Shown here: in pieces, positions 1 through 64,000 of the stretch | Layout: each line of letters starts with the position of its first letter | How positions within the stretch are numbered: the first letter of the stretch is position 1 | DNA from: an uncultured Rhodobacteraceae bacterium | Lineage (GTDB): Bacteria; Pseudomonadota; Alphaproteobacteria; Rhodobacterales; Rhodobacteraceae | NCBI GenBank assembly: GCA_947498645.1 | Contig: CANMKS010000001.1 | Span: 780,032 to 844,031 of the forward strand | Direction: 5' to 3' | Length of the DNA: 64,000 nucleotides | Made by a program: the position numbers and the translations under genes | Notes under the pieces: model-generated | The model's input: the letters and a program-made list of their open reading frames with translations, nothing else | Database searches by the model: none | Told to the model about the DNA's origin: nothing

Positions 1-1214
1 AAGACCCTGACAGCTACCCCGCCCTGTTCCTGCTTGCCGTGGCGCAGTCCGACCTTGGTCAGGACGCAGCATCGGCCCAAACGGCCGCGCGCGCCTATGA
101 CGTGGCTCCAGATGAGCAAAGCCGCCTGCAATCCGCACGGCTGGTGGCCAGGGCGCGTGGACGCCTGAAGCATTTCGTGCGGGCAGAATTCTGGCTGCGG
201 CGGGCGGCCAACCACATCTCTTCCGAAGCAGAAGCGCAGGCGGTGGTCACCGAATATGTGCGCATCACCTCTGCCAACCCGCTTTCGGTGCAACTGAACG
301 GCTCTATCGCGCCATCGGACAACGTCAACAACGGGTCTGACGAAGGCATACTTGAATTTGAGGGCATCCCGCTGACGTTCCTGTTGCCCGAAGACCGGCG
401 GGCCCTGTCAGGGATCGAATATTTCACAAGTGTGCAATTGGATTACCGGCTGTCAGAGGACGCAGCGCAACGCACGTCACTTAGCGCCGCCATGTCTGGT
501 CAGGCCTATACTCTGTCCTCCGACGCAAGGGATTTGCTCGATTCCTCACCCAACGCCGATATCCGGTCTGTCACAGGCAACGACTTCTCGACCTTTCTTG
601 CCCAGGTTGGCGCAAGCCACACCCGCAAAACACTCAGCCCGCTTGGCCCGGTTACCTTCGGTTTCAATCTCGGCAGCTACTGGTCGGGAGGCGAACGCAT
701 CGTGGATTTCACCGACTACATCGTCAGCCACAAAATCCCCGTAAACGATCGGGCATTCTACTCTCTGCGCGCCTCTGTCCGCGATCAGAACGTGCTGACC
801 GATGCGCTCGTGGATACGCTGACCTATGACCTGCGCGGCAGTTTCAGCACCGCCCTGCCCAACAATGACAGGGTCCAACTTTCCTTGACAGGGCGCAAGA
901 ACGATGCCGGGCCAGAAAGCAGCTACAAGGAATACACCACCGAAATCGGCTACGCGTTTGCCCAACCCGTCTTTGGCACCCGTTGGTCAAGCTCACTAGA
1001 GCTGGGCTACCGCAATTACCCCGTATTTGCGACAACGCTCGACGGGCGGCGCGATCATTTTGTGACCATTGGCGCTAATACCGTCTTTGAAGATATCCGG
1101 TATTTCGGCTTTTCCCCCAGCCTTGATGTGTCGGCCACACGCACCCGCTCCAACGCGGAAGAGGTTGAATCCTCAGCCCTTCAGATCCGCTTTGGGATTG
1201 TATCGAATTTCTGA
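1..1214 (+). CDS. TPR plus outer-membrane beta-barrel protein (DUF560/Slam-like surface lipoprotein assembly modifier), 5' end outside window
   Basis: Frame is open from base 3 (DPDSYPALFLLAVAQSDLG..., TPR-like helices). It continues into amphipathic beta strands and ends in a terminal Phe (RFGIVSNF), typical of BAM substrates. Confidence 0.6.
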   Translation, partial: DPDSYPALFLLAVAQSDLGQDAASAQTAARAYDVAPDEQSRLQSARLVARARGRLKHFVRAEFWLRRAANHISSEAEAQAVVTEYVRITSANPLSVQLNGSIAPSDNVNNGSDEGILEFEGIPLTFLLPEDRRALSGIEYFTSVQLDYRLSEDAAQRTSLSAAMSGQAYTLSSDARDLLDSSPNADIRSVTGNDFSTFLAQVGASHTRKTLSPLGPVTFGFNLGSYWSGGERIVDFTDYIVSHKIPVNDRAFYSLRASVRDQNVLTDALVDTLTYDLRGSFSTALPNNDRVQLSLTGRKNDAGPESSYKEYTTEIGYAFAQPVFGTRWSSSLELGYRNYPVFATTLDGRRDHFVTIGANTVFEDIRYFGFSPSLDVSATRTRSNAEEVESSALQIRFGIVSNF

Positions 1215-1265
1215 TCCGCCGCACGGCATTTGCATCTGCCATGCCAATGCACGTATGGACGCCGC

Positions 1266-2375
1266 ATGAGCGCAGCATTTGAAATTTTCATCACAGGCAC
1301 ACCGGGTCTGGAACAGGCCCTTCTGGCCGAGGTCGTGGCACATGGCTTTGCCGACCCGCAGCCAAACACCGGCGGCGTGACGATCACCGGGACTTGGGAG
1401 GACGTCTGGCGCGCCAATCTGGTCTTGCGCGGGGCCACACGGGTGTTGGCGCGGGTCGGCAGCTTCATGGCCTTTCATCTGGCGCAACTGGACAAACGGG
1501 CGCGCAAGTTTCCATGGGGTGACGTGTTGCGCGCCGACGTGCCTGTCCGGGTTGAGGTCAGCACATCAAAGAAATCCAAAATCTATCATGCCGGGGCCGC
1601 AACCCAGCGGATCGAGACGGCGCTGAAGGAAAGTCACGCGATCACCATCAGCGCGGATGCGGTCGTCACGGTGAAAGCGCGCATCGACGACAACCGGGTG
1701 ACGATCAGCGTTGATACCTCAGGGAGCAGCCTGCACAAGCGCGGCCACAAAGAGGCGGTGGGCAAGGCCCCCATGCGCGAAACCCTGGCTGCATTGATGC
1801 TGCGTGAATGTGGCTATGACGGGCAGGAACCCGTGCTGGACCCGATGTGCGGTTCAGGCACCTTCCTGATCGAGGCCGCAGAAATGGCGATGGGGTTGCA
1901 CCCCGGACGCACGCGCCAGTTCGCATTCGAGGATTTGGCGACGTTCAACGCAGATCAATGGAACACCCTGCGTCGGGAGGGTGAAACCCACAGGCCCCCA
2001 CAACATTTCCACGGCAGCGACCGCGACGCAGGCGCCATCCGCATGGCGACCGCAAACGCCGAACGCGCTGGCGTGGCAGAGCATGTCACCTTCCAGAATC
2101 TCTCGGCTGCCGACATCACCCGCCCCGAAGGCCCACCCGGCCTGATCATCTGCAACCCGCCCTATGGCGGGCGGATCGGCAATCAAAAAATGCTCTACGA
2201 TGTCTATGCCGGGTTGGGTGAGGCGATCAAACGGGAGTTCTCTGGCTGGCGGGTCGGGATCGTGACGAGCGAGGCGGGGCTGGCCAAGGCAACCGGGCTG
2301 CCGTTCAGACCAAAAGGGGCGCCAATCCCCCATGGTGGTTTGAAGGTCTGGTTGTTTCAAACCGCCCCGTTGTAG
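1266..2375 (+). CDS. THUMP-domain class I SAM-dependent RNA methyltransferase (RlmL/RlmK N-terminal-like)
   Basis: SLHKRG, APMRETLAA, LDPMCGSGTFLIEAA and NPPYG motifs. Confidence 0.85.
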   Translation: MSAAFEIFITGTPGLEQALLAEVVAHGFADPQPNTGGVTITGTWEDVWRANLVLRGATRVLARVGSFMAFHLAQLDKRARKFPWGDVLRADVPVRVEVSTSKKSKIYHAGAATQRIETALKESHAITISADAVVTVKARIDDNRVTISVDTSGSSLHKRGHKEAVGKAPMRETLAALMLRECGYDGQEPVLDPMCGSGTFLIEAAEMAMGLHPGRTRQFAFEDLATFNADQWNTLRREGETHRPPQHFHGSDRDAGAIRMATANAERAGVAEHVTFQNLSAADITRPEGPPGLIICNPPYGGRIGNQKMLYDVYAGLGEAIKREFSGWRVGIVTSEAGLAKATGLPFRPKGAPIPHGGLKVWLFQTAPL

Positions 2376-2426
2376 GTCAGCGCAGGGTGGGTGCAACCCA
2401 CGCGCCGTGTTTCCTGACCGCGATTG

Positions 2427-3062
2427 TCACCCAACCAGCGTGACAATCACGCCACCCGCTGCCTGCGCATCATCCGCGTCATGTGTGACCATCAACACCG
2501 GCAATTGCCGCGCCCGCGCGCGGTCAAACACCATATCGCGCACCTGCGCCCGCAAGGCCGCGTCCAAACGGGAAAACGGCTCGTCCAGCAGCAGCCCACA
2601 GGGTTCTGACAACAGCATCCGCATCAATGCCACGCGCGCCTTTTGCCCCCCCGATAACGTGGCCGGATCGCGGTCTTCAAAACCACTCAGACCCACCTCA
2701 TCCAAAGCCTCAGCAATCTTGGCGGCGCGCTCTGGCCTGCTACCACCGGGTTGCAAACCAAAGGCAAGGTTTGCGCCCACAGACAAATGCGGAAACAGCA
2801 GGTCATCCTGAAACAGAATGCCAACGCGACGCTGATGCGGCGCAGCGTTTGTGATGTCCTGACCATCCAGCCAAACCGCGCCGGTGGCTTGAAAATCCGG
2901 CGCCAAGGTGCCCGTAATAAAGGCCAACAAGGTTGATTTACCCACGCCCGACGGGCCCATCACCGTCAACACCTCGCCTGGTGCGATGTCATGGCTCACC
3001 GACAAAAGTGGTGCTCCATTTTTTCTGATTGTCACGTTGCGCAACGACAATCCCTTATCCAT
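2427..3062 (-). CDS. ynjD: ABC transporter ATP-binding protein (YnjD-like)
   Basis: Walker A GPSGVGKS, signature LSGGQ, Walker B LLLDEPF. Confidence 0.8.
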   Translation of the reverse strand: MDKGLSLRNVTIRKNGAPLLSVSHDIAPGEVLTVMGPSGVGKSTLLAFITGTLAPDFQATGAVWLDGQDITNAAPHQRRVGILFQDDLLFPHLSVGANLAFGLQPGGSRPERAAKIAEALDEVGLSGFEDRDPATLSGGQKARVALMRMLLSEPCGLLLDEPFSRLDAALRAQVRDMVFDRARARQLPVLMVTHDADDAQAAGGVIVTLVG

Positions 3063-4749
3063 GCCGTAGCCCTTTCCTGTTCCGCCACACCAGCGCCGGG
3101 ATCAGCAGGGCCAGCGCAAATGGCACCAAAGCCGCCCCCGTTTGCATCAACCCATAGACGCCAATCGCCCGCCTGTCGCCACCAGAAGCAAGGGCAACCG
3201 CCTCGGTCGTCAGCGTTTCAACCCGGCCTCCGCCAATCAGCAATGTCGGCAGATACTGCCCCACCGAAACCGCCAACCCAACTGCCAAGGCCGTCAGGAT
3301 CGGACGCAACAGCATCGGCAATCGGACACGCCAAAGCACCCCATTCGGGCTGGCGCGCAGGGCCGCCGCAATCGTGCCCATGCGGGTGTCCCACGCCCGG
3401 AACGGGTCAGCCAATGACAGAAACACGTAAGGCAACACAAAAACGAGATGGGCCAACATCACCGGCACGCGCCCGACATCGGCGCCAAGGCTCAGCATAA
3501 AGGTTTGCAACCCCGGCAAGAACGCCGTTTGCGGGATAAGCAACGGCAGATACAACAGCCAGACCGCGCGGGCAGAGAATGACAAACCAAAGCGATACTC
3601 GGCCTCAAGACACCCGATCGTCAGAATCAAAGCGGCCAGTGCGACCGTGACGGCGATCAGGGCGGTTTCGCCCAGCGCCTCTAACGTGCCGGGCCCAAAC
3701 CGCATCCAATTGCGCCATGTAAACGCATCCGGCAGCGCATCAGGAAAGCCCCAAAACCCTGCGAAGGACCAGATGGTCAAAACAACGAGGCCAAACAACA
3801 CGGTCAGCGCACAGATCGCGCCCGCGGCCAGCGCGCCTTGTGCGACCACCGGATCAAACCTGCCACGCGCACCAGAGGCGATCCAGCGCTGGCCAAGCCG
3901 GGCCATGGCATGTTCACACAACCGCCAGAAAATCAACGCGCCGATGACCAGTCCCAGTTGCAATAGGGCGCCCGCTGCACCTTCCAGCCGCATCGCAAGG
4001 TCAGGGTCGGACATCCATTTGATGATCTGCACCGACAGCGATGGCGGCGTGTTCGGCCCAAGGATCACGGCGACGTCCACCACGGACATCGAATAGGCAA
4101 GCACGACATAGATCGGTGGCCTGATCTGAGCATAGACGCGCGGGAACACTGTCTTGAGCCAACCGGTCAACCGCCCGTACCCCAGTGCTTGCGAAATCAC
4201 GACACTGCGTTGTGCATCCGCCTGCCCCAAAGCGGCCAAGGTGATCAGCAGCAGAAATGGGACTTCCTTGACGATCAACCCGGCGGTCATCGTCAAACCC
4301 CAGGTGTCCTGCACAATCAAAAGGTCAGGCGGGCGGTCCCAGCCGGTGACCACGGGCGACAGCAGACGTGACACCCACCCTGATGGTGCGATCAGAAAGG
4401 CAAGGCCAAAGGCCGCCGCCGCATGTGGCACGGACAAGAGCGGAGACAGCAATCGCTCTAACGCGCGAAACGGTTTTGTGCCGGACCAGCCTGCGGTGAT
4501 CAGCATCACGATGGCCAGCGAAATCCCCGTGGCAAGCAGCCCGGTCGAGATCGACAAAAGCATCGCGCGGGGCAGCCCCGCCCAATCGAACAAATCGCGG
4601 AACGGGTCCAGCGATGGCCCAGTCAGACCCGCGGCTGGCAAATGGCCGAACGCAGGCAACAGAGTGCCCCACAGACCCGCCACAACCGGCCCCAGCATCG
4701 CAAGCAGGGTCAGGATCGGCAGAACAGGAAGAAAGCGACGACGGTTCAT
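3055..4749 (-). CDS. ynjC: ABC transporter permease with two fused TM modules (YnjC-like)
   Basis: Two EAA-like loops, about 12 TM segments; lies in an operon between the binding protein and the ATPase. Confidence 0.8.
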   Translation of the reverse strand: MNRRRFLPVLPILTLLAMLGPVVAGLWGTLLPAFGHLPAAGLTGPSLDPFRDLFDWAGLPRAMLLSISTGLLATGISLAIVMLITAGWSGTKPFRALERLLSPLLSVPHAAAAFGLAFLIAPSGWVSRLLSPVVTGWDRPPDLLIVQDTWGLTMTAGLIVKEVPFLLLITLAALGQADAQRSVVISQALGYGRLTGWLKTVFPRVYAQIRPPIYVVLAYSMSVVDVAVILGPNTPPSLSVQIIKWMSDPDLAMRLEGAAGALLQLGLVIGALIFWRLCEHAMARLGQRWIASGARGRFDPVVAQGALAAGAICALTVLFGLVVLTIWSFAGFWGFPDALPDAFTWRNWMRFGPGTLEALGETALIAVTVALAALILTIGCLEAEYRFGLSFSARAVWLLYLPLLIPQTAFLPGLQTFMLSLGADVGRVPVMLAHLVFVLPYVFLSLADPFRAWDTRMGTIAAALRASPNGVLWRVRLPMLLRPILTALAVGLAVSVGQYLPTLLIGGGRVETLTTEAVALASGGDRRAIGVYGLMQTGAALVPFALALLIPALVWRNRKGLRHG

Positions 4750-4756
4750 AAGCAAA

Positions 4757-4783
4757 GCAGTCCCGGATCAAATCCGGGACTGC
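4757..4783. repeat. REP-like perfect hairpin GCAGTCCCGGAT-caa-ATCCGGGACTGC
   Basis: 12-bp perfect inverted repeat between the SBP and permease genes. Shares the CCCGGATCA-N-ATCCGGG core with 21075-21103. Confidence 0.7.
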
Positions 4784-4804
4784 GTGGTTCCACTTTTGAC
4801 ACGC

Positions 4805-6004
4805 TTACTCGGACACACCGAAGCGGGTCATCCAGTCATCGGCGATGCGCGTCGCCCAGCTTGGATGCGGCTCTGCCTGCACGGTGCCCAGCTCAGCAGG
4901 CGACAGCGTCGCAACACCCAGCTCAAGCGCGTCAAACAGCGCGCGGTCATCATCCGACAGGGCCGCCATGTTCAAAACTGTGCCATAGCCCAAAATCTCC
5001 GGGTCTTGCGCGCGCGCCTGTGCCTCTGGTGACATCAGGAAATTGGCCACGACCATCGCACCTTCCTTTGAGCCCGAATTGTAAGGAATCGCCACGAAGG
5101 ACGCGTTGCCAATGGTGCCTTTGTCCAGCACGAAAGTGCGGATGGATGGTGGCAGTTCGTTGTTGGCAATCGCGGTAGAGGCGGCACCGGGGCTAAACGA
5201 AATCGACAGGTCCAGTTCGCCATCCGCGATCAACGGAAACATGGCAGTGCCGGTGGCCGGATAGGCTTTGCCTTCACGCCACAGGTTCGGCGTCAATTCT
5301 TCCAGATAGGCCCAAAGCGGGGCGGTTACGGCGTCATAGTTCTCATCCGTGGCCGGATCGGCCAGCACAGATGGATCCGGCAGGATATCAACCAGCACCT
5401 GCTTGAGGAATGTCGTGCCAAGGAAATCCGGCGGCTGGGGATAGCTGAAGCGGCCCGGATTGGCAGCCGCCCAGTCTTGCAGTGCCTGCATAGAGCCCAA
5501 ACGGTCGGGCATGTCAGCAGTATCATGGACAAAAACAACCTGCGCCATGGCCCAAGGGCTTTCGAAACCCTCAACCGGCACGGTGAAATCGGTCTGCACG
5601 GTCTTGCCTTCGGCATCAACAACAGCCCAGTTCGGCAATTGCTCGGCATAGGGGCCAAACAGCAGATCAGCCTCTTTCATCGCGGCGAAATTGGCACCGT
5701 TGATCCAGATCATATCAATGGCACCATCATCATTCTCGCCCGCCTGCTTTTCAGACAGAACACGGGTGACGGCGTCGGCAGTATCGGTCAGCTTCACATG
5801 CTCTAGTGTGACGCCATAGTCTGCCATCACACGCTCGCCGACCCATGCGATAAAGTCGTTGGTCGTCGTCGAGCCGCCCCACGCATTCCAATAGACGGTC
5901 TGGCCGTCAGCCGCTGCTGTCACAGCGTCCCAATTTGCGGGGTCAGTGTCGGCCAATGCAGGCACCGGGGCCAGCAAAGCGGCCAGAATGGCAAGATGTT
6001 TCAT
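4805..6004 (-). CDS. ynjB: ABC transporter substrate-binding protein (YnjB-like)
   Basis: Signal peptide; GQTVYWNAWGG, DMIWING, YPQPPDFLGTTFLKQ and IGNASFVAIPYNS segments typical of the YnjB family. Confidence 0.8.
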   Translation of the reverse strand: MKHLAILAALLAPVPALADTDPANWDAVTAAADGQTVYWNAWGGSTTTNDFIAWVGERVMADYGVTLEHVKLTDTADAVTRVLSEKQAGENDDGAIDMIWINGANFAAMKEADLLFGPYAEQLPNWAVVDAEGKTVQTDFTVPVEGFESPWAMAQVVFVHDTADMPDRLGSMQALQDWAAANPGRFSYPQPPDFLGTTFLKQVLVDILPDPSVLADPATDENYDAVTAPLWAYLEELTPNLWREGKAYPATGTAMFPLIADGELDLSISFSPGAASTAIANNELPPSIRTFVLDKGTIGNASFVAIPYNSGSKEGAMVVANFLMSPEAQARAQDPEILGYGTVLNMAALSDDDRALFDALELGVATLSPAELGTVQAEPHPSWATRIADDWMTRFGVSE

Positions 6005-6016
6005 AAGTGTCGTCCT

Positions 6017-6625
6017 TTAGTTCGTGTATATTTTCTTGGCGGCGTAGATCCGCAAGGTAGCGGTCGCAAAGCACAGGGCACCAAAGCCCCATGCCAGCGG
6101 CGAGAAGTAGCCGGGCAGCAGACACAGCAGAACGAAAAACACAATCGTCTCTGTCCCTTCCAGAATGCCGTTGGAGTAATAGAGCGACTTTTGCCCTTGC
6201 GCATCGGTCTTGTGGCCATGCTTTTCAGCAAGGATCGCATAGCCCAGAAAGCTGGTTCCGTTAAAGTAGAACGCGGTGAGCAGGAAGGCACCGGCTGCGC
6301 CGTTCGCGGCCGGGTCACTAAGGACAAACGCCATCGGAATCGCCCCATAGAACAGAAAATCCACCGCGATATCGAGATATCCGCCAAAGTCGGTCTTGTG
6401 GGTCGCGCGGGCGACGGCCCCGTCCAATCCATCGGCCAGACGGCTGGCCAATAGCGGGATCAGTGCCCAGCCGGGCAGGCCCACAGCAATCAGCAAAGCG
6501 GCAAAAAGGCCAAGCCCCAGCCCGATCAGCGTCACCCCATCCGCCGTAAACCCACGCGCGGCCAGCGTTGCACCGATATGGTTCAACGGCGGGTCGATGA
6601 TCTGGCGGGCGTGGCGGTCTAGCAT
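6017..6625 (-). CDS. ynjF: CDP-alcohol phosphatidyltransferase family protein (YnjF-like)
   Basis: Signature DGLDGAVAR-x7-GGYLD-x3-D. Confidence 0.85.
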   Translation of the reverse strand: MLDRHARQIIDPPLNHIGATLAARGFTADGVTLIGLGLGLFAALLIAVGLPGWALIPLLASRLADGLDGAVARATHKTDFGGYLDIAVDFLFYGAIPMAFVLSDPAANGAAGAFLLTAFYFNGTSFLGYAILAEKHGHKTDAQGQKSLYYSNGILEGTETIVFFVLLCLLPGYFSPLAWGFGALCFATATLRIYAAKKIYTN

Positions 6626-6727
6626 ACGGTCAGGTCCAAAGGTCGCCTTCTTGTGACCGATGCGATCGTTTGAAGCAATTCACCTGACAGGAATGTGAGA
6701 GAGTCCACCTCGATTGACACAATCACC

Positions 6728-8731
6728 CTATTCAGAGGCAATCCGGGGCCGACCACTGGCCTCAACCCGCATCGTTGCCTCAATGAACATCGCGCGGCCC
6801 TCGATATCAATTTCCGAGATGTCGCTGCTGACGGAATACCGAATATCCTCGACACCCGACGCCCGCACACGGGTCTCGGCTTGTGTGCGCAGATGTGTTT
6901 CCAGCGCCGCCAATGCCTGATCCTTGCTGGCGTAGACTTGTGGCCCATCCGGCAAATGGACCGAAAATGCGCCTTCGCCTGCGCTGCTGACCGTGCCGGT
7001 TGCCTGCATCTGCACTTGCCCCACCACGGCCCCAATCGCATTGGCCACGCCGCCGTGTTGCGGCAGCACCATCGACGTGCCCAAACGCTGACCAACCGCA
7101 CCGTAATATGTTGCAGCAGAGGCCCCAAGCCCCACAACAGGCACACCCAGTGACATCTGCATGCGCACCAGACCCTGATGACCGTCGAGCCCTGCCCGCG
7201 TAAGCGGATGCCGGGCCAGGTCAGCAGGATCACTCCAATCGCGGTCATCTTCGGCAAATGCGGCCTGCAACAGAAAATCCACCGTCTGCGCCGTCAGTTG
7301 ATCCACAATCTGCTGCGCCAAATTAGCCGCATCCGGCGCAAGCCGCTCGCCCGCGCCGGTACGACGGCGCGCGAAAAGCGTCAACGCCTTCTCTGCCGCC
7401 TCTGCATCCCACGCCGATGCAAGACCAAGCGTATGGGCCGCGTCTGATGGTGTGACGCCCGCCAATATCACCTGCCCGCGCGCCACCATGCGGACCAATG
7501 CGGGATCTTCGGGGCGTGATTGCACTGCATGTCCCATCCGCAGCGGGCCATCCGCCAAACGCTGGGCGACCGCCTGTTCACGCGGGTCCAATCCTTCTGG
7601 CAGAGCGTCCCACAAAGGAATGGCGAACTGCCCGCCATCACTGGCCGGAATATCCTGCGCCAAGCCGCGATCAAGGGTCTGATGCACCAACTCCGGAAAA
7701 TGCTGCGCTGCCAGCGATATCGGCATCAAACGGCGGGGACCAAGGCGCAACCCGCCGTTCAGCCCTTCAACCACATGGACCTCGCTGTCACCGCCCAGCC
7801 CGGTAGTGCGCATTGCCACCGCCTCGACCATTGTGCGGAACGGGCCGACGCGCGCGCCTTGCGGATCAATCTTGGGACGGCCATCGCGCAGCATGCAGAC
7901 GTCCGTGGTTGTACCCCCAATGTCGCTGACCAGCGCATCGGTTTCACCACTCAGCCAACTGGCGCCGGCGATCGAGGCCGCAGGCCCACTCAGGATCGTT
8001 TCAATCGGTTTCTCGCGGGCCACATCAGCCGCGACAAGCGCACCATCACCGCGCACAACCATCAAGCGGGCCGGAATACCGACATGCGCCAGATGCGTCT
8101 CGCACGCTGTGATCAACCGATCAATCATACCAATCAGGCGGGCATTCAAAACAGCCGTGAGCGCGCGTTTCGGGCCGCCCAGCGCCTGGCTCAACTCGTG
8201 GGAACAACTCACCGGTTTGCCGGTCATATCGCGGATCATATCGCGGGCGGCAACTTCGTGGGCCGGATTGCGGGTGGCAAAGCTGGCCGCAACGGCAAAG
8301 CCAGTGATCCCCGGCTCCAAGGCATCCAACCCCGCCTCAAGCGCTGACAAATCAAGGGCAGCCGCTTCACCACCCGCGTGGTTGTGGCCACCGGCAAGAC
8401 TAATCACCGGATCGCCGCGCAAGGCCTCTGTCAGCCCAGCGCGGCCCAGATCCGCCTGATCAAACCCAATCGCAATCAATGCCACGCGGCCACCTTGGCC
8501 TTCGACCAACGCATTGGTGGCAAGGGTTGTCGACAATGACACCATCGCAATGTCGGCAGGCGCTATTTCGGCCTTTGCCAATGTCGTGTCAATCGCCTCC
8601 CCAACGCCGGTCGCCAAATCAGGACGCGAGGTCAGCGCCTTTGCCGAGGCAACAACGCTGTCGGTCGCCTCATCAATAATGACGGCGTCGGTATAGGTGC
8701 CGCCGGTATCTACACCCAGAAGGTAAGTCAT
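6728..8731 (-). CDS. Hydantoinase/oxoprolinase family protein (HyuA-like, no B subunit nearby)
   Basis: GVDTGGTYTD, STTLATNALVEG, TILSGPAAS and SDIGGTTTD motifs. Confidence 0.85.
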   Translation of the reverse strand: MTYLLGVDTGGTYTDAVIIDEATDSVVASAKALTSRPDLATGVGEAIDTTLAKAEIAPADIAMVSLSTTLATNALVEGQGGRVALIAIGFDQADLGRAGLTEALRGDPVISLAGGHNHAGGEAAALDLSALEAGLDALEPGITGFAVAASFATRNPAHEVAARDMIRDMTGKPVSCSHELSQALGGPKRALTAVLNARLIGMIDRLITACETHLAHVGIPARLMVVRGDGALVAADVAREKPIETILSGPAASIAGASWLSGETDALVSDIGGTTTDVCMLRDGRPKIDPQGARVGPFRTMVEAVAMRTTGLGGDSEVHVVEGLNGGLRLGPRRLMPISLAAQHFPELVHQTLDRGLAQDIPASDGGQFAIPLWDALPEGLDPREQAVAQRLADGPLRMGHAVQSRPEDPALVRMVARGQVILAGVTPSDAAHTLGLASAWDAEAAEKALTLFARRRTGAGERLAPDAANLAQQIVDQLTAQTVDFLLQAAFAEDDRDWSDPADLARHPLTRAGLDGHQGLVRMQMSLGVPVVGLGASAATYYGAVGQRLGTSMVLPQHGGVANAIGAVVGQVQMQATGTVSSAGEGAFSVHLPDGPQVYASKDQALAALETHLRTQAETRVRASGVEDIRYSVSSDISEIDIEGRAMFIEATMRVEASGRPRIASE

Positions 8732-8767
8732 CGTTTAGGTACCAAAATCCCGTCCAAAAAATGCGCG

Positions 8768-9175
8768 TTACTGCGCGTCTGGTTCTGATGGCCTGAAAAT
8801 GATGAACCTGCAAATCAGATAACTCATCACGGCCGCACATCCGGCGGCCATAAGAAACAACAATGTGTCATAGACAAACACTTTTGTGACAAAACGGGTG
8901 GTGATCACTGACACCAGCGTCAGGCTTGCAACCTGCGTCGCAACATACTTCAGCATCGCCGAGCGGCCAGATTGATCTGCCCGAAACGCAAACCTGCGCT
9001 GCGCCCAAAATGCCGGTGGAATGCAACACAGATACACCACTACACTGGTCGGAAAAGGCGGCGTATCGACAAAGCGGATCAGGGCCGATGTCGTGACCGC
9101 GTAGATAAGGCTAAAACTGCCCCCAACCACGAGAAAGCGGATAAAAGCACCGATATGGCCTGCATTTTGGTTCAA
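8768..9175 (-). CDS. GtrA-family flippase
   Basis: 135 aa with 4 TM segments; RFLVVGG start and RRFAF motif. Confidence 0.8.
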   Translation of the reverse strand: MNQNAGHIGAFIRFLVVGGSFSLIYAVTTSALIRFVDTPPFPTSVVVYLCCIPPAFWAQRRFAFRADQSGRSAMLKYVATQVASLTLVSVITTRFVTKVFVYDTLLFLMAAGCAAVMSYLICRFIIFRPSEPDAQ

Positions 9176-10962
9176 CGGATCACCTCAAAGAGCAGCAGGT
9201 GATCGCTATGAAGCGGGACCGGACGCAACCACTCCACAGACACCTCGCCCTGCGCAAGCTGGGTCGCAAATGCGCCGGCATGACCATAGCCACGGCAAAG
9301 CAACAGATACCTAGCGTTGGTGTCGATGACATAATCGGCAAACGCCTCTGAACCCAGACGCCACGGAACCAAAGCATGCGACATTGCGGCGGCGCTTCGA
9401 TGATATAGGCCTGAAAGGCTGCTGTGGTGTGTCGCCCAGATCAGCGTTGGACCGAAATTGGCGTTTGTCAGGATCCGCGCTGGCGGCACGGCGTTCAGCG
9501 CGGTCATCACGTCGTATTGCCGGCAATCACTTCGTGCAGCCTCGGCATTGTCGGCACCAGAGGTAAAATAGGCTTCAAACGGACGCAGGTAGAGCGCGGG
9601 ACTTGCGATCGCTACCGCAATCGCAAACATCGCCACGGCCGCCCCGATGCGGCGCGTGGACAGATAGGATTGCAACAGCGCCGCCAACACGACGCCGCCA
9701 ATAATCGGCACAACAGAGGCGGCCAGAATGACCGTCCGCATCTGATAGAAGACAAGCGTGATGCCGAACGCACAGAGGACCAGCAAAAGACCCAAGGCCG
9801 TGCGTTGTTCGGTCGGCCCATCACCCTGACGCGCCTTGGTGAACCACAGCACCAGCCCCGAGACGAGCGCTGTCAGAATCGGTATTATGAACACAAATGC
9901 GGCGGCGGCATTCGTTTGCACATAAACCAGGGCTGGTTTTGCCTCGGTGATCTGCGCGCTGATCATTTCCTGGAGTTCCGCGGACAGGTTTCCGTAAGGC
10001 CCCTCAAGACATGTGGCAAGCAAAGGCCCGGCAAGCAGCAGACCGATTGCAGCAATGACAATAGTGCCCGCGACATGTAGCACTGGGCTGGCGATCCATT
10101 TGCGCAAGGCAAACGGCAAGATGCTGCCAAGTGCCGCCGCCGCGATCAGGCTGAACACTGGCAAACCCAATTGGTCACAGACGGGTATGGCGCGCGCATC
10201 TGGGGCAATCAGGCCCAACCAAAAGACAACGCTGCCAAAAAACAAGGCAAGGCAGAACGCAACCAGCAGCCGCGCCGACCCTACCGTCTGACCAAAAACG
10301 CCGCGCACGAAAAAGATGAAGCCCGCACCAACGATGAATAGCAGCGCCTCCAATCCGGTCGATAGCGAAAACGCCGCTGCCAGGCCTCCGACAACACCGG
10401 CCATAACCGGGCGGACCGGCCAGACCGCGGCCATCGCCAGTATGATCATCATCAAGAGTTGGACATTGTGGTGGTCTAGGCTGCCTGCTCGCGAATGCAA
10501 ATCGGCTGTCAGGGGCCAAAACACCGTACAGAGCACCGCGAAACACGCAGCAATTGTCCCAAACAAACGTCGGGTGCCAAAACCAACAACCAACAACGTG
10601 ACAATCAGGATCAGCGTCGGCCAAACGGTCGCGGCAATCAGCTCGGCGGTTTCCATCGGCACAAACAACGACAACGGCAGGATGATCGCGGCAATCCCGG
10701 CATCAATGTAGCGTGACCAGTGGATCGAGACACCGTCAGGTGGGGCAATCCGATATTGTGTGGTGTCATACCACCCCTGACCAGCGATCCAGTCACGCAC
10801 CATCATCAGACGGGTGATGTCATCATTGCCCATTTTGGAAAAACTGGCTTCCAGACCGAGGCCAGCAACAATCGCCTTGGCGATCACCAAAGTGACAGAC
10901 AAAACCATGACCAAAAGAAACGGCTGTTGCCGGGCCAGGCGTGTGATGGGCGTGTCGGACAT
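9172..10962 (-). CDS. GT-C fold integral membrane glycosyltransferase, AglB/STT3-like
   Basis: About 13 TM segments; GNDD..R, YRIAPPDGVSIHWSR and SRAGSLDHH motifs; soluble C-terminal domain; 4-bp overlap with gtrA. Start taken at ATG 10962. Confidence 0.65.
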   Translation of the reverse strand: MSDTPITRLARQQPFLLVMVLSVTLVIAKAIVAGLGLEASFSKMGNDDITRLMMVRDWIAGQGWYDTTQYRIAPPDGVSIHWSRYIDAGIAAIILPLSLFVPMETAELIAATVWPTLILIVTLLVVGFGTRRLFGTIAACFAVLCTVFWPLTADLHSRAGSLDHHNVQLLMMIILAMAAVWPVRPVMAGVVGGLAAAFSLSTGLEALLFIVGAGFIFFVRGVFGQTVGSARLLVAFCLALFFGSVVFWLGLIAPDARAIPVCDQLGLPVFSLIAAAALGSILPFALRKWIASPVLHVAGTIVIAAIGLLLAGPLLATCLEGPYGNLSAELQEMISAQITEAKPALVYVQTNAAAAFVFIIPILTALVSGLVLWFTKARQGDGPTEQRTALGLLLVLCAFGITLVFYQMRTVILAASVVPIIGGVVLAALLQSYLSTRRIGAAVAMFAIAVAIASPALYLRPFEAYFTSGADNAEAARSDCRQYDVMTALNAVPPARILTNANFGPTLIWATHHSSLSGLYHRSAAAMSHALVPWRLGSEAFADYVIDTNARYLLLCRGYGHAGAFATQLAQGEVSVEWLRPVPLHSDHLLLFEVIR

Positions 10963-11165
10963 TCTGCGTGCAGCCTTGTTGCGGGTTGCTGCGGCATAGC
11001 ATGTGCGCACATCGCGCAACACTCTATCGCTCACAGCGCCCCCAGCCCAATGATTGCTGTTGCACAAAGGACGCGACGTGCCCAATGTGCGGCAAACGAC
11101 AGGCCGATTTGCGCCCCAATTCGCGGCTACTGCCAAACAAAATGACGATCAAGCAAGGGTTATTG

Positions 11166-12338
11166 ATGACCGAACTGACGATCCTGATGCCTTGCTTGAA
11201 CGAGGCTGAAACACTTGAGACATGTATCGTAAAGGCAAAGGACTACCTTGCCCGGTCCGGGGTCGATGGCGAGGTTTTGATTGCCGACAACGGGTCGACA
11301 GATGGCAGTCAGGACATCGCAAAGCGTCTTGGCGCGCGCGTCGTGGACGTGCCGATCAAAGGCTATGGTGCCGCATTGGGCACAGGCATCGCCCATGCCA
11401 AGGGACGTTACATCATCATGGGTGACAGTGACGATTCTTACGATTTTTCCAACCTTGACCCCTTTGTTGAAAAATTGCGCGATGGTGCCGATCTTGTCAT
11501 GGGCAATCGTTTTCAAGGTGGTATCGCCAAAAACGCAATGCCTCCGCTGCACCGCTATCTGGGCAATCCGGTTCTGTCGACGGTTGGGCGCGTGTTCTAC
11601 CGCACGCCTGTCGGCGACTTTCACTGTGGTCTGCGCGGGTTCTCGCGTGAGGCGATCACCGCGCTCCACCTGAATACACCGGGAATGGAGTTCGCCTCTG
11701 AAATGGTGATCCGCTCGACGCTTTTCGGGCTGGATATCCGCGAGGTGCCAACGACCCTGAAACCTGACGGGCGCTCGCGGCCACCGCATCTGCGCAGCTG
11801 GCGGGACGGTTGGTTGCACCTGAAACTCTTGCTGACTTTTGCACCATACTGGCTGTTCTATTATCCGGGGCTGGCGCTCTTTGGCATTGGGACACTGGGG
11901 TTCTCAGCGCTGATGTTCGGACCCATCACCATCGGCAGCGTCAGCTTTGACATCGCAACACTGATCCTCGCCAGTGCCCTGGTATTGTCCGGCTTTCAGA
12001 TGGTCTGCTTCCATGTGCTTACCCGAATATTTGCAGTCCGCTTCAACCTGCTGCCCACATCACCGCGCTACGAGAGGTTCCGTAGCAAAATCTCGGTCGA
12101 TAACGCCTGCATTCTTGGTGGCATCCTTTTGTTGATCGCATTCGTGGCAACACTTGCCGGTGTGTTCAGTTGGGGGGCCAAAGGATTTGGCGACATGATC
12201 GCCAGCGATGTCGTGCGCCCGGCGGCCCTTTCTGTGGTTTGTGCCTCGCTTGGGGTGCAGGTTATCACTACTGGCTTTTTGTCGTCGATGCTTCAGCAGC
12301 CCATCCGCCCTGACCCAGCGCCTATTGCGGGCGCCTGA
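11166..12338 (+). CDS. GT2 polyprenol-phosphate glycosyltransferase (DPM1/GtrB-like) with C-terminal TM helices
   Basis: ILMPCLNEA, ADNGSTDGS, GYGAAL, MGDSDDSY (DxD) and DFHCGLRGF motifs. Confidence 0.88.
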   Translation: MTELTILMPCLNEAETLETCIVKAKDYLARSGVDGEVLIADNGSTDGSQDIAKRLGARVVDVPIKGYGAALGTGIAHAKGRYIIMGDSDDSYDFSNLDPFVEKLRDGADLVMGNRFQGGIAKNAMPPLHRYLGNPVLSTVGRVFYRTPVGDFHCGLRGFSREAITALHLNTPGMEFASEMVIRSTLFGLDIREVPTTLKPDGRSRPPHLRSWRDGWLHLKLLLTFAPYWLFYYPGLALFGIGTLGFSALMFGPITIGSVSFDIATLILASALVLSGFQMVCFHVLTRIFAVRFNLLPTSPRYERFRSKISVDNACILGGILLLIAFVATLAGVFSWGAKGFGDMIASDVVRPAALSVVCASLGVQVITTGFLSSMLQQPIRPDPAPIAGA

Positions 12339-12359
12339 TCCTTGGCTGATAGTTGGGGC

Positions 12360-13643
12360 ATGGCTGACCCAACTGCATTGATGCAAGCAATCACAGATCG
12401 GCGCGACGACCTGATCGCGCTGACCCAGGACCTGATCCGCATACCCACACTCAACCCACCCGGTGCAGACTACCGGCTGATCTGTGAGTATCTTGAGACG
12501 CGGCTTCGCAAGGCCGGGTTTGAAACGGAGCTGATCCGCGCCCATGGCACGCCGGGCGACAGTGACAAATATCCGCGCTGGAACATCATCGCACGGCGCG
12601 ACGGCACGGCGAAAGGCGACTGCGTGCATTTCAACAGCCACACCGATGTGGTCGTGGTTGGCAGCGGCTGGACCAAAGACCCTTTCGGCGGTGAGCTAAG
12701 CGACGGGAAGATCTACGGACGTGGTGCATGCGACATGAAGGGCGGCTTGGCCGCGTCCATCATCGCGGCTGAGGCGTTTCTGGCGGTCTATCCGGACTTT
12801 GCGGGCGCCATCGAAATCTCTGGCACAGCGGATGAGGAATCCGGCGGCTATGGCGGCGTCGCCTATCTGGCCGAGAAGGGCTACTTTGACCCCGCCCGCG
12901 TCCAGCACGTGATTATCCCCGAACCGCTGAACAAAGACCGGGTCTGCCTTGGCCATCGCGGCGGTTGGTGGGCCGAGATCGAAACATTTGGCGAAATCGC
13001 CCATGGCTCCATGCCGTTTCTGGGGGACTGCGCGGTCCGGCACATGGGGGCGGTGCTGACCGCATTCGAAGACAAACTCTACCCCGCCATGGCCGCGCGC
13101 ACGACAGATATGCCGGTGGTGCCCGAAGGCGCACGGTCATCCACGATGAACATCAATTCGATCCACGGCGGTCAGCCTGAACAAGGCGCGGACTATACCG
13201 GCCTGCCTGCCCATTGTGTGCCTGACAGCTGCCGTATCGTGATCGACCGCCGGTTCCTCGCGGAAGAAAACATCGACGAGGTGCGGGGCGAGGTCACCAA
13301 ACTACTGGACGACCTCAAAACCAGCCGCGATCGGTTCGACTATGACCTGCGCGAAATCAATCTGGTGCTGCCCAGCATGACCGACCGGGATGCGCCAGTG
13401 GTGCAGACAGTCGCGGCAGAGATTGAAAAAGTGCTCGGCAAACCGGCAGAATTCGTGGCTTCCCCCGGCACCTACGATCAAAAACACATCGACCGGATCG
13501 GGAAACTGAAGAACTGCATCGCTTACGGGCCGGGGATACTGGAACTGGCACATAAGCCCGATGAATACGTGGGGGTGGATGATATGCTGGACAGCGCGCA
13601 GGTCATGGCGGGGGCATTGAGGCAGATTTTGCCGCCGGGTTGA
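12360..13643 (+). CDS. M20 metallopeptidase, acetylornithine deacetylase/succinyl-diaminopimelate desuccinylase family
   Basis: FNSHTDVV, GRGACDMKGG, ADEESGG and AHKPDEYV motifs. Confidence 0.88.
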   Translation: MADPTALMQAITDRRDDLIALTQDLIRIPTLNPPGADYRLICEYLETRLRKAGFETELIRAHGTPGDSDKYPRWNIIARRDGTAKGDCVHFNSHTDVVVVGSGWTKDPFGGELSDGKIYGRGACDMKGGLAASIIAAEAFLAVYPDFAGAIEISGTADEESGGYGGVAYLAEKGYFDPARVQHVIIPEPLNKDRVCLGHRGGWWAEIETFGEIAHGSMPFLGDCAVRHMGAVLTAFEDKLYPAMAARTTDMPVVPEGARSSTMNINSIHGGQPEQGADYTGLPAHCVPDSCRIVIDRRFLAEENIDEVRGEVTKLLDDLKTSRDRFDYDLREINLVLPSMTDRDAPVVQTVAAEIEKVLGKPAEFVASPGTYDQKHIDRIGKLKNCIAYGPGILELAHKPDEYVGVDDMLDSAQVMAGALRQILPPG

Positions 13644-13767
13644 AAGGTTCGGGCGCCGCGATATTGCCTGGGTGGGGATTGAGCGCAATCTTCCCTCGAG
13701 CCAAGTCTTAGCGAAAGTCTGCCTTCACCTTGGCAGCAAAGCGGAACGCCTTGTTGCGACAAATGAA

Positions 13768-13800
13768 AAGGGTCGTGCGAGCACCGCCGGCACGACCCTT
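13768..13800 (-). terminator. Rho-independent terminator after the LysM gene
   Basis: 11-bp stem AAGGGTCGTGC/GCACGACCCTT, followed on the minus strand by a T-rich tract. Confidence 0.7.
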
Positions 13801-13821
13801 CCAAATCTCTGATCGCTTGCC

Positions 13822-14610
13822 TTAACGGCTGATCTTGTTCGAAATGATACCCAACATCGCGCTCAACCATGCGGGATTGTCTTCAGCCGCGATAACCGCA
13901 TTGCTGAGCGTTGTTTTTTCGCTGTCAGGGATATCAAGCGTCTCGATAAGAGCAATAACCTTGTCAGCATCGAAACCCTCGATGGTCAACAATTCTTCCG
14001 ACATTGCCATCAGGTCTTCTGCGCTGTCTTCGTTCGCGTTTGCCGATGCGTCAGCCTCGCTTGCGGATGCTTCTGTCGCAACGGCGGCTTCGTCTTCAGC
14101 TTCCTTGGCGGCGGCGGCCTCAGCGGCTGCAAGGGCTTCGGCCGCTTTGGCGGCGGCCTCCTGAGCGGCAGCGAGGGCTTCAGCGGCGGCGGCAACCTCT
14201 GCTGCTGCCAAGGCTGCGGCCGCTTCTGCTTCGGCTTGTTCTGCCGCAGCTGCGGCCTCTGCTTCTGCTTCCGCGGCAACGGCTTCGGATTGTTCAGCTG
14301 CTTCCGTGTCTGCTGAACCTGCCATCAACTCCTCGCCCTCAATGCATGGGATGATAAGTTCCATACCCAAAAATAGTACAGAGCGATCTGGGCCAATCTG
14401 TTCTGCATTTGCGGCATAAATCTCGTCCACGCGGCGCGATGTGCCATATGCCCACTCCGAGATATTCGAAAGGCTGTCACCCCTCTCAACGACATAGGTT
14501 GTTCCGCAGACGATTTCGTCAGAATGTGCCAGCAGCGGCGTACCCAGGCAGACCCCGATGAGTGCCAAGCCAATATTGGCGATTTTGAACTTTTTCATTT
14601 GAGAACTCAT
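13822..14610 (-). CDS. Secreted LysM-domain protein with Ala/Glu-rich linker and small helical C-terminal domain
   Basis: Signal peptide; YVVERGDSLSNIS..AYG...IYAAN..IG......GMELIIPC LysM pattern; EALAAA quasi-repeats. Confidence 0.75.
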   Translation of the reverse strand: MSSQMKKFKIANIGLALIGVCLGTPLLAHSDEIVCGTTYVVERGDSLSNISEWAYGTSRRVDEIYAANAEQIGPDRSVLFLGMELIIPCIEGEELMAGSADTEAAEQSEAVAAEAEAEAAAAAEQAEAEAAAALAAAEVAAAAEALAAAQEAAAKAAEALAAAEAAAAKEAEDEAAVATEASASEADASANANEDSAEDLMAMSEELLTIEGFDADKVIALIETLDIPDSEKTTLSNAVIAAEDNPAWLSAMLGIISNKISR

Positions 14611-14735
14611 AATTTGTTATCCGCTTTTTGGTGATTGCACATAAATACTGACTAAAATATGGCCGATTTTCATCAAACTGGGAAAGTACCGCTGCGTTAC
14701 CTGCCGTCATTTTGGCGGCAAAACGGGGGGCAACT

Positions 14736-15584
14736 TTACGATGGCAAGGTCAGGACGGATGTAAGGACCGCCGTCATTGATAGAATGCCAATGAACACCC
14801 CCCATTCAACCAATATTGATTGGGCCAAGTGTCGCGCTGCCGTGCGGTCGCCAGCTTGCATGCGTGGGATGAATCGCATTTTGTTGGCAGCGGCCAGCGT
14901 CAAAAGGGCACCGACAAGTATGACCTTAAGGATCAATGCGCGGCCATAGGCGCCATTTATCAAGGCACTTGGCGTGCCGACGAGGGCGTAACCCATATAG
15001 AAACCCGCCAATACAAGAAGCGGGACCAAAACCATCGCAAGCCGTCCAAAACGATGCCCCGCTTCAATCGCTTCAGGTCGTTGCGCCGGATTCAGCGCAA
15101 GTTTTCGCAGCGGCGACAACACTCCGATCCAGAAACTGACTGCGGCGAGGTGAAACAGCAGGATCAGGTTCAGCATGATGCCGTCACGATCCGGGATATG
15201 TCCGATCTGCGCAAAGGACCATAGCGCTGTGATCCCTCCGATCGTTGCCAAGAGTAGGCCGCGCCGCCCCAGAAATGCGCCAAAAATCAGTAACCCAAGC
15301 CCCACCACACGCAGAACAAGTGCTGTCCCGACAGGTGTTGTCCACAATAGTCCCAGCATTTCGGGATCTGTCATGCCGGACACATCACCGGTCAGCATCG
15401 CGGCACGCAGGCAGAACCCGCCAAGTGTCGCAATCAAACCAATAACAGCAAAGCACATGATAAACGGCCGATTGATTTTCAATCGCAAAATCAAACTCAC
15501 AAGAACGCTACCGAAAGAAGTCAACACCCCCAGGTAAAGCCCAAACTTCGCCACGATGGACGCAATGCCCCAAAAATCAAGCAT
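14736..15584 (-). CDS. copD: CopD-family copper resistance membrane protein
   Basis: 8 TM segments; HLAAVSFWIG, RF..LA, YGRALILK and N...FIP segments; directly downstream of copC. Confidence 0.8.
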   Translation of the reverse strand: MLDFWGIASIVAKFGLYLGVLTSFGSVLVSLILRLKINRPFIMCFAVIGLIATLGGFCLRAAMLTGDVSGMTDPEMLGLLWTTPVGTALVLRVVGLGLLIFGAFLGRRGLLLATIGGITALWSFAQIGHIPDRDGIMLNLILLFHLAAVSFWIGVLSPLRKLALNPAQRPEAIEAGHRFGRLAMVLVPLLVLAGFYMGYALVGTPSALINGAYGRALILKVILVGALLTLAAANKMRFIPRMQAGDRTAARHLAQSILVEWGVFIGILSMTAVLTSVLTLPS

Positions 15585-15586
15585 GT

Positions 15587-15931
15587 CTATTCAACGGTAA
15601 ACGCGAATGACCCATTCAGGGCATGGCCATCATCGCCCAGTCCACGCCATTCCACCAGATACGCCCCCATCCCCATCGGTTCCAATGGGATTACATAGTC
15701 AGAGATGAAATCGCGATATTCACTCAAATTCAAATCAACCCGTGTCTCATCCGTATGGGTCATGCTGACACGCGTCAGCCTGATTCCGCTGGTGAAATTC
15801 ATAACAATTTCGGTCGGAGCGTCTGTCAGCGCCGCCTCATGTGCAGGCAATGTTGTTTCCAGCAGCGGATGTGCGAATGCAGCCGTTCCAGACAGAAACG
15901 CAAATAGCACTGTCAGCAAGGTTTGCTTCAT
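15587..15931 (-). CDS. copC: CopC periplasmic copper-binding protein
   Basis: Signal peptide followed by mature N-terminal His (AHPLLE..P); C-terminal WRGLGDDGH.LNG.F.FTV motif. Confidence 0.85.
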   Translation of the reverse strand: MKQTLLTVLFAFLSGTAAFAHPLLETTLPAHEAALTDAPTEIVMNFTSGIRLTRVSMTHTDETRVDLNLSEYRDFISDYVIPLEPMGMGAYLVEWRGLGDDGHALNGSFAFTVE

Positions 15932-16194
15932 GTTTCCATCTTTCCACCATTGGGCGCGACGATAGCTTTGCCGCTGACTGCGTAATCTAAACGCGCTTCA
16001 TGGCAAAATCTGGACCTTTTCGCGCCAAGTAAACGGAACTCTTCGATTGGGCTGACGGGATATCCTGTCTCTCCGCTCCCTCCGGCGCTTGATGACTTTT
16101 GCCGCCAGTGAAAACCCCAAAACATCGTGGAGAATTGGGAACCGAAAATCCGCTTCTGCCCTGCAAGACAGACACGCCCAGCGTCTGGTCTGCG

Positions 16195-17037
16195 CTAAAC
16201 CGCTATATTGTCAATCAACCGCACACCGGCCAGCCATGCAGCCGCAAACAGCCGTGCGTCTGGTTTTGTCCGGTCCAACAGTGACAAATCACCGCCGTCA
16301 CGCATCTCCAGATAGTCGATCTCATTAAACCCCGCGGCCAGGATCCGCGCCTGCGCATCATCGCGGATCTCACTCATCGCCGCCCCACCGCGCAATTTCT
16401 CTCGCATATCCTCCATTACCTCGGCCAGAATCGGGGCATAGACGCGCGACCGATCAGACAGCAGCAGGTTGCGCGATGACATGGCCAGCCCGTCCTCTTC
16501 GCGGATGGTGGGGCAGCCGATCACCTCTATGGGGATATCCAGATCGCGGGCCATTCGGCGCACGATCTGTAGCTGTTGATAATCCTTTTCACCAAAAAAA
16601 GCATAGTCAGCAGAGGTCTGGATAAAGAGCTTGGACACCACCGTCGCCACCCCGTCAAAATGCCCCGGACGGCTTTCACCGCAGAGCATATCCGTCAGCC
16701 CCGCCACTGACACAGTCGTGGCAAACCCATCCGGGTAAATCTGGTCCGGCTCAGGCACATAGATCAGATCAACACCAATACTCTCCAGCTTGCGCGCGTC
16801 TTCTTGCTCGGTTCGGGGATAATTCTTGAGGTCGTCAGGATCGTTGAATTGCTTGGGGTTCACAAAAATTGTGACAATCACGCGGTCGCATTTGGCGCGG
16901 GCCGCGCGGGCCAGCGACAGGTGGCCCTGATGCAGGGCACCCATTGTAGGGACGACGCCAATCGTCTCATTGGCTTTGCGCCAAAGGGCCGTCTGTTCAC
17001 GCAGCGCCACCAAAGAGCGCACGATGGGCGCGATCAA
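16195..17037 (-). CDS. panC: Pantoate--beta-alanine ligase
   Basis: [43 protein letters not shown] and RLIDN motifs; TTG start overlaps the panB stop. Confidence 0.96.
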
Positions 17038-17858
17038 TTGGGTGCCTCATCCGCAAAGATATGTTCCTTTGCGGGGAAAGCGCGTGCGCGCACGTCGGCG
17101 GCATAGGCCGCAATCGCCGCTGCACCGTCATCGCCCAGATGTGCGTATCGTTTCACAAATTTCGCTTTGAAGGCCGTGAAAAGGCCCAGCATATCGTCAA
17201 CCACAAGGATTTGCCCATCGCAGCCTGCGCTTGCACCAATCCCGATTGTCGGGATCGGGATGCGCGCGGTCATTTCATCGGCAAGGGTCTGGGGCACCTT
17301 TTCCAGCACAACGGCAAAGGCACCCGCCTCGGCCACCGCAACAGCATCGGCCATGGCAGCATCGCGCGCAGCACCCCGTCCTTGCACCTTGTAGCCGCCA
17401 AGCGTGTTGATGGACTGCGGTGTCAGACCAATATGCGCCATGACCGGGATACCACGGGCGACCAGAAAGGCGATCGTGTCAGCCATGGCCACGCCGCCTT
17501 CCAGCTTGACCGCTCCGGCTCCGGTCTCGGACATCAGCCGGGCGGCGTTGCGAAAGGCCTGCTCGCGGCTTTCTTCATAGGACCCAAAAGGCATATCAAT
17601 AACCATCATCGCCGAGGTCAGACCGCGCGCGACGGCCTTGCCGTGCATGATCATCATCTCCATGGTCACACCAAGGGTCGATGGCAGACCATGCAACACC
17701 ATGCCAACGCTGTCGCCAACCAGCACAAAGTCGCAATGTTCATCCATCATCTGCGCCATGGGCGTGGTATAGGCCGTCAGGCTGACCAGCGGCGTGCCGC
17801 CCTTGGCGGCACGGATATCATCTGGCATCGGGGCGCGTTTTTTTGCAGTGGCACTCAT
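17034..17858 (-). CDS. panB: 3-methyl-2-oxobutanoate hydroxymethyltransferase
   Basis: [26 protein letters not shown] and HIGLTPQ motifs. Confidence 0.96.
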
Positions 17859-17957
17859 GGTCATTTCCTGTTTGCTCACAACGGCAATATCAGCCCAATT
17901 TGCGCCTTGCCAGCCTGAACCGTCGTTCCGCATGCCGGTTCAGGCGACAAGCGGTGT

Positions 17958-18371
17958 TCAGGATGCAAGCATCTTTGCTGCCTGCGCAGCTTCCTTGCCT
18001 TTGAGAACAAAGTGATCACGATAGATTGCCATGTGGTGATCGGTTTCCTGAAAATGGTGGGGTGTCAGGCTGACCGACAGCACCGGCACCTGCGTATCAA
18101 GGCCCACGCGCATCAGCCCGTCAACCACGGCGCTGGCCACAAAATCATGGCGGTAGATACCGCCGTCAACAACCAGTGCGGCACAGGCAATCGCGGCATA
18201 ATCGCCGGTCAGCGCCAGCTTTTGCGCCAGCAGGGGCATCTCAAATGCGCCGGGCACATCAAAGACAGCGACCTGTTCTTTTGGGATTTCTGACAAGAAC
18301 CCATCAAGCGCCCGATCCACGATATCGGCATGCCACCCGGCCTTGATGAATGCAAACTGGGGAAGTGTCAT
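17958..18371 (-). CDS. ribH2: 6,7-dimethyl-8-ribityllumazine synthase, type II (RibH2)
   Basis: AGWHADIV (Trp typical of type II), VPGAFEMP and VVDGGIYRHDFVA motifs; directly downstream of an FMN riboswitch. Confidence 0.9.
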   Translation of the reverse strand: MTLPQFAFIKAGWHADIVDRALDGFLSEIPKEQVAVFDVPGAFEMPLLAQKLALTGDYAAIACAALVVDGGIYRHDFVASAVVDGLMRVGLDTQVPVLSVSLTPHHFQETDHHMAIYRDHFVLKGKEAAQAAKMLAS

Positions 18372-18451
18372 ATGTGATCTCCTTTGGTTCGACACGTCAC
18401 CCCAAGGCATCACACAACACATCCCGCACCAAATTGGCGCGCAACATGCTG

Positions 18452-18605
18452 CATTCTCTTCCATCCGGACTATGACCGTCGGCTCAGGCATCTCACCTGA
18501 TCTGCTGGACCAAGGGGTTTTCCGTCTGAAAGACCCCTTGCGCTCGCGGGCTCGTGGACAGACCACATACCGCCGGTGGGGAATTTCACCCCGCCCTGAG
18601 AATAC
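18452..18605 (-). ncRNA. FMN riboswitch (RFN element)
   Basis: Minus strand reads ATTCTCAGGGCGGGGTGAAATTCCCCACCGGCGGT...AGCCCGCGAGCG...CAGATCAGGTGAGATGCCTGAGCCGACGGTCATAGTCCGGATGGAAGAGAAT, the canonical RFN consensus, and sits upstream of ribH2. Confidence 0.95.
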
Positions 18606-18649
18606 CGGCGTTTTGACAGAAGGCCGATGATTGAGCAAGAGTGCCCAGC

Positions 18650-19153
18650 ATGCATCACAACATCTACCTGCGCCCCGAACGCGCCGACGATAAAGAGGCG
18701 CTTCATGCGCTGACAACCGACGCCTTTGCTCCGATGGGTTTCAGTGACGGGACCGAGGCGGACGCATTGGACGGATTGCGCAGGGATGGCGACCTCGCAC
18801 TTTCGCTTGTCGCGGCAAGGGAAGGTCAGATCATCGGCCATATCGCCTTTTCTCCTGCGACGGTCGGCGAGACGGAGGGCAGTTGGTTTGCCCTTGGGCC
18901 CATCGCCGTTGAGGCACGATTCCAACGGCAAGGGATCGGCACAAGACTAACGCTGGCCGGGTTGGATTGGCTGAAAGGCAGAGGGGCGGCAGGCTGCGTC
19001 CTGATCGGCAACCCCAAGGTCTATGGCCCCATGGGTTTCACCTCGGACCCGGGCCTGACCCATGGTGATCTGCCACATACTTACGTGCAATTTGTGTCTA
19101 TCAACGGCGCTACTCCGCAGGGTGAGGTGACTTTCGCGCCAGCACTCCGATAG
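18650..19153 (+). CDS. GNAT N-acetyltransferase (YhbS-like)
   Basis: LSLVA....IIGHIAFSP, LGPIAV...FQRQGIG and LIGNPKVYGPMGF motifs. Confidence 0.85.
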   Translation: MHHNIYLRPERADDKEALHALTTDAFAPMGFSDGTEADALDGLRRDGDLALSLVAAREGQIIGHIAFSPATVGETEGSWFALGPIAVEARFQRQGIGTRLTLAGLDWLKGRGAAGCVLIGNPKVYGPMGFTSDPGLTHGDLPHTYVQFVSINGATPQGEVTFAPALR

Positions 19154-19241
19154 GGTAAGGATCTCAGCACGGTCTCAAGAAAATAGATTGCGAGCTTGCG
19201 CAACATGGCTACCCTAATCCTAAATCAGCAGCAGAGGCACC

Positions 19242-19979
19242 ATGCGACTAAAAAACAAACGCGCAATCGTGACCGGCGGCGGATCGGGGTTCGGCGCGGG
19301 AATTGCGCGCAAGTTCGCCGCAGAGGGGGCGCATGTCTATGTGGCGGATATCAACCTTGCCGCAGCAAAGGCTGTCGCCACCAAGATTGGCGGCACCGCC
19401 CTGGCTTGTGATGTTGCAGACAGTGCCGCCGTCGATGGGCTGGCCAAGACGGTTCTGACCGAAGCCCCGCTTGATATCCTCGTCAATAACGCTGGCGTCA
19501 CCCATATGCCCAGCGCACTTGAGGACGTCACAGAAGACGATTTTGACCGTGTCACAAACGTGAACATGAAATCGGTGTTTCTGCTGGCGCGCGCCTTTGT
19601 TCCCCACTTCAAGGAACGCAAGGCGGGTGTGATCCTGAATGTCGCCTCGACTGCTGGTATCTCTCCCCGGCCACGGCTGAACTGGTACAATGCCTCCAAA
19701 GGCTGGATGATTACGGCAACCAAAACCATGGCGGTTGAGCTGGCCCCTGACGGCATCCGTGTGAACGCGATTAATCCGGTGGCGGGGGAAACACCCTTGC
19801 TGAAATCCTTCATGGGCGAAGACACGCCAGAGATGCGCGCGAAATTCCTCGCGACAATCCCGTTGGGGCGGTTTTCGACGCCAGAGGACATGGGCAACGC
19901 CGCCTGTTTTCTATGCTCGGATGAGGCCAGCATGATTACAGGCGTAGCAATGGAGGTTGACGGTGGGCGGTGCATATAG
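19242..19979 (+). CDS. Short-chain dehydrogenase/reductase (FabG-like)
   Basis: TGGGSGFG, NNAG and YNASK motifs. Confidence 0.9.
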   Translation: MRLKNKRAIVTGGGSGFGAGIARKFAAEGAHVYVADINLAAAKAVATKIGGTALACDVADSAAVDGLAKTVLTEAPLDILVNNAGVTHMPSALEDVTEDDFDRVTNVNMKSVFLLARAFVPHFKERKAGVILNVASTAGISPRPRLNWYNASKGWMITATKTMAVELAPDGIRVNAINPVAGETPLLKSFMGEDTPEMRAKFLATIPLGRFSTPEDMGNAACFLCSDEASMITGVAMEVDGGRCI

Positions 19980-20997
19980 ACAAGGACCCAGAAACCTGAT
20001 CACCGATGTGGCCGGGCTCAGGGTCGGGAATGCGCAGGATCACCATATCAAAACCGGGACAACGGTGCTGACCGGTGATGCCCCTTTTGTGACCAGCGTG
20101 CATGTCATGGGCGGCGCGCCGGGAACCAGAGAAACCGATCTGCTTGCCCCTGACAAAACCGTGCAGGCCGTCGACGCGCTGGTGCTGTCGGGCGGATCAG
20201 CCTTTGGGCTTGATGCCTGTTCGGGGGTGATGGACGGGCTGCGCGCCATGGGGCGTGGATTTGCCGTCGGACCGATGCGCGTTCCCATCGTGCCGGGGGC
20301 GATCATCTTTGACCTGATCAACGGCGGCGCCAAGGATTGGGACGAGAACCCCTATCGCGCGCTTGGGCGTGCAGCACTTACATATGCGGACGGTGACTTT
20401 GCAATCGGCACTGCCGGGGCTGGCACCGGTGCGATGGCCGCGATGCAGAAAGGCGGGCTCGGCTCGGCGTCGCTGGTCCTGCCGGGTGGCGTGACGGTCG
20501 GAGCCTTGGTCGTGGTCAATGCGCTTGGCAGTGTCACAACGCCGGGCGACAGGCATTTCTGGGCCGCCCCCTTTGAACTGGAGGATGAATTTGGGGGCGC
20601 AGGCCCTGACCCCGCCGCAGGTCAGGTTGCACCCGCGCCCAGCCGCAAGGAACAAGCCATGATCCACCACGCCACGGCGGGTGCCAACACCACAATCGCC
20701 ATCGTCGCCACAGATGCCGATCTCACCAAAACCCAATGCCACAGGCTGGCGGTGACAGCACATGACGGCATGGCGAGGGCGATTGTCCCGGCACATACAC
20801 CGCTGGATGGCGATCTGGTGTTCGGGGTGGCAACCGGTGACGCCTCTGGCATCGGCGCAGACGCATTCCGCGATATTGCAGCCGCAGGGGCCACCTGTCT
20901 CAGCCGCGCGATTGCACGGGGCGTGTATGAAGCCTCGGCGGCTGAGGGCGATATCATCCCGACCTATCGCGCGATGAACGCGGACGCAGACCCATAG
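19963..20997 (+). CDS. P1/S58-family peptidase (DmpA-like L-aminopeptidase/D-esterase, beta-aminopeptidase family)
   Basis: NLITDVAGLRVG, GGAPGTRET, GGSAFGL, GAGTGA, GANTT cleavage site and DGDLVF motifs. Start taken at GTG 19963, 6 nt after GGAGG. Confidence 0.85.
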   Translation: MGGAYRQGPRNLITDVAGLRVGNAQDHHIKTGTTVLTGDAPFVTSVHVMGGAPGTRETDLLAPDKTVQAVDALVLSGGSAFGLDACSGVMDGLRAMGRGFAVGPMRVPIVPGAIIFDLINGGAKDWDENPYRALGRAALTYADGDFAIGTAGAGTGAMAAMQKGGLGSASLVLPGGVTVGALVVVNALGSVTTPGDRHFWAAPFELEDEFGGAGPDPAAGQVAPAPSRKEQAMIHHATAGANTTIAIVATDADLTKTQCHRLAVTAHDGMARAIVPAHTPLDGDLVFGVATGDASGIGADAFRDIAAAGATCLSRAIARGVYEASAAEGDIIPTYRAMNADADP

Positions 20998-21074
20998 CCC
21001 AGACCTTGCGACGCGCGACAGCTGTGATCAGTGCCGCAATCACACAAAGCGTCTGGATCGCTTTGGTCACGCAA

Positions 21075-21103
21075 AAAGGCCCCGGATCACATCCGGGGCC
21101 TTT
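21075..21103 (-). terminator. Terminator/REP-like hairpin between convergent dmpA-like gene and pyrimidine SBP gene
   Basis: 13-bp stem AAAGGCCCCGGAT/ATCCGGGGCCTTT with a T-tract on the minus strand. Confidence 0.75.
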
Positions 21104-21129
21104 GATCATGCTGTCTTGAACAGAATGGC

Positions 21130-22122
21130 CTAGTTCAAAGCCTGATCCGTGATCATGCTTGTCCAGGCACCCACCGGCTCGGCCGAAATCACAGGGTCAG
21201 AACCGCCAGCCAGCAAGGTATCAACCGTGCGCTGATAATCCGCCGGATCGAGCGATCCGTCAGAGCCTGCCGTCAGTTTGGCAATCTCGCCCATCATGCG
21301 AATTTGGGCCGCCTCGCCCTGCGCGCCGGTTTCATCATTGTCCAAAACAATCCCTGCTGCCTCAACCGGGTTCTCTTCGGCCCATTTCCAGCCGCGCATG
21401 GAGGCACGGACAAAGCGGACCATCTTGCCGACGAACACTGGATCTTCAAGGTTTTCTTCCAGCGCATAGATGCCGTCTTCCAACGTCGCAACGCCCTGAT
21501 CTTCATACTTGAAGGTCACCAGCTCATCCTCTGACACACCGGCATCCAGCACCTGACCGTATTCATTATAGGTCATGGTGGAAATGCAGTCGGCCTCGCG
21601 GTTCAGCAATGGATCGACGTTGAAACCCTGCTTCAGCACGGTGACACCATCCTCACCCCCGTCGGTGGGGATGCCTTCCTGGCTCATCCAGCTCAGGAAG
21701 GGGTATTCATTGCCAAAGAACCAAACGCCAATGGTCTTGCCGCGGAAATCCGCAACACTTTCAATGCCAGTGTCTTTCCAGCAGGTCAGCATCAGGCCGG
21801 ATGTCTTGAACGGCTGGGCGATATTCACCACCGGCAACCCCTTTTCGCGGGCGGCCAGGGCGGACGGCATCCAGTTCAGCATCACATCTGCACCACCACC
21901 GGCCAGAACCTGCGGAGGCGCGATATCAGGGCCACCGGGCAGAATGGTCACATTCAACCCTTCCTCTTCATAGAAACCCTGATCCAGCGCCACATAGTAC
22001 CCGGCAAACTGAGACTGCGTGACCCACTGCAATTGCAGCGTCACATCGTTTGCATGGGCGTCAGCATGTGCCATTCCACCCAGACCTGCGGCCAGGGCCG
22101 CTGCCATCATCAACTTCTTCAT
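21130..22122 (-). CDS. ABC transporter substrate-binding protein, NMT1/THI5-like (pyrimidine uptake)
   Basis: Signal peptide; LQLQWVTQSQFAGYYVA motif; last gene of the pyrimidine catabolic operon. Confidence 0.88.
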   Translation of the reverse strand: MKKLMMAAALAAGLGGMAHADAHANDVTLQLQWVTQSQFAGYYVALDQGFYEEEGLNVTILPGGPDIAPPQVLAGGGADVMLNWMPSALAAREKGLPVVNIAQPFKTSGLMLTCWKDTGIESVADFRGKTIGVWFFGNEYPFLSWMSQEGIPTDGGEDGVTVLKQGFNVDPLLNREADCISTMTYNEYGQVLDAGVSEDELVTFKYEDQGVATLEDGIYALEENLEDPVFVGKMVRFVRASMRGWKWAEENPVEAAGIVLDNDETGAQGEAAQIRMMGEIAKLTAGSDGSLDPADYQRTVDTLLAGGSDPVISAEPVGAWTSMITDQALN

Positions 22123-22171
22123 TCTCTTCTCTCCAAGTTAGGTGTTACGCCCTCTTTCCGGGGCTCGTTTC

Positions 22172-23023
22172 TTATTTGCGTTGCGATGGGTGCCAAAATG
22201 TCACCCGCCCCTCAATCCATGCCATCAGTCCATAAAACGCGCTGCCCGCGAGGGCCGCCACGACAATCTCGGCCCAGACCATATCCAGCGCAAGTTGGCC
22301 GACAGAGGTGGATATCCGAAATCCCATGCCCACCGTGGGAGAGCCGAAAAATTCGGCAACAATCGCCCCGATCAGCGCCAAAGTGGTCGCAATCTTGAGC
22401 CCGTTAAAGATAAAGGGCATCGCCGCCGGCAGGCGCAACTTGAGGAACGTGGGCCAATAGCCGGCGCCATAGGTGCGCATCAGATCGCGCTGCATGGCAG
22501 TTGTATCACGCAATCCGGCCACGGTGTTCACAAGTATCGGAAAAAACACCATCACCGCGACCACGGCCGCCTTTGATTCCCAGTCGCTGCCCAGCCAGCG
22601 CACAAAGATCGGTGCCGTGCCAACAATCGGCAAGGCCGCCATGAACCCGCCCACAGGCAAGATGCCGCGCGTCAGGAAGTCCGATCTGTCGGCCAAAACC
22701 GCGACAGCAAAGGCCGCAAACATCCCCACAATATAGCCGGTCATCGCCCCCTTGATGATTGTCTGCACGAAATCCGCCCAAAGGATCGGCAGCTCGCCCG
22801 CAAACCGGCTCGCGATAGCTGTAGGCGGTGGCAGAATCACCGGGCTGACATCCAGCAGCCGCACCAGTAGTTCCCACATGATCAGCAAGGTCAGACCAAA
22901 GATGGCCGGAACCAGTAGCTGGACAAAACGGCTTTGCGCGGCGGCACTATTGGCAAGGCGTGTGTTCACAAACCAGCCCGCACCCCAAACGGCCAGAGCA
23001 CCGATGATCGCTGTTCCCGTCAT
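22172..23023 (-). CDS. ABC transporter permease
   Basis: FFPILVNTVAGLR...LRLPAAMPFIFNGLK motif. Confidence 0.88.
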   Translation of the reverse strand: MTGTAIIGALAVWGAGWFVNTRLANSAAAQSRFVQLLVPAIFGLTLLIMWELLVRLLDVSPVILPPPTAIASRFAGELPILWADFVQTIIKGAMTGYIVGMFAAFAVAVLADRSDFLTRGILPVGGFMAALPIVGTAPIFVRWLGSDWESKAAVVAVMVFFPILVNTVAGLRDTTAMQRDLMRTYGAGYWPTFLKLRLPAAMPFIFNGLKIATTLALIGAIVAEFFGSPTVGMGFRISTSVGQLALDMVWAEIVVAALAGSAFYGLMAWIEGRVTFWHPSQRK

Positions 23024-23940
23024 GCCGCCTGCATCCCCATGCGGCGCAACGTCCAGCGCTCCATCAAGCTAAACATGCCCACCAAGGCCGCGGCCGTGAT
23101 CGCTGCTGCAAAAAGGGCGGCCCATGTGACCATGGGCTGGCCATATTGATCCCCCACCAACATACGCGCACCAAAGCCCGCACGAGCACCCGTGGGCAGC
23201 TCTGCCACAATAGCCCCAACCAATGACGCCGAGATTCCGATCTTCAACGATGCAAAAAGATAGGGCACCGAGGCAGGCAAGCGCAGCTTCCAAAACCCCT
23301 GTGCAGGGCTTGCGTGATAGGTGCGCAGCAAATCCAACTGCATCGCATCCGGGCTGCGCAACCCCTTTACCATGCCAACAACAACCGGGAAAAAGCTCAG
23401 ATAGGCACTGATCACCGCCTTGGGGAACAGCCCTTGTATCCCAATCGAGCCCAGCATCACGATGATCATGGGGGCCAAAGCAAGAATGGGGATCGTCTGG
23501 CTGGCGATGGCCCAGGGCATCACACTCATGTCCATCGCCTTGTTGTAAACGATCCCAACAGCCAGCAGAATGCCAAGGCCCGTGCCAATGGCAAAACCCA
23601 GCAGTGTCGCGGACAGCGTCACCCAGCCATGGTAAACCAATGACCGGCGCGAGGTGATCTTTTTCAACGCGATTGTATCCCACATCTCAACCGCGACCTG
23701 ATGGGGCGAAGGCAAACGCGGCCGGTCCAGCGTGTAGGTCATCGCAAACAGATGCGTATTGCGCAGGGCGAGCCCGATCCCGGAATACTCTTGCCGGGCC
23801 GCCGGAGCGTCCGGCGTCACCGCAATATCCTGCCGCTGCGCCTGATCAGCGGTAAGATGCATGTTCATCGGCACGACAGAGACGACCCAGAACAACAGGA
23901 TCGCGGCAATCACGGTCAGAACAGGCAGCAGTGACTTCAC
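23020..23940 (-). CDS. ABC transporter permease
   Basis: SFFPVVVGMVKGLR..LRLPASVPYLF motif; GTG start. Confidence 0.88.
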   Translation of the reverse strand: MKSLLPVLTVIAAILLFWVVSVVPMNMHLTADQAQRQDIAVTPDAPAARQEYSGIGLALRNTHLFAMTYTLDRPRLPSPHQVAVEMWDTIALKKITSRRSLVYHGWVTLSATLLGFAIGTGLGILLAVGIVYNKAMDMSVMPWAIASQTIPILALAPMIIVMLGSIGIQGLFPKAVISAYLSFFPVVVGMVKGLRSPDAMQLDLLRTYHASPAQGFWKLRLPASVPYLFASLKIGISASLVGAIVAELPTGARAGFGARMLVGDQYGQPMVTWAALFAAAITAAALVGMFSLMERWTLRRMGMQAA

Positions 23941-23991
23941 GCAGACCCCCTGACTTTCTTCGTCCAATCAAACTTCCCCCGGAGGGATCCC

Positions 23992-24771
23992 CTAGTCATC
24001 CACATGCCCCGCCCGCAGACCATCACGCACACGATGCGCGACAGCGATAAACTCCGCACTATCGCGAATATCCAAGGGGCGCTCTTTGGGCAGCGGGCTG
24101 TCAATCACATCCGTAATGCGCCCCGGACGTGGCGACATGACGACAATCTTGGTCGACAGATACACCGCCTCGGGGATCGAGTGGGTCACAAACCCAATTG
24201 TCTTTTCCGTCCGCGCCCAAAGCTGCAACAACTGCTCATTGAGGTGATCACGCACGATCTCATCCAGCGCGCCAAAGGGTTCATCCATCAGCAGAATATC
24301 CGCATCAAAGGCCAGCGCGCGGGCGATCGAGGCGCGCTGCTGCATCCCACCGGACAACTGCCAGGGAAACTTCTTCTCAAACCCCGCCAAATCAACAAGG
24401 TCCAGCACACGACCCACCCGCTCATCCTGCTCCGCCTTAGAGAACCCCATAATCTCCAACGGCAGCTTGATATTGCCGCCAATCGTGCGCCACGGGTAAA
24501 GCCCCGCCGCCTGAAACACATAGCCATAAGCACGCGCACGGCGCGCCTCATCCGGCGTCATCCCGTTGACGGAAATCTGACCCCCCGTCGGCATCTCAAG
24601 CCCCGCAATACACCGCAAAAACGTGGTCTTACCGCAGCCCGAGGGGCCAATGAAGCTGACAAAGTCGCCCTTATTGATCTCAAGGTTCACATCCTTGAGC
24701 GCATGGACAGGGCCATCATTGGTCTGGAAGGTGAGGTTGAGGCCAGAGGCCGAAATCGTCGTCTCAGTCAT
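23992..24771 (-). CDS. ABC transporter ATP-binding protein
   Basis: GPSGCGKT, LSGGMQQR and LLMDEPF motifs. Confidence 0.92.
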   Translation of the reverse strand: MTETTISASGLNLTFQTNDGPVHALKDVNLEINKGDFVSFIGPSGCGKTTFLRCIAGLEMPTGGQISVNGMTPDEARRARAYGYVFQAAGLYPWRTIGGNIKLPLEIMGFSKAEQDERVGRVLDLVDLAGFEKKFPWQLSGGMQQRASIARALAFDADILLMDEPFGALDEIVRDHLNEQLLQLWARTEKTIGFVTHSIPEAVYLSTKIVVMSPRPGRITDVIDSPLPKERPLDIRDSAEFIAVAHRVRDGLRAGHVDD

Positions 24772-25436
24772 ACACTCTCGCCGTCCTGATCTTGATCCGA
24801 GGTCTTTTCAAGCCTCTTGTTTCTTGCGCTTTGCACAAGTTCCACGGGAGGACCGATGAAATCGAATTTTACTTCATTCAGAATCTTTTGCGGCTCGAAC
24901 GGGAACTGCAGAACAATTCCAAGACCAGCGCAAATTACAAAAATGTAACCCCACAGACCCATCGCTTCGCTTGCAGACTGCAGATTCAGAATACCTAGAA
25001 AGATCACGATAGCCCATGCCACCGGCGCAAGCGGCCTGATGCCCAGCCAGGTCATGGCCAAGGCGAGACCCAGGACAGACGGCAGCGGAAGGCTCAGCCA
25101 TTCAGGCGATGCTGCGCCAAGCACTGCCTGAACAAGGACGGCAGTGACGGTGACATTCAGGATTGCAGCAAGAATGTAGTAGATTGACGGCGACCAAACG
25201 ACGATCCTCCGTATATATAGCGGTGTGACGAGAAGCACGGCAAATATCCCCGACATCATGTCGGGTCTCAAACTGATATCAGACTTCCAGAAGTAACTTG
25301 GCCGGGTGTAGGTCATAAAACCAACGACAGTTGCGATTAGAAGCAGCGCAAGAGACATATACCTAAGCGTCAGATGCCCAAGGACATCATCACCGACAAG
25401 GATAGCATTGATCCTGTGGAGCCTGTCGGAAGTCAC
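24768..25436 (-). CDS. Hypothetical multi-pass membrane protein inserted in the pyrimidine operon
   Basis: About 6-7 hydrophobic segments; GTG start about 11 nt after GGAGG; stop overlaps the ATPase start (ATGA). Confidence 0.55.
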   Translation of the reverse strand: MTSDRLHRINAILVGDDVLGHLTLRYMSLALLLIATVVGFMTYTRPSYFWKSDISLRPDMMSGIFAVLLVTPLYIRRIVVWSPSIYYILAAILNVTVTAVLVQAVLGAASPEWLSLPLPSVLGLALAMTWLGIRPLAPVAWAIVIFLGILNLQSASEAMGLWGYIFVICAGLGIVLQFPFEPQKILNEVKFDFIGPPVELVQSARNKRLEKTSDQDQDGESV

Positions 25437-25483
25437 TACTTCCCCACCTCCGGATTGCCTTTGGGTTAGCGCTTTCACCAAGC

Positions 25484-26938
25484 CTAAACCCCACTCGCCG
25501 GAATACCCGTCCGCTTCACCGGCATCGGCGCGGTCAGTTCCTTCCACGATGACAGCGCGCGGTTCACCGGCGTATTCGCCTCGCGTTTCACGAACTTGCC
25601 GTGGCCTTCCTGCGTGCGCACTTCGCCATCGTGGATCGCCACATGGCCGCGCGTCAGGGTAAAGCGGGGCAAGCCCGTCACCTCTTTGCCTTCAAACACG
25701 TTATAGTCGATGGCCGATTGCTGGCTTCCCGCCGTGATCGTCTTTGACTTCTCGGGGTCCCAGACCACCAGATCGGCATCGGCCCCCACCAGAACAGCCC
25801 CCTTCTTGGGGTAGCAGTTCAATATCTTCGCGATATTGGTCGAGGTCACAGCGACAAATTCATTCATCGTCAAACGGCCGGTCACCACACCATGCGTCCA
25901 CAGCATCGGCATCCGGTCCTCAAGGCCACCCGTACCATTCGGGATCTTCGTGAAATCACCCACACCATAGCGTTTCTGCTCGGTCGTAAAGGCGCAGTGG
26001 TCCGTCGCCACAACGCTGAGCGACCCGGACTGCAACCCGGCCCACAGGCTATCCTGATGCTGCTTGTTGCGGAACGGCGGCGACATCACGCGGCGCGCGG
26101 CATGATCCCAGTCCTTGTTGAAATACTCAGACTCATCCAGCGTCAAATGCTGGATCAACGGCTCACCCCAAACGCGCTTGCCCTGCATCCTGGCGCGGCG
26201 GATCGCCTCATGTGCGTCCTCGCAAGAGGTATGCACGACATAAAGCGGCACGCCCGCCATATCGGCGATCATGATCGCGCGGTTTGTTGCCTCACCCTCA
26301 ACCTGCGGCGGGCGGGAATAGGCATGCGCTTCCGGCCCGGTATTCCCTTCGGCCAGCAGTTTTGCGGAAAGCTCTGCCACCACATCGCCGTTTTCGGCGT
26401 GGACCATGGCAATCCCGCCCAATTCGGCCAGACGGTTGAAGCTTGCGAACAGCTCATCATCATTCACCATCAACGCTCCCTTGTAGGCAAGGAAATGCTT
26501 GAACGTGTTGATGCCATGATCCTTCACGACCGTTTCCATGTCGTTGAACACCTGCTCACCCCACCATGTGACAGCCATGTGGAACGAATAGTCACAGTTG
26601 GCACGGGTCGATTTGTTGTCCCAGCGCTTGATCGCATCCAGCAGGCTCTCACCCTGATTGGGCAGACAGAAATCAACCACCATCGTGGTGCCGCCAGCAA
26701 GGCCCGCCCGCGTGCCGCTTTCAAAGTCGTCGGTAGAATAGGTGCCCATGAACGGCATTTCCAAATGCACATGCGGATCAATCCCGCCCGGCATGACATA
26801 GCAGCCCGTCGCGTCCAGTTCCTCGTCGCCTTTCAGGTTTGGACCAATCTCAACGATCGTGCCGCCGTCTATCAAGACGTCTGCCTTGTAGGTCAGGTCA
26901 TGGGTGACGATTGTTCCGTTTTTGATGACTTTGGTCAT
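25484..26938 (-). CDS. hydA: Dihydropyrimidinase
   Basis: PGGIDPHVH, GINTFKHF, MVHAENG, ATDHC and KIPNGTGG motifs. Confidence 0.95.
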   Translation of the reverse strand: MTKVIKNGTIVTHDLTYKADVLIDGGTIVEIGPNLKGDEELDATGCYVMPGGIDPHVHLEMPFMGTYSTDDFESGTRAGLAGGTTMVVDFCLPNQGESLLDAIKRWDNKSTRANCDYSFHMAVTWWGEQVFNDMETVVKDHGINTFKHFLAYKGALMVNDDELFASFNRLAELGGIAMVHAENGDVVAELSAKLLAEGNTGPEAHAYSRPPQVEGEATNRAIMIADMAGVPLYVVHTSCEDAHEAIRRARMQGKRVWGEPLIQHLTLDESEYFNKDWDHAARRVMSPPFRNKQHQDSLWAGLQSGSLSVVATDHCAFTTEQKRYGVGDFTKIPNGTGGLEDRMPMLWTHGVVTGRLTMNEFVAVTSTNIAKILNCYPKKGAVLVGADADLVVWDPEKSKTITAGSQQSAIDYNVFEGKEVTGLPRFTLTRGHVAIHDGEVRTQEGHGKFVKREANTPVNRALSSWKELTAPMPVKRTGIPASGV

Positions 26939-26976
26939 TTTCCTGTCTCCCTGACCGCCTCTTGCGCGGTCCTCAT

Positions 26977-27027
26977 CTTCTTTTGTTTACAAATATCTCG
27001 GGGGAGCGAAGCGGGGGCAGCGCCCCC
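26977..27027 (+). repeat. REP-like dispersed repeat, copy A
   Basis: CTTCTTTTGTTTACAAATATCTCGGGGGAG...GGGGGCAGCGCCCCC; near-identical to 61493-61549. Confidence 0.8.
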
Positions 27028-27029
27028 AA

Positions 27030-28280
27030 CTACCCCACAATCTCCGCCGTCTCGACAACCGCATGAAACAGTACATCCGTCCCCGCCGCCGCCCATTCCG
27101 GTGAAATCTCCTCCGCCTCATTATGGCTTAACCCATCCACGCAAGGACACATCACCATCGCGGTCGGATAGATATCATTGATCCAACAGGCATCGTGTCC
27201 TGCGCCCGAAACGATATCCATATGGCTATAGCCCAGCCGCTCCGCCGCGTTGCGCACGGCCTTCACGCACCCCTCATCAAATGCAGGCGGATCAAATTGC
27301 CCCACAATCTCGCAGGAAAACGCGACGCCGATCTCCTCGCACAACTTCGGCGCACGCTCGTTGAACTCTGCGACCATGCCGTTGAGCTTGTCCAGCAGAT
27401 GCGTCCGCATATCGACGGTAAAGACCACCTTGCCGGGGATGATGTTCCGGCTGTTGGGGTAAACGTCGATGTGGCCGATGGCACCAACGGCATTCGGCTG
27501 GTTCTTCATCGCAATCTCATGCACCAGTTCGGTGATCAGCGCCAAACCACGGCCTGCGTTCTTGCGCATATGCATGGGCGTTGAGCCGGTGTGGCTTTCC
27601 TTGCCCGTCACCGTGCATTCGATCCAGCGCAACCCCTGGCCGTGGGTGACAACGCCAATATCCTTGCCTTCAGCCTCCAAAATCGGCCCCTGCTCGATAT
27701 GCAATTCAAAGAACGCATGCATCTTGCGGTCGCCGACCTTCTCTTCGCCTTTCCAGCCAATCCGCTCCAGCTCATCACCAAAGCGTTTACCCTCGGCATC
27801 CACCCGGTCATTGGCCCACTCGAGCGTATGCTTGCCCGCAAAAACACCCGATGCGAGCATGGCAGGCGCATAACGCGTACCTTCTTCATTGGTCCAATTC
27901 GTCACGACGATCGGGTGTTTGGTCTTGATATCCAGATCATTCAGCGTGCGCAAAATCTCAAGACCGCCCAGCACACCCAGCACTCCATCGTACTTCCCGC
28001 CTGTCGGCTGCGTATCCAAATGCGATCCAACGTAGACAGGCAACGCGTCGGGGTCTGTCCCCTCGCGGCGCGCAAACATATTGCCAATCTCATCAACGCC
28101 CATCGTACAGCCAGCCGCCTCGCACCATTTCTGGAACAGGTGACGGCCGTCGCTATCCTCATCCGTCAAGGTCTGGCGGTTATTGCCGCCCGCGATACCG
28201 GGGCCGATCTTGGCCATTTCCATCAGGCTGTCCCATAGGCGCTCACCGTTAATACGCAGGTTCTCTCCGGGGGCTGCCAT
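27030..28280 (-). CDS. pydC: Beta-ureidopropionase / N-carbamoyl-beta-alanine amidohydrolase (M20 Zn hydrolase)
   Basis: GSHLDTQPTGGKYDG, WTNEEG, ELHIEQG and SGAGHDA motifs; directly upstream of hydA. Confidence 0.88.
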   Translation of the reverse strand: MAAPGENLRINGERLWDSLMEMAKIGPGIAGGNNRQTLTDEDSDGRHLFQKWCEAAGCTMGVDEIGNMFARREGTDPDALPVYVGSHLDTQPTGGKYDGVLGVLGGLEILRTLNDLDIKTKHPIVVTNWTNEEGTRYAPAMLASGVFAGKHTLEWANDRVDAEGKRFGDELERIGWKGEEKVGDRKMHAFFELHIEQGPILEAEGKDIGVVTHGQGLRWIECTVTGKESHTGSTPMHMRKNAGRGLALITELVHEIAMKNQPNAVGAIGHIDVYPNSRNIIPGKVVFTVDMRTHLLDKLNGMVAEFNERAPKLCEEIGVAFSCEIVGQFDPPAFDEGCVKAVRNAAERLGYSHMDIVSGAGHDACWINDIYPTAMVMCPCVDGLSHNEAEEISPEWAAAGTDVLFHAVVETAEIVG

Positions 28281-28312
28281 GGCTGTCTCCTGTGGCTTGG
28301 GGCATTCTTGAT

Positions 28313-28328
28313 TTGACCAACTGGTCAA
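28313..28328. promoter_or_regulatory. RutR operator
   Basis: TTGACCAacTGGTCAA is an exact match to the RutR box TTGACCAnnTGGTCAA, in the divergent pydC/rutR intergenic region. Confidence 0.88.
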
Positions 28329-28452
28329 ACCAACGCTAACAGTTAGGGAAGACCAGTCAAGTTTTCTGCACATTTGCATGGGATCTGGCGGCAATGCCGG
28401 CAAAACTGACCGTTAAGGCGGCGCCGGGCCAAAAATGAAGCAAAGGACCGCG

Positions 28453-29055
28453 ATGGAAAAGCCGCAAACCCGCATCCAGCAGCGCAACCAAGCGGCCATC
28501 CTCAGCGCCGGGTTGAATATCTTTTCACAATACGGGTTTCGCGGGTCCACCCTGGATCAGATCGCAGAGGCAGCAGGCCTGTCCAAACCCAACCTGCTTT
28601 ACTATTTCCCATCGAAAGAAGCGATCCACTCTGCGCTGCTGGCACGGTTGCTGGATACTTGGCTTGATCCATTGAAAGCAATGGATGAAACCGGCGACCC
28701 CATCACCGAGATCATGGGCTACGCCCAGCGCAAACTGGCGCTAAGCCGTGACTATCCCCGCGAAAGCCGCTTGTTTGCCAATGAAGTTCTGCAAGGCGCA
28801 CCTCATATCGCCGAAGTCCTGGCAACGGATCTGAAAATCCTTGTTGATGAGAAAGCAGCGATCATTCGTGCCTGGTCAGAGGCGGGTAAAGTCGCAGACG
28901 TTGACCCCCACCACCTGATCTTTTCGATCTGGGCCATGACCCAGCACTATGCGGATTTTGACGTGCAAGTGCGCGCCGTGCTCGGCGATCGAGAGCCTTA
29001 TGACGGCGCTTCGGTTTTTCTGGACGCACTATATCAGCGGCTTTTGCAGCCTTAA
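28453..29055 (+). CDS. rutR: TetR-family regulator RutR/PydR
   Basis: TRIQ..N...IL..., GFRGSTLDQIA..AGLSKPNLLYYF and HLIFSIWAMTQHYADF motifs; operator located upstream. Confidence 0.9.
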   Translation: MEKPQTRIQQRNQAAILSAGLNIFSQYGFRGSTLDQIAEAAGLSKPNLLYYFPSKEAIHSALLARLLDTWLDPLKAMDETGDPITEIMGYAQRKLALSRDYPRESRLFANEVLQGAPHIAEVLATDLKILVDEKAAIIRAWSEAGKVADVDPHHLIFSIWAMTQHYADFDVQVRAVLGDREPYDGASVFLDALYQRLLQP

Positions 29056-29089
29056 CGAAATTTTCACCACCTTGGGCGACCCTGCGAAC

Positions 29090-29335
29090 ATGCAGATTAT
29101 TCACGCGGCTACCGTCCGTCATCCCAAAGGCAATCCAAGTTGGTGCGCACGCATCTTTGATGCCAAGGCCGCCCGCACCGGCGGCATCGTGCGCCGCGCC
29201 GTCAGAGATGTCGAACGTGAGATTGGCCGCCCCGCCTTTGTGCAAGAGGTCAGTCGCCGGGGCTTTCATCTGGTGGAATGCGGCGGGCAATTCATCGTCA
29301 TCTGCAACGCCGGTGAAATGATCGTCCACACTTGA
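29090..29335 (+). CDS. Small conserved hypothetical protein (81 aa)
   Basis: IFDAKAARTGGIVRRAVRDVEREIG...RRGFHLVECGGQFIVICN resembles a small Roseobacter protein family I recall; not verified. Confidence 0.5.
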   Translation: MQIIHAATVRHPKGNPSWCARIFDAKAARTGGIVRRAVRDVEREIGRPAFVQEVSRRGFHLVECGGQFIVICNAGEMIVHT

Positions 29336-29400
29336 AGTGCAATAATCTTCGTCCGAAGATTATTGCACCGGCCCAAGAATTTTTGTCAAAAATTCTTGGG

Positions 29401-30705
29401 CTACTCTGCCGCGACCGCACCGGGATTATTCGGATGCGTCGTCCAGTTGGCGTATTCCTTTTCCACAACCTTCCCTGTCCGCGGATCAACCTCACCCGGT
29501 GCCATCGGCTCCATCGTGATGCAGCCTTCTACCGGGCAGACATCAACGCATAGGTTACAGGCGACGCATTCTTCGTCAATCACGCGAAAGGTCCGATCAT
29601 CCGACATCGCAATCGCCTGATGGCTCGTATCTTCACAGGCCGCATAGCAGCGTCCGCATTTGATGCAATCGTCCTGTGAAATCTTGGCCTTGGCAACATA
29701 ATTGAGGTTCAGATACTGCCAATCGGTGACATTCGGCACGGCGCGGCCCACAACCTCTTCAACCGAAGTATAGCCTTTTTCGTCCATCCATTGTGACAAT
29801 CCGCTGATCATCTCTTGCACGACCTTGAAACCATAGGTCATGGCCGCCGTGCAGACCTGCACATTGCCACACCCAAGACTAATGAACTCTGCCGCATCGC
29901 GCCATGTTGTGATCCCGCCGATGCCGCTAATGGGCAAGCCGTGGGTTTCTGGGTTGCGCGCAATTTCCGACACCATCGACATGGCGATGGGTTTGACAGC
30001 CGGGCCACAATATCCACCATGTGATCCCTTGCCGTCAATCGAGGGCTCCGGCGACATCGTGTCGAGGTTGACAGAGGTAATCGAATTGATCGTGTTGATC
30101 AGGCTCACCGCATCCGCGCCGCCGCGCATGGCCGCCGCAGCGGGTTTGCGCACGTCGGTGATGTTCGGCGTCAGTTTCACGATGACCGGCTTGTCATAAT
30201 ATTGCTTGCACCAGCGGGTCACCATTTCGATGTATTCGGGCACCTGACCCACGGCGGCCCCCATGCCCCGTTCACTCATCCCATGCGGGCAGCCAAAGTT
30301 CAGCTCAATCCCGTCTGCGCCAGTGGCTGCCACGCGGGGGAGGATGTCTTTCCATGCCTGTTCTTCACAAGGCACCATGATTGACACGATCATCGCGCGA
30401 TCAGGATAGTCGGCCTTCACGCGGGTAATTTCTTCGAGGTTAGTTTCCAGCGGGCGATCCGTGATCAGCTCGATGTTATTGAGACCCAGCAACCGCCGAT
30501 CCGCCCCGTAAATCGCGCCATAGCGGGGGCCGTTGACGTTGACAACGGGAGGGCCCTCCGCACCCAGAGTTTTCCAGACGACGCCACCCCAACCGGCCTC
30601 AAACGCGCGGCGGACGTTGTATTCTTTATCCGTCGGCGGGGCCGAGGCCAGCCAAAACGGGTTGGGGGATTTGATCCCCAGAAAGTCAGTTGTCAGATCA
30701 GCCAT
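29401..30705 (-). CDS. preA: NAD-dependent dihydropyrimidine dehydrogenase subunit PreA
   Basis: NPFWLASAPPT, ELNFGCPHGM, KLTPN, GYCGPAVKP and two 4Fe-4S motifs (CIKCGRC, CVACNLC). Confidence 0.95.
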   Translation of the reverse strand: MADLTTDFLGIKSPNPFWLASAPPTDKEYNVRRAFEAGWGGVVWKTLGAEGPPVVNVNGPRYGAIYGADRRLLGLNNIELITDRPLETNLEEITRVKADYPDRAMIVSIMVPCEEQAWKDILPRVAATGADGIELNFGCPHGMSERGMGAAVGQVPEYIEMVTRWCKQYYDKPVIVKLTPNITDVRKPAAAAMRGGADAVSLINTINSITSVNLDTMSPEPSIDGKGSHGGYCGPAVKPIAMSMVSEIARNPETHGLPISGIGGITTWRDAAEFISLGCGNVQVCTAAMTYGFKVVQEMISGLSQWMDEKGYTSVEEVVGRAVPNVTDWQYLNLNYVAKAKISQDDCIKCGRCYAACEDTSHQAIAMSDDRTFRVIDEECVACNLCVDVCPVEGCITMEPMAPGEVDPRTGKVVEKEYANWTTHPNNPGAVAAE

Positions 30706-30762
30706 ATCGGTGTCCCTTTCTGTCGCTCCGGGCGATGTGTCTTGCCACTTGGAAAGGCATCC

Positions 30763-31596
30763 TCATGTGGCCTTATCAAATATCATTTCTACAGGAGCGA
30801 TCCGGTGCTCTTCGACATTCGCCACGTAGTTTTTGAGCTTTTCGCCGGCCCTGTCACCCATCAACAGATGAATGCCCAGGGGCGGTGGGCCGCCGGACTT
30901 CTCCATCGCGGCGAAGACGTTTGCAAAAAAGCTCAATGTAAAGTCGCGGCGATAGCGTTGCGCATGCAGCGAAAGACCCGCCGCTGCGGCCGCGCCAATA
31001 TAAGTCGCTGCAGGTTCAACATGTGAGTTTTCAGGCACATCAGACCAAGGCAGCGGGAATACCAATGGGTCCGCGCTATCATCTTGCATGACATCAAACA
31101 GCGCAAACTGACCCCCGGTCCTAAGCACCCGGCACACTTCGGCGAAGAGCCTTTCCTTGTCGGCGATATTCATGCCCACATGGAACATCGTCACAAGGTC
31201 AAAGCTCCCCCCATCCATCGGCAAATCAACGGCAGAGGCCACTTCCAGTGCAATTGCCTCGTCCAGGTGGACACGGGCGTTGAGCGCTTGGCCAACCTCG
31301 ACAAATACCGGCGTCAGATCGATCCCTGTGACATGCGCCCCATATCGATGAACAATGTGCCGGGCCGTTCCGCCCAAACCGCATCCGATGTCCAAAACCC
31401 TGGTGTCCGCCGAAATCTCCAGCTGAGACAGCAGGGCGTCCGTCGCCTCCAACCCTCCGGTATGAAACTCATCGACAGGTTTGAGGTCATCCACGGTGAC
31501 GGTTTCGACACCTTGTTTCTTGAGTGCCTCATCAATGCCAGCCAGCAAATCTTGCGTAGTGTAATGCGCGGCCACACGGTGTTCGAGCGTTTCCAT
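30763..31596 (-). CDS. Class I SAM-dependent methyltransferase (sarcosine/dimethylglycine N-methyltransferase-like)
   Basis: DEFHTGG, VLDIGCGLGG, FDLVTMFHVGMNI..K motifs; ATG 31596 preceded by GGAG (alternative start 31632). Confidence 0.8.
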   Translation of the reverse strand: METLEHRVAAHYTTQDLLAGIDEALKKQGVETVTVDDLKPVDEFHTGGLEATDALLSQLEISADTRVLDIGCGLGGTARHIVHRYGAHVTGIDLTPVFVEVGQALNARVHLDEAIALEVASAVDLPMDGGSFDLVTMFHVGMNIADKERLFAEVCRVLRTGGQFALFDVMQDDSADPLVFPLPWSDVPENSHVEPAATYIGAAAAAGLSLHAQRYRRDFTLSFFANVFAAMEKSGGPPPLGIHLLMGDRAGEKLKNYVANVEEHRIAPVEMIFDKAT

Positions 31597-31640
31597 CTCT
31601 CTCTCCAGCGTTGCAATTCCTAGGTCCAGCATAGCACAAA

Positions 31641-32969
31641 TCAGGCCGAGAGCATTGCGTGTATATCCATCGCCGCATCGCGGCCTTCGGCAACGGCTGT
31701 CACGGTCAAATCATCGCCGCCGCTGGCACAATCGCCACCAGCCCAAACACCGGCACGACTGGTGCGACCCGCGCCGGTGACAGCAATCTTGCGACCGTCC
31801 ATTTCCAACCCACCATTGGTGGTCAGCGTTTGACCAATCGCCTTGAACACCTGATCCGCGGCCAGACGCACGGTTTCACCTGTGCCCTTCAAACCGCTGC
31901 CATCGTCGCTGGTGTATTCCAATTCGATCTCGCACACCGCGCCATTGCCATGAATGGCAACGGGTTGGGCGTTGAACATCAGGCGGACACCTTTGGAAGC
32001 GGCAAGGTCTTGTTCGTATTCACTGGCGCTCATGCTTTCGCGACCGCGCCGATAGGCAATTGTCACGTTCTGCGCTCCCAGCAGTTTCGACTGCACAGCG
32101 GCATCCACCGCCGTCATACCGCCACCAATCACCACCACATCGCGGCCGACTGGCAGGGCTGTCAGATCACTGGCCTGCCGCAATTCTTTGATGAAATCGA
32201 CAGCATCGCGCACGCCTTCCTTGTCCTCGCCCGCGCTGCGCAAGGCGTTCACACCGCCCAAACCAACGGCAAGGAAAACGGCAGAAAAGCCGTCAACCAG
32301 ATCATCCAACACGAGTTGTTCGCCCAGACGCATGCCGGTCTTGATGGTGATCCCGCCGATACCAAGCAACCAATCCACCTCGCGCGCTGCAAAATCATCG
32401 GTGGATTTATAGGCGGCGATCCCAAATTCATTCAGGCCGCCCGCCTTGGCCTCTGCATCATAAATCGTGACGTCATGGCCATGCATGGCCACACGATGCG
32501 CACAGGCCATCCCCGCAGGGCCCGCCCCCACAACAGCAACCTTCTTGCCGGTTTCGGGCGCACGTTCATAAGGATGGCTTTGCTTGGCCATCAGCGTATC
32601 GGTGGCGTGGCGCTGCAAGCGGCCAATCTCTACGGGTTTGCCTTCGGCCAGTTCGCGCACGCAAGCCTGTTCGCACAAGTCCTCTGTCGGGCAGACGCGG
32701 GCGCACATCCCGCCAAGGATATTCTGATCAAAGATCGTTTTCGCCGCAGCCTCGGGCGTGCCGGTGCTGATCTGGCGGATAAACAGGGGGATATCAATGT
32801 CGGTTGGGCAAGCCGTCACACAGGGGGCATCATGGCAAAAATAACAGCGATCCGCGGCGACTGCCGCCTCATGCGGGGCAAATGGCGCGTGCAGATCGTC
32901 GAAATTCTCCGCCAGTGTTTCAGCGGGCAAACGGGCCTTGGCGATACCGGGCGTCATGGGTGTGGACAT
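31641..32969 (-). CDS. preT: NAD-dependent dihydropyrimidine dehydrogenase subunit PreT
   Basis: RCYFCHDAPC..ACPT, CARVCPTE.LCE, GAGPAG and GGGMTAVDAA motifs. Confidence 0.92.
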   Translation of the reverse strand: MSTPMTPGIAKARLPAETLAENFDDLHAPFAPHEAAVAADRCYFCHDAPCVTACPTDIDIPLFIRQISTGTPEAAAKTIFDQNILGGMCARVCPTEDLCEQACVRELAEGKPVEIGRLQRHATDTLMAKQSHPYERAPETGKKVAVVGAGPAGMACAHRVAMHGHDVTIYDAEAKAGGLNEFGIAAYKSTDDFAAREVDWLLGIGGITIKTGMRLGEQLVLDDLVDGFSAVFLAVGLGGVNALRSAGEDKEGVRDAVDFIKELRQASDLTALPVGRDVVVIGGGMTAVDAAVQSKLLGAQNVTIAYRRGRESMSASEYEQDLAASKGVRLMFNAQPVAIHGNGAVCEIELEYTSDDGSGLKGTGETVRLAADQVFKAIGQTLTTNGGLEMDGRKIAVTGAGRTSRAGVWAGGDCASGGDDLTVTAVAEGRDAAMDIHAMLSA

Positions 32970-33019
32970 GGCTGCTTCCTGTCGTGGCTTGTCGCAAACA
33001 GCCTGCCACAGTTTTATTT

Positions 33020-33035
33020 TTTATCAAATGGTAAA
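33020..33035. promoter_or_regulatory. Probable second RutR operator upstream of preT
   Basis: TTTATCAaaTGGTAAA, a near-palindrome with the same 7-2-7 geometry as 28313-28328, about 50 bp upstream of the preT start. Confidence 0.65.
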
Positions 33036-33088
33036 TTTTTTGCAGATCGTGAAAGGCAGAACTTTGCGCCTGTTTGCACGCCGTCGGA

Positions 33089-33127
33089 GCCTCCGGCGGA
33101 GATATTTTTGAACAAAAGAATGAAGGG
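33089..33127 (-). repeat. REP-like dispersed repeat, copy B
   Basis: Reverse complement of 33089-33120 equals 54086-54117 exactly over 32 bp (TTCTTTTGTTCAAAAATATCTCCGCCGGAGGC). Confidence 0.85.
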
Positions 33128-33133
33128 CTTAGC

Positions 33134-34042
33134 TTACAAATGAAACGGTTCAGTTGTGATCCGCTTGCCCAGTGTCAGGGCGTCGGCAACATGCACCATG
33201 GGCATCAGATCAACCTCGGACGCCCCGGATTCTACCAGTTCCGCCATCCGCGCATAAAGCCATGGGTATTCGCCAAGGCCGGCAACCGGCACGTCCTCGC
33301 CCCGGATTTGCAACCGCGCCCCGCCGTCGGTCAGCCCCAGCGAACCGGCGGATGTGTCCACTGTGATATCCCAGCTTTGCGGCCCTTCCTGACGCCAGTC
33401 GAAGTCACCCGTCACATTGCCCGACCATTGCATCTGCGCCGCAATCGGCGTGTCACAATTTTCGGGAAAATGCAGCTCTGCCGATTGCAGGTGCATCGGC
33501 TGTGGCAAAATCTCGGTGATGATCGAGAGCGCGTTGATACCGGGATCAAAGACACCCATCCCACCGGGCTCAAACACCCAATGCTGGCCCGGATGCCAAC
33601 GACGCACGTCTTCTTTCCAGTTGATATGTGCGCCGGTGATGGTCTTGTCGGCCAGCCACGCCTTGGCCGGGGCGACCCCATCAGCCATGCGGCTATGCCA
33701 GGTCGTATAAAGCGTGACGCCCATCGCCCCGGCCATATCGGCCAGCGCATGTACCTCGGCCACTGTTGCACCGGGCGGCTTTTCCAACATCACATGACGC
33801 CCCGCCGCAATGGCCTTCGCGGCGTATGTGTAACGCGGCACCGGCGGCAGGCAGAGCGAAATGACCGGAATATCCGACCGCTCTGCCAGCATCTGATCGA
33901 AATCAGTAAAGGCTTGCACCCCGTCAACAGTCCCCGCGCGGCTGACCGTTGCCGCCAGTTCCCAGTCAGCACTGCCATTGATCGCAGGCACATGCTGGTC
34001 ACGGGCGATCTTGCCGATCCCAACCAGACAAATCGGTGTCAT
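33134..34042 (-). CDS. Gfo/Idh/MocA oxidoreductase (D-galactose/L-arabinose 1-dehydrogenase-like)
   Basis: LVGIGKIARDQH, MLEKPP, WKEDVRRWHPGQ and DPGINALS motifs; coupled to the dehydratase. Confidence 0.85.
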   Translation of the reverse strand: MTPICLVGIGKIARDQHVPAINGSADWELAATVSRAGTVDGVQAFTDFDQMLAERSDIPVISLCLPPVPRYTYAAKAIAAGRHVMLEKPPGATVAEVHALADMAGAMGVTLYTTWHSRMADGVAPAKAWLADKTITGAHINWKEDVRRWHPGQHWVFEPGGMGVFDPGINALSIITEILPQPMHLQSAELHFPENCDTPIAAQMQWSGNVTGDFDWRQEGPQSWDITVDTSAGSLGLTDGGARLQIRGEDVPVAGLGEYPWLYARMAELVESGASEVDLMPMVHVADALTLGKRITTEPFHL

Positions 34043-35799
34043 CAGTGTGCTTCCTTGCCAACCGCATTGCCGCGATGACCGACGAGGAAGTCGAAATCAG
34101 CCCCGGTGTCAGCCCCCATGACCCTGTCATGATACAGCATCGCATAGCCGCTTTCAGGCCGTGGGTTGGCACCGGATTTCTCGGCCGACCAATCGGCCAG
34201 ACGCGCGGCCAGTTCTTCATCCGTGATATCCAGATGCAACCGGCGGCCTTCGACGTCCAACTCGATCATATCGCCCGATTGCACGACGGCCAGCGGGCCA
34301 CCGCGCGCTGCCTCGGGCGAGGTATGCAGCACCACGGTCCCAAACGCTGTACCCGACATGCGCGCGTCAGAGATGCGCACCATATCGGTGATCCCTTTCT
34401 TGAGGATCTTGGGCGGCAGCCCCATGTTCCCGACCTCGGCCATGCCCGGATAACCGCGCGGGCCGCAGTTTTTCAGGACCATGACGCAGGTTTCGTCAAT
34501 ATCAAGATCATCATCATTGATGCGCGCCTTGTAGTCGTCGATATCCTCAAACACGACAGCCCGCCCACGGTGCTGCATCAATTCGGGCGTTGCGGCAGAG
34601 GGTTTCAACACCGCACCACCTGGCGCAAGGTTTCCGCGCAACACGGCAATGCCGCCGGATTTGGTCAGCGCCCTTTCGACCGGCAGGATCACGTCCTCAT
34701 TCCAGTTTTTGACATCCTTGACCTCATCCCACATTGATCCGCCTGAAACGGTCAGCGCATCTTTGTGCAGCAGACCAGCCTCGCCCAGACGCTTGATCAC
34801 GACAGGCAAGCCGCCAGCGTAGAAAAACTCTTCCATCAGGTATTTGCCCGACGGCATCAGATTCAGGATCGTTGGCACATCGCGCCCCAGCCGATCCCAG
34901 TCATCCAGCGTCAGATCAACATTTGCGGTGCGGCCCGCCATGGCAAGCAGGTGCACCACCGCGTTGGTGGACCCCCCAATGGCAGCATTGGTGCGGATCG
35001 CGTTTTCGAATGCGTCCTTGGTCATGATGTCCGAAGGCTTCAGATCATCCTTAACCATCTGGACGATACGGCGGCCCGTGATATGGGCCATCACACGGCG
35101 GCGGCTGTCCACCGCCGGGATTGCTGCATTCCCTGACAACGCCATGCCCAGCGCCTCGGCCATGGAGGCCATAGTGCTGGCGGTGCCCATCGTGTTGCAC
35201 GATCCCGCAGAGCGGGACATGGATGCCTCGGCCTCAACGAATTCTTCCGCTGTCATTTCACCCGCGCGCACGGCCTCGGAGAATTTCCAAAGGTGGGTGC
35301 CAGAGCCGACACGTTCCCCCCGAAAATGCCCGTTGAGCATTGGGCCCCCAGAAACAACAATGGCAGGCAGATCGACGGATGCCGCGCCCATTAACAGCGC
35401 AGGCGTGGTCTTGTCACAACCAGCCAGCAAAACGACACCATCCATCGACATGCCACGAATGGCCTCTTCCACGTCCATCGCGCACATATTGCGGTACATC
35501 ATCGCGGTGGGGCGCAGGCTCGACTCAGCAGGAGAGAACACAGGAAACTCCACAGGAAAACCACCCGCCTCATAAATCCCGAATTTCACCTTCTCGGCCA
35601 AATCACGCAGGTGGGCGTTGCAGGGCGTCAACTCTGACCATGTATTGCAAATACCGACAACAGGACGCCCATCCAGCAGGTCCGCAGGCAAGCCCTGGTT
35701 CTTCATCCATGACCGGTGATAGATCGCGTCCTTGGACGTGCCACCGAACCATTCCTGTGAACGCAGTTTACGGGGCCACTTGGCGGGCTTGAAAGCCAT
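34042..35799 (-). CDS. araD: IlvD/Edd-family sugar-acid dehydratase (L-arabinonate dehydratase-like)
   Basis: NTWSELTPCN, GCDKTTP, CNTMGTAS, GGSTNAV and DARMSGTAFG motifs. Confidence 0.82.
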   Translation of the reverse strand: MAFKPAKWPRKLRSQEWFGGTSKDAIYHRSWMKNQGLPADLLDGRPVVGICNTWSELTPCNAHLRDLAEKVKFGIYEAGGFPVEFPVFSPAESSLRPTAMMYRNMCAMDVEEAIRGMSMDGVVLLAGCDKTTPALLMGAASVDLPAIVVSGGPMLNGHFRGERVGSGTHLWKFSEAVRAGEMTAEEFVEAEASMSRSAGSCNTMGTASTMASMAEALGMALSGNAAIPAVDSRRRVMAHITGRRIVQMVKDDLKPSDIMTKDAFENAIRTNAAIGGSTNAVVHLLAMAGRTANVDLTLDDWDRLGRDVPTILNLMPSGKYLMEEFFYAGGLPVVIKRLGEAGLLHKDALTVSGGSMWDEVKDVKNWNEDVILPVERALTKSGGIAVLRGNLAPGGAVLKPSAATPELMQHRGRAVVFEDIDDYKARINDDDLDIDETCVMVLKNCGPRGYPGMAEVGNMGLPPKILKKGITDMVRISDARMSGTAFGTVVLHTSPEAARGGPLAVVQSGDMIELDVEGRRLHLDITDEELAARLADWSAEKSGANPRPESGYAMLYHDRVMGADTGADFDFLVGHRGNAVGKEAH

Positions 35800-35868
35800 G
35801 TTCTTTTCCTTTGACGGGATTGCTGTCTTATCCTTAGCGTGGGCATCAGACAAATCCAAGGAGCGGCC

Positions 35869-36618
35869 ATGAACCAGCACGCACAAAACATGACACATTG
35901 GGCCGAGCGTGTGGATATGGCCGCCGCCTTTCGCTGGACAGCACGGTTAAACATGCACGAAGGGGTGGCCAACCACTTTAGCCTTGCGATCAACGACGAT
36001 GGCACACAGTTCCTGATGAACCCCAATCAGATGCATTTTTCGCGGATCAAGGCCAGCGACATGATCACGGTCGATGCCTCTGATCCCGCAACGCTGTCAG
36101 GGCCAAACGCGCCGGACCCCACCGCATGGGGGTTGCATGGCGGCATCCACCGCCTTGTCCCTCACGCCCGCTGCGCGATGCATGTGCATTCCATCTTTGC
36201 CACGGTGCTTGCGTCATTGAAGGACAGCCGCCTGCCACCGATTGACCAGAACTGCTGCACCTTCTTTGACCGCTACGTGATTGACGACGGCTACGGCGGG
36301 CTGGCGTTTGAGGAAGAGGGCGCACGCTGTGCGGCACTTTTTGATGACCCAAAGAAAAAGGTCATGATCATGGGCAACCATGGCGTGCTGGTGATCGGTG
36401 CTACCGTCGCCGAGACTTTCAACCGGATGTATTATTTTGAACGCGCCTGCGAGACCTATATCCGCGCCCTGCAAACCGGGATGGAACTGCGGGTGCTACC
36501 CGATGACGTGGCCGAGAAAACCGCACAGGAACTGGAAGATTACCCCGAACAGGACCTGCGGCATCTCGCCGAACTCAAGGCGATCCTGGACGGGGAAGGG
36601 TCAGACTACAGCGCTTAG
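35869..36618 (+). CDS. Class II aldolase/adducin family protein
   Basis: ANHFS, TAWGLHGGIH, MHVHS and MGNHG motifs. Confidence 0.85.
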   Translation: MNQHAQNMTHWAERVDMAAAFRWTARLNMHEGVANHFSLAINDDGTQFLMNPNQMHFSRIKASDMITVDASDPATLSGPNAPDPTAWGLHGGIHRLVPHARCAMHVHSIFATVLASLKDSRLPPIDQNCCTFFDRYVIDDGYGGLAFEEEGARCAALFDDPKKKVMIMGNHGVLVIGATVAETFNRMYYFERACETYIRALQTGMELRVLPDDVAEKTAQELEDYPEQDLRHLAELKAILDGEGSDYSA

Positions 36619-37247
36619 GCTTTGCGAAAAATCACTAGCCGGGCCATGTCGTTGCGGTGTGCAGCATCCGCGCGGTCATCGTAGATGCGGACGTCGCGGT
36701 GGGTGAAGCCAGTGATCTGATCACCAAAAGCGGCGAAAGCAGCGGCGAACCCAGCCGAGGTAAAATGCACGGCGTTTACGGAAATCACAAAACATGCGCC
36801 GGGGGCCGCGACATCTAGCAGGTTTTGCAACGCATCGGGGCCGACATGGCCCAGCGTGAAGGTGCCAGCGCTGACAATCCCGGCATAAGGTGCGCCTTTG
36901 AGGTCAAGCGGCTGGGTGACATCGCCAACGAAAAGCCCGCGATAGTCGTCCTTGATCCGGGCAACCTGCAACATCTCTTCTGACAGGTCGATGCCGTCAA
37001 TCGGGCCCACGTTCAGCCCGCGCAGTAACGTATCAACCAACCCTGTGCCCGCGCCGACGTCCAGAACCGGTCCATCCCCACCCGCACCGGCAAAGGCCGC
37101 CGCTACTTCGCGCGGAAGTTGATACCCCTGCGCATCACTGAATCCGCTGTCGTAGCTATGCGACCAGTCACGATAAAGCTGTTTGACCTCTTCAGCTGAG
37201 GACATCGCATAAGCATCATCAAGATCGGGTACACGGACCATGATCAA
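36615..37247 (-). CDS. Class I SAM-dependent methyltransferase
   Basis: Y..W...YD, VLDVGAGTG, GIDLSEEML and SAGTFT.GHVG motifs. Confidence 0.82.
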   Translation of the reverse strand: MIMVRVPDLDDAYAMSSAEEVKQLYRDWSHSYDSGFSDAQGYQLPREVAAAFAGAGGDGPVLDVGAGTGLVDTLLRGLNVGPIDGIDLSEEMLQVARIKDDYRGLFVGDVTQPLDLKGAPYAGIVSAGTFTLGHVGPDALQNLLDVAAPGACFVISVNAVHFTSAGFAAAFAAFGDQITGFTHRDVRIYDDRADAAHRNDMARLVIFRKA

Positions 37248-37296
37248 ACGCTAGCACAGGCTTGCGCATTTGGGCTAGCTCAGGCACGAACCGGGC

Positions 37297-38157
37297 ATGA
37301 CACAGACGCTTCTTTCATTTGGGCATGGCTACAGCGCCCGCGCCCTGTCCCGCCTGCTGCTGCCGCAGGATTGGCGGATCATTGGCACAACCCGGTCCGA
37401 CGACAAGGCACCCCGCCTGATGAATGAAGGGGTTGAACCACGGATCTGGCCCGGGGCGGATATGATCCCGGCATTGAACGCAGCGACGCACGTGCTGATC
37501 TCTGCGGCACCGGGCGATGATGGCGATCCAGTGCTGGCCGAACTGCATGATGAAATCGCCAAACGCGCCGGACAGTTCGAATGGGTGGGCTATCTTTCGA
37601 CCACAGGCGTCTATGGCGATCATGGCGGCGATTGGGTTGACGAAAACACTGCCCTGACCCCCGCCACAAAACGGGGCATCGCACGGGTGAAGGCAGAAAC
37701 AGCATGGGCCGCCATCCCCGACCTGCCACTGCATATTTTCCGGCTTGCCGGCATCTACGGCCCCGGCCGTGGGCCGTTTGCCAAAGTGCGCAACGGAACT
37801 GCGCGACGCATCATCAAAAAGGGGCAGGTATTCAGCCGCACCCATGTGGCCGACATCGCGCGCGTGCTCGCGGCCTCCATCGCCAAACCCAACCCCGGTG
37901 CCGCCTATAACGTCTGCGACGACGATCCTGCACCACCGCAAGACGTGATCGCCTATGCGGCCGAATTGCTGGGCGTGCCGGCGCCAGAAGCGGTCGATTT
38001 CGCGCAGGCCGATATGTCGCCCATGGCGCGCAGCTTTTATGCGGAAAGCAAAAAGGTGCGGAACGACCGGATCAAGGATGAGCTGGGGGTAGAGCTGCTC
38101 TACCCCGACTACCGTGCAGGGCTTAAGGCGCTACTGGCGCAGGAAATCGGCGCCTGA
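37297..38157 (+). CDS. Atypical SDR / NAD-dependent epimerase (YeeZ-like)
   Basis: FGHGYSA, YLSTTGVYGD, FRLAGIYGPGR and FSRTHVADIA motifs. Confidence 0.85.
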   Translation: MTQTLLSFGHGYSARALSRLLLPQDWRIIGTTRSDDKAPRLMNEGVEPRIWPGADMIPALNAATHVLISAAPGDDGDPVLAELHDEIAKRAGQFEWVGYLSTTGVYGDHGGDWVDENTALTPATKRGIARVKAETAWAAIPDLPLHIFRLAGIYGPGRGPFAKVRNGTARRIIKKGQVFSRTHVADIARVLAASIAKPNPGAAYNVCDDDPAPPQDVIAYAAELLGVPAPEAVDFAQADMSPMARSFYAESKKVRNDRIKDELGVELLYPDYRAGLKALLAQEIGA

Positions 38158-38773
38158 CGGCCCAGGCAATGCCTGCATAGATCAGCAATAACACCACACC
38201 CGTGGCGAGGTTTACACCATAAAACACAGCACGATCGGCAAATGCCAGATTGTTGAGGAACGGGTATGGCAACCCGCTGGTCAGGGTGCCGGATGGGCTG
38301 GTGTTCAACGGTTGCAGCACCAATTCGGCCCACATCAGATAAAGCGCGATCACACCAACAAGCCAGGCAAAGGCAGGGCCCAGCCTACGATAGCTGCGAT
38401 GCACGAAAATCGTATCAATCACCTGCAAAGCGGGGCCAAGCGCGTGCAGATACATCTCAAGATGCCAGGCCCCCAGCTGGCCATCTGTGGTGACGGAATT
38501 GGGATCGGCAAAGTAAAGGCGCCAGTAAAGGAACACCACCATCGTGTTAATCACAGCCGTCATGCAGACAAAGCCATCCCAGCGGCGCATCGAGCGGCCC
38601 TCTTCAATGGCCATCATGCGGCTGAATGCAAAGAACGACGCAAACAACGCCCAGACGGTCAGAAACCGGAAGGGCCCGCCGAAATGCTCCCAGCCGCCAA
38701 AGATCAACATGCGGATGCAATAGCCGCCCGCCAGCAAAAACGCAGTCCAACGAAAGATCAGACGGGGGTTCAT
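38123..38773 (-). CDS. FAR-17a/AIG1/ADTRP-like membrane protein
   Basis: GGPFRFLTVW, VVFLYWRLYFAD, YLHALGP...ID and PYPFL motifs; about 6 TM segments. Confidence 0.6.
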   Translation of the reverse strand: MNPRLIFRWTAFLLAGGYCIRMLIFGGWEHFGGPFRFLTVWALFASFFAFSRMMAIEEGRSMRRWDGFVCMTAVINTMVVFLYWRLYFADPNSVTTDGQLGAWHLEMYLHALGPALQVIDTIFVHRSYRRLGPAFAWLVGVIALYLMWAELVLQPLNTSPSGTLTSGLPYPFLNNLAFADRAVFYGVNLATGVVLLLIYAGIAWAVRRRFPAPVAP

Positions 38774-38914
38774 GGTCAAGAAATGCTCGCTCTTTTGGCA
38801 GATGATGCGCGCAACACGCATATCGCGTCCAGCCTAACGCCACGTCCGCGCCAGCACTTGCCCAACTGTTGCAAACAACCCATATCAAAGGCGCGCTAAC
38901 CAAAGGCCATTTGC

Positions 38915-39691
38915 ATGACCCTTCGCCAGAAAACCGCCCGGATACTGGACACCGCTTGGGTCCGCAATTTCATCATCGGCGTCATTATCTTCAACGCGAT
39001 CATCCTTGGGATGGAGACGTCAAAAACGATCATGGCATCGGCAGGTGGTCTGATCACGATGCTGGACAACCTTTGCCTTGCGATCTTTGTGGTCGAGCTT
39101 GCCGCCAAGATGTTCGCCCAACGCCTGAAATTCTTTCGCAACGGCTGGAACCTGTTTGATTTCGTCATTGTCGGCATCTCACTGGTTCCGGGCAACGGTG
39201 GCCTGTCAGTGCTGCGTGCGCTGCGCATCCTGCGTGTGCTGCGCGTCGTCTCTGTGGTGCCATCGTTGCGGCGCGTGGTCGAAGGGTTTGTGACCGCCCT
39301 TCCCGGCATGGGATCGGTCTTTGTGCTGATGGGGCTGGTGTTCTATATCGCCGCGGTCATGGCGACAAAGCTTTTCGGCGCAGATTTTCCACAATGGTTC
39401 GGCACGCTGGGCCGCTCGGGCTATTCGCTGTTCCAGATCATGACGCTGGAAAGCTGGTCCATGGGCATCGTGCGCCCGGTGATGGAGGTCTATCCCTACG
39501 CCTGGGCCTTCTTTGTGCCTTTCATCATGGTCACGACATTTGCAGTGGTAAACCTGCTGGTCGGCCTGATCGTGAACTCCATGCAGGACGCCCACGCAGA
39601 GGAAGGCAACGCCGCAACAGACGCCTATCGGGATGACGTGCTGGCAAAGCTGGAGGCGATCGAGAAGCGGTTGGAGGCGGCGGAAAAGTGA
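38915..39691 (+). CDS. Bacterial voltage-gated sodium channel (BacNaV/NaChBac family)
   Basis: S4 LRALRILRVLR with four Arg; filter TLESWSMG; S6 FAVVNLLVGLIVNSM. Confidence 0.92.
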   Translation: MTLRQKTARILDTAWVRNFIIGVIIFNAIILGMETSKTIMASAGGLITMLDNLCLAIFVVELAAKMFAQRLKFFRNGWNLFDFVIVGISLVPGNGGLSVLRALRILRVLRVVSVVPSLRRVVEGFVTALPGMGSVFVLMGLVFYIAAVMATKLFGADFPQWFGTLGRSGYSLFQIMTLESWSMGIVRPVMEVYPYAWAFFVPFIMVTTFAVVNLLVGLIVNSMQDAHAEEGNAATDAYRDDVLAKLEAIEKRLEAAEK

Positions 39692-40036
39692 GGGGGTTGG
39701 TCTGCTATGCGGGACAAAGGGTGAGTTCGCTGCTCTTGCGCAGAGGGCTGCTTCCATGCGCTTTGCAGACCTTCACCTTGGATTGCACACGAGGCACATA
39801 CAATCAGCGATTAAAGCACTGATTCAAATTGATAATCTGTCCATTCCTCCATCGCTTTCCGAGCACTAAACCCGTAGGCCTTTTCAACTGGCCCGTAGAG
39901 GCATCGGCAGCAACTGCTTGGTCTGAGGTCACTCCTTGGCATCTATGTGCCACGAACAGTTTTGGTGTCGCAAACGGAAGGCCAATGCGGCAGCCGTCTT
40001 GCTAGTCATGGGACAGAAATGTCTTGCGGAGCCCAC

Positions 40037-40954
40037 ATGACTGTCATCAGCCAACCGTCAAACAGCGCGGAAGGGCATCGGTTTGGTGTCCTTTTTGTCT
40101 TTGCCGCTGGTGTGCTTTGGTCGACCGTCGGGCTTGGAATACGGCTGATCGACGATGCGGTTGTGTGGCAGATATTGCTTTACCGATCGGTCAGCCTGTC
40201 ACTTCTGCTTTACGTGTTCATACGCCTCCGGTCCGGAGAAAGCCCCTTTGCCCAGATCCGCCGCACCGGCTTTCCAGCGGTGATCGCGGGGCTGTCGCTG
40301 GTTGCTGCTTATTCCGGCGGGATATATGCGATCCAGTCGACATCCGTGGCAAACGCCATGCTCTTGTTTGCAACAGCACCCTTCATGGCGGCAGTTCTGG
40401 GGTGGATCGTTTTGCGCGAACCTGTACGCCCCGCCACCTGGGTGGCCATCGCCGTTGCCATTTCCGGTATCGCGATCATGGTCGCAGATAAATCCGGTGG
40501 CGTTGCCATGGTGGGTAGCCTGGCGGCGATTGGGTCCGCCTTTGGATTTGCGGTGTTCACCGTGGCGCTGCGATGGGGGAAATCGGATGAAATGCTGCCG
40601 TCGGTGTTTCTGTCCGGATTATTCGGCATCATGGTGACGTTCGGCATATGCCTGTTTTTGGAGTTGTCCCTGGTGTTGTCTGTGCGGGATGGCGGCGTTG
40701 CAATGGGCATGGGGGTGTTTCAGGTTGGTGCAGGGTTGATCCTGTATACTCTGGGATCTCGCAGCCTTCCTGCTGCAGAACTTGCGCTGTTGTCACTGGC
40801 TGAGGTTCTGCTTGGCCCGTTATGGGTCTGGTTGCTTATGGGTGAAACGGCCACGCTGAACACATTGACAGGAGGCGCAGTGTTGCTTGCGGCCATCGTT
40901 GGAAACGCCCTGTCAGGCAAGCGCCGCAAGCCGCCGCCGATCACCTCACCATAG
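40037..40954 (+). CDS. DMT/EamA-family transporter
   Basis: 10 TM segments in two EamA repeats. Confidence 0.85.
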   Translation: MTVISQPSNSAEGHRFGVLFVFAAGVLWSTVGLGIRLIDDAVVWQILLYRSVSLSLLLYVFIRLRSGESPFAQIRRTGFPAVIAGLSLVAAYSGGIYAIQSTSVANAMLLFATAPFMAAVLGWIVLREPVRPATWVAIAVAISGIAIMVADKSGGVAMVGSLAAIGSAFGFAVFTVALRWGKSDEMLPSVFLSGLFGIMVTFGICLFLELSLVLSVRDGGVAMGMGVFQVGAGLILYTLGSRSLPAAELALLSLAEVLLGPLWVWLLMGETATLNTLTGGAVLLAAIVGNALSGKRRKPPPITSP

Positions 40955-41514
40955 GGGATTGGAGACAACTTACCTCTGATGGATCAGCGGAGGATGCATG
41001 CGTTGCACCAATGTTCCGTTCCACCTGCACATGATCCGTGTTGCACCTGGGGTTCTGATATATGTGTTGCTATTGTGCGGCTTTGGCCCTAGGGCTTTAT
41101 CCTCTGGAGCGCTAACACGCCGTGCGACGGTATTTTCGGCCAATCCTGATCGCTCACCCTATCTTCCTGTGTTGACCCAGGCATCTGCACCCGGGCGACG
41201 CGGGTCAGATGACGATCAATTGGCCACATAGCTGACGATCACCTCTGTTCGACCCTACCATGCCCCGCCAAGTTGCTGCCAAGCAGTGTCTGGGTCGCTT
41301 CTGAGCCGGTCACATTGGCAGGTTCAGGTATCCCATGGTTTTCCATACCCGTCCAAATGTCGGACGACACAACAACTGCCCCTGATGGGGCTGTGTTTTC
41401 GAACTCGATTTGTGCCCTCTCGACGTCTCTGCGCGGTTCGCGCGCAGGGGCACATCATGGGCGTACCGGCGCTGGAACCAAGCGGTTGCAGCGTCGTTGG
41501 AGCATGACCTGAAT

Positions 41515-42876
41515 TTGGACAAACAACTGCTTTTCACCCCCGGCCCTGTGAATGTGGCCGAGACCCTGCGTACCGCGATTTGCAAAGAGGATATCTGCCA
41601 TCGTGAAACAGATTTTGATACCCTGCTTGCAGGTATTGAGCACAAAATACTTTCACTTTTTCAGATAAGAAAAAGAGAACGCTACCGCGCGGTCGTCATC
41701 ACCGGCTCCGGGACAGCGGCGAATGAGGCGATACTGTCCTCAGTTGCCGGAGATGGTGCTATTCTGATCCTGTCGAACGGAGAATTTGGCAGCCGGCTAC
41801 ACAAGACATCCGTGATCCACAACAAGAAGACCCATCTGATCGAAATGCCCTGGGGCATCGGCTTCGACATACCGCAGATCGCAGCTTACCTTGCGACCCA
41901 CAAGATTGATGTGGTGGCTATGGTCCACCACGAGACATGTTCCGGCATGCTGAACCCGCTGGCCCAGATTGGTGCGCTGGCAAAAGCCAGCGGCGCACTT
42001 TTTGTGGTGGACGGGGTCAGCTCGGTTGGCGCTGAGGTGATCGACATGGAGGCGTGCCATATCGCGTTTGTGTCCAGTTCCAGCTCCAAGGCATTGGGTT
42101 CATATCCGGGGCTGTCTTTTGTCGTGGGTCGCAAGAAACAGTTCAAACAGCTCAAACACCATGCAGCCAAGACCACTTACCTGAATCTCGCGACGTTCTA
42201 CGCATTCCTCAAGAATCACAGTCAGACGCCAAACACACCCGCGGTACCGTTGTTTTTTGCACTGGACCAAGCGCTGACGGACATTCTGCGCGAGGGCGTC
42301 CTCAAGCGCCATGCCCGTATCAAGGCGCGGGCTGATCTGCTGCGCAGCGGCATGCGCAGGCTCAACCTCGCCTTTTTGGTAGATGAGGCGGACATGTGTT
42401 CTGTTCTGACGACAGTGCAGGTTCCGGCATCAGTATCAGTGCACGATCTGCGTGCGCGTCTACGTGAAAGGTCCATCATCATCTATGAAGGAAAGGGATG
42501 CTTTGCAGGCAAGGTTTTTCAGGTCGGTAATATCGGGGAACTCTCGGATGACGACATCCGGTATGAATTTGCCGAGAGCCCACAGGTTGCCAGCTACGAT
42601 GCCACGGATGGCGGTCATTTTACATGGCATTCCGACATCGGTGATGGCCCATTGGCACAAAAACGAAAACTGACGTTGGTCGCGCAGCTTTCCAAGCCCG
42701 GAAGCTATGATGGCGGCGATCTGGAAGTTATGCCGGGCGCGCATATCATCGCCGCAAACCGGACACAGGGCTCCATCACTATTTTCCCAAGTTTTCATCT
42801 GCATCAAGTGACGCCTGTGTCACGAGGGACCCGACATTCTTTAACCGTCTGGGCGCACGGCCCTAAGTTTCGGTAG
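41515..42876 (+). CDS. Class V PLP aminotransferase (PhnW/2-AEP transaminase-like) fused in frame to the C-terminal part of a 2OG-Fe(II) oxygenase
   Basis: LLFTPGP, TGSGTAA, VHHETCSGMLNP, DGVSS and SSSSKAL (PLP Lys); after about 42564: WHSD..RKLT..QLS...YDGGDL..FPSFHLHQVTPVSRGTRHSL..W..GP.FR. Confidence 0.8.
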   Translation: MDKQLLFTPGPVNVAETLRTAICKEDICHRETDFDTLLAGIEHKILSLFQIRKRERYRAVVITGSGTAANEAILSSVAGDGAILILSNGEFGSRLHKTSVIHNKKTHLIEMPWGIGFDIPQIAAYLATHKIDVVAMVHHETCSGMLNPLAQIGALAKASGALFVVDGVSSVGAEVIDMEACHIAFVSSSSSKALGSYPGLSFVVGRKKQFKQLKHHAAKTTYLNLATFYAFLKNHSQTPNTPAVPLFFALDQALTDILREGVLKRHARIKARADLLRSGMRRLNLAFLVDEADMCSVLTTVQVPASVSVHDLRARLRERSIIIYEGKGCFAGKVFQVGNIGELSDDDIRYEFAESPQVASYDATDGGHFTWHSDIGDGPLAQKRKLTLVAQLSKPGSYDGGDLEVMPGAHIIAANRTQGSITIFPSFHLHQVTPVSRGTRHSLTVWAHGPKFR

Positions 42877-42892
42877 ATAGAAGAACGTAGAG

Positions 42893-43093
42893 TTACGTTT
42901 CGCGTTCCAGTTTTTTCCGCGCCAGTTTGCGGGCACGGCGGATTGCTTCAGCTTTCTCTCGTGCCCTTTTCTCAGAGGGTTTCTCGAAATGTTGCTTAAG
43001 CTTCATTTCTTGAAATACGCCTTCGCGTTGCAGCTTTTTCTTCAAGACCCGAAGAGCTTGATCGACGTTGTTGTCGCGCACACTAACCTGCAT
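42893..43093 (-). CDS. rpsU: 30S ribosomal protein S21 (divergent copy)
   Basis: [45 protein letters not shown]. Confidence 0.93.
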
Positions 43094-43343
43094 TTGGCTT
43101 TCACCACCTTGGAAGACTTACCTGAATGAGAGTTCCCAGAACCCTCGCCTTGTCAAGGTAATTTTGGTGTCGTCCACATTCCAACATGAGCGTTTTGCCG
43201 CCCACTCTGCTCTTGAACCCGACATCTTAAGTCGAAGGGTGCGATCACTCTGGTACTGGCGATCAAATACGCGCGGGACACCAAGCATAGGTCATCGTGC
43301 TGATACACCGGTACGGGGAAAAGGGGTCAGCTGGTGACTGACC

Positions 43344-44597
43344 TCAGGTCTCGGGAAAAGGTACCTGCCGCTCTACTTGCAATGGTGGAACAGGCTTCAA
43401 ACGATTTTCGCCCAGACGCGGATGCAGCCGCCCGGCAATTCCCCAGGCCAGCAGGCTTGCCGCTCCGGCGGCGGCAAAAATGCCGGATATCGGTGCCACC
43501 AAAAGGATCAGCCAGGCCACACCCGGTGTCAGGATGCCGGACACATCCCGATAGGATGAGTAGACTGCCGACATTTCGGTGCGTTCCGATGGTTTGACGG
43601 CCATCAGGAACGGCAATCCGGCACAAATATCCAAAAGGATCAGAAAGAAACTGCCGACAAAGAGAACGAATACTGTTGCAGACGGGGCTGCTGAAACCAA
43701 ACTGGCGGTACAGAACAGACATGCGAAAGCCATGAAGCCGGTTTGAACCGAGCTGCGCACGGAGTGTTTCTGCATCCATCTCAGCATCACCGGCGACAAA
43801 AACAATCCAGCATTTGTGATGGACAAGAGCGTCCCGCCCAGCGTTTCTCCAAGGCCGTTCTCAACAGCGAAGATGGGCAGATAAACAACATAGGCCCACC
43901 ACCCGCAAGAACGGATCACCGCGAAGAGCCAACCTGCGATCAGGCGGGGTTGTTGTAAGAACCGCCCCAGAAATGCCAACGGATTAACGGGTGCCCGCTG
44001 TGCCCGGGTGATCAGTTTGCCATTCCCCAGCCGTAGAAAGATGAACACACCCAGCATGGTTGCAGCGGCCATGCCGGAAATCACGAAAGGAGCGGGCCGC
44101 CACCATTCCCACAAAAGTACGCCCAGCACAGGGCCAACTGTCCACCCCAGGGCCGAATAGAACATACGTAGCGTTTCGCATTTTCCGAGATCAATCCGGG
44201 AGATGTAATCCAGCACATAGGCGTTGAAACACACAAAGGTGACGACGGTGGCCAGCGAGTTCAAGACAAGCCCCAGAACGATCATCTCCGGGGACCCCAG
44301 AGTTGCGAGGCCCGATCCTACAATGAATCCCGTCGCTCCGATGCCGTACATCCAGCGCCTCGCTATCCAGCGATTGAGAAAGGGAACGAGAAGCCCAGTC
44401 AGCAATGAGATAATCCCGATCAAGAAATAAACTGAACTGATCAGAGCCGCGTCCTGAAGCGCGTCGTACATCGCAACCGGAAAGACGGAAATCAGGATCC
44501 CGCGTGCAACCGCCTCAAACGCGGCCAAGGTCGCAAAACCCTGCACAGATGGTGCAGGTGCGTGTCGCAGCCATTCGGGGATTCGACGCTCAAACAT
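43344..44597 (-). CDS. MFS transporter
   Basis: About 12 TM segments, 417 aa; MFS-like topology. Confidence 0.75.
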   Translation of the reverse strand: MFERRIPEWLRHAPAPSVQGFATLAAFEAVARGILISVFPVAMYDALQDAALISSVYFLIGIISLLTGLLVPFLNRWIARRWMYGIGATGFIVGSGLATLGSPEMIVLGLVLNSLATVVTFVCFNAYVLDYISRIDLGKCETLRMFYSALGWTVGPVLGVLLWEWWRPAPFVISGMAAATMLGVFIFLRLGNGKLITRAQRAPVNPLAFLGRFLQQPRLIAGWLFAVIRSCGWWAYVVYLPIFAVENGLGETLGGTLLSITNAGLFLSPVMLRWMQKHSVRSSVQTGFMAFACLFCTASLVSAAPSATVFVLFVGSFFLILLDICAGLPFLMAVKPSERTEMSAVYSSYRDVSGILTPGVAWLILLVAPISGIFAAAGAASLLAWGIAGRLHPRLGENRLKPVPPLQVERQVPFPET

Positions 44598-45262
44598 CTC
44601 TAACGGGCCTAAAAGTATGGCTGGAAAAGTACGCAGTGCTCTTTGCGTGTCTGTTCAAAAGGCGACACCGATGATGGTTCACGACCCATTTTGAGTTTGA
44701 CGGTCATCTCTTTGCGGTCTCAGCTATCGGACATGAGCCAATGACTGAGCTGGGACGAAGCAAACGAAGGCTACGAATGGCTTTCAGTGTTTGCTGGATC
44801 CCTCGATTTTCGAAACATGGTCCTAGACCGGAGCGCTAAGGCCATTGTTGTCCACTTCCCCAAGTCGACCGGGAAATCGCCAAACCTTGATCACTGCGCC
44901 TCGGGAGGAATTCCCATGCCCTGCTATCAGCCTCGCGCAGCCCTTCCATCACGATGGATCCGTTGCTCTTCAAATCTCACCAATTCGCACAACCATCAAA
45001 CGGCCGACTGAACGCGACAAAAAGGCCATTCCACGTTGCACATACAGTGCACACGGCACCAATTAAGCTATTGAATTTAAAACTGAATCAATCCAGCTAT
45101 CTCAAAATTGACGCAAAGCGCAGCTTCGAATGGCGGTTTTGTAGCGATGTTCAGACCTTGGCGAATGTTGCAGCATTTGGAAGTTTGGGCTCTTTTGGAA
45201 CCTTCGCCGCATCAAGCGTAAATGACGGTTTTCACTAACGTACGATCCTGCCCCCTACCGGA

Positions 45263-45287
45263 GCAGACCCCTCTCTTGAAGGTCTGC
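45263..45287. terminator. Hairpin downstream of GST
   Basis: GCAGACC-N11-GGTCTGC inverted repeat 18 bp after the GST stop. Confidence 0.4.
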
Positions 45288-45304
45288 GTCAGCTTTTGCA
45301 AACA

Positions 45305-45934
45305 TTATTCTATCGAGTTGCCTTCGATCTCTAGTGCACGCCTTACGTTTGGACGTGCGCGCATCATCGTTCTGTGGGCCGACACTTTCGGGAAATCACT
45401 TACTACAACACCGTCGCTCTCCATCCACTGTGCGATCGTGAAGAGGTATGGATCAGCAACTGAGTATTCGTCTCCTAGGACGTATGGTCCGACGAACGCG
45501 CAATCCTCGATGTATCGATATGCCTCTGTAACAGCTGCCGGAACCTTTCGTTGCATGGACGTTATACAAGCAGGATCATCCGACCATCTATAACCCCGCA
45601 TTCTATTAGCATGTGCAACGTGAAGCGTAGAGCAAAGGTAGCTATTGAATTCTTGCATTTTTCCAAATGCGAATGGATCACTAAGGGGGGCTACTTTTAC
45701 ATCAGAAGAAATCTGAGCGAGGTATGCGAGTATGGCCGGTGTCTCTGTGAGTGGGCCTTTATCTGTCACGAGAACGGGAACTCGGCCTTTCGGGTTGATT
45801 GCGAGAAACTCGGATTGTCGTTGCATCTGTGTTCCGAAGTCAACGATTTCGTATTGATATTTTACACCGAGATCCTCCAGAACAATCAGGCTGGCAAGCG
45901 AGCAAGTGTCAGGCGTGAAGTAGAATTTGAACAT
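45305..45934 (-). CDS. Glutathione S-transferase (beta class)
   Basis: CSLAS, INPKGRVPVL, LTETPAILAYL and GDEYSVADPYLF motifs. Confidence 0.9.
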   Translation of the reverse strand: MFKFYFTPDTCSLASLIVLEDLGVKYQYEIVDFGTQMQRQSEFLAINPKGRVPVLVTDKGPLTETPAILAYLAQISSDVKVAPLSDPFAFGKMQEFNSYLCSTLHVAHANRMRGYRWSDDPACITSMQRKVPAAVTEAYRYIEDCAFVGPYVLGDEYSVADPYLFTIAQWMESDGVVVSDFPKVSAHRTMMRARPNVRRALEIEGNSIE

Positions 45935-46073
45935 CCTCGCATAGAATACGTCTCGTCTAAGCCCGGCAATGAAAAATGATCATACATCTGCGAATTCCGT
46001 CAAGAGCGGACGTCTGTGACGGCCGCAGCATCGGTCCATCTGGGCTCAAACCAGCCCCTCACCCATTCACCTC

Positions 46074-46742
46074 TCAATGCCCATTCACCGCCGCCCAAAT
46101 CCCAAACGCCCCCACCAGAATAAGCGTCACCGCCCAGACCAGATCAAGATTGAACCACGTCTTGGACAGGAACTTCAGCCCTAACCACAGATAGATTATC
46201 ACCGCGATCAACCCGCCTGCCAGTGTCATCGCGGCGGTATGCGCCAACGCCACTGTAAAGGCCGTCAGGATATTGCCACGCATCAAGGCCTCTGCCGCCT
46301 GATGCCCGGTATCGGCGTCCGCCGCACAGATGCCCAGAAACAACGGCACCAGCATCAATCCCGCCCCATGGGCGTTTGCCGCAAGAAACGACCAGAACGC
46401 CAGCCGTGCCGGATGCACGCGGGCCAGCGCCTTGGGATGGCGGCGATTGATCAGCAGATAGACACCCATCGCAATCACCAGCACCCCGGCAGCAACCCTG
46501 ATCTGCACCTCCCACGCGACCAGGAACAGCATCATCGAAAAGGGCAGAAGGATCGCCAGCATCGCCAGGAAATGGCCAAGCGCAAGCAGTCCCAGCGCCC
46601 GTGGCAAGGCGCTCCGCTTTTGCTCCATCAGGGCGGCGGACACGGCCAAGGGCCAGCCCATACCAGGGTTCAGGCCATGGTAAAGGCCAGACAAAATGAC
46701 GGCCCACCAAAGGGCCGCCACTGTCGTCAGCTCAGAAATCAC
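46074..46742 (-). CDS. His-containing membrane protein coupled to SBP56 gene
   Basis: GLYHGLNPGMGWP, LGHFLA, AHGAGLMLVP and AHTAAM motifs; GTG start directly abuts the SBP56 stop. Confidence 0.7.
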   Translation of the reverse strand: MISELTTVAALWWAVILSGLYHGLNPGMGWPLAVSAALMEQKRSALPRALGLLALGHFLAMLAILLPFSMMLFLVAWEVQIRVAAGVLVIAMGVYLLINRRHPKALARVHPARLAFWSFLAANAHGAGLMLVPLFLGICAADADTGHQAAEALMRGNILTAFTVALAHTAAMTLAGGLIAVIIYLWLGLKFLSKTWFNLDLVWAVTLILVGAFGIWAAVNGH

Positions 46743-48140
46743 CTAGACGGATGGGTAACAGAAACTGTCAGTTGAACAGTCGCCGCCTTCCAGCCTGATC
46801 TGGTGACTGCGATAGCCTTTGGGGAAATCAATGTAGAAATCCTTATCCAGATGAAAGCCGTTCTCGTCATTATTGGCCATGATCATCTGCCCGCCTTCAT
46901 CGTCAGGATAAAACTGATCATCCCATGTGGAATACAGCGAGTTGGTCCAATAGACACGTTTGCCATCGCGGCTGACCTCAACCATCTGCGGGCCATAGGC
47001 AAAGGGCTTGCCGTTGGGATGGTCCGCGCCGCGGGCGATACCGCCCACCTCGACCTTTCCGGCCAGCACCGGGTTCATCGGGTCAGATACATCGTATTGA
47101 TGCATCTCACCCAGACCCCAGCAGGCGACATAAAGGTATTTGTCATCGAGGCTCAGGTCGATGTCGGTGACCAGCGGTGGCACGGCCTCAAACCCTTGTA
47201 ACAACGGCGGCAGGTTTTCCGGCTTTTCGGGGCGCGGATCAATGGTGATCGTCTTTTTCGACTGCCATGTGCCATCGTCATCACGCCACCATGTAAAGAT
47301 CGCCCCTTGCAGGTTTGTGGTATCCACCACAACGCCGCAAAACCCGTATGATTTGGTGGGGTCATGGGCCGGGCGGATTTCCAGCGCCATCTGATAGTTT
47401 TCACCAAAATCCATTGTCTGAATGTTCTTGCGCGCCCGCAAATCCCAGAAATGGATCGAATGGCCGTATTTGTTTGACAACAGATCCTCAGCCACCACGC
47501 CATTTTCGAATTGCGGGGGCAGGCCCCATTCGGAACTGACCATGTAGTCCTGCGGCAGGTTCCACCAGAAATCATAGTGCTTGTCCTGCTTGCCGCGATC
47601 CATCTCGTATTGGCCGATGATCTCGAAGGTTTCGCAATCCATGATGAAGATACCGGGCGGGCCATCTGTACCATCAGCACCGCCGCCACCAAGACAGGAC
47701 ACATAGATGCCTTCCGGGCCGCAGTGGATCGTATGCGGGCGGGAATAGCCGGTCTTGGCAAACAGTTCTTCGGGTTCAATCGTCTTGTGAATCTTGGCCT
47801 TCAGCGGCTCTTTGACGTCAATCACATAGATGCGCGACGACCGGATACCCGGTACAATCAGATAACGGCGCTCAAGAAATGCGTGGCCTGTCAGGGGCGA
47901 CAACGAAGACGAACAGGCGTTCCAGCCAAAGTGATGAAATTCGTCGCCTTTGTTGGGCACAATCACCTGATGGACAATCTGGCCATACGTCTTGGACGAT
48001 GGGTTCACATCCACCACGGCAATTCCATCCGACTGCGCGCCATCAGGGCTGAGCATCACGGTAAATGCGTAGTTCTCGACCGGGGCCTGCATCGCAAGTT
48101 TCGGTGATGCGTGGAACGTGGGGTCTGGCCGTAAATTCAT
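46743..48140 (-). CDS. SBP56/SELENBP1 family protein (methanethiol oxidase family), no signal peptide
   Basis: GDEFHHFGWNACSS, SRPHTIHC, YDFWW, SSEWG, TDIDLSLDD, GPQMVEVS.DGKR.Y.TNSLYS.WD.QFYP and GGDCSTD motifs. Confidence 0.9.
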   Translation of the reverse strand: MNLRPDPTFHASPKLAMQAPVENYAFTVMLSPDGAQSDGIAVVDVNPSSKTYGQIVHQVIVPNKGDEFHHFGWNACSSSLSPLTGHAFLERRYLIVPGIRSSRIYVIDVKEPLKAKIHKTIEPEELFAKTGYSRPHTIHCGPEGIYVSCLGGGGADGTDGPPGIFIMDCETFEIIGQYEMDRGKQDKHYDFWWNLPQDYMVSSEWGLPPQFENGVVAEDLLSNKYGHSIHFWDLRARKNIQTMDFGENYQMALEIRPAHDPTKSYGFCGVVVDTTNLQGAIFTWWRDDDGTWQSKKTITIDPRPEKPENLPPLLQGFEAVPPLVTDIDLSLDDKYLYVACWGLGEMHQYDVSDPMNPVLAGKVEVGGIARGADHPNGKPFAYGPQMVEVSRDGKRVYWTNSLYSTWDDQFYPDDEGGQMIMANNDENGFHLDKDFYIDFPKGYRSHQIRLEGGDCSTDSFCYPSV

Positions 48141-48453
48141 ATTGATCCTCCCTGGAAATCTGTGCGGCCGCATGGACCACATTCAAATCTGCCAAGGAAG
48201 GCATGTTCTGAACCGCAAGTGCCTTTGGCGTAAATCGCATCGGCACATTTATTCAATTAGTTTTTGTTCTGCGTATCCGATTTCACACTCATGATCCCTG
48301 GTCAGATCAGAACCTTGGCGCATTCCGCCATTTGACGCAATTTTTTTCGGATTACCGCTGCCGATCTGCAGCTCGCGAAAGCTGGCTTGAACACAACCAG
48401 CGTAGGTGCTTACCTTTGACAATGGCCGATAGGAACCTCAGGCGGGCGCGTTC

Positions 48454-49221
48454 ATGACCAACGACGATCGGGAAATGCTACCGGTTTACCCGGATCTCGA
48501 TTGCTTTCGGGAATATGACGATCCGCCCGATATCATTCCGGGCCGCTCCTCGCGCGACTGGATGGATGACACGACGCAACGGTTTGCCTATCGCTGCACA
48601 CCGCTGCCCGTTGCCAATGCCAGCGGATGGGAGGTCATTCTGCCGTTTTCAATCGCAGCACATTGGAACGGCGGCATGAAGCCGGAAGACGTGACCGTAA
48701 CCTGCGCCGATCCAAACCAGCGGATCGACCATATTGTCGGGCCGGTCTTCGGGCACGGCATTCTGACCTTCCACCCCGGCTACCTGTTCAGGACATCGCC
48801 GGGCTGGGCAATTATCGCGCGCGGTGCCCCAAATACCGTCAAAGACGGCATCACCGCCCTCGAAGGGCTGGTAGAAACCGACTGGCTTCCCTTTGCCTTT
48901 ACCATGAACTGGCGGTTCACCCGGCCCGGTTCGGTTGAATTTGCAGCGGGCGAGGCGTTCTGCTTTCTTTCGCTGGTCCCGCACGCAGCACTTGACCATA
49001 TCCAGCCACGCTTGCGTAGCTTTGCAGAGGCCGAAGATCTCAAAGCAAGTTATGATCACTGGCGGCGTGAACGCGCGGATTTCCAGGCACGGCTGGCGCG
49101 CGGCGAACCGGAGGCGGTGAAACTGGGCTGGCAACGCGATTATGTAAAAGGGCGCGATCCATCAGGACGGATTGAGCCTGACTTCCACCTGTCACGGCGG
49201 ACACTCAAAGCACCGAAATAG
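48454..49221 (+). CDS. DUF6065-family protein
   Basis: RDWMD...RFAYRCTPL..ANASGWE, FGHGILTF..GYLFRT, GLVETDWLPF.FTMNWRF and WQRDY..G motifs. Confidence 0.7.
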   Translation: MTNDDREMLPVYPDLDCFREYDDPPDIIPGRSSRDWMDDTTQRFAYRCTPLPVANASGWEVILPFSIAAHWNGGMKPEDVTVTCADPNQRIDHIVGPVFGHGILTFHPGYLFRTSPGWAIIARGAPNTVKDGITALEGLVETDWLPFAFTMNWRFTRPGSVEFAAGEAFCFLSLVPHAALDHIQPRLRSFAEAEDLKASYDHWRRERADFQARLARGEPEAVKLGWQRDYVKGRDPSGRIEPDFHLSRRTLKAPK

Positions 49222-49237
49222 TCGCGGAAACGCCGAT

Positions 49238-51151
49238 TCAGGCCCGCTTTTCCAGCGTCGCCACACCCATCACGTCCAGCACCTTGGCTTCGATGTGTTC
49301 GGCATTCATGCCTGCCACATCGTACATCGCCTTTGGGCTGGCCTGATTGATAAAGATATCCGGCAGCACCATAGAACGGAACTTCAATCCGTGGTCGAAC
49401 ACGCCTTCTTCGGCCAATAACTGGGCGACATGCGAACCAAAGCCACCCACAGCGCCCTCTTCCACCGTGATCAGCGCCTCGTGGGTCGCTGCAAGTTTCA
49501 ACACCAGTTCGCGATCCAGTGGCTTGGCAAACCGGGCATCGGCAACGGTAGGAGTGATCCCCTTGGCCTCTAGCGCCTCACAGGCCTTTGTGACCTCTTG
49601 CAGGCGCGTGCCAAATGACAAGATGGCAACCTGCTTGCCTTCCCGGATCATGCGGCCTTTGCCGATCTCTAGAACTTCAGGGCTGTCGGGCATCTCGACG
49701 CCCACGCCTTCACCGCGCGGAAAGCGGAACGCGATAGGGCCGTCGTCATGGGCGGCGGCGGTGGCCACCATGCGGACCAGTTCCGCTTCATCCGCGGCGG
49801 CCATCACCACAAACCCGGGCAAATTGGCCAGATAGGCCACGTCGAACGACCCGGCATGGGTCGCGCCATCGGCACCTACCAGCCCCGCGCGATCAATGGC
49901 AAAGCGCACTGGCAGGTTCTGGATCGCCACATCATGCACAACCTGATCATAACCACGTTGCAGAAAGGTTGAATAAAGCGCGCAGAACGGGCGCATGCCG
50001 CCCGCAGCCAAACCAGCACTGAAGGTCACCGCATGTTGTTCAGCGATGCCAACGTCAAAACAACGGCTGGTGTAGCGCTCCATGAACTTCGAAAGGCCCG
50101 TGCCATCTGGCATCGCAGCCGTCACCGCACAAATACGCGGATCATCCGCGGCGTGCTTCAGCAGGCTTTCGGCAAAAACGGATGTGTAAGACGGGGCATT
50201 GCTGGGCGCTTTCTTCTGCTCACCGGTGACCACATCAAACTTGGCCGTGGCATGGCCTTTGTCGCTGGCACCCTCTGCGGGGGCATAGCCTTTGCCCTTC
50301 TTGGTGATCGCATGGATCAGGATCGGGCCGTCGGCACGCTCTTTCACGGTGCGCAACACCGACAAGAGCTGTTCCATATCGTGGCCATCAATGGGACCAA
50401 GGTAGGAAAACCCCAACTCTTCAAACAGGGTTCCACCCACGGTCATATGCTTGAGCATATCCTTGGCGCGCTTGGCACCCTCGCGGAAAGGTTCGGGCAA
50501 GAGCGACACGGCACCCTTGGCGGCGGCCTTGAATTCCTGAAACGGCTCGCCCGCATAAAGACGCGACAAATATGACGACATCGCCCCGGTAGGCGGCGCA
50601 ATCGACATCTCATTGTCATTGAGGATCACAATCAACCGCTTGCCCAAGTGGCCCGCGTTATTCATCGCCTCATAGGCCATGCCTGCCGACATCGCGCCAT
50701 CGCCGATCACCGCAATGGCGTCACCCCCTTCACCGCCCAGATCACGGGCGACGGCAAAACCAAGGGCCGCAGAAATCGAGGTGCTGGAATGGGCCGCGCC
50801 AAACGGATCATAGGGGCTTTCAGAGCGTTTGGTGAAACCGCTCAGGCCCCCTTCGATGCGCAGCGTGCGAATACGGTCGCGACGGCCGGTCAGGATCTTA
50901 TGCGGATAACACTGATGCGACACATCCCAGATGATCTTGTCCTTTGGGGCATCAAAAACCGCATGCAGGGCCACGGTCATTTCTATCACACCCAGACCAG
51001 CACCCAGATGACCACCCGTGACAGAGACCGCCGAAATCGTCTCGGCACGCAGATCATCGGCCAATTGGCGCAGCTCTGCGTCGGACAAGACCTTCATATC
51101 ATCAGGGGTCTTCACACGATCAAGGATCGGGGTGCGTGGCTGGCTCGACAT
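49238..51151 (-). CDS. dxs: 1-deoxy-D-xylulose-5-phosphate synthase
   Basis: [38 protein letters not shown] and DGATHAG motifs. Confidence 0.97.
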
Positions 51152-51162
51152 GACTTTTGACC

Positions 51163-52071
51163 TTAGTGCGTGCGCGTCATCACAAAACGCGCGGCTTCTT
51201 TCAACGTCTCAGCGTCTTCACCATAAGGAGATAGCGCATCGCAGGCCTCTTCCACCAGTTCATTTGCGCGGCTTTTTGCCCCATCTGCGCCCAGCAGGGA
51301 CACAAAAGTGGCCTTACCCGCAGCGGCATCCTTACCCACAGCCTTGCCCACGATCGAGGGGTCACCAAAATGATCCAGCAGGTCGTCTGCAATCTGAAAA
51401 GCAAGCCCCAGCGCATCTCCATACAGCGACAAAGGCTCACGCTCTGCCTCGGCCATGCGCGGACCAACAAGGGCCGCCCATGAAATCAGCGCGCCGGTCT
51501 TGCTGGCCTGCAAGGCGGTGATGTCTTCCAGATCAAGCGGAAGTTGTGCGGTCTCGGCTGCGATATCGGCGGCTTGACCACCCACCATGCCACGCGCACC
51601 GGCAGCATGGGACAAGGACATCAACAGGTTCAACTTGGCACGCGGGGCACATTCCGCCTGCACCAGCAGCTCAAACGCCAAGGCCTGCAACCCATCACCA
51701 GCCAGCACGGCTGTGGCGTCATCCCATCGCTTGTGAACGGTCGGCTGGCCCCGGCGCAATTCATCATCATCCATGCAGGGCAGGTCATCATGCACCAGCG
51801 AATAGGCGTGAATACATTCAATCGCCGCCGCCGCACCAACGGCCGAAACAGGGTTGATACCATGCAGGCGCGCTGTCTCCAACGCAAGAAAGGCACGCAG
51901 GGCCTTTCCGCCTGTCACAGCGTATAGCATGGCGTCCGGCAGATCGCCTGACAGGCCACTCAAAGCAAAGCCGATACGGGCCTGAGACACTTTGGCGGCA
52001 TGGGCCATCGCGTCATTCAAAGGCCGACGTTCCAGCGCCGAGATGCGGATTATTGCAGAGGTATCAGTCAT
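51163..52071 (-). CDS. ispA: Farnesyl diphosphate synthase / geranyltranstransferase
   Basis: [30 protein letters not shown] and FQIADD motifs. Confidence 0.92.
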
Positions 52072-52297
52072 CAAGCTGCGCCGTCCCCTGCGGTGTGCCA
52101 CCTTCGCCAAGCGTAATCTTGGCGACTTTTTCTTCGGCTTCCTTCAGCTTGGTCTCACACCGGGCCTTGAGGGCCGCGCCACGCTCATAAAGGGCGATGC
52201 TGTCATCCAACGCCACATCTCCGCGCTCAAGCTGACCAACAACTGTTTCCAGCTCCTTGATCGCCTCTTCGAAACTCAGGTCTTTCACGTCACTCAT
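52064..52297 (-). CDS. xseB: Exodeoxyribonuclease VII small subunit
   Basis: LSFEEAIKELETVVGQLERG..LDDSIALYERG. Confidence 0.93.
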   Translation of the reverse strand: MSDVKDLSFEEAIKELETVVGQLERGDVALDDSIALYERGAALKARCETKLKEAEEKVAKITLGEGGTPQGTAQLDD

Positions 52298-53217
52298 CGG
52301 CCGCGTTCCTCCAGAACTCTGACATGGGCGGCTGCACAAGCACCCAATGCGTCCAAGTCATAGCCACCTTCAAGCGCCGATACCACCCGACCCACACAAT
52401 GACGGTCGGCCAGATCGCACAGGCGCGCAGTGACCCATTCAAAATCTTCCGTGGTCAGGTTCATCCCTGCCAATGGATCATTCATATGTGCATCAAATCC
52501 GGCGGAAATAAGCAGAAGTTGCGGTGCAAAGGCGTCAACTCGCGGTAGAACCTGATTCTCCATGACCTTACGGAAAGGTTTTGACCCGGTGCCTTCGGGC
52601 AAGGGCACGTTCAGAACATTGTCGACACCCACTTCATGGGCGGCACCCGTACCCGGATAAAGCGGGGATTGATGGGTAGAACAGAACAAAATACGCGGAT
52701 CGTCCTCAACCAAATCCTGCGTGCCATTGCCGTGATGCACATCAAAATCAACAATGGCGACACGTTCCAGCCCGTGATGCTCAAGCGCGTGTTTGGCAGC
52801 GATGGCAACATTGCCGAAAAAGCAAAACCCCATGGCGGTCTGCCTTTCGGCATGATGGCCGGGCGGGCGCATGGCGGAAAAGGCATTGCTGGCTTCACCG
52901 CCCATGACGATATCAACCGCGCGAACGACACCACCGGCGGCGCGATAGGCCGCCTGCAAACTGCCAACAGACATATGCGTGTCGGCATCAAGGGATCGCC
53001 AGCCTTCATCCGGGGCCGCGGTGCGGATGGCATCCACATGGGCCTTGGGATGGGCGCGCAGCAGATCGTCTTCGGCGGCCAGCGGGGCTGTGACGCGCAA
53101 AAGGTCCATCCCCTCCAACGCGCCCAACACCGCATCAAGCCGCGCCACCTGCTCAGGATGGCCAGGCGGGGTGACATGGGCGTAGCAGTCTTCGTGGGTG
53201 ATCAATACAGTTGTCAT
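52294..53217 (-). CDS. Histone deacetylase family protein
   Basis: HPEQ..R, RPPGHHA, GFCFFGN, DFDVHHGNGTQ, SAGFDAH and LEGGY motifs. Confidence 0.93.
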   Translation of the reverse strand: MTTVLITHEDCYAHVTPPGHPEQVARLDAVLGALEGMDLLRVTAPLAAEDDLLRAHPKAHVDAIRTAAPDEGWRSLDADTHMSVGSLQAAYRAAGGVVRAVDIVMGGEASNAFSAMRPPGHHAERQTAMGFCFFGNVAIAAKHALEHHGLERVAIVDFDVHHGNGTQDLVEDDPRILFCSTHQSPLYPGTGAAHEVGVDNVLNVPLPEGTGSKPFRKVMENQVLPRVDAFAPQLLLISAGFDAHMNDPLAGMNLTTEDFEWVTARLCDLADRHCVGRVVSALEGGYDLDALGACAAAHVRVLEERGR

Positions 53218-53321
53218 GTGCACAAAAGACGCAATTCAGATGGGAATCACAACCATCTTTGTGCGGGTGATCGGCAGGCTATCCGACTTGCTGATGGCAC
53301 GTCAGACGCTAGACTGCCCAA

Positions 53322-54068
53322 ATGCTCCGCTTTCTGCTGCATGCCGCGATTGTGGTTCTTCTGACGATACTCACCCAGATCGGCGGTCTGGCGTGGCTCG
53401 CGGCCTGCATGTTTCGCCGAAAGTTGCTCGCGTTCTTGCTGACATACAGCGCGATGACTGTGGCAGTGATTTTCATCGCACCAGCCTTTGGCCGAACCGC
53501 ACTCAGCTGCGCCAGCAACGGTCCACTCCAGGTACAAAGCTGGATCTACTGCGCATCGAACCGGAACTACGTGACCCCGCAACTCGCCGATGTCCTGGAA
53601 CAGACGGCGATCACGATGGACAAACGCTATCCCGGCACGAAAACACTGGTTCTGGACGCGAATTTCCCGTTCTTCGATGGTTTCCCGCTGCTTCCGCATC
53701 TGTCACATGACGATGGTGAGAAAGCGGATCTTGCTTTCTACTATCAGGATGAAGCTGGCTATCTGGCTGGGGCCACGCGCTCGCCCATCGGCTATTTCGC
53801 ATTCGAGCCGGGGGCCAGCGACTGTCCCAAAACCTGGCCCTCTCTCAGATGGGACTTCGCAGCATTGCAACCCTTGTGGCCCGACGTCACGCTGGACCGG
53901 CAACGTAACCGCGCCATCTTGCAACTGTTGGCCGAGGATCCCCGCACAGGCCGCATTTTCGTCGAACCCCATATCGCCCAGAGCCTCAACATCGCACACC
54001 AAAATATCCGTTTCCAAGGGTGCAGGGCCGCCCGCCACGATGACCACATCCACCTGCAACTCAGATGA
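53322..54068 (+). CDS. Membrane-anchored Zn metallopeptidase, MepA/LAS-like murein endopeptidase
   Basis: PHLSHDDGEKAD and HDDHIH zinc motifs; N-terminal TM segments. Confidence 0.6.
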   Translation: MLRFLLHAAIVVLLTILTQIGGLAWLAACMFRRKLLAFLLTYSAMTVAVIFIAPAFGRTALSCASNGPLQVQSWIYCASNRNYVTPQLADVLEQTAITMDKRYPGTKTLVLDANFPFFDGFPLLPHLSHDDGEKADLAFYYQDEAGYLAGATRSPIGYFAFEPGASDCPKTWPSLRWDFAALQPLWPDVTLDRQRNRAILQLLAEDPRTGRIFVEPHIAQSLNIAHQNIRFQGCRAARHDDHIHLQLR

Positions 54069-54084
54069 ATATCAGGCCAATCAC

Positions 54085-54117
54085 CTTCTTTTGTTCAAAA
54101 ATATCTCCGCCGGAGGC
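54085..54117 (+). repeat. REP-like dispersed repeat, copy C
   Basis: 32-bp identity with copy B; lies between convergent genes. Confidence 0.85.
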
Positions 54118-54159
54118 AAACCAATAAAATAGAATCCGTGCGCAGCACGGCCCTTTGGA

Positions 54160-54861
54160 TCACTCAGGCGCCAGCATATAACCCGCGCCGCGGACAGTTT
54201 GCAGATAGCGGGGCTGCTTGGGGTCAACTTCGATCTTGCGGCGCAGACGGGTGATCTGCACATCCACCGCACGCTCCTGCGTCTGCCCGCCAGAGCGGCT
54301 GAGCTCTTCAACCAATCGCGTCCGCGTCACGGCCTCACCGGGACAACCCGAAAAGATACGCATAAGCTGGCTTTCGGTGGCGGTCAGTCGAACCAGCTGA
54401 TCACCCTGCCACATCTCGCCGCGCTCAACATCATAGCGGACCGGGCCAAGGTTCAGCACCTTGGGCATGACAACGGCGGGTTCGGCAGCAGGAACACGAC
54501 GCAGGATCGCATTGATACGCAACAGCAGTTCCTTCGGCTCAAAGGGCTTGGCCAGGTAATCATCCGCCCCCGCCTCAAGCCCGGTAATCCGGTCGCCGGT
54601 ATCGCCCTTGGCGGTCAGCAGCAGGATCGGGGTCGTGATGGTCTGGCGCAAATCACGGCAAAGCGAAATGCCATCTTCGCCGGGCATCATGACGTCCAGC
54701 ACAATCAAATCGAATTCCAGACCGGACAGGATCCGGCGGGCATGGGCGGCATCCCGCGCCCCGCTGACCAGAAAGCCGGAACGTATCAGGAATTTCTGCA
54801 ACAACCCGCGAATACGCTCGTCATCATCAACAATCAGCAGGTGCGCGTCGTCTGTACTCAT
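54160..54861 (-). CDS. petR: OmpR-family response regulator PetR
   Basis: IVDDD, DVMMPGEDG, GADDYLAKPF and VDVQITRLRRK motifs; coupled to the MarR gene. Confidence 0.8.
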   Translation of the reverse strand: MSTDDAHLLIVDDDERIRGLLQKFLIRSGFLVSGARDAAHARRILSGLEFDLIVLDVMMPGEDGISLCRDLRQTITTPILLLTAKGDTGDRITGLEAGADDYLAKPFEPKELLLRINAILRRVPAAEPAVVMPKVLNLGPVRYDVERGEMWQGDQLVRLTATESQLMRIFSGCPGEAVTRTRLVEELSRSGGQTQERAVDVQITRLRRKIEVDPKQPRYLQTVRGAGYMLAPE

Positions 54862-55364
54862 TCCGGTCTGTCCTTCATCGCCTCGTAATGGTGGCGGCTG
54901 TCTTCATCCATCATGGCCTCAAGCACCTGCCGAAACCCCACAACAGCCTCTGGACCGGCTGCGCGATAAGCGGCGCGCATTCGGTCACGCTGTGCATCTG
55001 AAAGGGCACGTTCCAACGCGGCACCCTCTGTTGTCAAATGCAAATGACGCTCGCGCTTGTCGCGCTGCCCAATTGTGCTGGACACCAAACCGTCTTCGAT
55101 CAATGTGCGCAACACACGATTAAGCGATTGTTTTGTAACGCCAAGGATGGACAACAGGTTATTGACGGTCGTGCCGGGGTTGCGATGGATAAAGTGGATT
55201 GCACGGTGATGGGCACGGCCATAGGATTGCTCTGCCAGAATGCGATCAGGGTCAGCAGTAAAGCCGCGATAGGCAAAAAACATCGCCTCGATCCCCTTGC
55301 GCAGCTGTTCGTCGGTCAGGAACAGCAGGCTTTGGCCCATCTGCGGTGGCAACCCGTCACTCAT
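54858..55364 (-). CDS. petP: MarR-family regulator PetP
   Basis: FFAYRGFT..PD, GRAHHRA and TKQSLNRVL..L motifs. Confidence 0.8.
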   Translation of the reverse strand: MSDGLPPQMGQSLLFLTDEQLRKGIEAMFFAYRGFTADPDRILAEQSYGRAHHRAIHFIHRNPGTTVNNLLSILGVTKQSLNRVLRTLIEDGLVSSTIGQRDKRERHLHLTTEGAALERALSDAQRDRMRAAYRAAGPEAVVGFRQVLEAMMDEDSRHHYEAMKDRPE

Positions 55365-55509
55365 TTGCAGCCTCCCTTGGCTTTCCCCGACAATACGTCA
55401 GCTTTGTTGACATTCCAAGAATCAACTGCTAGCGAAAAGCAGAAATTGCGCAACAATATGTCCGAAACGGACCTACTTGCGTAACAAATGCAAAATGACG
55501 GAGGCTGCG

Positions 55510-56379
55510 ATGGCTGGCGCATATGACGATAGAGACGGGAAAATCTGGATGGACGGCCAACTGGTCGATTGGCGTGACGCCAAAGTCCACATTCTGACCC
55601 ACGCCATGCACTATGCCTCTTCGGTCTTTGAAGGAGAGCGCTGCTACGCGGGCAAAATCTTCAAATCCCGCGAACACTCCGAACGGCTGATCACATCGGG
55701 CAAGTTGATCGACTTTGATATCCCCTACACAGTGGACGAAATCGAAGCCGCGAAACAAGCCGCACTGGATGCCAACGGCCTGAAAGATGCCTATGTGCGG
55801 GCCGTCGCATGGCGCGGCGCGGGCGAGGATATGGGCGTCGCTTCGGCGCGCAACCCGGTCCATATGGCCGTCGCTGTCTGGGAATGGGGCAACTACTATG
55901 GCGACGCCAAGATGAAGGGCGCCAAGCTCGACATCGCCAAATGGAAACGGCCCAGCCCCGAAACCGCACCCTCACAGGCCAAGGCCGCAGGCCTTTACAT
56001 GATCGCCACGATGTCCAAACACGCGGCAGAGGCCAAAGGCTGTTCGGACGCAATGATGTTCGACTACCGTGGCTATGTGGCCGAGGCGACAGGGGCCAAT
56101 ATCTTCTTTGTCAAAGATGGCGAAGTGCACACTCCAACCGCCGATGCCTTTCTCAACGGGCTGACCCGTCAGACGGTAATCGGGATGCTGCGCGACAAGG
56201 GCCTGACGGTCCATGAACGTGTCATCATGCCGGAAGAACTGGAAGGGTTCGAACAATGCTGGCTCACTGGAACGGCCGCCGAGGTTACACCAGTTGGGCA
56301 GATCGGCGACTATAATTTCGAAGTTGGCGCAATCACCCGCGAAATCTCCGAAGATTACGAGAAACTCGTGCGCGCCTGA
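55510..56379 (+). CDS. ilvE: Branched-chain amino acid aminotransferase
   Basis: HYASSVFEG, AKAAGLY, AEATGANIF, LNGLTR and GTAAEVTP motifs. Confidence 0.92.
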   Translation: MAGAYDDRDGKIWMDGQLVDWRDAKVHILTHAMHYASSVFEGERCYAGKIFKSREHSERLITSGKLIDFDIPYTVDEIEAAKQAALDANGLKDAYVRAVAWRGAGEDMGVASARNPVHMAVAVWEWGNYYGDAKMKGAKLDIAKWKRPSPETAPSQAKAAGLYMIATMSKHAAEAKGCSDAMMFDYRGYVAEATGANIFFVKDGEVHTPTADAFLNGLTRQTVIGMLRDKGLTVHERVIMPEELEGFEQCWLTGTAAEVTPVGQIGDYNFEVGAITREISEDYEKLVRA

Positions 56380-56400
56380 CACCGACAATCAAGCGTCGTT

Positions 56401-56430
56401 AAGGGGGGAATGCACCCGCATTCCCCTTTT
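56401..56430 (+). terminator. Rho-independent terminator after ilvE
   Basis: GGGGAATGC-accc-GCATTCCCC followed by TTTT. Confidence 0.78.
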
Positions 56431-56614
56431 CTCGCCCTACACCCTAAAGTTGACACATTAGATCAAAAAAGCAGCCAATACGCGAGACAATCATAGATGA
56501 TGCGGTGTATTGCGGCGCAAATACGTACAGTGCCCCAAAAATGACACCTTTTCGCTCCAACTTTGTCTGATTGTTAGGGTGTCTTGTTCTACGTAACAAG
56601 TTTGGTGTTTTTTA

Positions 56615-57238
56615 ATGCACGCTCCCGCCAAAAACCAATTCACCCTCGCCCACTGCAAACCTGCGGTTTCCGGGGCTGAGCTGAAGTTGCGGCGCTTGCT
56701 CAAGTCCTTTCCTCAGGAACTCTGGCTGGATACGATCCGCCGCACCACTGGGCCGGAACACAACGGCCTGATTCATTGGATGCTGGCGCAGATCGAATGT
56801 GATTTTTCGGTTGCCTTTCATGCCTTCTATCGCAGCGATCCGGCCAGTTTCCTGGAGGAACCAACACAGCTTCCGCCACGGCCGGGTGTGAATGATATCT
56901 TTGCGCAGGTCCTGCTGAATTGGGACACCGGATCCTACCGCACCCAACGGTTCCGGGTCGAGGCTATCGACGCACCCCTGGCAGCGATTGCCAAGGTTGA
57001 CCGTCTGGTGCGCGCGCATGGCAATGGCGCGCTGCCATTCCAGATCCCGCGCCGGTTTGTGGACCCCAAGGGCGGGGTGAACATGCGGCTGCCATCCTAT
57101 CTGTCGCCTGATCGCGCAGCGCACCTCTGGCCGCTTTATGTCAACATGGGTCTGCGTGTGCAGGACGAACCGCCGGGTTTGCGGCGCAAGGCGGCACAGG
57201 TGAAATCCCTGTTTCGCATCGTCGCCCGTAGCGCTTAA
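56615..57238 (+). CDS. Hypothetical protein (207 aa)
   Basis: ATG-started ORF after an AT-rich promoter-like gap, fills the space to the convergent DMT gene; no recognisable motif. Confidence 0.6.
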   Translation: MHAPAKNQFTLAHCKPAVSGAELKLRRLLKSFPQELWLDTIRRTTGPEHNGLIHWMLAQIECDFSVAFHAFYRSDPASFLEEPTQLPPRPGVNDIFAQVLLNWDTGSYRTQRFRVEAIDAPLAAIAKVDRLVRAHGNGALPFQIPRRFVDPKGGVNMRLPSYLSPDRAAHLWPLYVNMGLRVQDEPPGLRRKAAQVKSLFRIVARSA

Positions 57239-58155
57239 CTCCCGATATTGCCGGTTGCCTTGCGCTGCTGCGCCCGTTGCAGGCCCAGCATCCGCTCGCG
57301 CCAGATGATCAGAACACCGGCAAAGATTACGATACCTGCGCCGATCAGCATCGTGCCTGTCGGTACTTCATCAAAGATGAAGTACCCGATCAACAGCGCC
57401 AAAATCATCGAGGTATAATCAAACGGGGCCACCAGTGAGGCGTCGGCGTAACGATAGCTGGAGGTCAGCAAGATCTGCCCGACCCCGCCCAGCAAACCTG
57501 CCATGACCAGCATCAAGGCAACCTGCCAACCGGGCACCACCCAGCCCCACGGCAGCGTGAAAAGCGCCAGGAATGACGACGTGATGGTAAACCAGAACAC
57601 AATCGCCGCCGTGCCTTCCGTGGCAACCAGCTTGCGCACAAAGACCTGCGCCAGTGCCGCCAGCACTGCCCCCATCAGGACAACAATCGCGCCCAACGTC
57701 TCAGAGACATTCAGCGTCGCACCCACAGACAGGCGCGGCGACAACACGATCAAAACACCGATCATCCCAAGGCCAACAGCGGACAGACGAAAGGCGCGGA
57801 CGTTCTCATTCAGAAACATCGCGGCAAAGATCACAACCAACAACGGCGCGGCATAGCCAATCGCCGTGACCTCCGGTAGGGGTAAAAGACCCAGGCCGGT
57901 AAAGCCAAGCCCCATGGCCGACGTCCCCACCAATCCACGCCAGAAATGGCCCATCGGGTTGCTGGTTTTCCAACCATCACGCAACTCATGACGGATCGCC
58001 AGCCAACCCAGAATAATCGGCAACGCAAAGAAAGACCGAAAGAAAACAGCCTGCCCCGGCGGCACATCAACCGAGGCCGCTTTCACAAGGCTGGCCATGC
58101 CCATGAACATACAGACCGACATAATCTTGAATACGATGCCCCGAAGCGGCTGCAT
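57235..58155 (-). CDS. DMT/EamA transporter
   Basis: 10 TM segments; GQAVFFRS and ASLVAPFDY motifs. Confidence 0.88.
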   Translation of the reverse strand: MQPLRGIVFKIMSVCMFMGMASLVKAASVDVPPGQAVFFRSFFALPIILGWLAIRHELRDGWKTSNPMGHFWRGLVGTSAMGLGFTGLGLLPLPEVTAIGYAAPLLVVIFAAMFLNENVRAFRLSAVGLGMIGVLIVLSPRLSVGATLNVSETLGAIVVLMGAVLAALAQVFVRKLVATEGTAAIVFWFTITSSFLALFTLPWGWVVPGWQVALMLVMAGLLGGVGQILLTSSYRYADASLVAPFDYTSMILALLIGYFIFDEVPTGTMLIGAGIVIFAGVLIIWRERMLGLQRAQQRKATGNIGS

Positions 58156-58270
58156 GGCGGTCCCCTTTGGTGGCTACATTAGGACGCAGGCGCACCACAT
58201 TGAAGCCATTTTCGCTTGCTTAATGGTGCCGTTAGGTTATCCGCAACCAACACCACCTAAGAAGTGACAT

Positions 58271-59299
58271 ATGACAAAAACCGAGCAGACCACCCAGAAC
58301 ATGACCCCGCGTGACTGGGTTTTGATCCTCGCCAAATACCGCAACCCAAGCAGCCTGCGCAGCAGCTTCGAGCTGGCGGTCAGCCTGATCCCCTTTGTGG
58401 TGCTCTGGGTGCTGGCCTGTTGGGTCGCCCAATACAGCTATCTTGCCGCCTTCTTTATATCGGCGGCCAACGGTCTTTTCCTGCTGCGGCTCTTTTGTAT
58501 TCAGCACGACTGCGGGCACGGATCATTCTTTCAAAACCGCAACGTCAGTGACTGGATCGGGCGGGCGCTTGGCGTTGTGACGCTCACGCCCTACGATGTA
58601 TGGCGGCGCAGCCACTCGATCCACCACAGCCATGCGGGTGATCTTGATCAGCGCGGCATCGGCGATGTGATGACGCTGACCGTCGAAGAATACCACCAGC
58701 GCACGGCCTTCGGACGCCTGCTTTATCGGGCCTACCGGCATCCGCTTGTGATGTTTGGCCTGGGTCCAACCTATCTGTTTTTCCTGCAAAACCGCCTGCC
58801 ACTTGGCCTGATGGATCAGGGCAAGAAATACTGGATCAGCGCAATGGGCACAAATGCGGCCATCCTCACGATCCTTGGCACAATCGTCTACTTTGGTGGC
58901 TTTCAGGCGCTGTTTCTTGTGTTCCTGCCGACCACGCTGATTGCAGCCTCGATCGGCGTCTGGCTGTTCTACGTCCAACACCAGTTCGAAACGACCCATT
59001 GGGATCAGGCCAAAGACTGGCAATTGCACGAGGCCGCCCTGCATGGCAGCTCTCACTACGATCTACCGCCAATCCTGCGCTGGTTTACCGCCAATATCGG
59101 CATCCACCATGTGCATCACCTTTACAGCCGCATCCCATTCTATCGGCTGACCGAGGTGTTGCGCGACCACAATGAACTGGTTGAGGTCAGCCGCATGACC
59201 ATCGCGCAAAGCCTCAAATGCGCGAGCCTTGATCTCTGGGATGAAAAATCGCGCCGCCTTGTGTCTTTCGCAGCGGCGCGCAGGCTGGCGCGCGCGTAG
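58271..59299 (+). CDS. Membrane fatty acid desaturase (DesA/omega-6-like)
   Basis: Three His boxes: QHDCGH, RRSHSIHH and HHVHH. Confidence 0.9.
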   Translation: MTKTEQTTQNMTPRDWVLILAKYRNPSSLRSSFELAVSLIPFVVLWVLACWVAQYSYLAAFFISAANGLFLLRLFCIQHDCGHGSFFQNRNVSDWIGRALGVVTLTPYDVWRRSHSIHHSHAGDLDQRGIGDVMTLTVEEYHQRTAFGRLLYRAYRHPLVMFGLGPTYLFFLQNRLPLGLMDQGKKYWISAMGTNAAILTILGTIVYFGGFQALFLVFLPTTLIAASIGVWLFYVQHQFETTHWDQAKDWQLHEAALHGSSHYDLPPILRWFTANIGIHHVHHLYSRIPFYRLTEVLRDHNELVEVSRMTIAQSLKCASLDLWDEKSRRLVSFAAARRLARA

Positions 59300-59308
59300 G
59301 GTCTTGCC

Positions 59309-60460
59309 CTAGCGCGGCGTCACCCGCAGCACATCACCGGCATCGCGCAACACCAGAACTGATCCGTCCTGCAAAACCTCTACATCGCGGATGCGGCCAG
59401 CATCCGTCAGCAGACGTTCTTCGCCAACCACCCGGCCGCCTTCCAGCTTGAGCCGGACCAGCGCGCCGGGGTTCAGCGACCCGATCAACAGATCCCCCTG
59501 CCATTCGCTGTAAGGGCCGTCGTAAAACATCATGCCACCGGGTGCTATCACCGGGTCCCAATAATACACCGGCTCCTCATAACCGGCACCACTGGATCGG
59601 CCCCGGCCAACATCAGACCCGCGATAATTGATGCCATAGCTGACCGCCGGCCAGCCATAGTTCAGACCAGCCTCAGGACGGTTCAACTCATCCCCGCCGC
59701 GCGGCCCATGTTCAATGGTCCAAAGCGAGCCATCCGGCCCAATCGCCGCACCTTGCATATTGCGATGGCCCAACGACCAGACCTGATCATTACCGCCATT
59801 GCCCACAAACGGATTGTTGCGGGGCACCGTACCATCGGCATTCAGCCGGATCACCTTGCCATGGGTCGTGGTGATATCCTGCACCAAAGTGCCACTATCA
59901 CCCGCACCGCGATCACCAGTGGTAATCCAGACAGTACCATCCGCCATCGGAATGATACGGCTCCCGAAATGGCGCCCATTGCGAGCAGGCCAATCCTGCA
60001 CAAAGATATCCGTGGCATTGCGCAAACTACCGTCACGCTCCAGCGTTGCCCGTGCGGCGGCTGTCACAAAGCCGGGGCGTACAGTTTTGGCATAGGTCCA
60101 GAAAATCGTGCGGTCATTGGCAAAATCCGGCGAGACTGCGACATCCAGCAACCCGCCCTGACCCTCAACCGCAACCTCTGGCAGGCCGGTCAACGGGGCG
60201 CTGATACTGCCATCCTCATTGATCAGACGCAGAGTCCCGCTGCGTTCCGTAACCAGAAACTGGCCAGAACCCAGTGGCGCAATACCCCAGGGGCTATCCA
60301 GACCCTGCGCAAATACCGTGACCTCAACACGGGTCTCGGGCAGTGCAGGCGCGCGGGTCTGGTTTTCAAAGGCGGGTCGAAAATCAGCATTCGCCGGACC
60401 CTGGGCCACTTGCGCCACAGCGCTCACAGGCAACACCATCAAAGCAAGAATTCGGATCAT
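59309..60460 (-). CDS. PQQ-dependent aldose sugar dehydrogenase (YliI/Asd-like)
   Basis: Signal peptide; [32 protein letters not shown] and GRIRDV motifs. Confidence 0.9.
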
Positions 60461-61506
60461 ATGCAGTCCTCCCTGAGCCGTAAGATAGCCCAGCGCGCCG
60501 CATCGGCCACCGCAGGATCAGGATCATCAACCAAAGGTGAAACAGCAGCGATCAGCGCACGATCACCCGAATTGCCAATCGCATAGGCCACATTGCGCAC
60601 AAAACGATCCCGCCCAATGCGCTTGACCGGCGAACCGGAAAAAAGCGCACGAAACGCCGCATCATCCAATTTGGCCAACGCGGCCAATGGCGGTGCCAAC
60701 AAATCATCGCGGGCCGCCAGCTTGGTATCGCGCCCTTCCTTGGCAAATTTGTTCCAGGGGCAAATCGCCAGACAATCATCGCAACCATAAATGCGATTGC
60801 CCATCAAGGCGCGCAAACCCACATCCACCGGGCCCTTATGCTCGATCGTCAGATAGGAAATGCAGCGCCGCGGATCGAGGCGATAAGGCGCAGGAAACGC
60901 TGCGGTGGGGCAAATATCCAGACAGGCGGTACATGACCCACAATGACTGACCTCAGCCTCGTCAACATCAAAGGCCAGGGTCGTAAAAATCGCCCCCAGA
61001 AAGAACCAGTTCCCCAGATCACGACTTAGCAAATTCGTATGCTTACCCTGCCAACCCAAACCGGCAGCCTGCGCCAGCGGCTTTTCCATCACCGGCGCCG
61101 TATCCACGAACACCTTGATCTCAGCGCCCGGCGCCTGTTCGATCAACCACCGCCCGACACGTTTCAAGCGCTTCTTGACCACATCATGATAGTCGCGATT
61201 CTGGGCATAAACACTGATCGCGGCACGGTCCGGCTCTTCCAAAACCGCCAAAGGATCATGCTCTGGCGTATAAGGCTCCGCCAACATGATCACCGATCGG
61301 GCTTCAGGCCATAACGCTGCGGGATCAGCGCGCCAATGCATCCGCTCCGCCATCCAGTTCATCTGCCCATGCAGCCCGGCATCAACAAAGGCGGCAAGCC
61401 GCCCCGGCAACTCCGGCACAGCATCGGGGCGACACACCCCAATCGATGCAAACCCGGCATCCAAAGCCTGCGCAACCAGGCGCTCTTTCAGGCTTCTTTT
61501 GTTCAT
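60457..61506 (-). CDS. queG: Epoxyqueuosine reductase
   Basis: [41 protein letters not shown] and [13 protein letters not shown] motifs. Confidence 0.95.
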
Positions 61507-61549
61507 AAATATCTCGGGGGAGGCGCGCAGCGACGGGGGCAGAGCCCCC
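61493..61549 (+). repeat. REP-like dispersed repeat, copy D, overlapping the queG start
   Basis: CTTCTTTTGTTCATAAATATCTCGGGGGAG...GGGGGCAGAGCCCCC; matches copy A. Confidence 0.82.
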
Positions 61550-61563
61550 TCCGCCCTCTCGGT

Positions 61564-62229
61564 TCAAAAATCGAGATCAGCATAATGTGCAGCAGGCTGA
61601 AACCCCGGCACCTCATCCGCCAGAATGGATCGAAAGGCCGGACGGGATTTGATCTTGGCATACCAATCCTTCAGCACCTCATGCCGGTTCCAATCCACAT
61701 CACTTGTGTAATCCAGACACGACAGCTGCGCCGCAGCGGCAAAATCCGCCATTGTCATGTCATTGCCGGCCAGCCAGCGGCGCTCGTCCAGCAGACGTGC
61801 CATGTAATCAAGGTGGTATTTGATCGCCCTGGCACCCGCTTTCACATTGGTGCTGTCAGGGTATCCGGTGCCCATGACCTTGCGATAGACACGTTCGCCG
61901 ATCAGCTTTGCGGTCACCTCATGATAGAACTTGTCGTCAAACCACCCCACCAGACGGCGCACCTCGCAACGGGCCTCTGCGCCCGACGGAAACAGCGGCG
62001 GCGTGGGGTGGGTTTCATCCAGATACTCACAAATGGCCGCACTCTCAGACATGGTCCGGCTTCCCATCTTGAGCACGGGAACCTTGCCAGCAGGATTGCG
62101 GCGCAAAAAGTCGGGGTCTTGCTCCCAATAGCGTTCTTCAACCAGGCCAACCTCGATCTTCTTTTCGGCCATGCACAGGCGGACTTTGCGGCAAAACGGG
62201 GACAATGGATAATGATACAGGGTGTTCAT
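61564..62229 (-). CDS. fzlA: GST-fold FtsZ-binding protein FzlA
   Basis: LYHYPLSPFCRKVRL, ERYWE and WYAKIKSRPAFR motifs; in the conserved mtgA-fzlA-queG order. Confidence 0.8.
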   Translation of the reverse strand: MNTLYHYPLSPFCRKVRLCMAEKKIEVGLVEERYWEQDPDFLRRNPAGKVPVLKMGSRTMSESAAICEYLDETHPTPPLFPSGAEARCEVRRLVGWFDDKFYHEVTAKLIGERVYRKVMGTGYPDSTNVKAGARAIKYHLDYMARLLDERRWLAGNDMTMADFAAAAQLSCLDYTSDVDWNRHEVLKDWYAKIKSRPAFRSILADEVPGFQPAAHYADLDF

Positions 62230-62291
62230 GGGACGCTCATCAATGATCTTACTCCTCAATGCCGCAAGCGGCGGGGCGGATCAATGGGGCG

Positions 62292-63059
62292 TCAGCCCTC
62301 AAAGCAATCCGCGCGCCCATCTGCCGCAATCGTCGCAGCGCCACTGCGGATTTGTGCGGCGCGATTGCGTGTGAACGTGCTGGGGTTGCTGGCGGATCGG
62401 TTCTTGGGCGATGGCAGGATCGCCGCAAGACGCGCCGCCTGCGTGGCTGACAAATCACCGGCATCAATGCCAAAGTAATGGCGCGCGGCGGCCTGCACCC
62501 CGAATACGCCCTCGTCAAACTCGGCCACGTTCAGGTAGATCTCGACGATGCGGCGCTTGGACCAGATCGCCTCGCTCATCGGGGTCCAAAGCGCCTCGAT
62601 CGCCTTGCGCGCCCAACTGCGGCCATGCCACAGGAACACGTTCTTGACGACTTGCTGCGAAATGGTCGATGCCCCTCCGCGCCCACGTTCCACAGCGGCC
62701 TGAATGGCATTCACATCCAGCCCCCAATGCAGGCAGAAATTGGCATCTTCGGCGGCGACAACAGAGCGGGCCATCACAGGTGCGATATCTTCCATCGCAA
62801 CCCATTCGTGTTTGATATTGACCAAACGATGGGCCTCAGCACGCATGTAAGGCGTCGTTGGCGGGTTGATGACGGCATAAAGCAGGGTCCAGAGCAGGGC
62901 AAAACCGCACAGGGATACGATACCCCAAAAGATCACCCGCCGCACAAACCGCCGCGCCCGGGCAATCGGCCCCAGCTTTTGGGTTTTCTTCGCAGGTTTC
63001 TTCTTGGGTGCCGGCTTTTTCGCCGTGCGCTTCTTTGGTGTGCTCGCCTCTGCCATCAC
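62292..63059 (-). CDS. mtgA: Monofunctional peptidoglycan transglycosylase
   Basis: AAEDANFCLHWG, GGASTISQQVVKNVFLW, RK..E and EIYLNVAEF motifs. Confidence 0.93.
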   Translation of the reverse strand: MMAEASTPKKRTAKKPAPKKKPAKKTQKLGPIARARRFVRRVIFWGIVSLCGFALLWTLLYAVINPPTTPYMRAEAHRLVNIKHEWVAMEDIAPVMARSVVAAEDANFCLHWGLDVNAIQAAVERGRGGASTISQQVVKNVFLWHGRSWARKAIEALWTPMSEAIWSKRRIVEIYLNVAEFDEGVFGVQAAARHYFGIDAGDLSATQAARLAAILPSPKNRSASNPSTFTRNRAAQIRSGAATIAADGRADCFEG

Positions 63060-63105
63060 ATGACTTAAGCCATGGGCAAGGCGCAGGGGTCAAGAAGTTG
63101 CACCA

Positions 63106-63131
63106 CCCCCGCGCGATTTTCAGCGCGGGGG
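63106..63131. terminator. GC-rich hairpin after gltB
   Basis: CCCCCGCGC/GCGCGGGGG stem; no clear U-tract. Confidence 0.4.
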
Positions 63132-63139
63132 CGTGTCAT

Positions 63140-64000
63140 TTACTCCGCAGGGATCGCCGCGTCTTCGATGCTCAGGGGATGCGGCAAATGCACCAGCATT
63201 TCCTTTGGGCAAACCTGCACAAAGTTCCCTTTCTCCAGATCCCAGTGCTGCAACAGATCAGCAGCCTTGCGGCTCCCGGTCTCTGCCGCGTGGCGCTCAA
63301 TCAGACCTTTCAACTGGTCATGCCAGTGATCGACCGTCACCGGATTTGTCACCAGCGTTTCCATGTTGATCAGATCAGCCGATTCGCCTTTGGGATCATA
63401 CAGATAGGCCATCCCGCCTGTCATACCGGCACCAAAGTTGGCGCCAATCGACCCAAGGATCACAGCCACACCACCAGTCATATATTCACAGCCGTTGGTG
63501 CCACAGCCCTCGATCACGACTTTTGCGCCGGAATTGCGCACCGCAAACCGCTCGCCCGCGCGGCCGGCGGCAAACAGATAACCGTCGGTCGCACCATAAA
63601 GAACCGTGTTCCCGATGATGGTGTTATCCGATGCAACCAAGGGGCTGACCATTGGCGGGCGCACCACAATCGTACCGCCCGACAGGCCTTTGCCAACATA
63701 GTCATTGGCATCGCCCGACACCTCCAACTTTAGCCCCGGCGCTGCGAACGCGCCCAGCGACTGCCCCGCAGAGCCGCGCAGCTTCACCGTCAGGTGATCG
63801 GGTTGCAGATCATTACGCATACCAAAGTTCTGCACGATATGGCTCGACGTGCGCGTGCCGATGGTCCGCAGCGTGTTCTGCACGGCATAGTCCAGCTGCA
63901 TCTTCTCACCATCATTCAGGAACCGTGCGGCGTCCTTGACGATTTGCGCATCCAGCGTGTCATCCACGGCATTGCGCGGCTTGTTGCGATCATAGGTGAT
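63140..64000 (-). CDS. gltB: Glutamate synthase large subunit, C-terminal GXGXG domain (5' part outside window)
   Basis: GSAGQSLGAF, GDANDYVGKGLSGG, GERFAVRNSGA and GCEYMTGG motifs; frame open to the window edge. Confidence 0.95.
   Translation of the reverse strand: MTYDRNKPRNAVDDTLDAQIVKDAARFLNDGEKMQLDYAVQNTLRTIGTRTSSHIVQNFGMRNDLQPDHLTVKLRGSAGQSLGAFAAPGLKLEVSGDANDYVGKGLSGGTIVVRPPMVSPLVASDNTIIGNTVLYGATDGYLFAAGRAGERFAVRNSGAKVVIEGCGTNGCEYMTGGVAVILGSIGANFGAGMTGGMAYLYDPKGESADLINMETLVTNPVTVDHWHDQLKGLIERHAAETGSRKAADLLQHWDLEKGNFVQVCPKEMLVHLPHPLSIEDAAIPAE

What the first reader, a model, noticed from the sequence alone, without database searches (positions are those of the whole stretch)
41515..42876. 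In-frame fusion of a PhnW-like aminotransferase to the catalytic half of a 2OG-Fe(II) oxygenase
Seen: one ORF with no stop joins a ~350-aa class V aminotransferase (ending ...NIGELSDDDIRY) at about 42564 to about 103 aa (EFAESPQVASY...GPKFR) carrying the full HxD...H triad and the 2OG-binding Arg (WHSD, HLHQV, GTRHS). The aminotransferase appears to lack its last helix and the oxygenase its N-terminal part. Known: such aminotransferases act on 2-aminoethylphosphonate and occur in phosphonate clusters, but no other phosphonate genes are present here. Inference: either a fresh deletion-generated chimera (a gene-birth snapshot) or a bifunctional amine-tailoring enzyme in which transamination and 2OG-dependent hydroxylation are coupled.
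Basis: partly seen in the sequence, partly recalled or inferred. Interest (0 to 1): 0.68.

Follow-up and report, generated by a model that had tools for sequence, protein, structure and literature searches.

The report
Deletion-made aminotransferase–oxygenase chimeric gene
A 5-kb deletion in this marine Roseobacter-group bacterium joined the front of an aminotransferase gene in frame to the back of an oxygenase gene, leaving what is probably a recent scar rather than a new two-function enzyme.

Summary
One open frame (TTG 41515 to stop 42876, 453 aa) joins residues 1-350 of a class-V aminotransferase to the last 103 residues of a small 2OG-Fe(II) oxygenase.

It is a deletion product. In L017, L024 and five further related loci the order is EamA, 393-aa aminotransferase, CDP-alcohol phosphatidyltransferase, nucleotidyltransferase, two small ORFs, groEL/groES, 182-aa oxygenase, rpsU. 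The window is collinear on both flanks and lacks exactly the 5,025-5,026 bp between aminotransferase codon Y350 and oxygenase codon E80. The joint is blunt, with no shared bases. The missing DNA is nowhere else in the genome.

No other fusion turned up among 1,244 aminotransferase homologs, 469 oxygenase homologs or 68 genome loci. An exact look-up finds the chimera on its own contig only.

The aminotransferase has lost its conserved terminal helix and both operon partners. The oxygenase has lost three strands and two helices of its conserved fold, including 17 invariant residues. Neither half shows stops, frameshifts or excess amino-acid changes, so the event is recent.

In passing: the chimera keeps an unreported, covariation-supported ~155-nt structured RNA leader. 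That leader precedes this aminotransferase in all 39 alphaproteobacterial loci examined.

The parts
39947..40954 (+). EamA/DMT-family transporter gene. It is the left-hand neighbour of the aminotransferase here and in relatives.
   Evidence: ORF. The L017 and L024 orthologs are called EamA (PF00892). It is 92.0% identical to L024 and collinear with it.
41346..41501 (+). Conserved structured RNA leader (~155 nt, five helices) directly upstream of the aminotransferase start. It is intact in the chimera.
   Evidence: Alignment A14 and RNAalifold. Pair counts: 95.3% of cells paired, 15 pairs changed on both sides, 0 of 500 shuffles reach the observed values. Covariance model R1 scores 163.6 bits here and occurs once in the genome. 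No Rfam match at E<=1.
41515..42876 (+). Chimeric ORF, 453 aa counted from TTG 41515 (an alternative TTG lies at 41497). The stop codon is the oxygenase gene's own.
   Evidence: The exact protein is on record at NCBI on one contig only, the window's own.
41515..42564 (+). Aminotransferase-derived part: codons 1-350 of a 393-aa class-V (PhnW/AGXT-like) aminotransferase. The PLP lysine (SSSSSK) is retained and the last 43 codons are lost.
   Evidence: 93% identity to P0002 over residues 1-350 with no gaps. Aligned against 12 reference loci. All family-invariant columns are kept.
42564..42565 (+). Deletion joint, ...ATCCGGTAT|GAATTTGCC..., blunt, with 0 nt of microhomology. 5,026 bp (L017) or 5,025 bp (L024) are missing.
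   Evidence: DNA alignments against the aminotransferase 3' ends and oxygenase mid-regions of five references.
42565..42876 (+). Oxygenase-derived part: codons 80-182 plus the stop of a 182-aa PKHD/P4H-like 2OG-Fe(II) oxygenase. It holds the jelly-roll strands with HxD...H and Arg. Codons 1-79 are lost.
   Evidence: 97-99% amino-acid identity to L017, L024, L031 and L032. AF2 model of the intact parent.
42893..43093 (-). rpsU (ribosomal protein S21), convergent with the chimera. It is the right-hand neighbour of the oxygenase gene here and in relatives.
   Evidence: ORF. PF01165 on the L017 ortholog. Near-identical to L024.
43344..44597 (-). MFS-type membrane protein gene that continues the collinear right flank with L024.
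   Evidence: ORF. Collinear with L024 16864-18117.
42565..43780 (.). Tract 98.8% identical to L024. It begins at the joint and ends abruptly inside the MFS gene. Flanking identity is 93.5% on the left and 87.8% on the right.
   Evidence: Identity profile.

Best explanation
The ORF is the product of one blunt-ended, non-homologous deletion of about 5.0 kb in the recent ancestry of this genome.

Ancestral order, still present in relatives: EamA transporter, structured leader, aminotransferase (393 aa), CDP-alcohol phosphatidyltransferase, nucleotidyltransferase, two small ORFs, groEL2/groES2 (opposite strand), 2OG oxygenase (182 aa), rpsU (opposite strand).

The deletion runs from just after aminotransferase codon Y350 to just before oxygenase codon E80. 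Both genes lie on the same strand and the joint happens to fall in frame (a one-in-three chance). Translation that starts at the aminotransferase's own TTG therefore reads through to the oxygenase's own stop. These points are shown by sequence comparison.

Inferred: transcription is still driven by the aminotransferase's own upstream region and leader. The product is most likely non-functional or badly impaired, for three reasons. The aminotransferase lacks its conserved last helix (FLxxLKDVLLxLQ). It has also lost both downstream pathway enzymes. The oxygenase remnant lacks three strands and two helices that belong to the catalytic-domain fold in every relative.

Loss of groESL2 is tolerated because a second groESL remains at C1:185,345-187,325.

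My odds: about 0.9 that this is a real deletion chimera; given that, about 0.75 that it is a scar without selected function.
For: Parent genes and order:
- Metagenomic contigs that carry the 93%-identical intact aminotransferase show the full gene order.
- The oxygenase motif lies ~6.14 kb downstream of the aminotransferase start, on the same strand, in L024, L027, L028, L029, L031 and L032, as it does in L017.
- The L024 ORF map matches that order.

Breakpoints:
- The window follows the aminotransferase references up to ...CCGGTAT and the oxygenase references from GAATTT....

Collinear flanks:
- The left flank is collinear from ~39,710 and the right flank to ~44,850 against L024.

True loss, not a move:
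- The 5,026 deleted bases match nothing in the genome except the paralogous groESL (73% identity) and a 105-nt groES-like piece on contig 3.
- This genome has 1 groEL; each of five relatives with the intact locus has 2.

Uniqueness:
- None of 1,244 aminotransferase hits covers the oxygenase part.
- The listed full-length oxygenase hits are stand-alone proteins of 177-250 aa.
- None of 68 genome loci matches both halves together.
- The junction 26-mer is absent from the metagenome contigs.
- The exact protein is on one contig only.

Impairment:
- 17 invariant residues lie in the lost oxygenase N-terminus.
- The AF2 parent model (pTM 0.81) places strands 4-6, 28-30 and 44-48 and helices 12-23 and 56-74 in the lost part.
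- The whole chain superposes on 3DKQ, PiuC, P4H and PHD2 at TM 0.64-0.73.
- The aminotransferase helix just after the joint aligns to the terminal region of 6PD1.

Recency:
- No stops or frameshifts in either half.
- Private changes are 4 non-synonymous to 7 synonymous in the aminotransferase half and 1 to 2 in the oxygenase half, similar to intact lineages.
Against: - The joint therefore rests on one assembly.
- The low ratio of non-synonymous to synonymous private changes (4:7) fits a very recent deletion equally well as continued selection on the aminotransferase part.
- All family-invariant aminotransferase residues up to D350, the PLP lysine, the oxygenase metal triad and the Arg are intact.
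- The regulatory leader and start codon are intact, and NCBI annotates the ORF as an ordinary protein. Expression and residual activity are not excluded.
- The AF2 model of the chimera was too poor (pLDDT 55) to judge its foldability.
Confidence: 0.85

Rival explanations
1. The chimera is a live new gene. It is transcribed from the intact leader and promoter. The truncated aminotransferase domain still folds and transaminates, with the oxygenase remnant as a tolerated or useful C-terminal appendage. Selection maintains the ORF, making it a true gene-birth snapshot.
For: The leader, the start codon and all invariant aminotransferase residues, including the PLP lysine, are intact. Private substitutions are 4 non-synonymous to 7 synonymous, well below the roughly 3:1 expected without selection. 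There are no stops or frameshifts. Natural fusions of this aminotransferase type with another domain exist, for example Tde1415/6PD1 (PMC6697681).
Against: The 4:7 ratio is also what a very recent deletion predicts. Both pathway partners are gone. The conserved terminal helix is missing. Two of the four private changes (V81A, D289A) fall at positions that do not vary among the aligned homologs. The architecture is seen nowhere else.
Confidence: 0.1
2. It is a selected bifunctional enzyme in which transamination and 2OG-dependent hydroxylation are coupled on one polypeptide.
For: The frame is open and both Pfam domains score above their cut-offs. The metal triad and the Arg are present.
Against: There is no second example in 5.8 billion protein clusters, 185,579 species genomes or the metagenome contigs. 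In relatives the two parents are separated by six unrelated genes and have separate upstream regions. The oxygenase part lacks 79 conserved residues of its fold.
Confidence: 0.02
3. It is an assembly artefact. The genome really contains the 5 kb and the assembler dropped it.
For: Read support could not be checked, and only one assembly carries the joint.
Against: There is no repeat or shared sequence at the joint over which an assembler could collapse. The missing genes are absent from all four contigs of a genome rated 99.99% complete. groEL copy number is 1, against 2 in relatives. The contig is 3.24 Mb.
Confidence: 0.03
4. Rival mechanism for the same deletion: it arose by homology-facilitated illegitimate recombination of an incoming DNA fragment (from transformation or a gene transfer agent) donated by an L024-like strain. 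The fragment's right end recombined homologously in the rpsU/MFS region. Its left end, which began at oxygenase codon 80, was joined bluntly to the aminotransferase. The alternative is a spontaneous internal deletion.
For: A tract 98.8% identical to L024 (15 mismatches in 1,216 nt) starts at the joint and ends sharply at ~43,780. Identity is 93.5% to its left and 87.8% to its right. The joint is blunt.
Against: The oxygenase C-terminal half is also 98.7% identical to L031, so part of the tract may simply be conserved sequence. The left edge of the tract can only be bounded to 42,493-42,565. The window has no oxygenase 5' half with which to test whether the tract once extended further left.
Confidence: 0.2

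Closest known systems
Deletion-generated chimeric genes and fusion pseudogenes in bacteria (gene fusion by loss of the intervening DNA). This is general knowledge, not a curated family.
   Same: Two same-strand genes were joined in frame by loss of the DNA between them. The product keeps the upstream gene's start and regulation and the downstream gene's stop. It is restricted to a single lineage.
   Different: Here both breakpoints, the seven lost genes and the ancestral state are all recoverable from close relatives. No decay is yet visible.
2-aminoethylphosphonate:pyruvate aminotransferases (PhnW, PDB 1M32; the AEPT domain of Treponema denticola Tde1415, PDB 6PD1; NCBIfam TIGR03301 and TIGR02326)
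   Same: These are the best PDB sequence matches (E 3.6e-48 and 5.6e-44). The fold is class-V, fold-type I, with the PLP lysine. Like Tde1415, whose paper (PMC6697681) shows a nucleotidyltransferase domain fused to the aminotransferase, the intact parent here is genetically linked to a nucleotidyltransferase.
   Different: It scores below both curated cut-offs (280 vs 360.8 bits; 200 vs 400.8 bits). No PEP mutase passes its cut-off in this genome or in 4 of 5 relatives. The operon partner is a CDP-alcohol phosphatidyltransferase. The substrate is therefore unknown. The chimera also lacks the C-terminal 43 residues.
PKHD-type / prolyl-4-hydroxylase-like 2OG-Fe(II) oxygenases (Pfam PF13640; PDB 3DKQ, PiuC 9GHL/9QN0, P. 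putida P4H 4J25, PHD2)
   Same: The HxD...H triad, the Arg and the jelly-roll core are present. The intact 182-aa parent superposes on these structures over its whole length (TM 0.64-0.73).
   Different: The parent family is a short ~183-aa Roseobacter-group clade of unknown substrate, about 20% identical to any solved structure. The chimera retains only residues 80-182.

Membership tests
AEP transaminase PhnW/AepZ (NCBIfam TIGR03301, TIGR02326, NF010006) | Whole-protein score at or above the curated cut-off | tested here: not met
   280 vs 360.8 bits, 200.4 vs 400.8 bits and 207 vs 296 bits. The truncation costs only ~10 profile positions, so the shortfall is mostly divergence.
AEP transaminase PhnW/AepZ | Genomic association with phosphonate synthesis or breakdown genes (PEP mutase, phosphonopyruvate decarboxylase, or phnX) | tested here: not met
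   PEP mutase TIGR02320 passes its cut-off in 1 of 6 genomes (HTCC2083), ~1 Mb from the locus, and not in this genome. The conserved neighbours are a CDP-alcohol phosphatidyltransferase and a nucleotidyltransferase. phnX and ppd were not searched.
Class-V (fold-type I) PLP aminotransferase (Pfam PF00266) | Domain score above the gathering cut-off, and the PLP-binding lysine present | tested here: met
   87.6 bits against a cut-off of 21.5. The lysine of SSSSSK is invariant in alignment A9 and is present in the chimera.
Class-V PLP aminotransferase | Complete C-terminal small domain, including the terminal helix | tested here: not met
   Homology stops at residue 350 of 393. The next residues (FLSTLKDVL...) align to the terminal region of 6PD1 and are conserved in the family.
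2OG-Fe(II) oxygenase, P4H/PKHD-like (Pfam PF13640) | Domain score above the cut-off; HxD...H metal triad and 2OG-binding Arg | tested here: met
   52.3 bits against a cut-off of 27. H, D, H and R correspond to the invariant H101, D103, H159 and R169 of the family alignment.
2OG-Fe(II) oxygenase, P4H/PKHD-like | Complete catalytic-domain fold (N-terminal helices and strands packed on the jelly roll) | tested here: not met
   Residues 1-79 are lost. They hold three strands, two helices and 17 invariant residues. Solved relatives align over the whole parent chain.
Selected multidomain (bifunctional) fusion protein | The same domain architecture conserved in other genomes | tested here: not met
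   No fusion among 1,244 plus 469 protein hits, 68 genome loci or the metagenome junction scan. The exact protein is on one contig.
Deletion-derived chimera | Parent genes separate, same-strand and syntenic in relatives; flanks collinear; intervening DNA absent from the genome | tested here: met
Deletion-derived chimera | The joint is supported by raw reads of the strain | not testable with these tools
Any Rfam family (tested for the upstream leader) | A covariance-model match | tested here: not met
   No match at E<=1 in 40,800-43,400.

The most novel reading that the evidence does not exclude
The chimera is an expressed, still-regulated new protein caught within a short time of its birth. 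Its intact structured leader still drives it. The truncated aminotransferase keeps activity. The exposed half jelly-roll provides a new C-terminal module that selection could act on. This would give a rare natural starting point, with a known ancestral state, for studying how deletion chimeras become genes.
Probability: 0.1. Interest if true: 0.6.

Novelty: new member of a known kind. Interest (0 to 1): 0.27.

Why it matters
As a gene, it matters little. It is best read as a recent deletion scar, and it should not be annotated as a bifunctional enzyme or as PhnW.

Its value is as a cleanly documented event. The ancestral locus, both breakpoints, the seven lost genes (including a second groESL) and the absence of decay are all recoverable. 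Few in-frame deletion chimeras can be described this completely.

The follow-up also exposed two things of wider interest:
- A conserved three-gene operon (aminotransferase, CDP-alcohol phosphatidyltransferase, nucleotidyltransferase) that probably builds an unknown polar head group and is not linked to PEP mutase.
- A covariation-supported RNA leader in front of that operon, with no Rfam family, which is a candidate new cis-regulatory RNA in Roseobacter-group bacteria.

Tried and rejected
- Junction 26-mer in metagenome contigs: no match.
- Second fusion in the 90% protein cluster: P0249 (401 aa) turned out to be the intact aminotransferase of L028, linked into the cluster through the chimera.
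- BLASTP '87% coverage' hits: these were spurious extension into the aminotransferase tail.
- AF2 model of the chimera: the composite alignment A13 gave pLDDT 55 and pTM 0.44, which is unusable. Fragment-only alignments misaligned.
- Repeats or microhomology as the cause of the deletion: none at the joint. TRF found only three arrays of 19-23 nt in 39.5-46.2 kb.
- Promoter and terminator scan: no sigma-70-like site, and terminator-like sites at chance level.
- Start-codon decay: rejected, because the intact L017 gene has the same TTG.
- Relocation of the missing segment: rejected.
- Phosphonate pathway context: PEP mutase is absent.
I used the alignment tools instead.

Full report
OBSERVATION. 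The + strand carries one open frame ending at TAG 42874-42876, with possible TTG starts at 41410, 41497 and 41515. Pfam finds Aminotran_5 (E 1.1e-24) followed by 2OG-FeII_Oxy_3 (E 1.2e-13). NCBIfam aligns the PhnW-AepZ model over profile positions 1-345 of 355. It aligns the PKHD/YbiX oxygenase models only over positions ~89-172 of 221.

IS THE FUSION CONSERVED? No.
- A search of 40 related genomes found six same-genus genomes with a stand-alone ~187-aa frame that is 64-73% identical to the last ~105 residues only. None had a close aminotransferase homolog.
- A search of 5.8 billion protein clusters gave 1,244 hits. The best were stand-alone 393-396-aa aminotransferases of Roseobacter-group bacteria at 85-93% identity, covering only the first 77% of the query.
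- Homology to the 93% homolog P0002 stops exactly at ...DDDIRY, residue 350 of 393. The homolog then continues FLSTLKDVLL.... A few '87% coverage' hits were spurious alignment extension.
- The oxygenase family has 469 hits. Its listed full-length members are 177-250 aa and cover 96-100% of the 182-aa parent.
- A scan of one genome for each of 185,579 species returned 68 loci, and none matched both halves together.
- The junction 26-mer is absent from the metagenome contig collection.
- An exact look-up finds the 453-aa chimera (from TTG 41515) as an NCBI-annotated protein on a single contig, the window's own. A 401-aa member of the same cluster is merely the intact aminotransferase of L028.

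WHAT HAPPENED. Metagenomic contigs that encode P0002 give the ancestral order: EamA, aminotransferase (393 aa), CDP-alcohol phosphatidyltransferase (255 aa), nucleotidyltransferase (275 aa), ORFs of 45 and 126 aa, groEL and groES on the opposite strand, 2OG oxygenase (182 aa), and rpsU on the opposite strand. The window reads EamA, chimera, rpsU.

The oxygenase motif WHSDIG lies ~6.14 kb downstream of the aminotransferase start, on the same strand, in L024, L027, L028, L029 (HTCC2083), L031 (Thalassovita taeanensis) and L032. The L024 ORF map shows the same genes.

At the DNA level the window reads ...ATCCGGTAT|GAATTTGCC.... The left side follows five aminotransferase references to the last base of codon Y350. 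The right side follows five oxygenase references from the first base of codon E80. No base is shared at the joint. The missing segment is L017:3459-8484 (5,026 bp), or 5,025 bp in L024.

Both flanks are collinear with L024: from ~39,710 through EamA and the 550-bp upstream region on the left, and through rpsU and an MFS gene to ~44,850 on the right.

The deleted DNA is not elsewhere in the genome. It matches only the paralogous groESL at 73% identity and a 105-nt groES-like piece on contig 3. This genome has one groEL, while five relatives with the intact locus have two each, one of them inside the locus. In L023 the interval lacks groESL but keeps the operon and an intact oxygenase, so the region varies among lineages.

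IS THE PRODUCT LIKELY TO WORK?

For the oxygenase part:
- The lost 79 residues contain 17 family-invariant positions.
- An AF2 model of the intact parent (pLDDT 80, pTM 0.81) places three strands and two helices there.
- The whole chain, N-terminus included, superposes on PKHD-type (3DKQ, PiuC) and prolyl-hydroxylase-type (4J25, PHD2) catalytic domains at TM 0.64-0.73.
- The remnant therefore keeps the metal and 2OG ligands but not the full fold.

For the aminotransferase part:
- The lost tail begins with a conserved amphipathic segment that aligns to the terminal region of 6PD1.
- Both operon partners were removed by the same deletion.

Against a scar reading:
- The TTG start is the native one.
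- The leader is intact.
- Every invariant aminotransferase residue up to the joint is kept.
- Private substitutions are 4 non-synonymous to 7 synonymous in the aminotransferase half and 1 to 2 in the oxygenase half. There are no stops or frameshifts, and pairwise dN/dS is 0.11-0.14 against the six closest references.

That pattern means the aminotransferase was under purifying selection for most of its private history. So either the deletion is recent or selection persists, and the data cannot separate the two. A model of the chimera itself was too poor to use (pLDDT 55).

MECHANISM DETAIL (inferred). Identity to L024 is 93.5% across the aminotransferase half. It is 98.8% over the 1,216 nt from the joint to ~43,780, and then 87.8%. 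A recombination tract that abuts a blunt joint is what homology-facilitated illegitimate recombination of an incoming fragment would leave. However, part of the tract is also highly conserved in L031, and its left edge cannot be tested, so I give this about 0.2.

WHAT THE PARENTS ARE. The aminotransferase is PhnW/AGXT-like but scores below NCBIfam's PhnW cut-offs. Its best solved relative is the AEPT domain of Tde1415 (6PD1), a natural nucleotidyltransferase-aminotransferase fusion that makes CMP-AEP (PMC6697681).

Here the aminotransferase is instead in an operon with a separate nucleotidyltransferase and a CDP-alcohol phosphatidyltransferase. PEP mutase passes its cut-off in only 1 of 6 genomes, and that copy is far from the locus. 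A role in building a nucleotide-activated polar head group is a reasonable inference. A phosphonate substrate is not established.

The oxygenase belongs to a ~183-aa Roseobacter-group clade labelled only '2OG-Fe(II) oxygenase / PKHD-type hydroxylase'.

SIDE FINDING. The ~155 nt upstream of the aminotransferase (41,346-41,501) are far more conserved than the rest of the intergenic region.
- Across 18 loci they contain a near-invariant 23-mer, GAACTCGATTTGTGCCCTCTCGA, unchanged in most of the 18 loci.
- They fold into five helices with 38 pairs, 15 of which keep pairing through changes on both sides.
- 95.3% of cells are paired, against 33-47% when partners are slid. None of 500 shuffles reaches the observed value on any of the five measures.
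- A covariance model finds the element full-length, immediately 5' of the aminotransferase, in all 39 complete alphaproteobacterial loci, and truncated by the locus end in one more. 22 of the matches were not in the seed alignment. It is absent from the gammaproteobacterial and other loci.
- It occurs once in this genome.
- Rfam 15 has no match.

VERDICT. The 'deletion chimera' alternative is supported and the 'bifunctional enzyme' alternative is not. This is a new example of a known kind of event and is of modest interest in itself.

Noticed in passing
window 41346-41501 (+); also L017 2241-2395, L024 9841-9996 and 37 further loci: Conserved ~155-nt structured RNA leader directly upstream of the aminotransferase. 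It has five helices, and 15 of its 38 pairs change on both sides while keeping pairing. 0 of 500 shuffles reach the observed values. A 23-mer is near-invariant across the seed loci. One helix is followed by a U-run. It is found at all alphaproteobacterial loci of this aminotransferase, once in this genome, and has no Rfam match. It is a candidate new cis-regulatory RNA or riboswitch.
   Followed up: partly
L017 2409-5218; L021 8001-10807; L024 9992-12819: Conserved three-gene operon: PhnW-like aminotransferase, CDP-alcohol phosphatidyltransferase and nucleotidyltransferase (with DUF6564). It is preceded by an EamA transporter, and PEP mutase is absent from most host genomes. It probably builds an unknown nucleotide-activated head group. 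The aminotransferase is annotated inconsistently in public records as PhnW or as alanine-glyoxylate aminotransferase.
   Followed up: partly
window 42565-43780: Tract 98.8% identical to 'uncultured Sulfitobacter sp. 2-538A' (L024). It is bounded on the left by the deletion joint and on the right by a sharp drop to 87.8% inside the MFS gene. This is a mosaic or recombination signature.
   Followed up: partly
G000 contig 3, 22547-22651 (outside the window): A 105-nt stretch 82% identical to the 5' part of the deleted groES2. It may be a groES fragment or a small paralog on a minor contig.
   Followed up: no
proteins P0244 and P0248 (JGI and Logan environmental contigs): Environmental copies of the same oxygenase have an out-of-frame N-terminus (MGHGATYRRCENLKPKLV, then DFDLREFAESPQV...). 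This suggests independent frameshift disruption of the gene in natural populations, or sequencing error.
   Followed up: no
L023 11992-14283 (Sulfitobacter sp. MF3-043): The interval between the nucleotidyltransferase and the oxygenase lacks groESL2 here. A second copy of the aminotransferase exists in the same genome (L046, 88%). The locus is structurally variable.
   Followed up: partly
L002 1498-2498 and L003 741-1827 (same-genus genomes G008, G005): In six same-genus genomes the oxygenase homolog (64-73% identity) sits in a different neighbourhood, with no rpsU alongside. In the two examined (L002, L003) it lies next to a BLUF-like protein, and there are tyrosine-recombinase-like fragments nearby. 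The BLUF and recombinase labels come from reading the translations and were not scanned.
   Followed up: no
window 41378-41391: A GC hairpin (GCCCC-TGAT-GGGGC) followed by TGTGTTTTCG inside the leader is terminator-like. It could be an attenuator arm of the leader.
   Followed up: no
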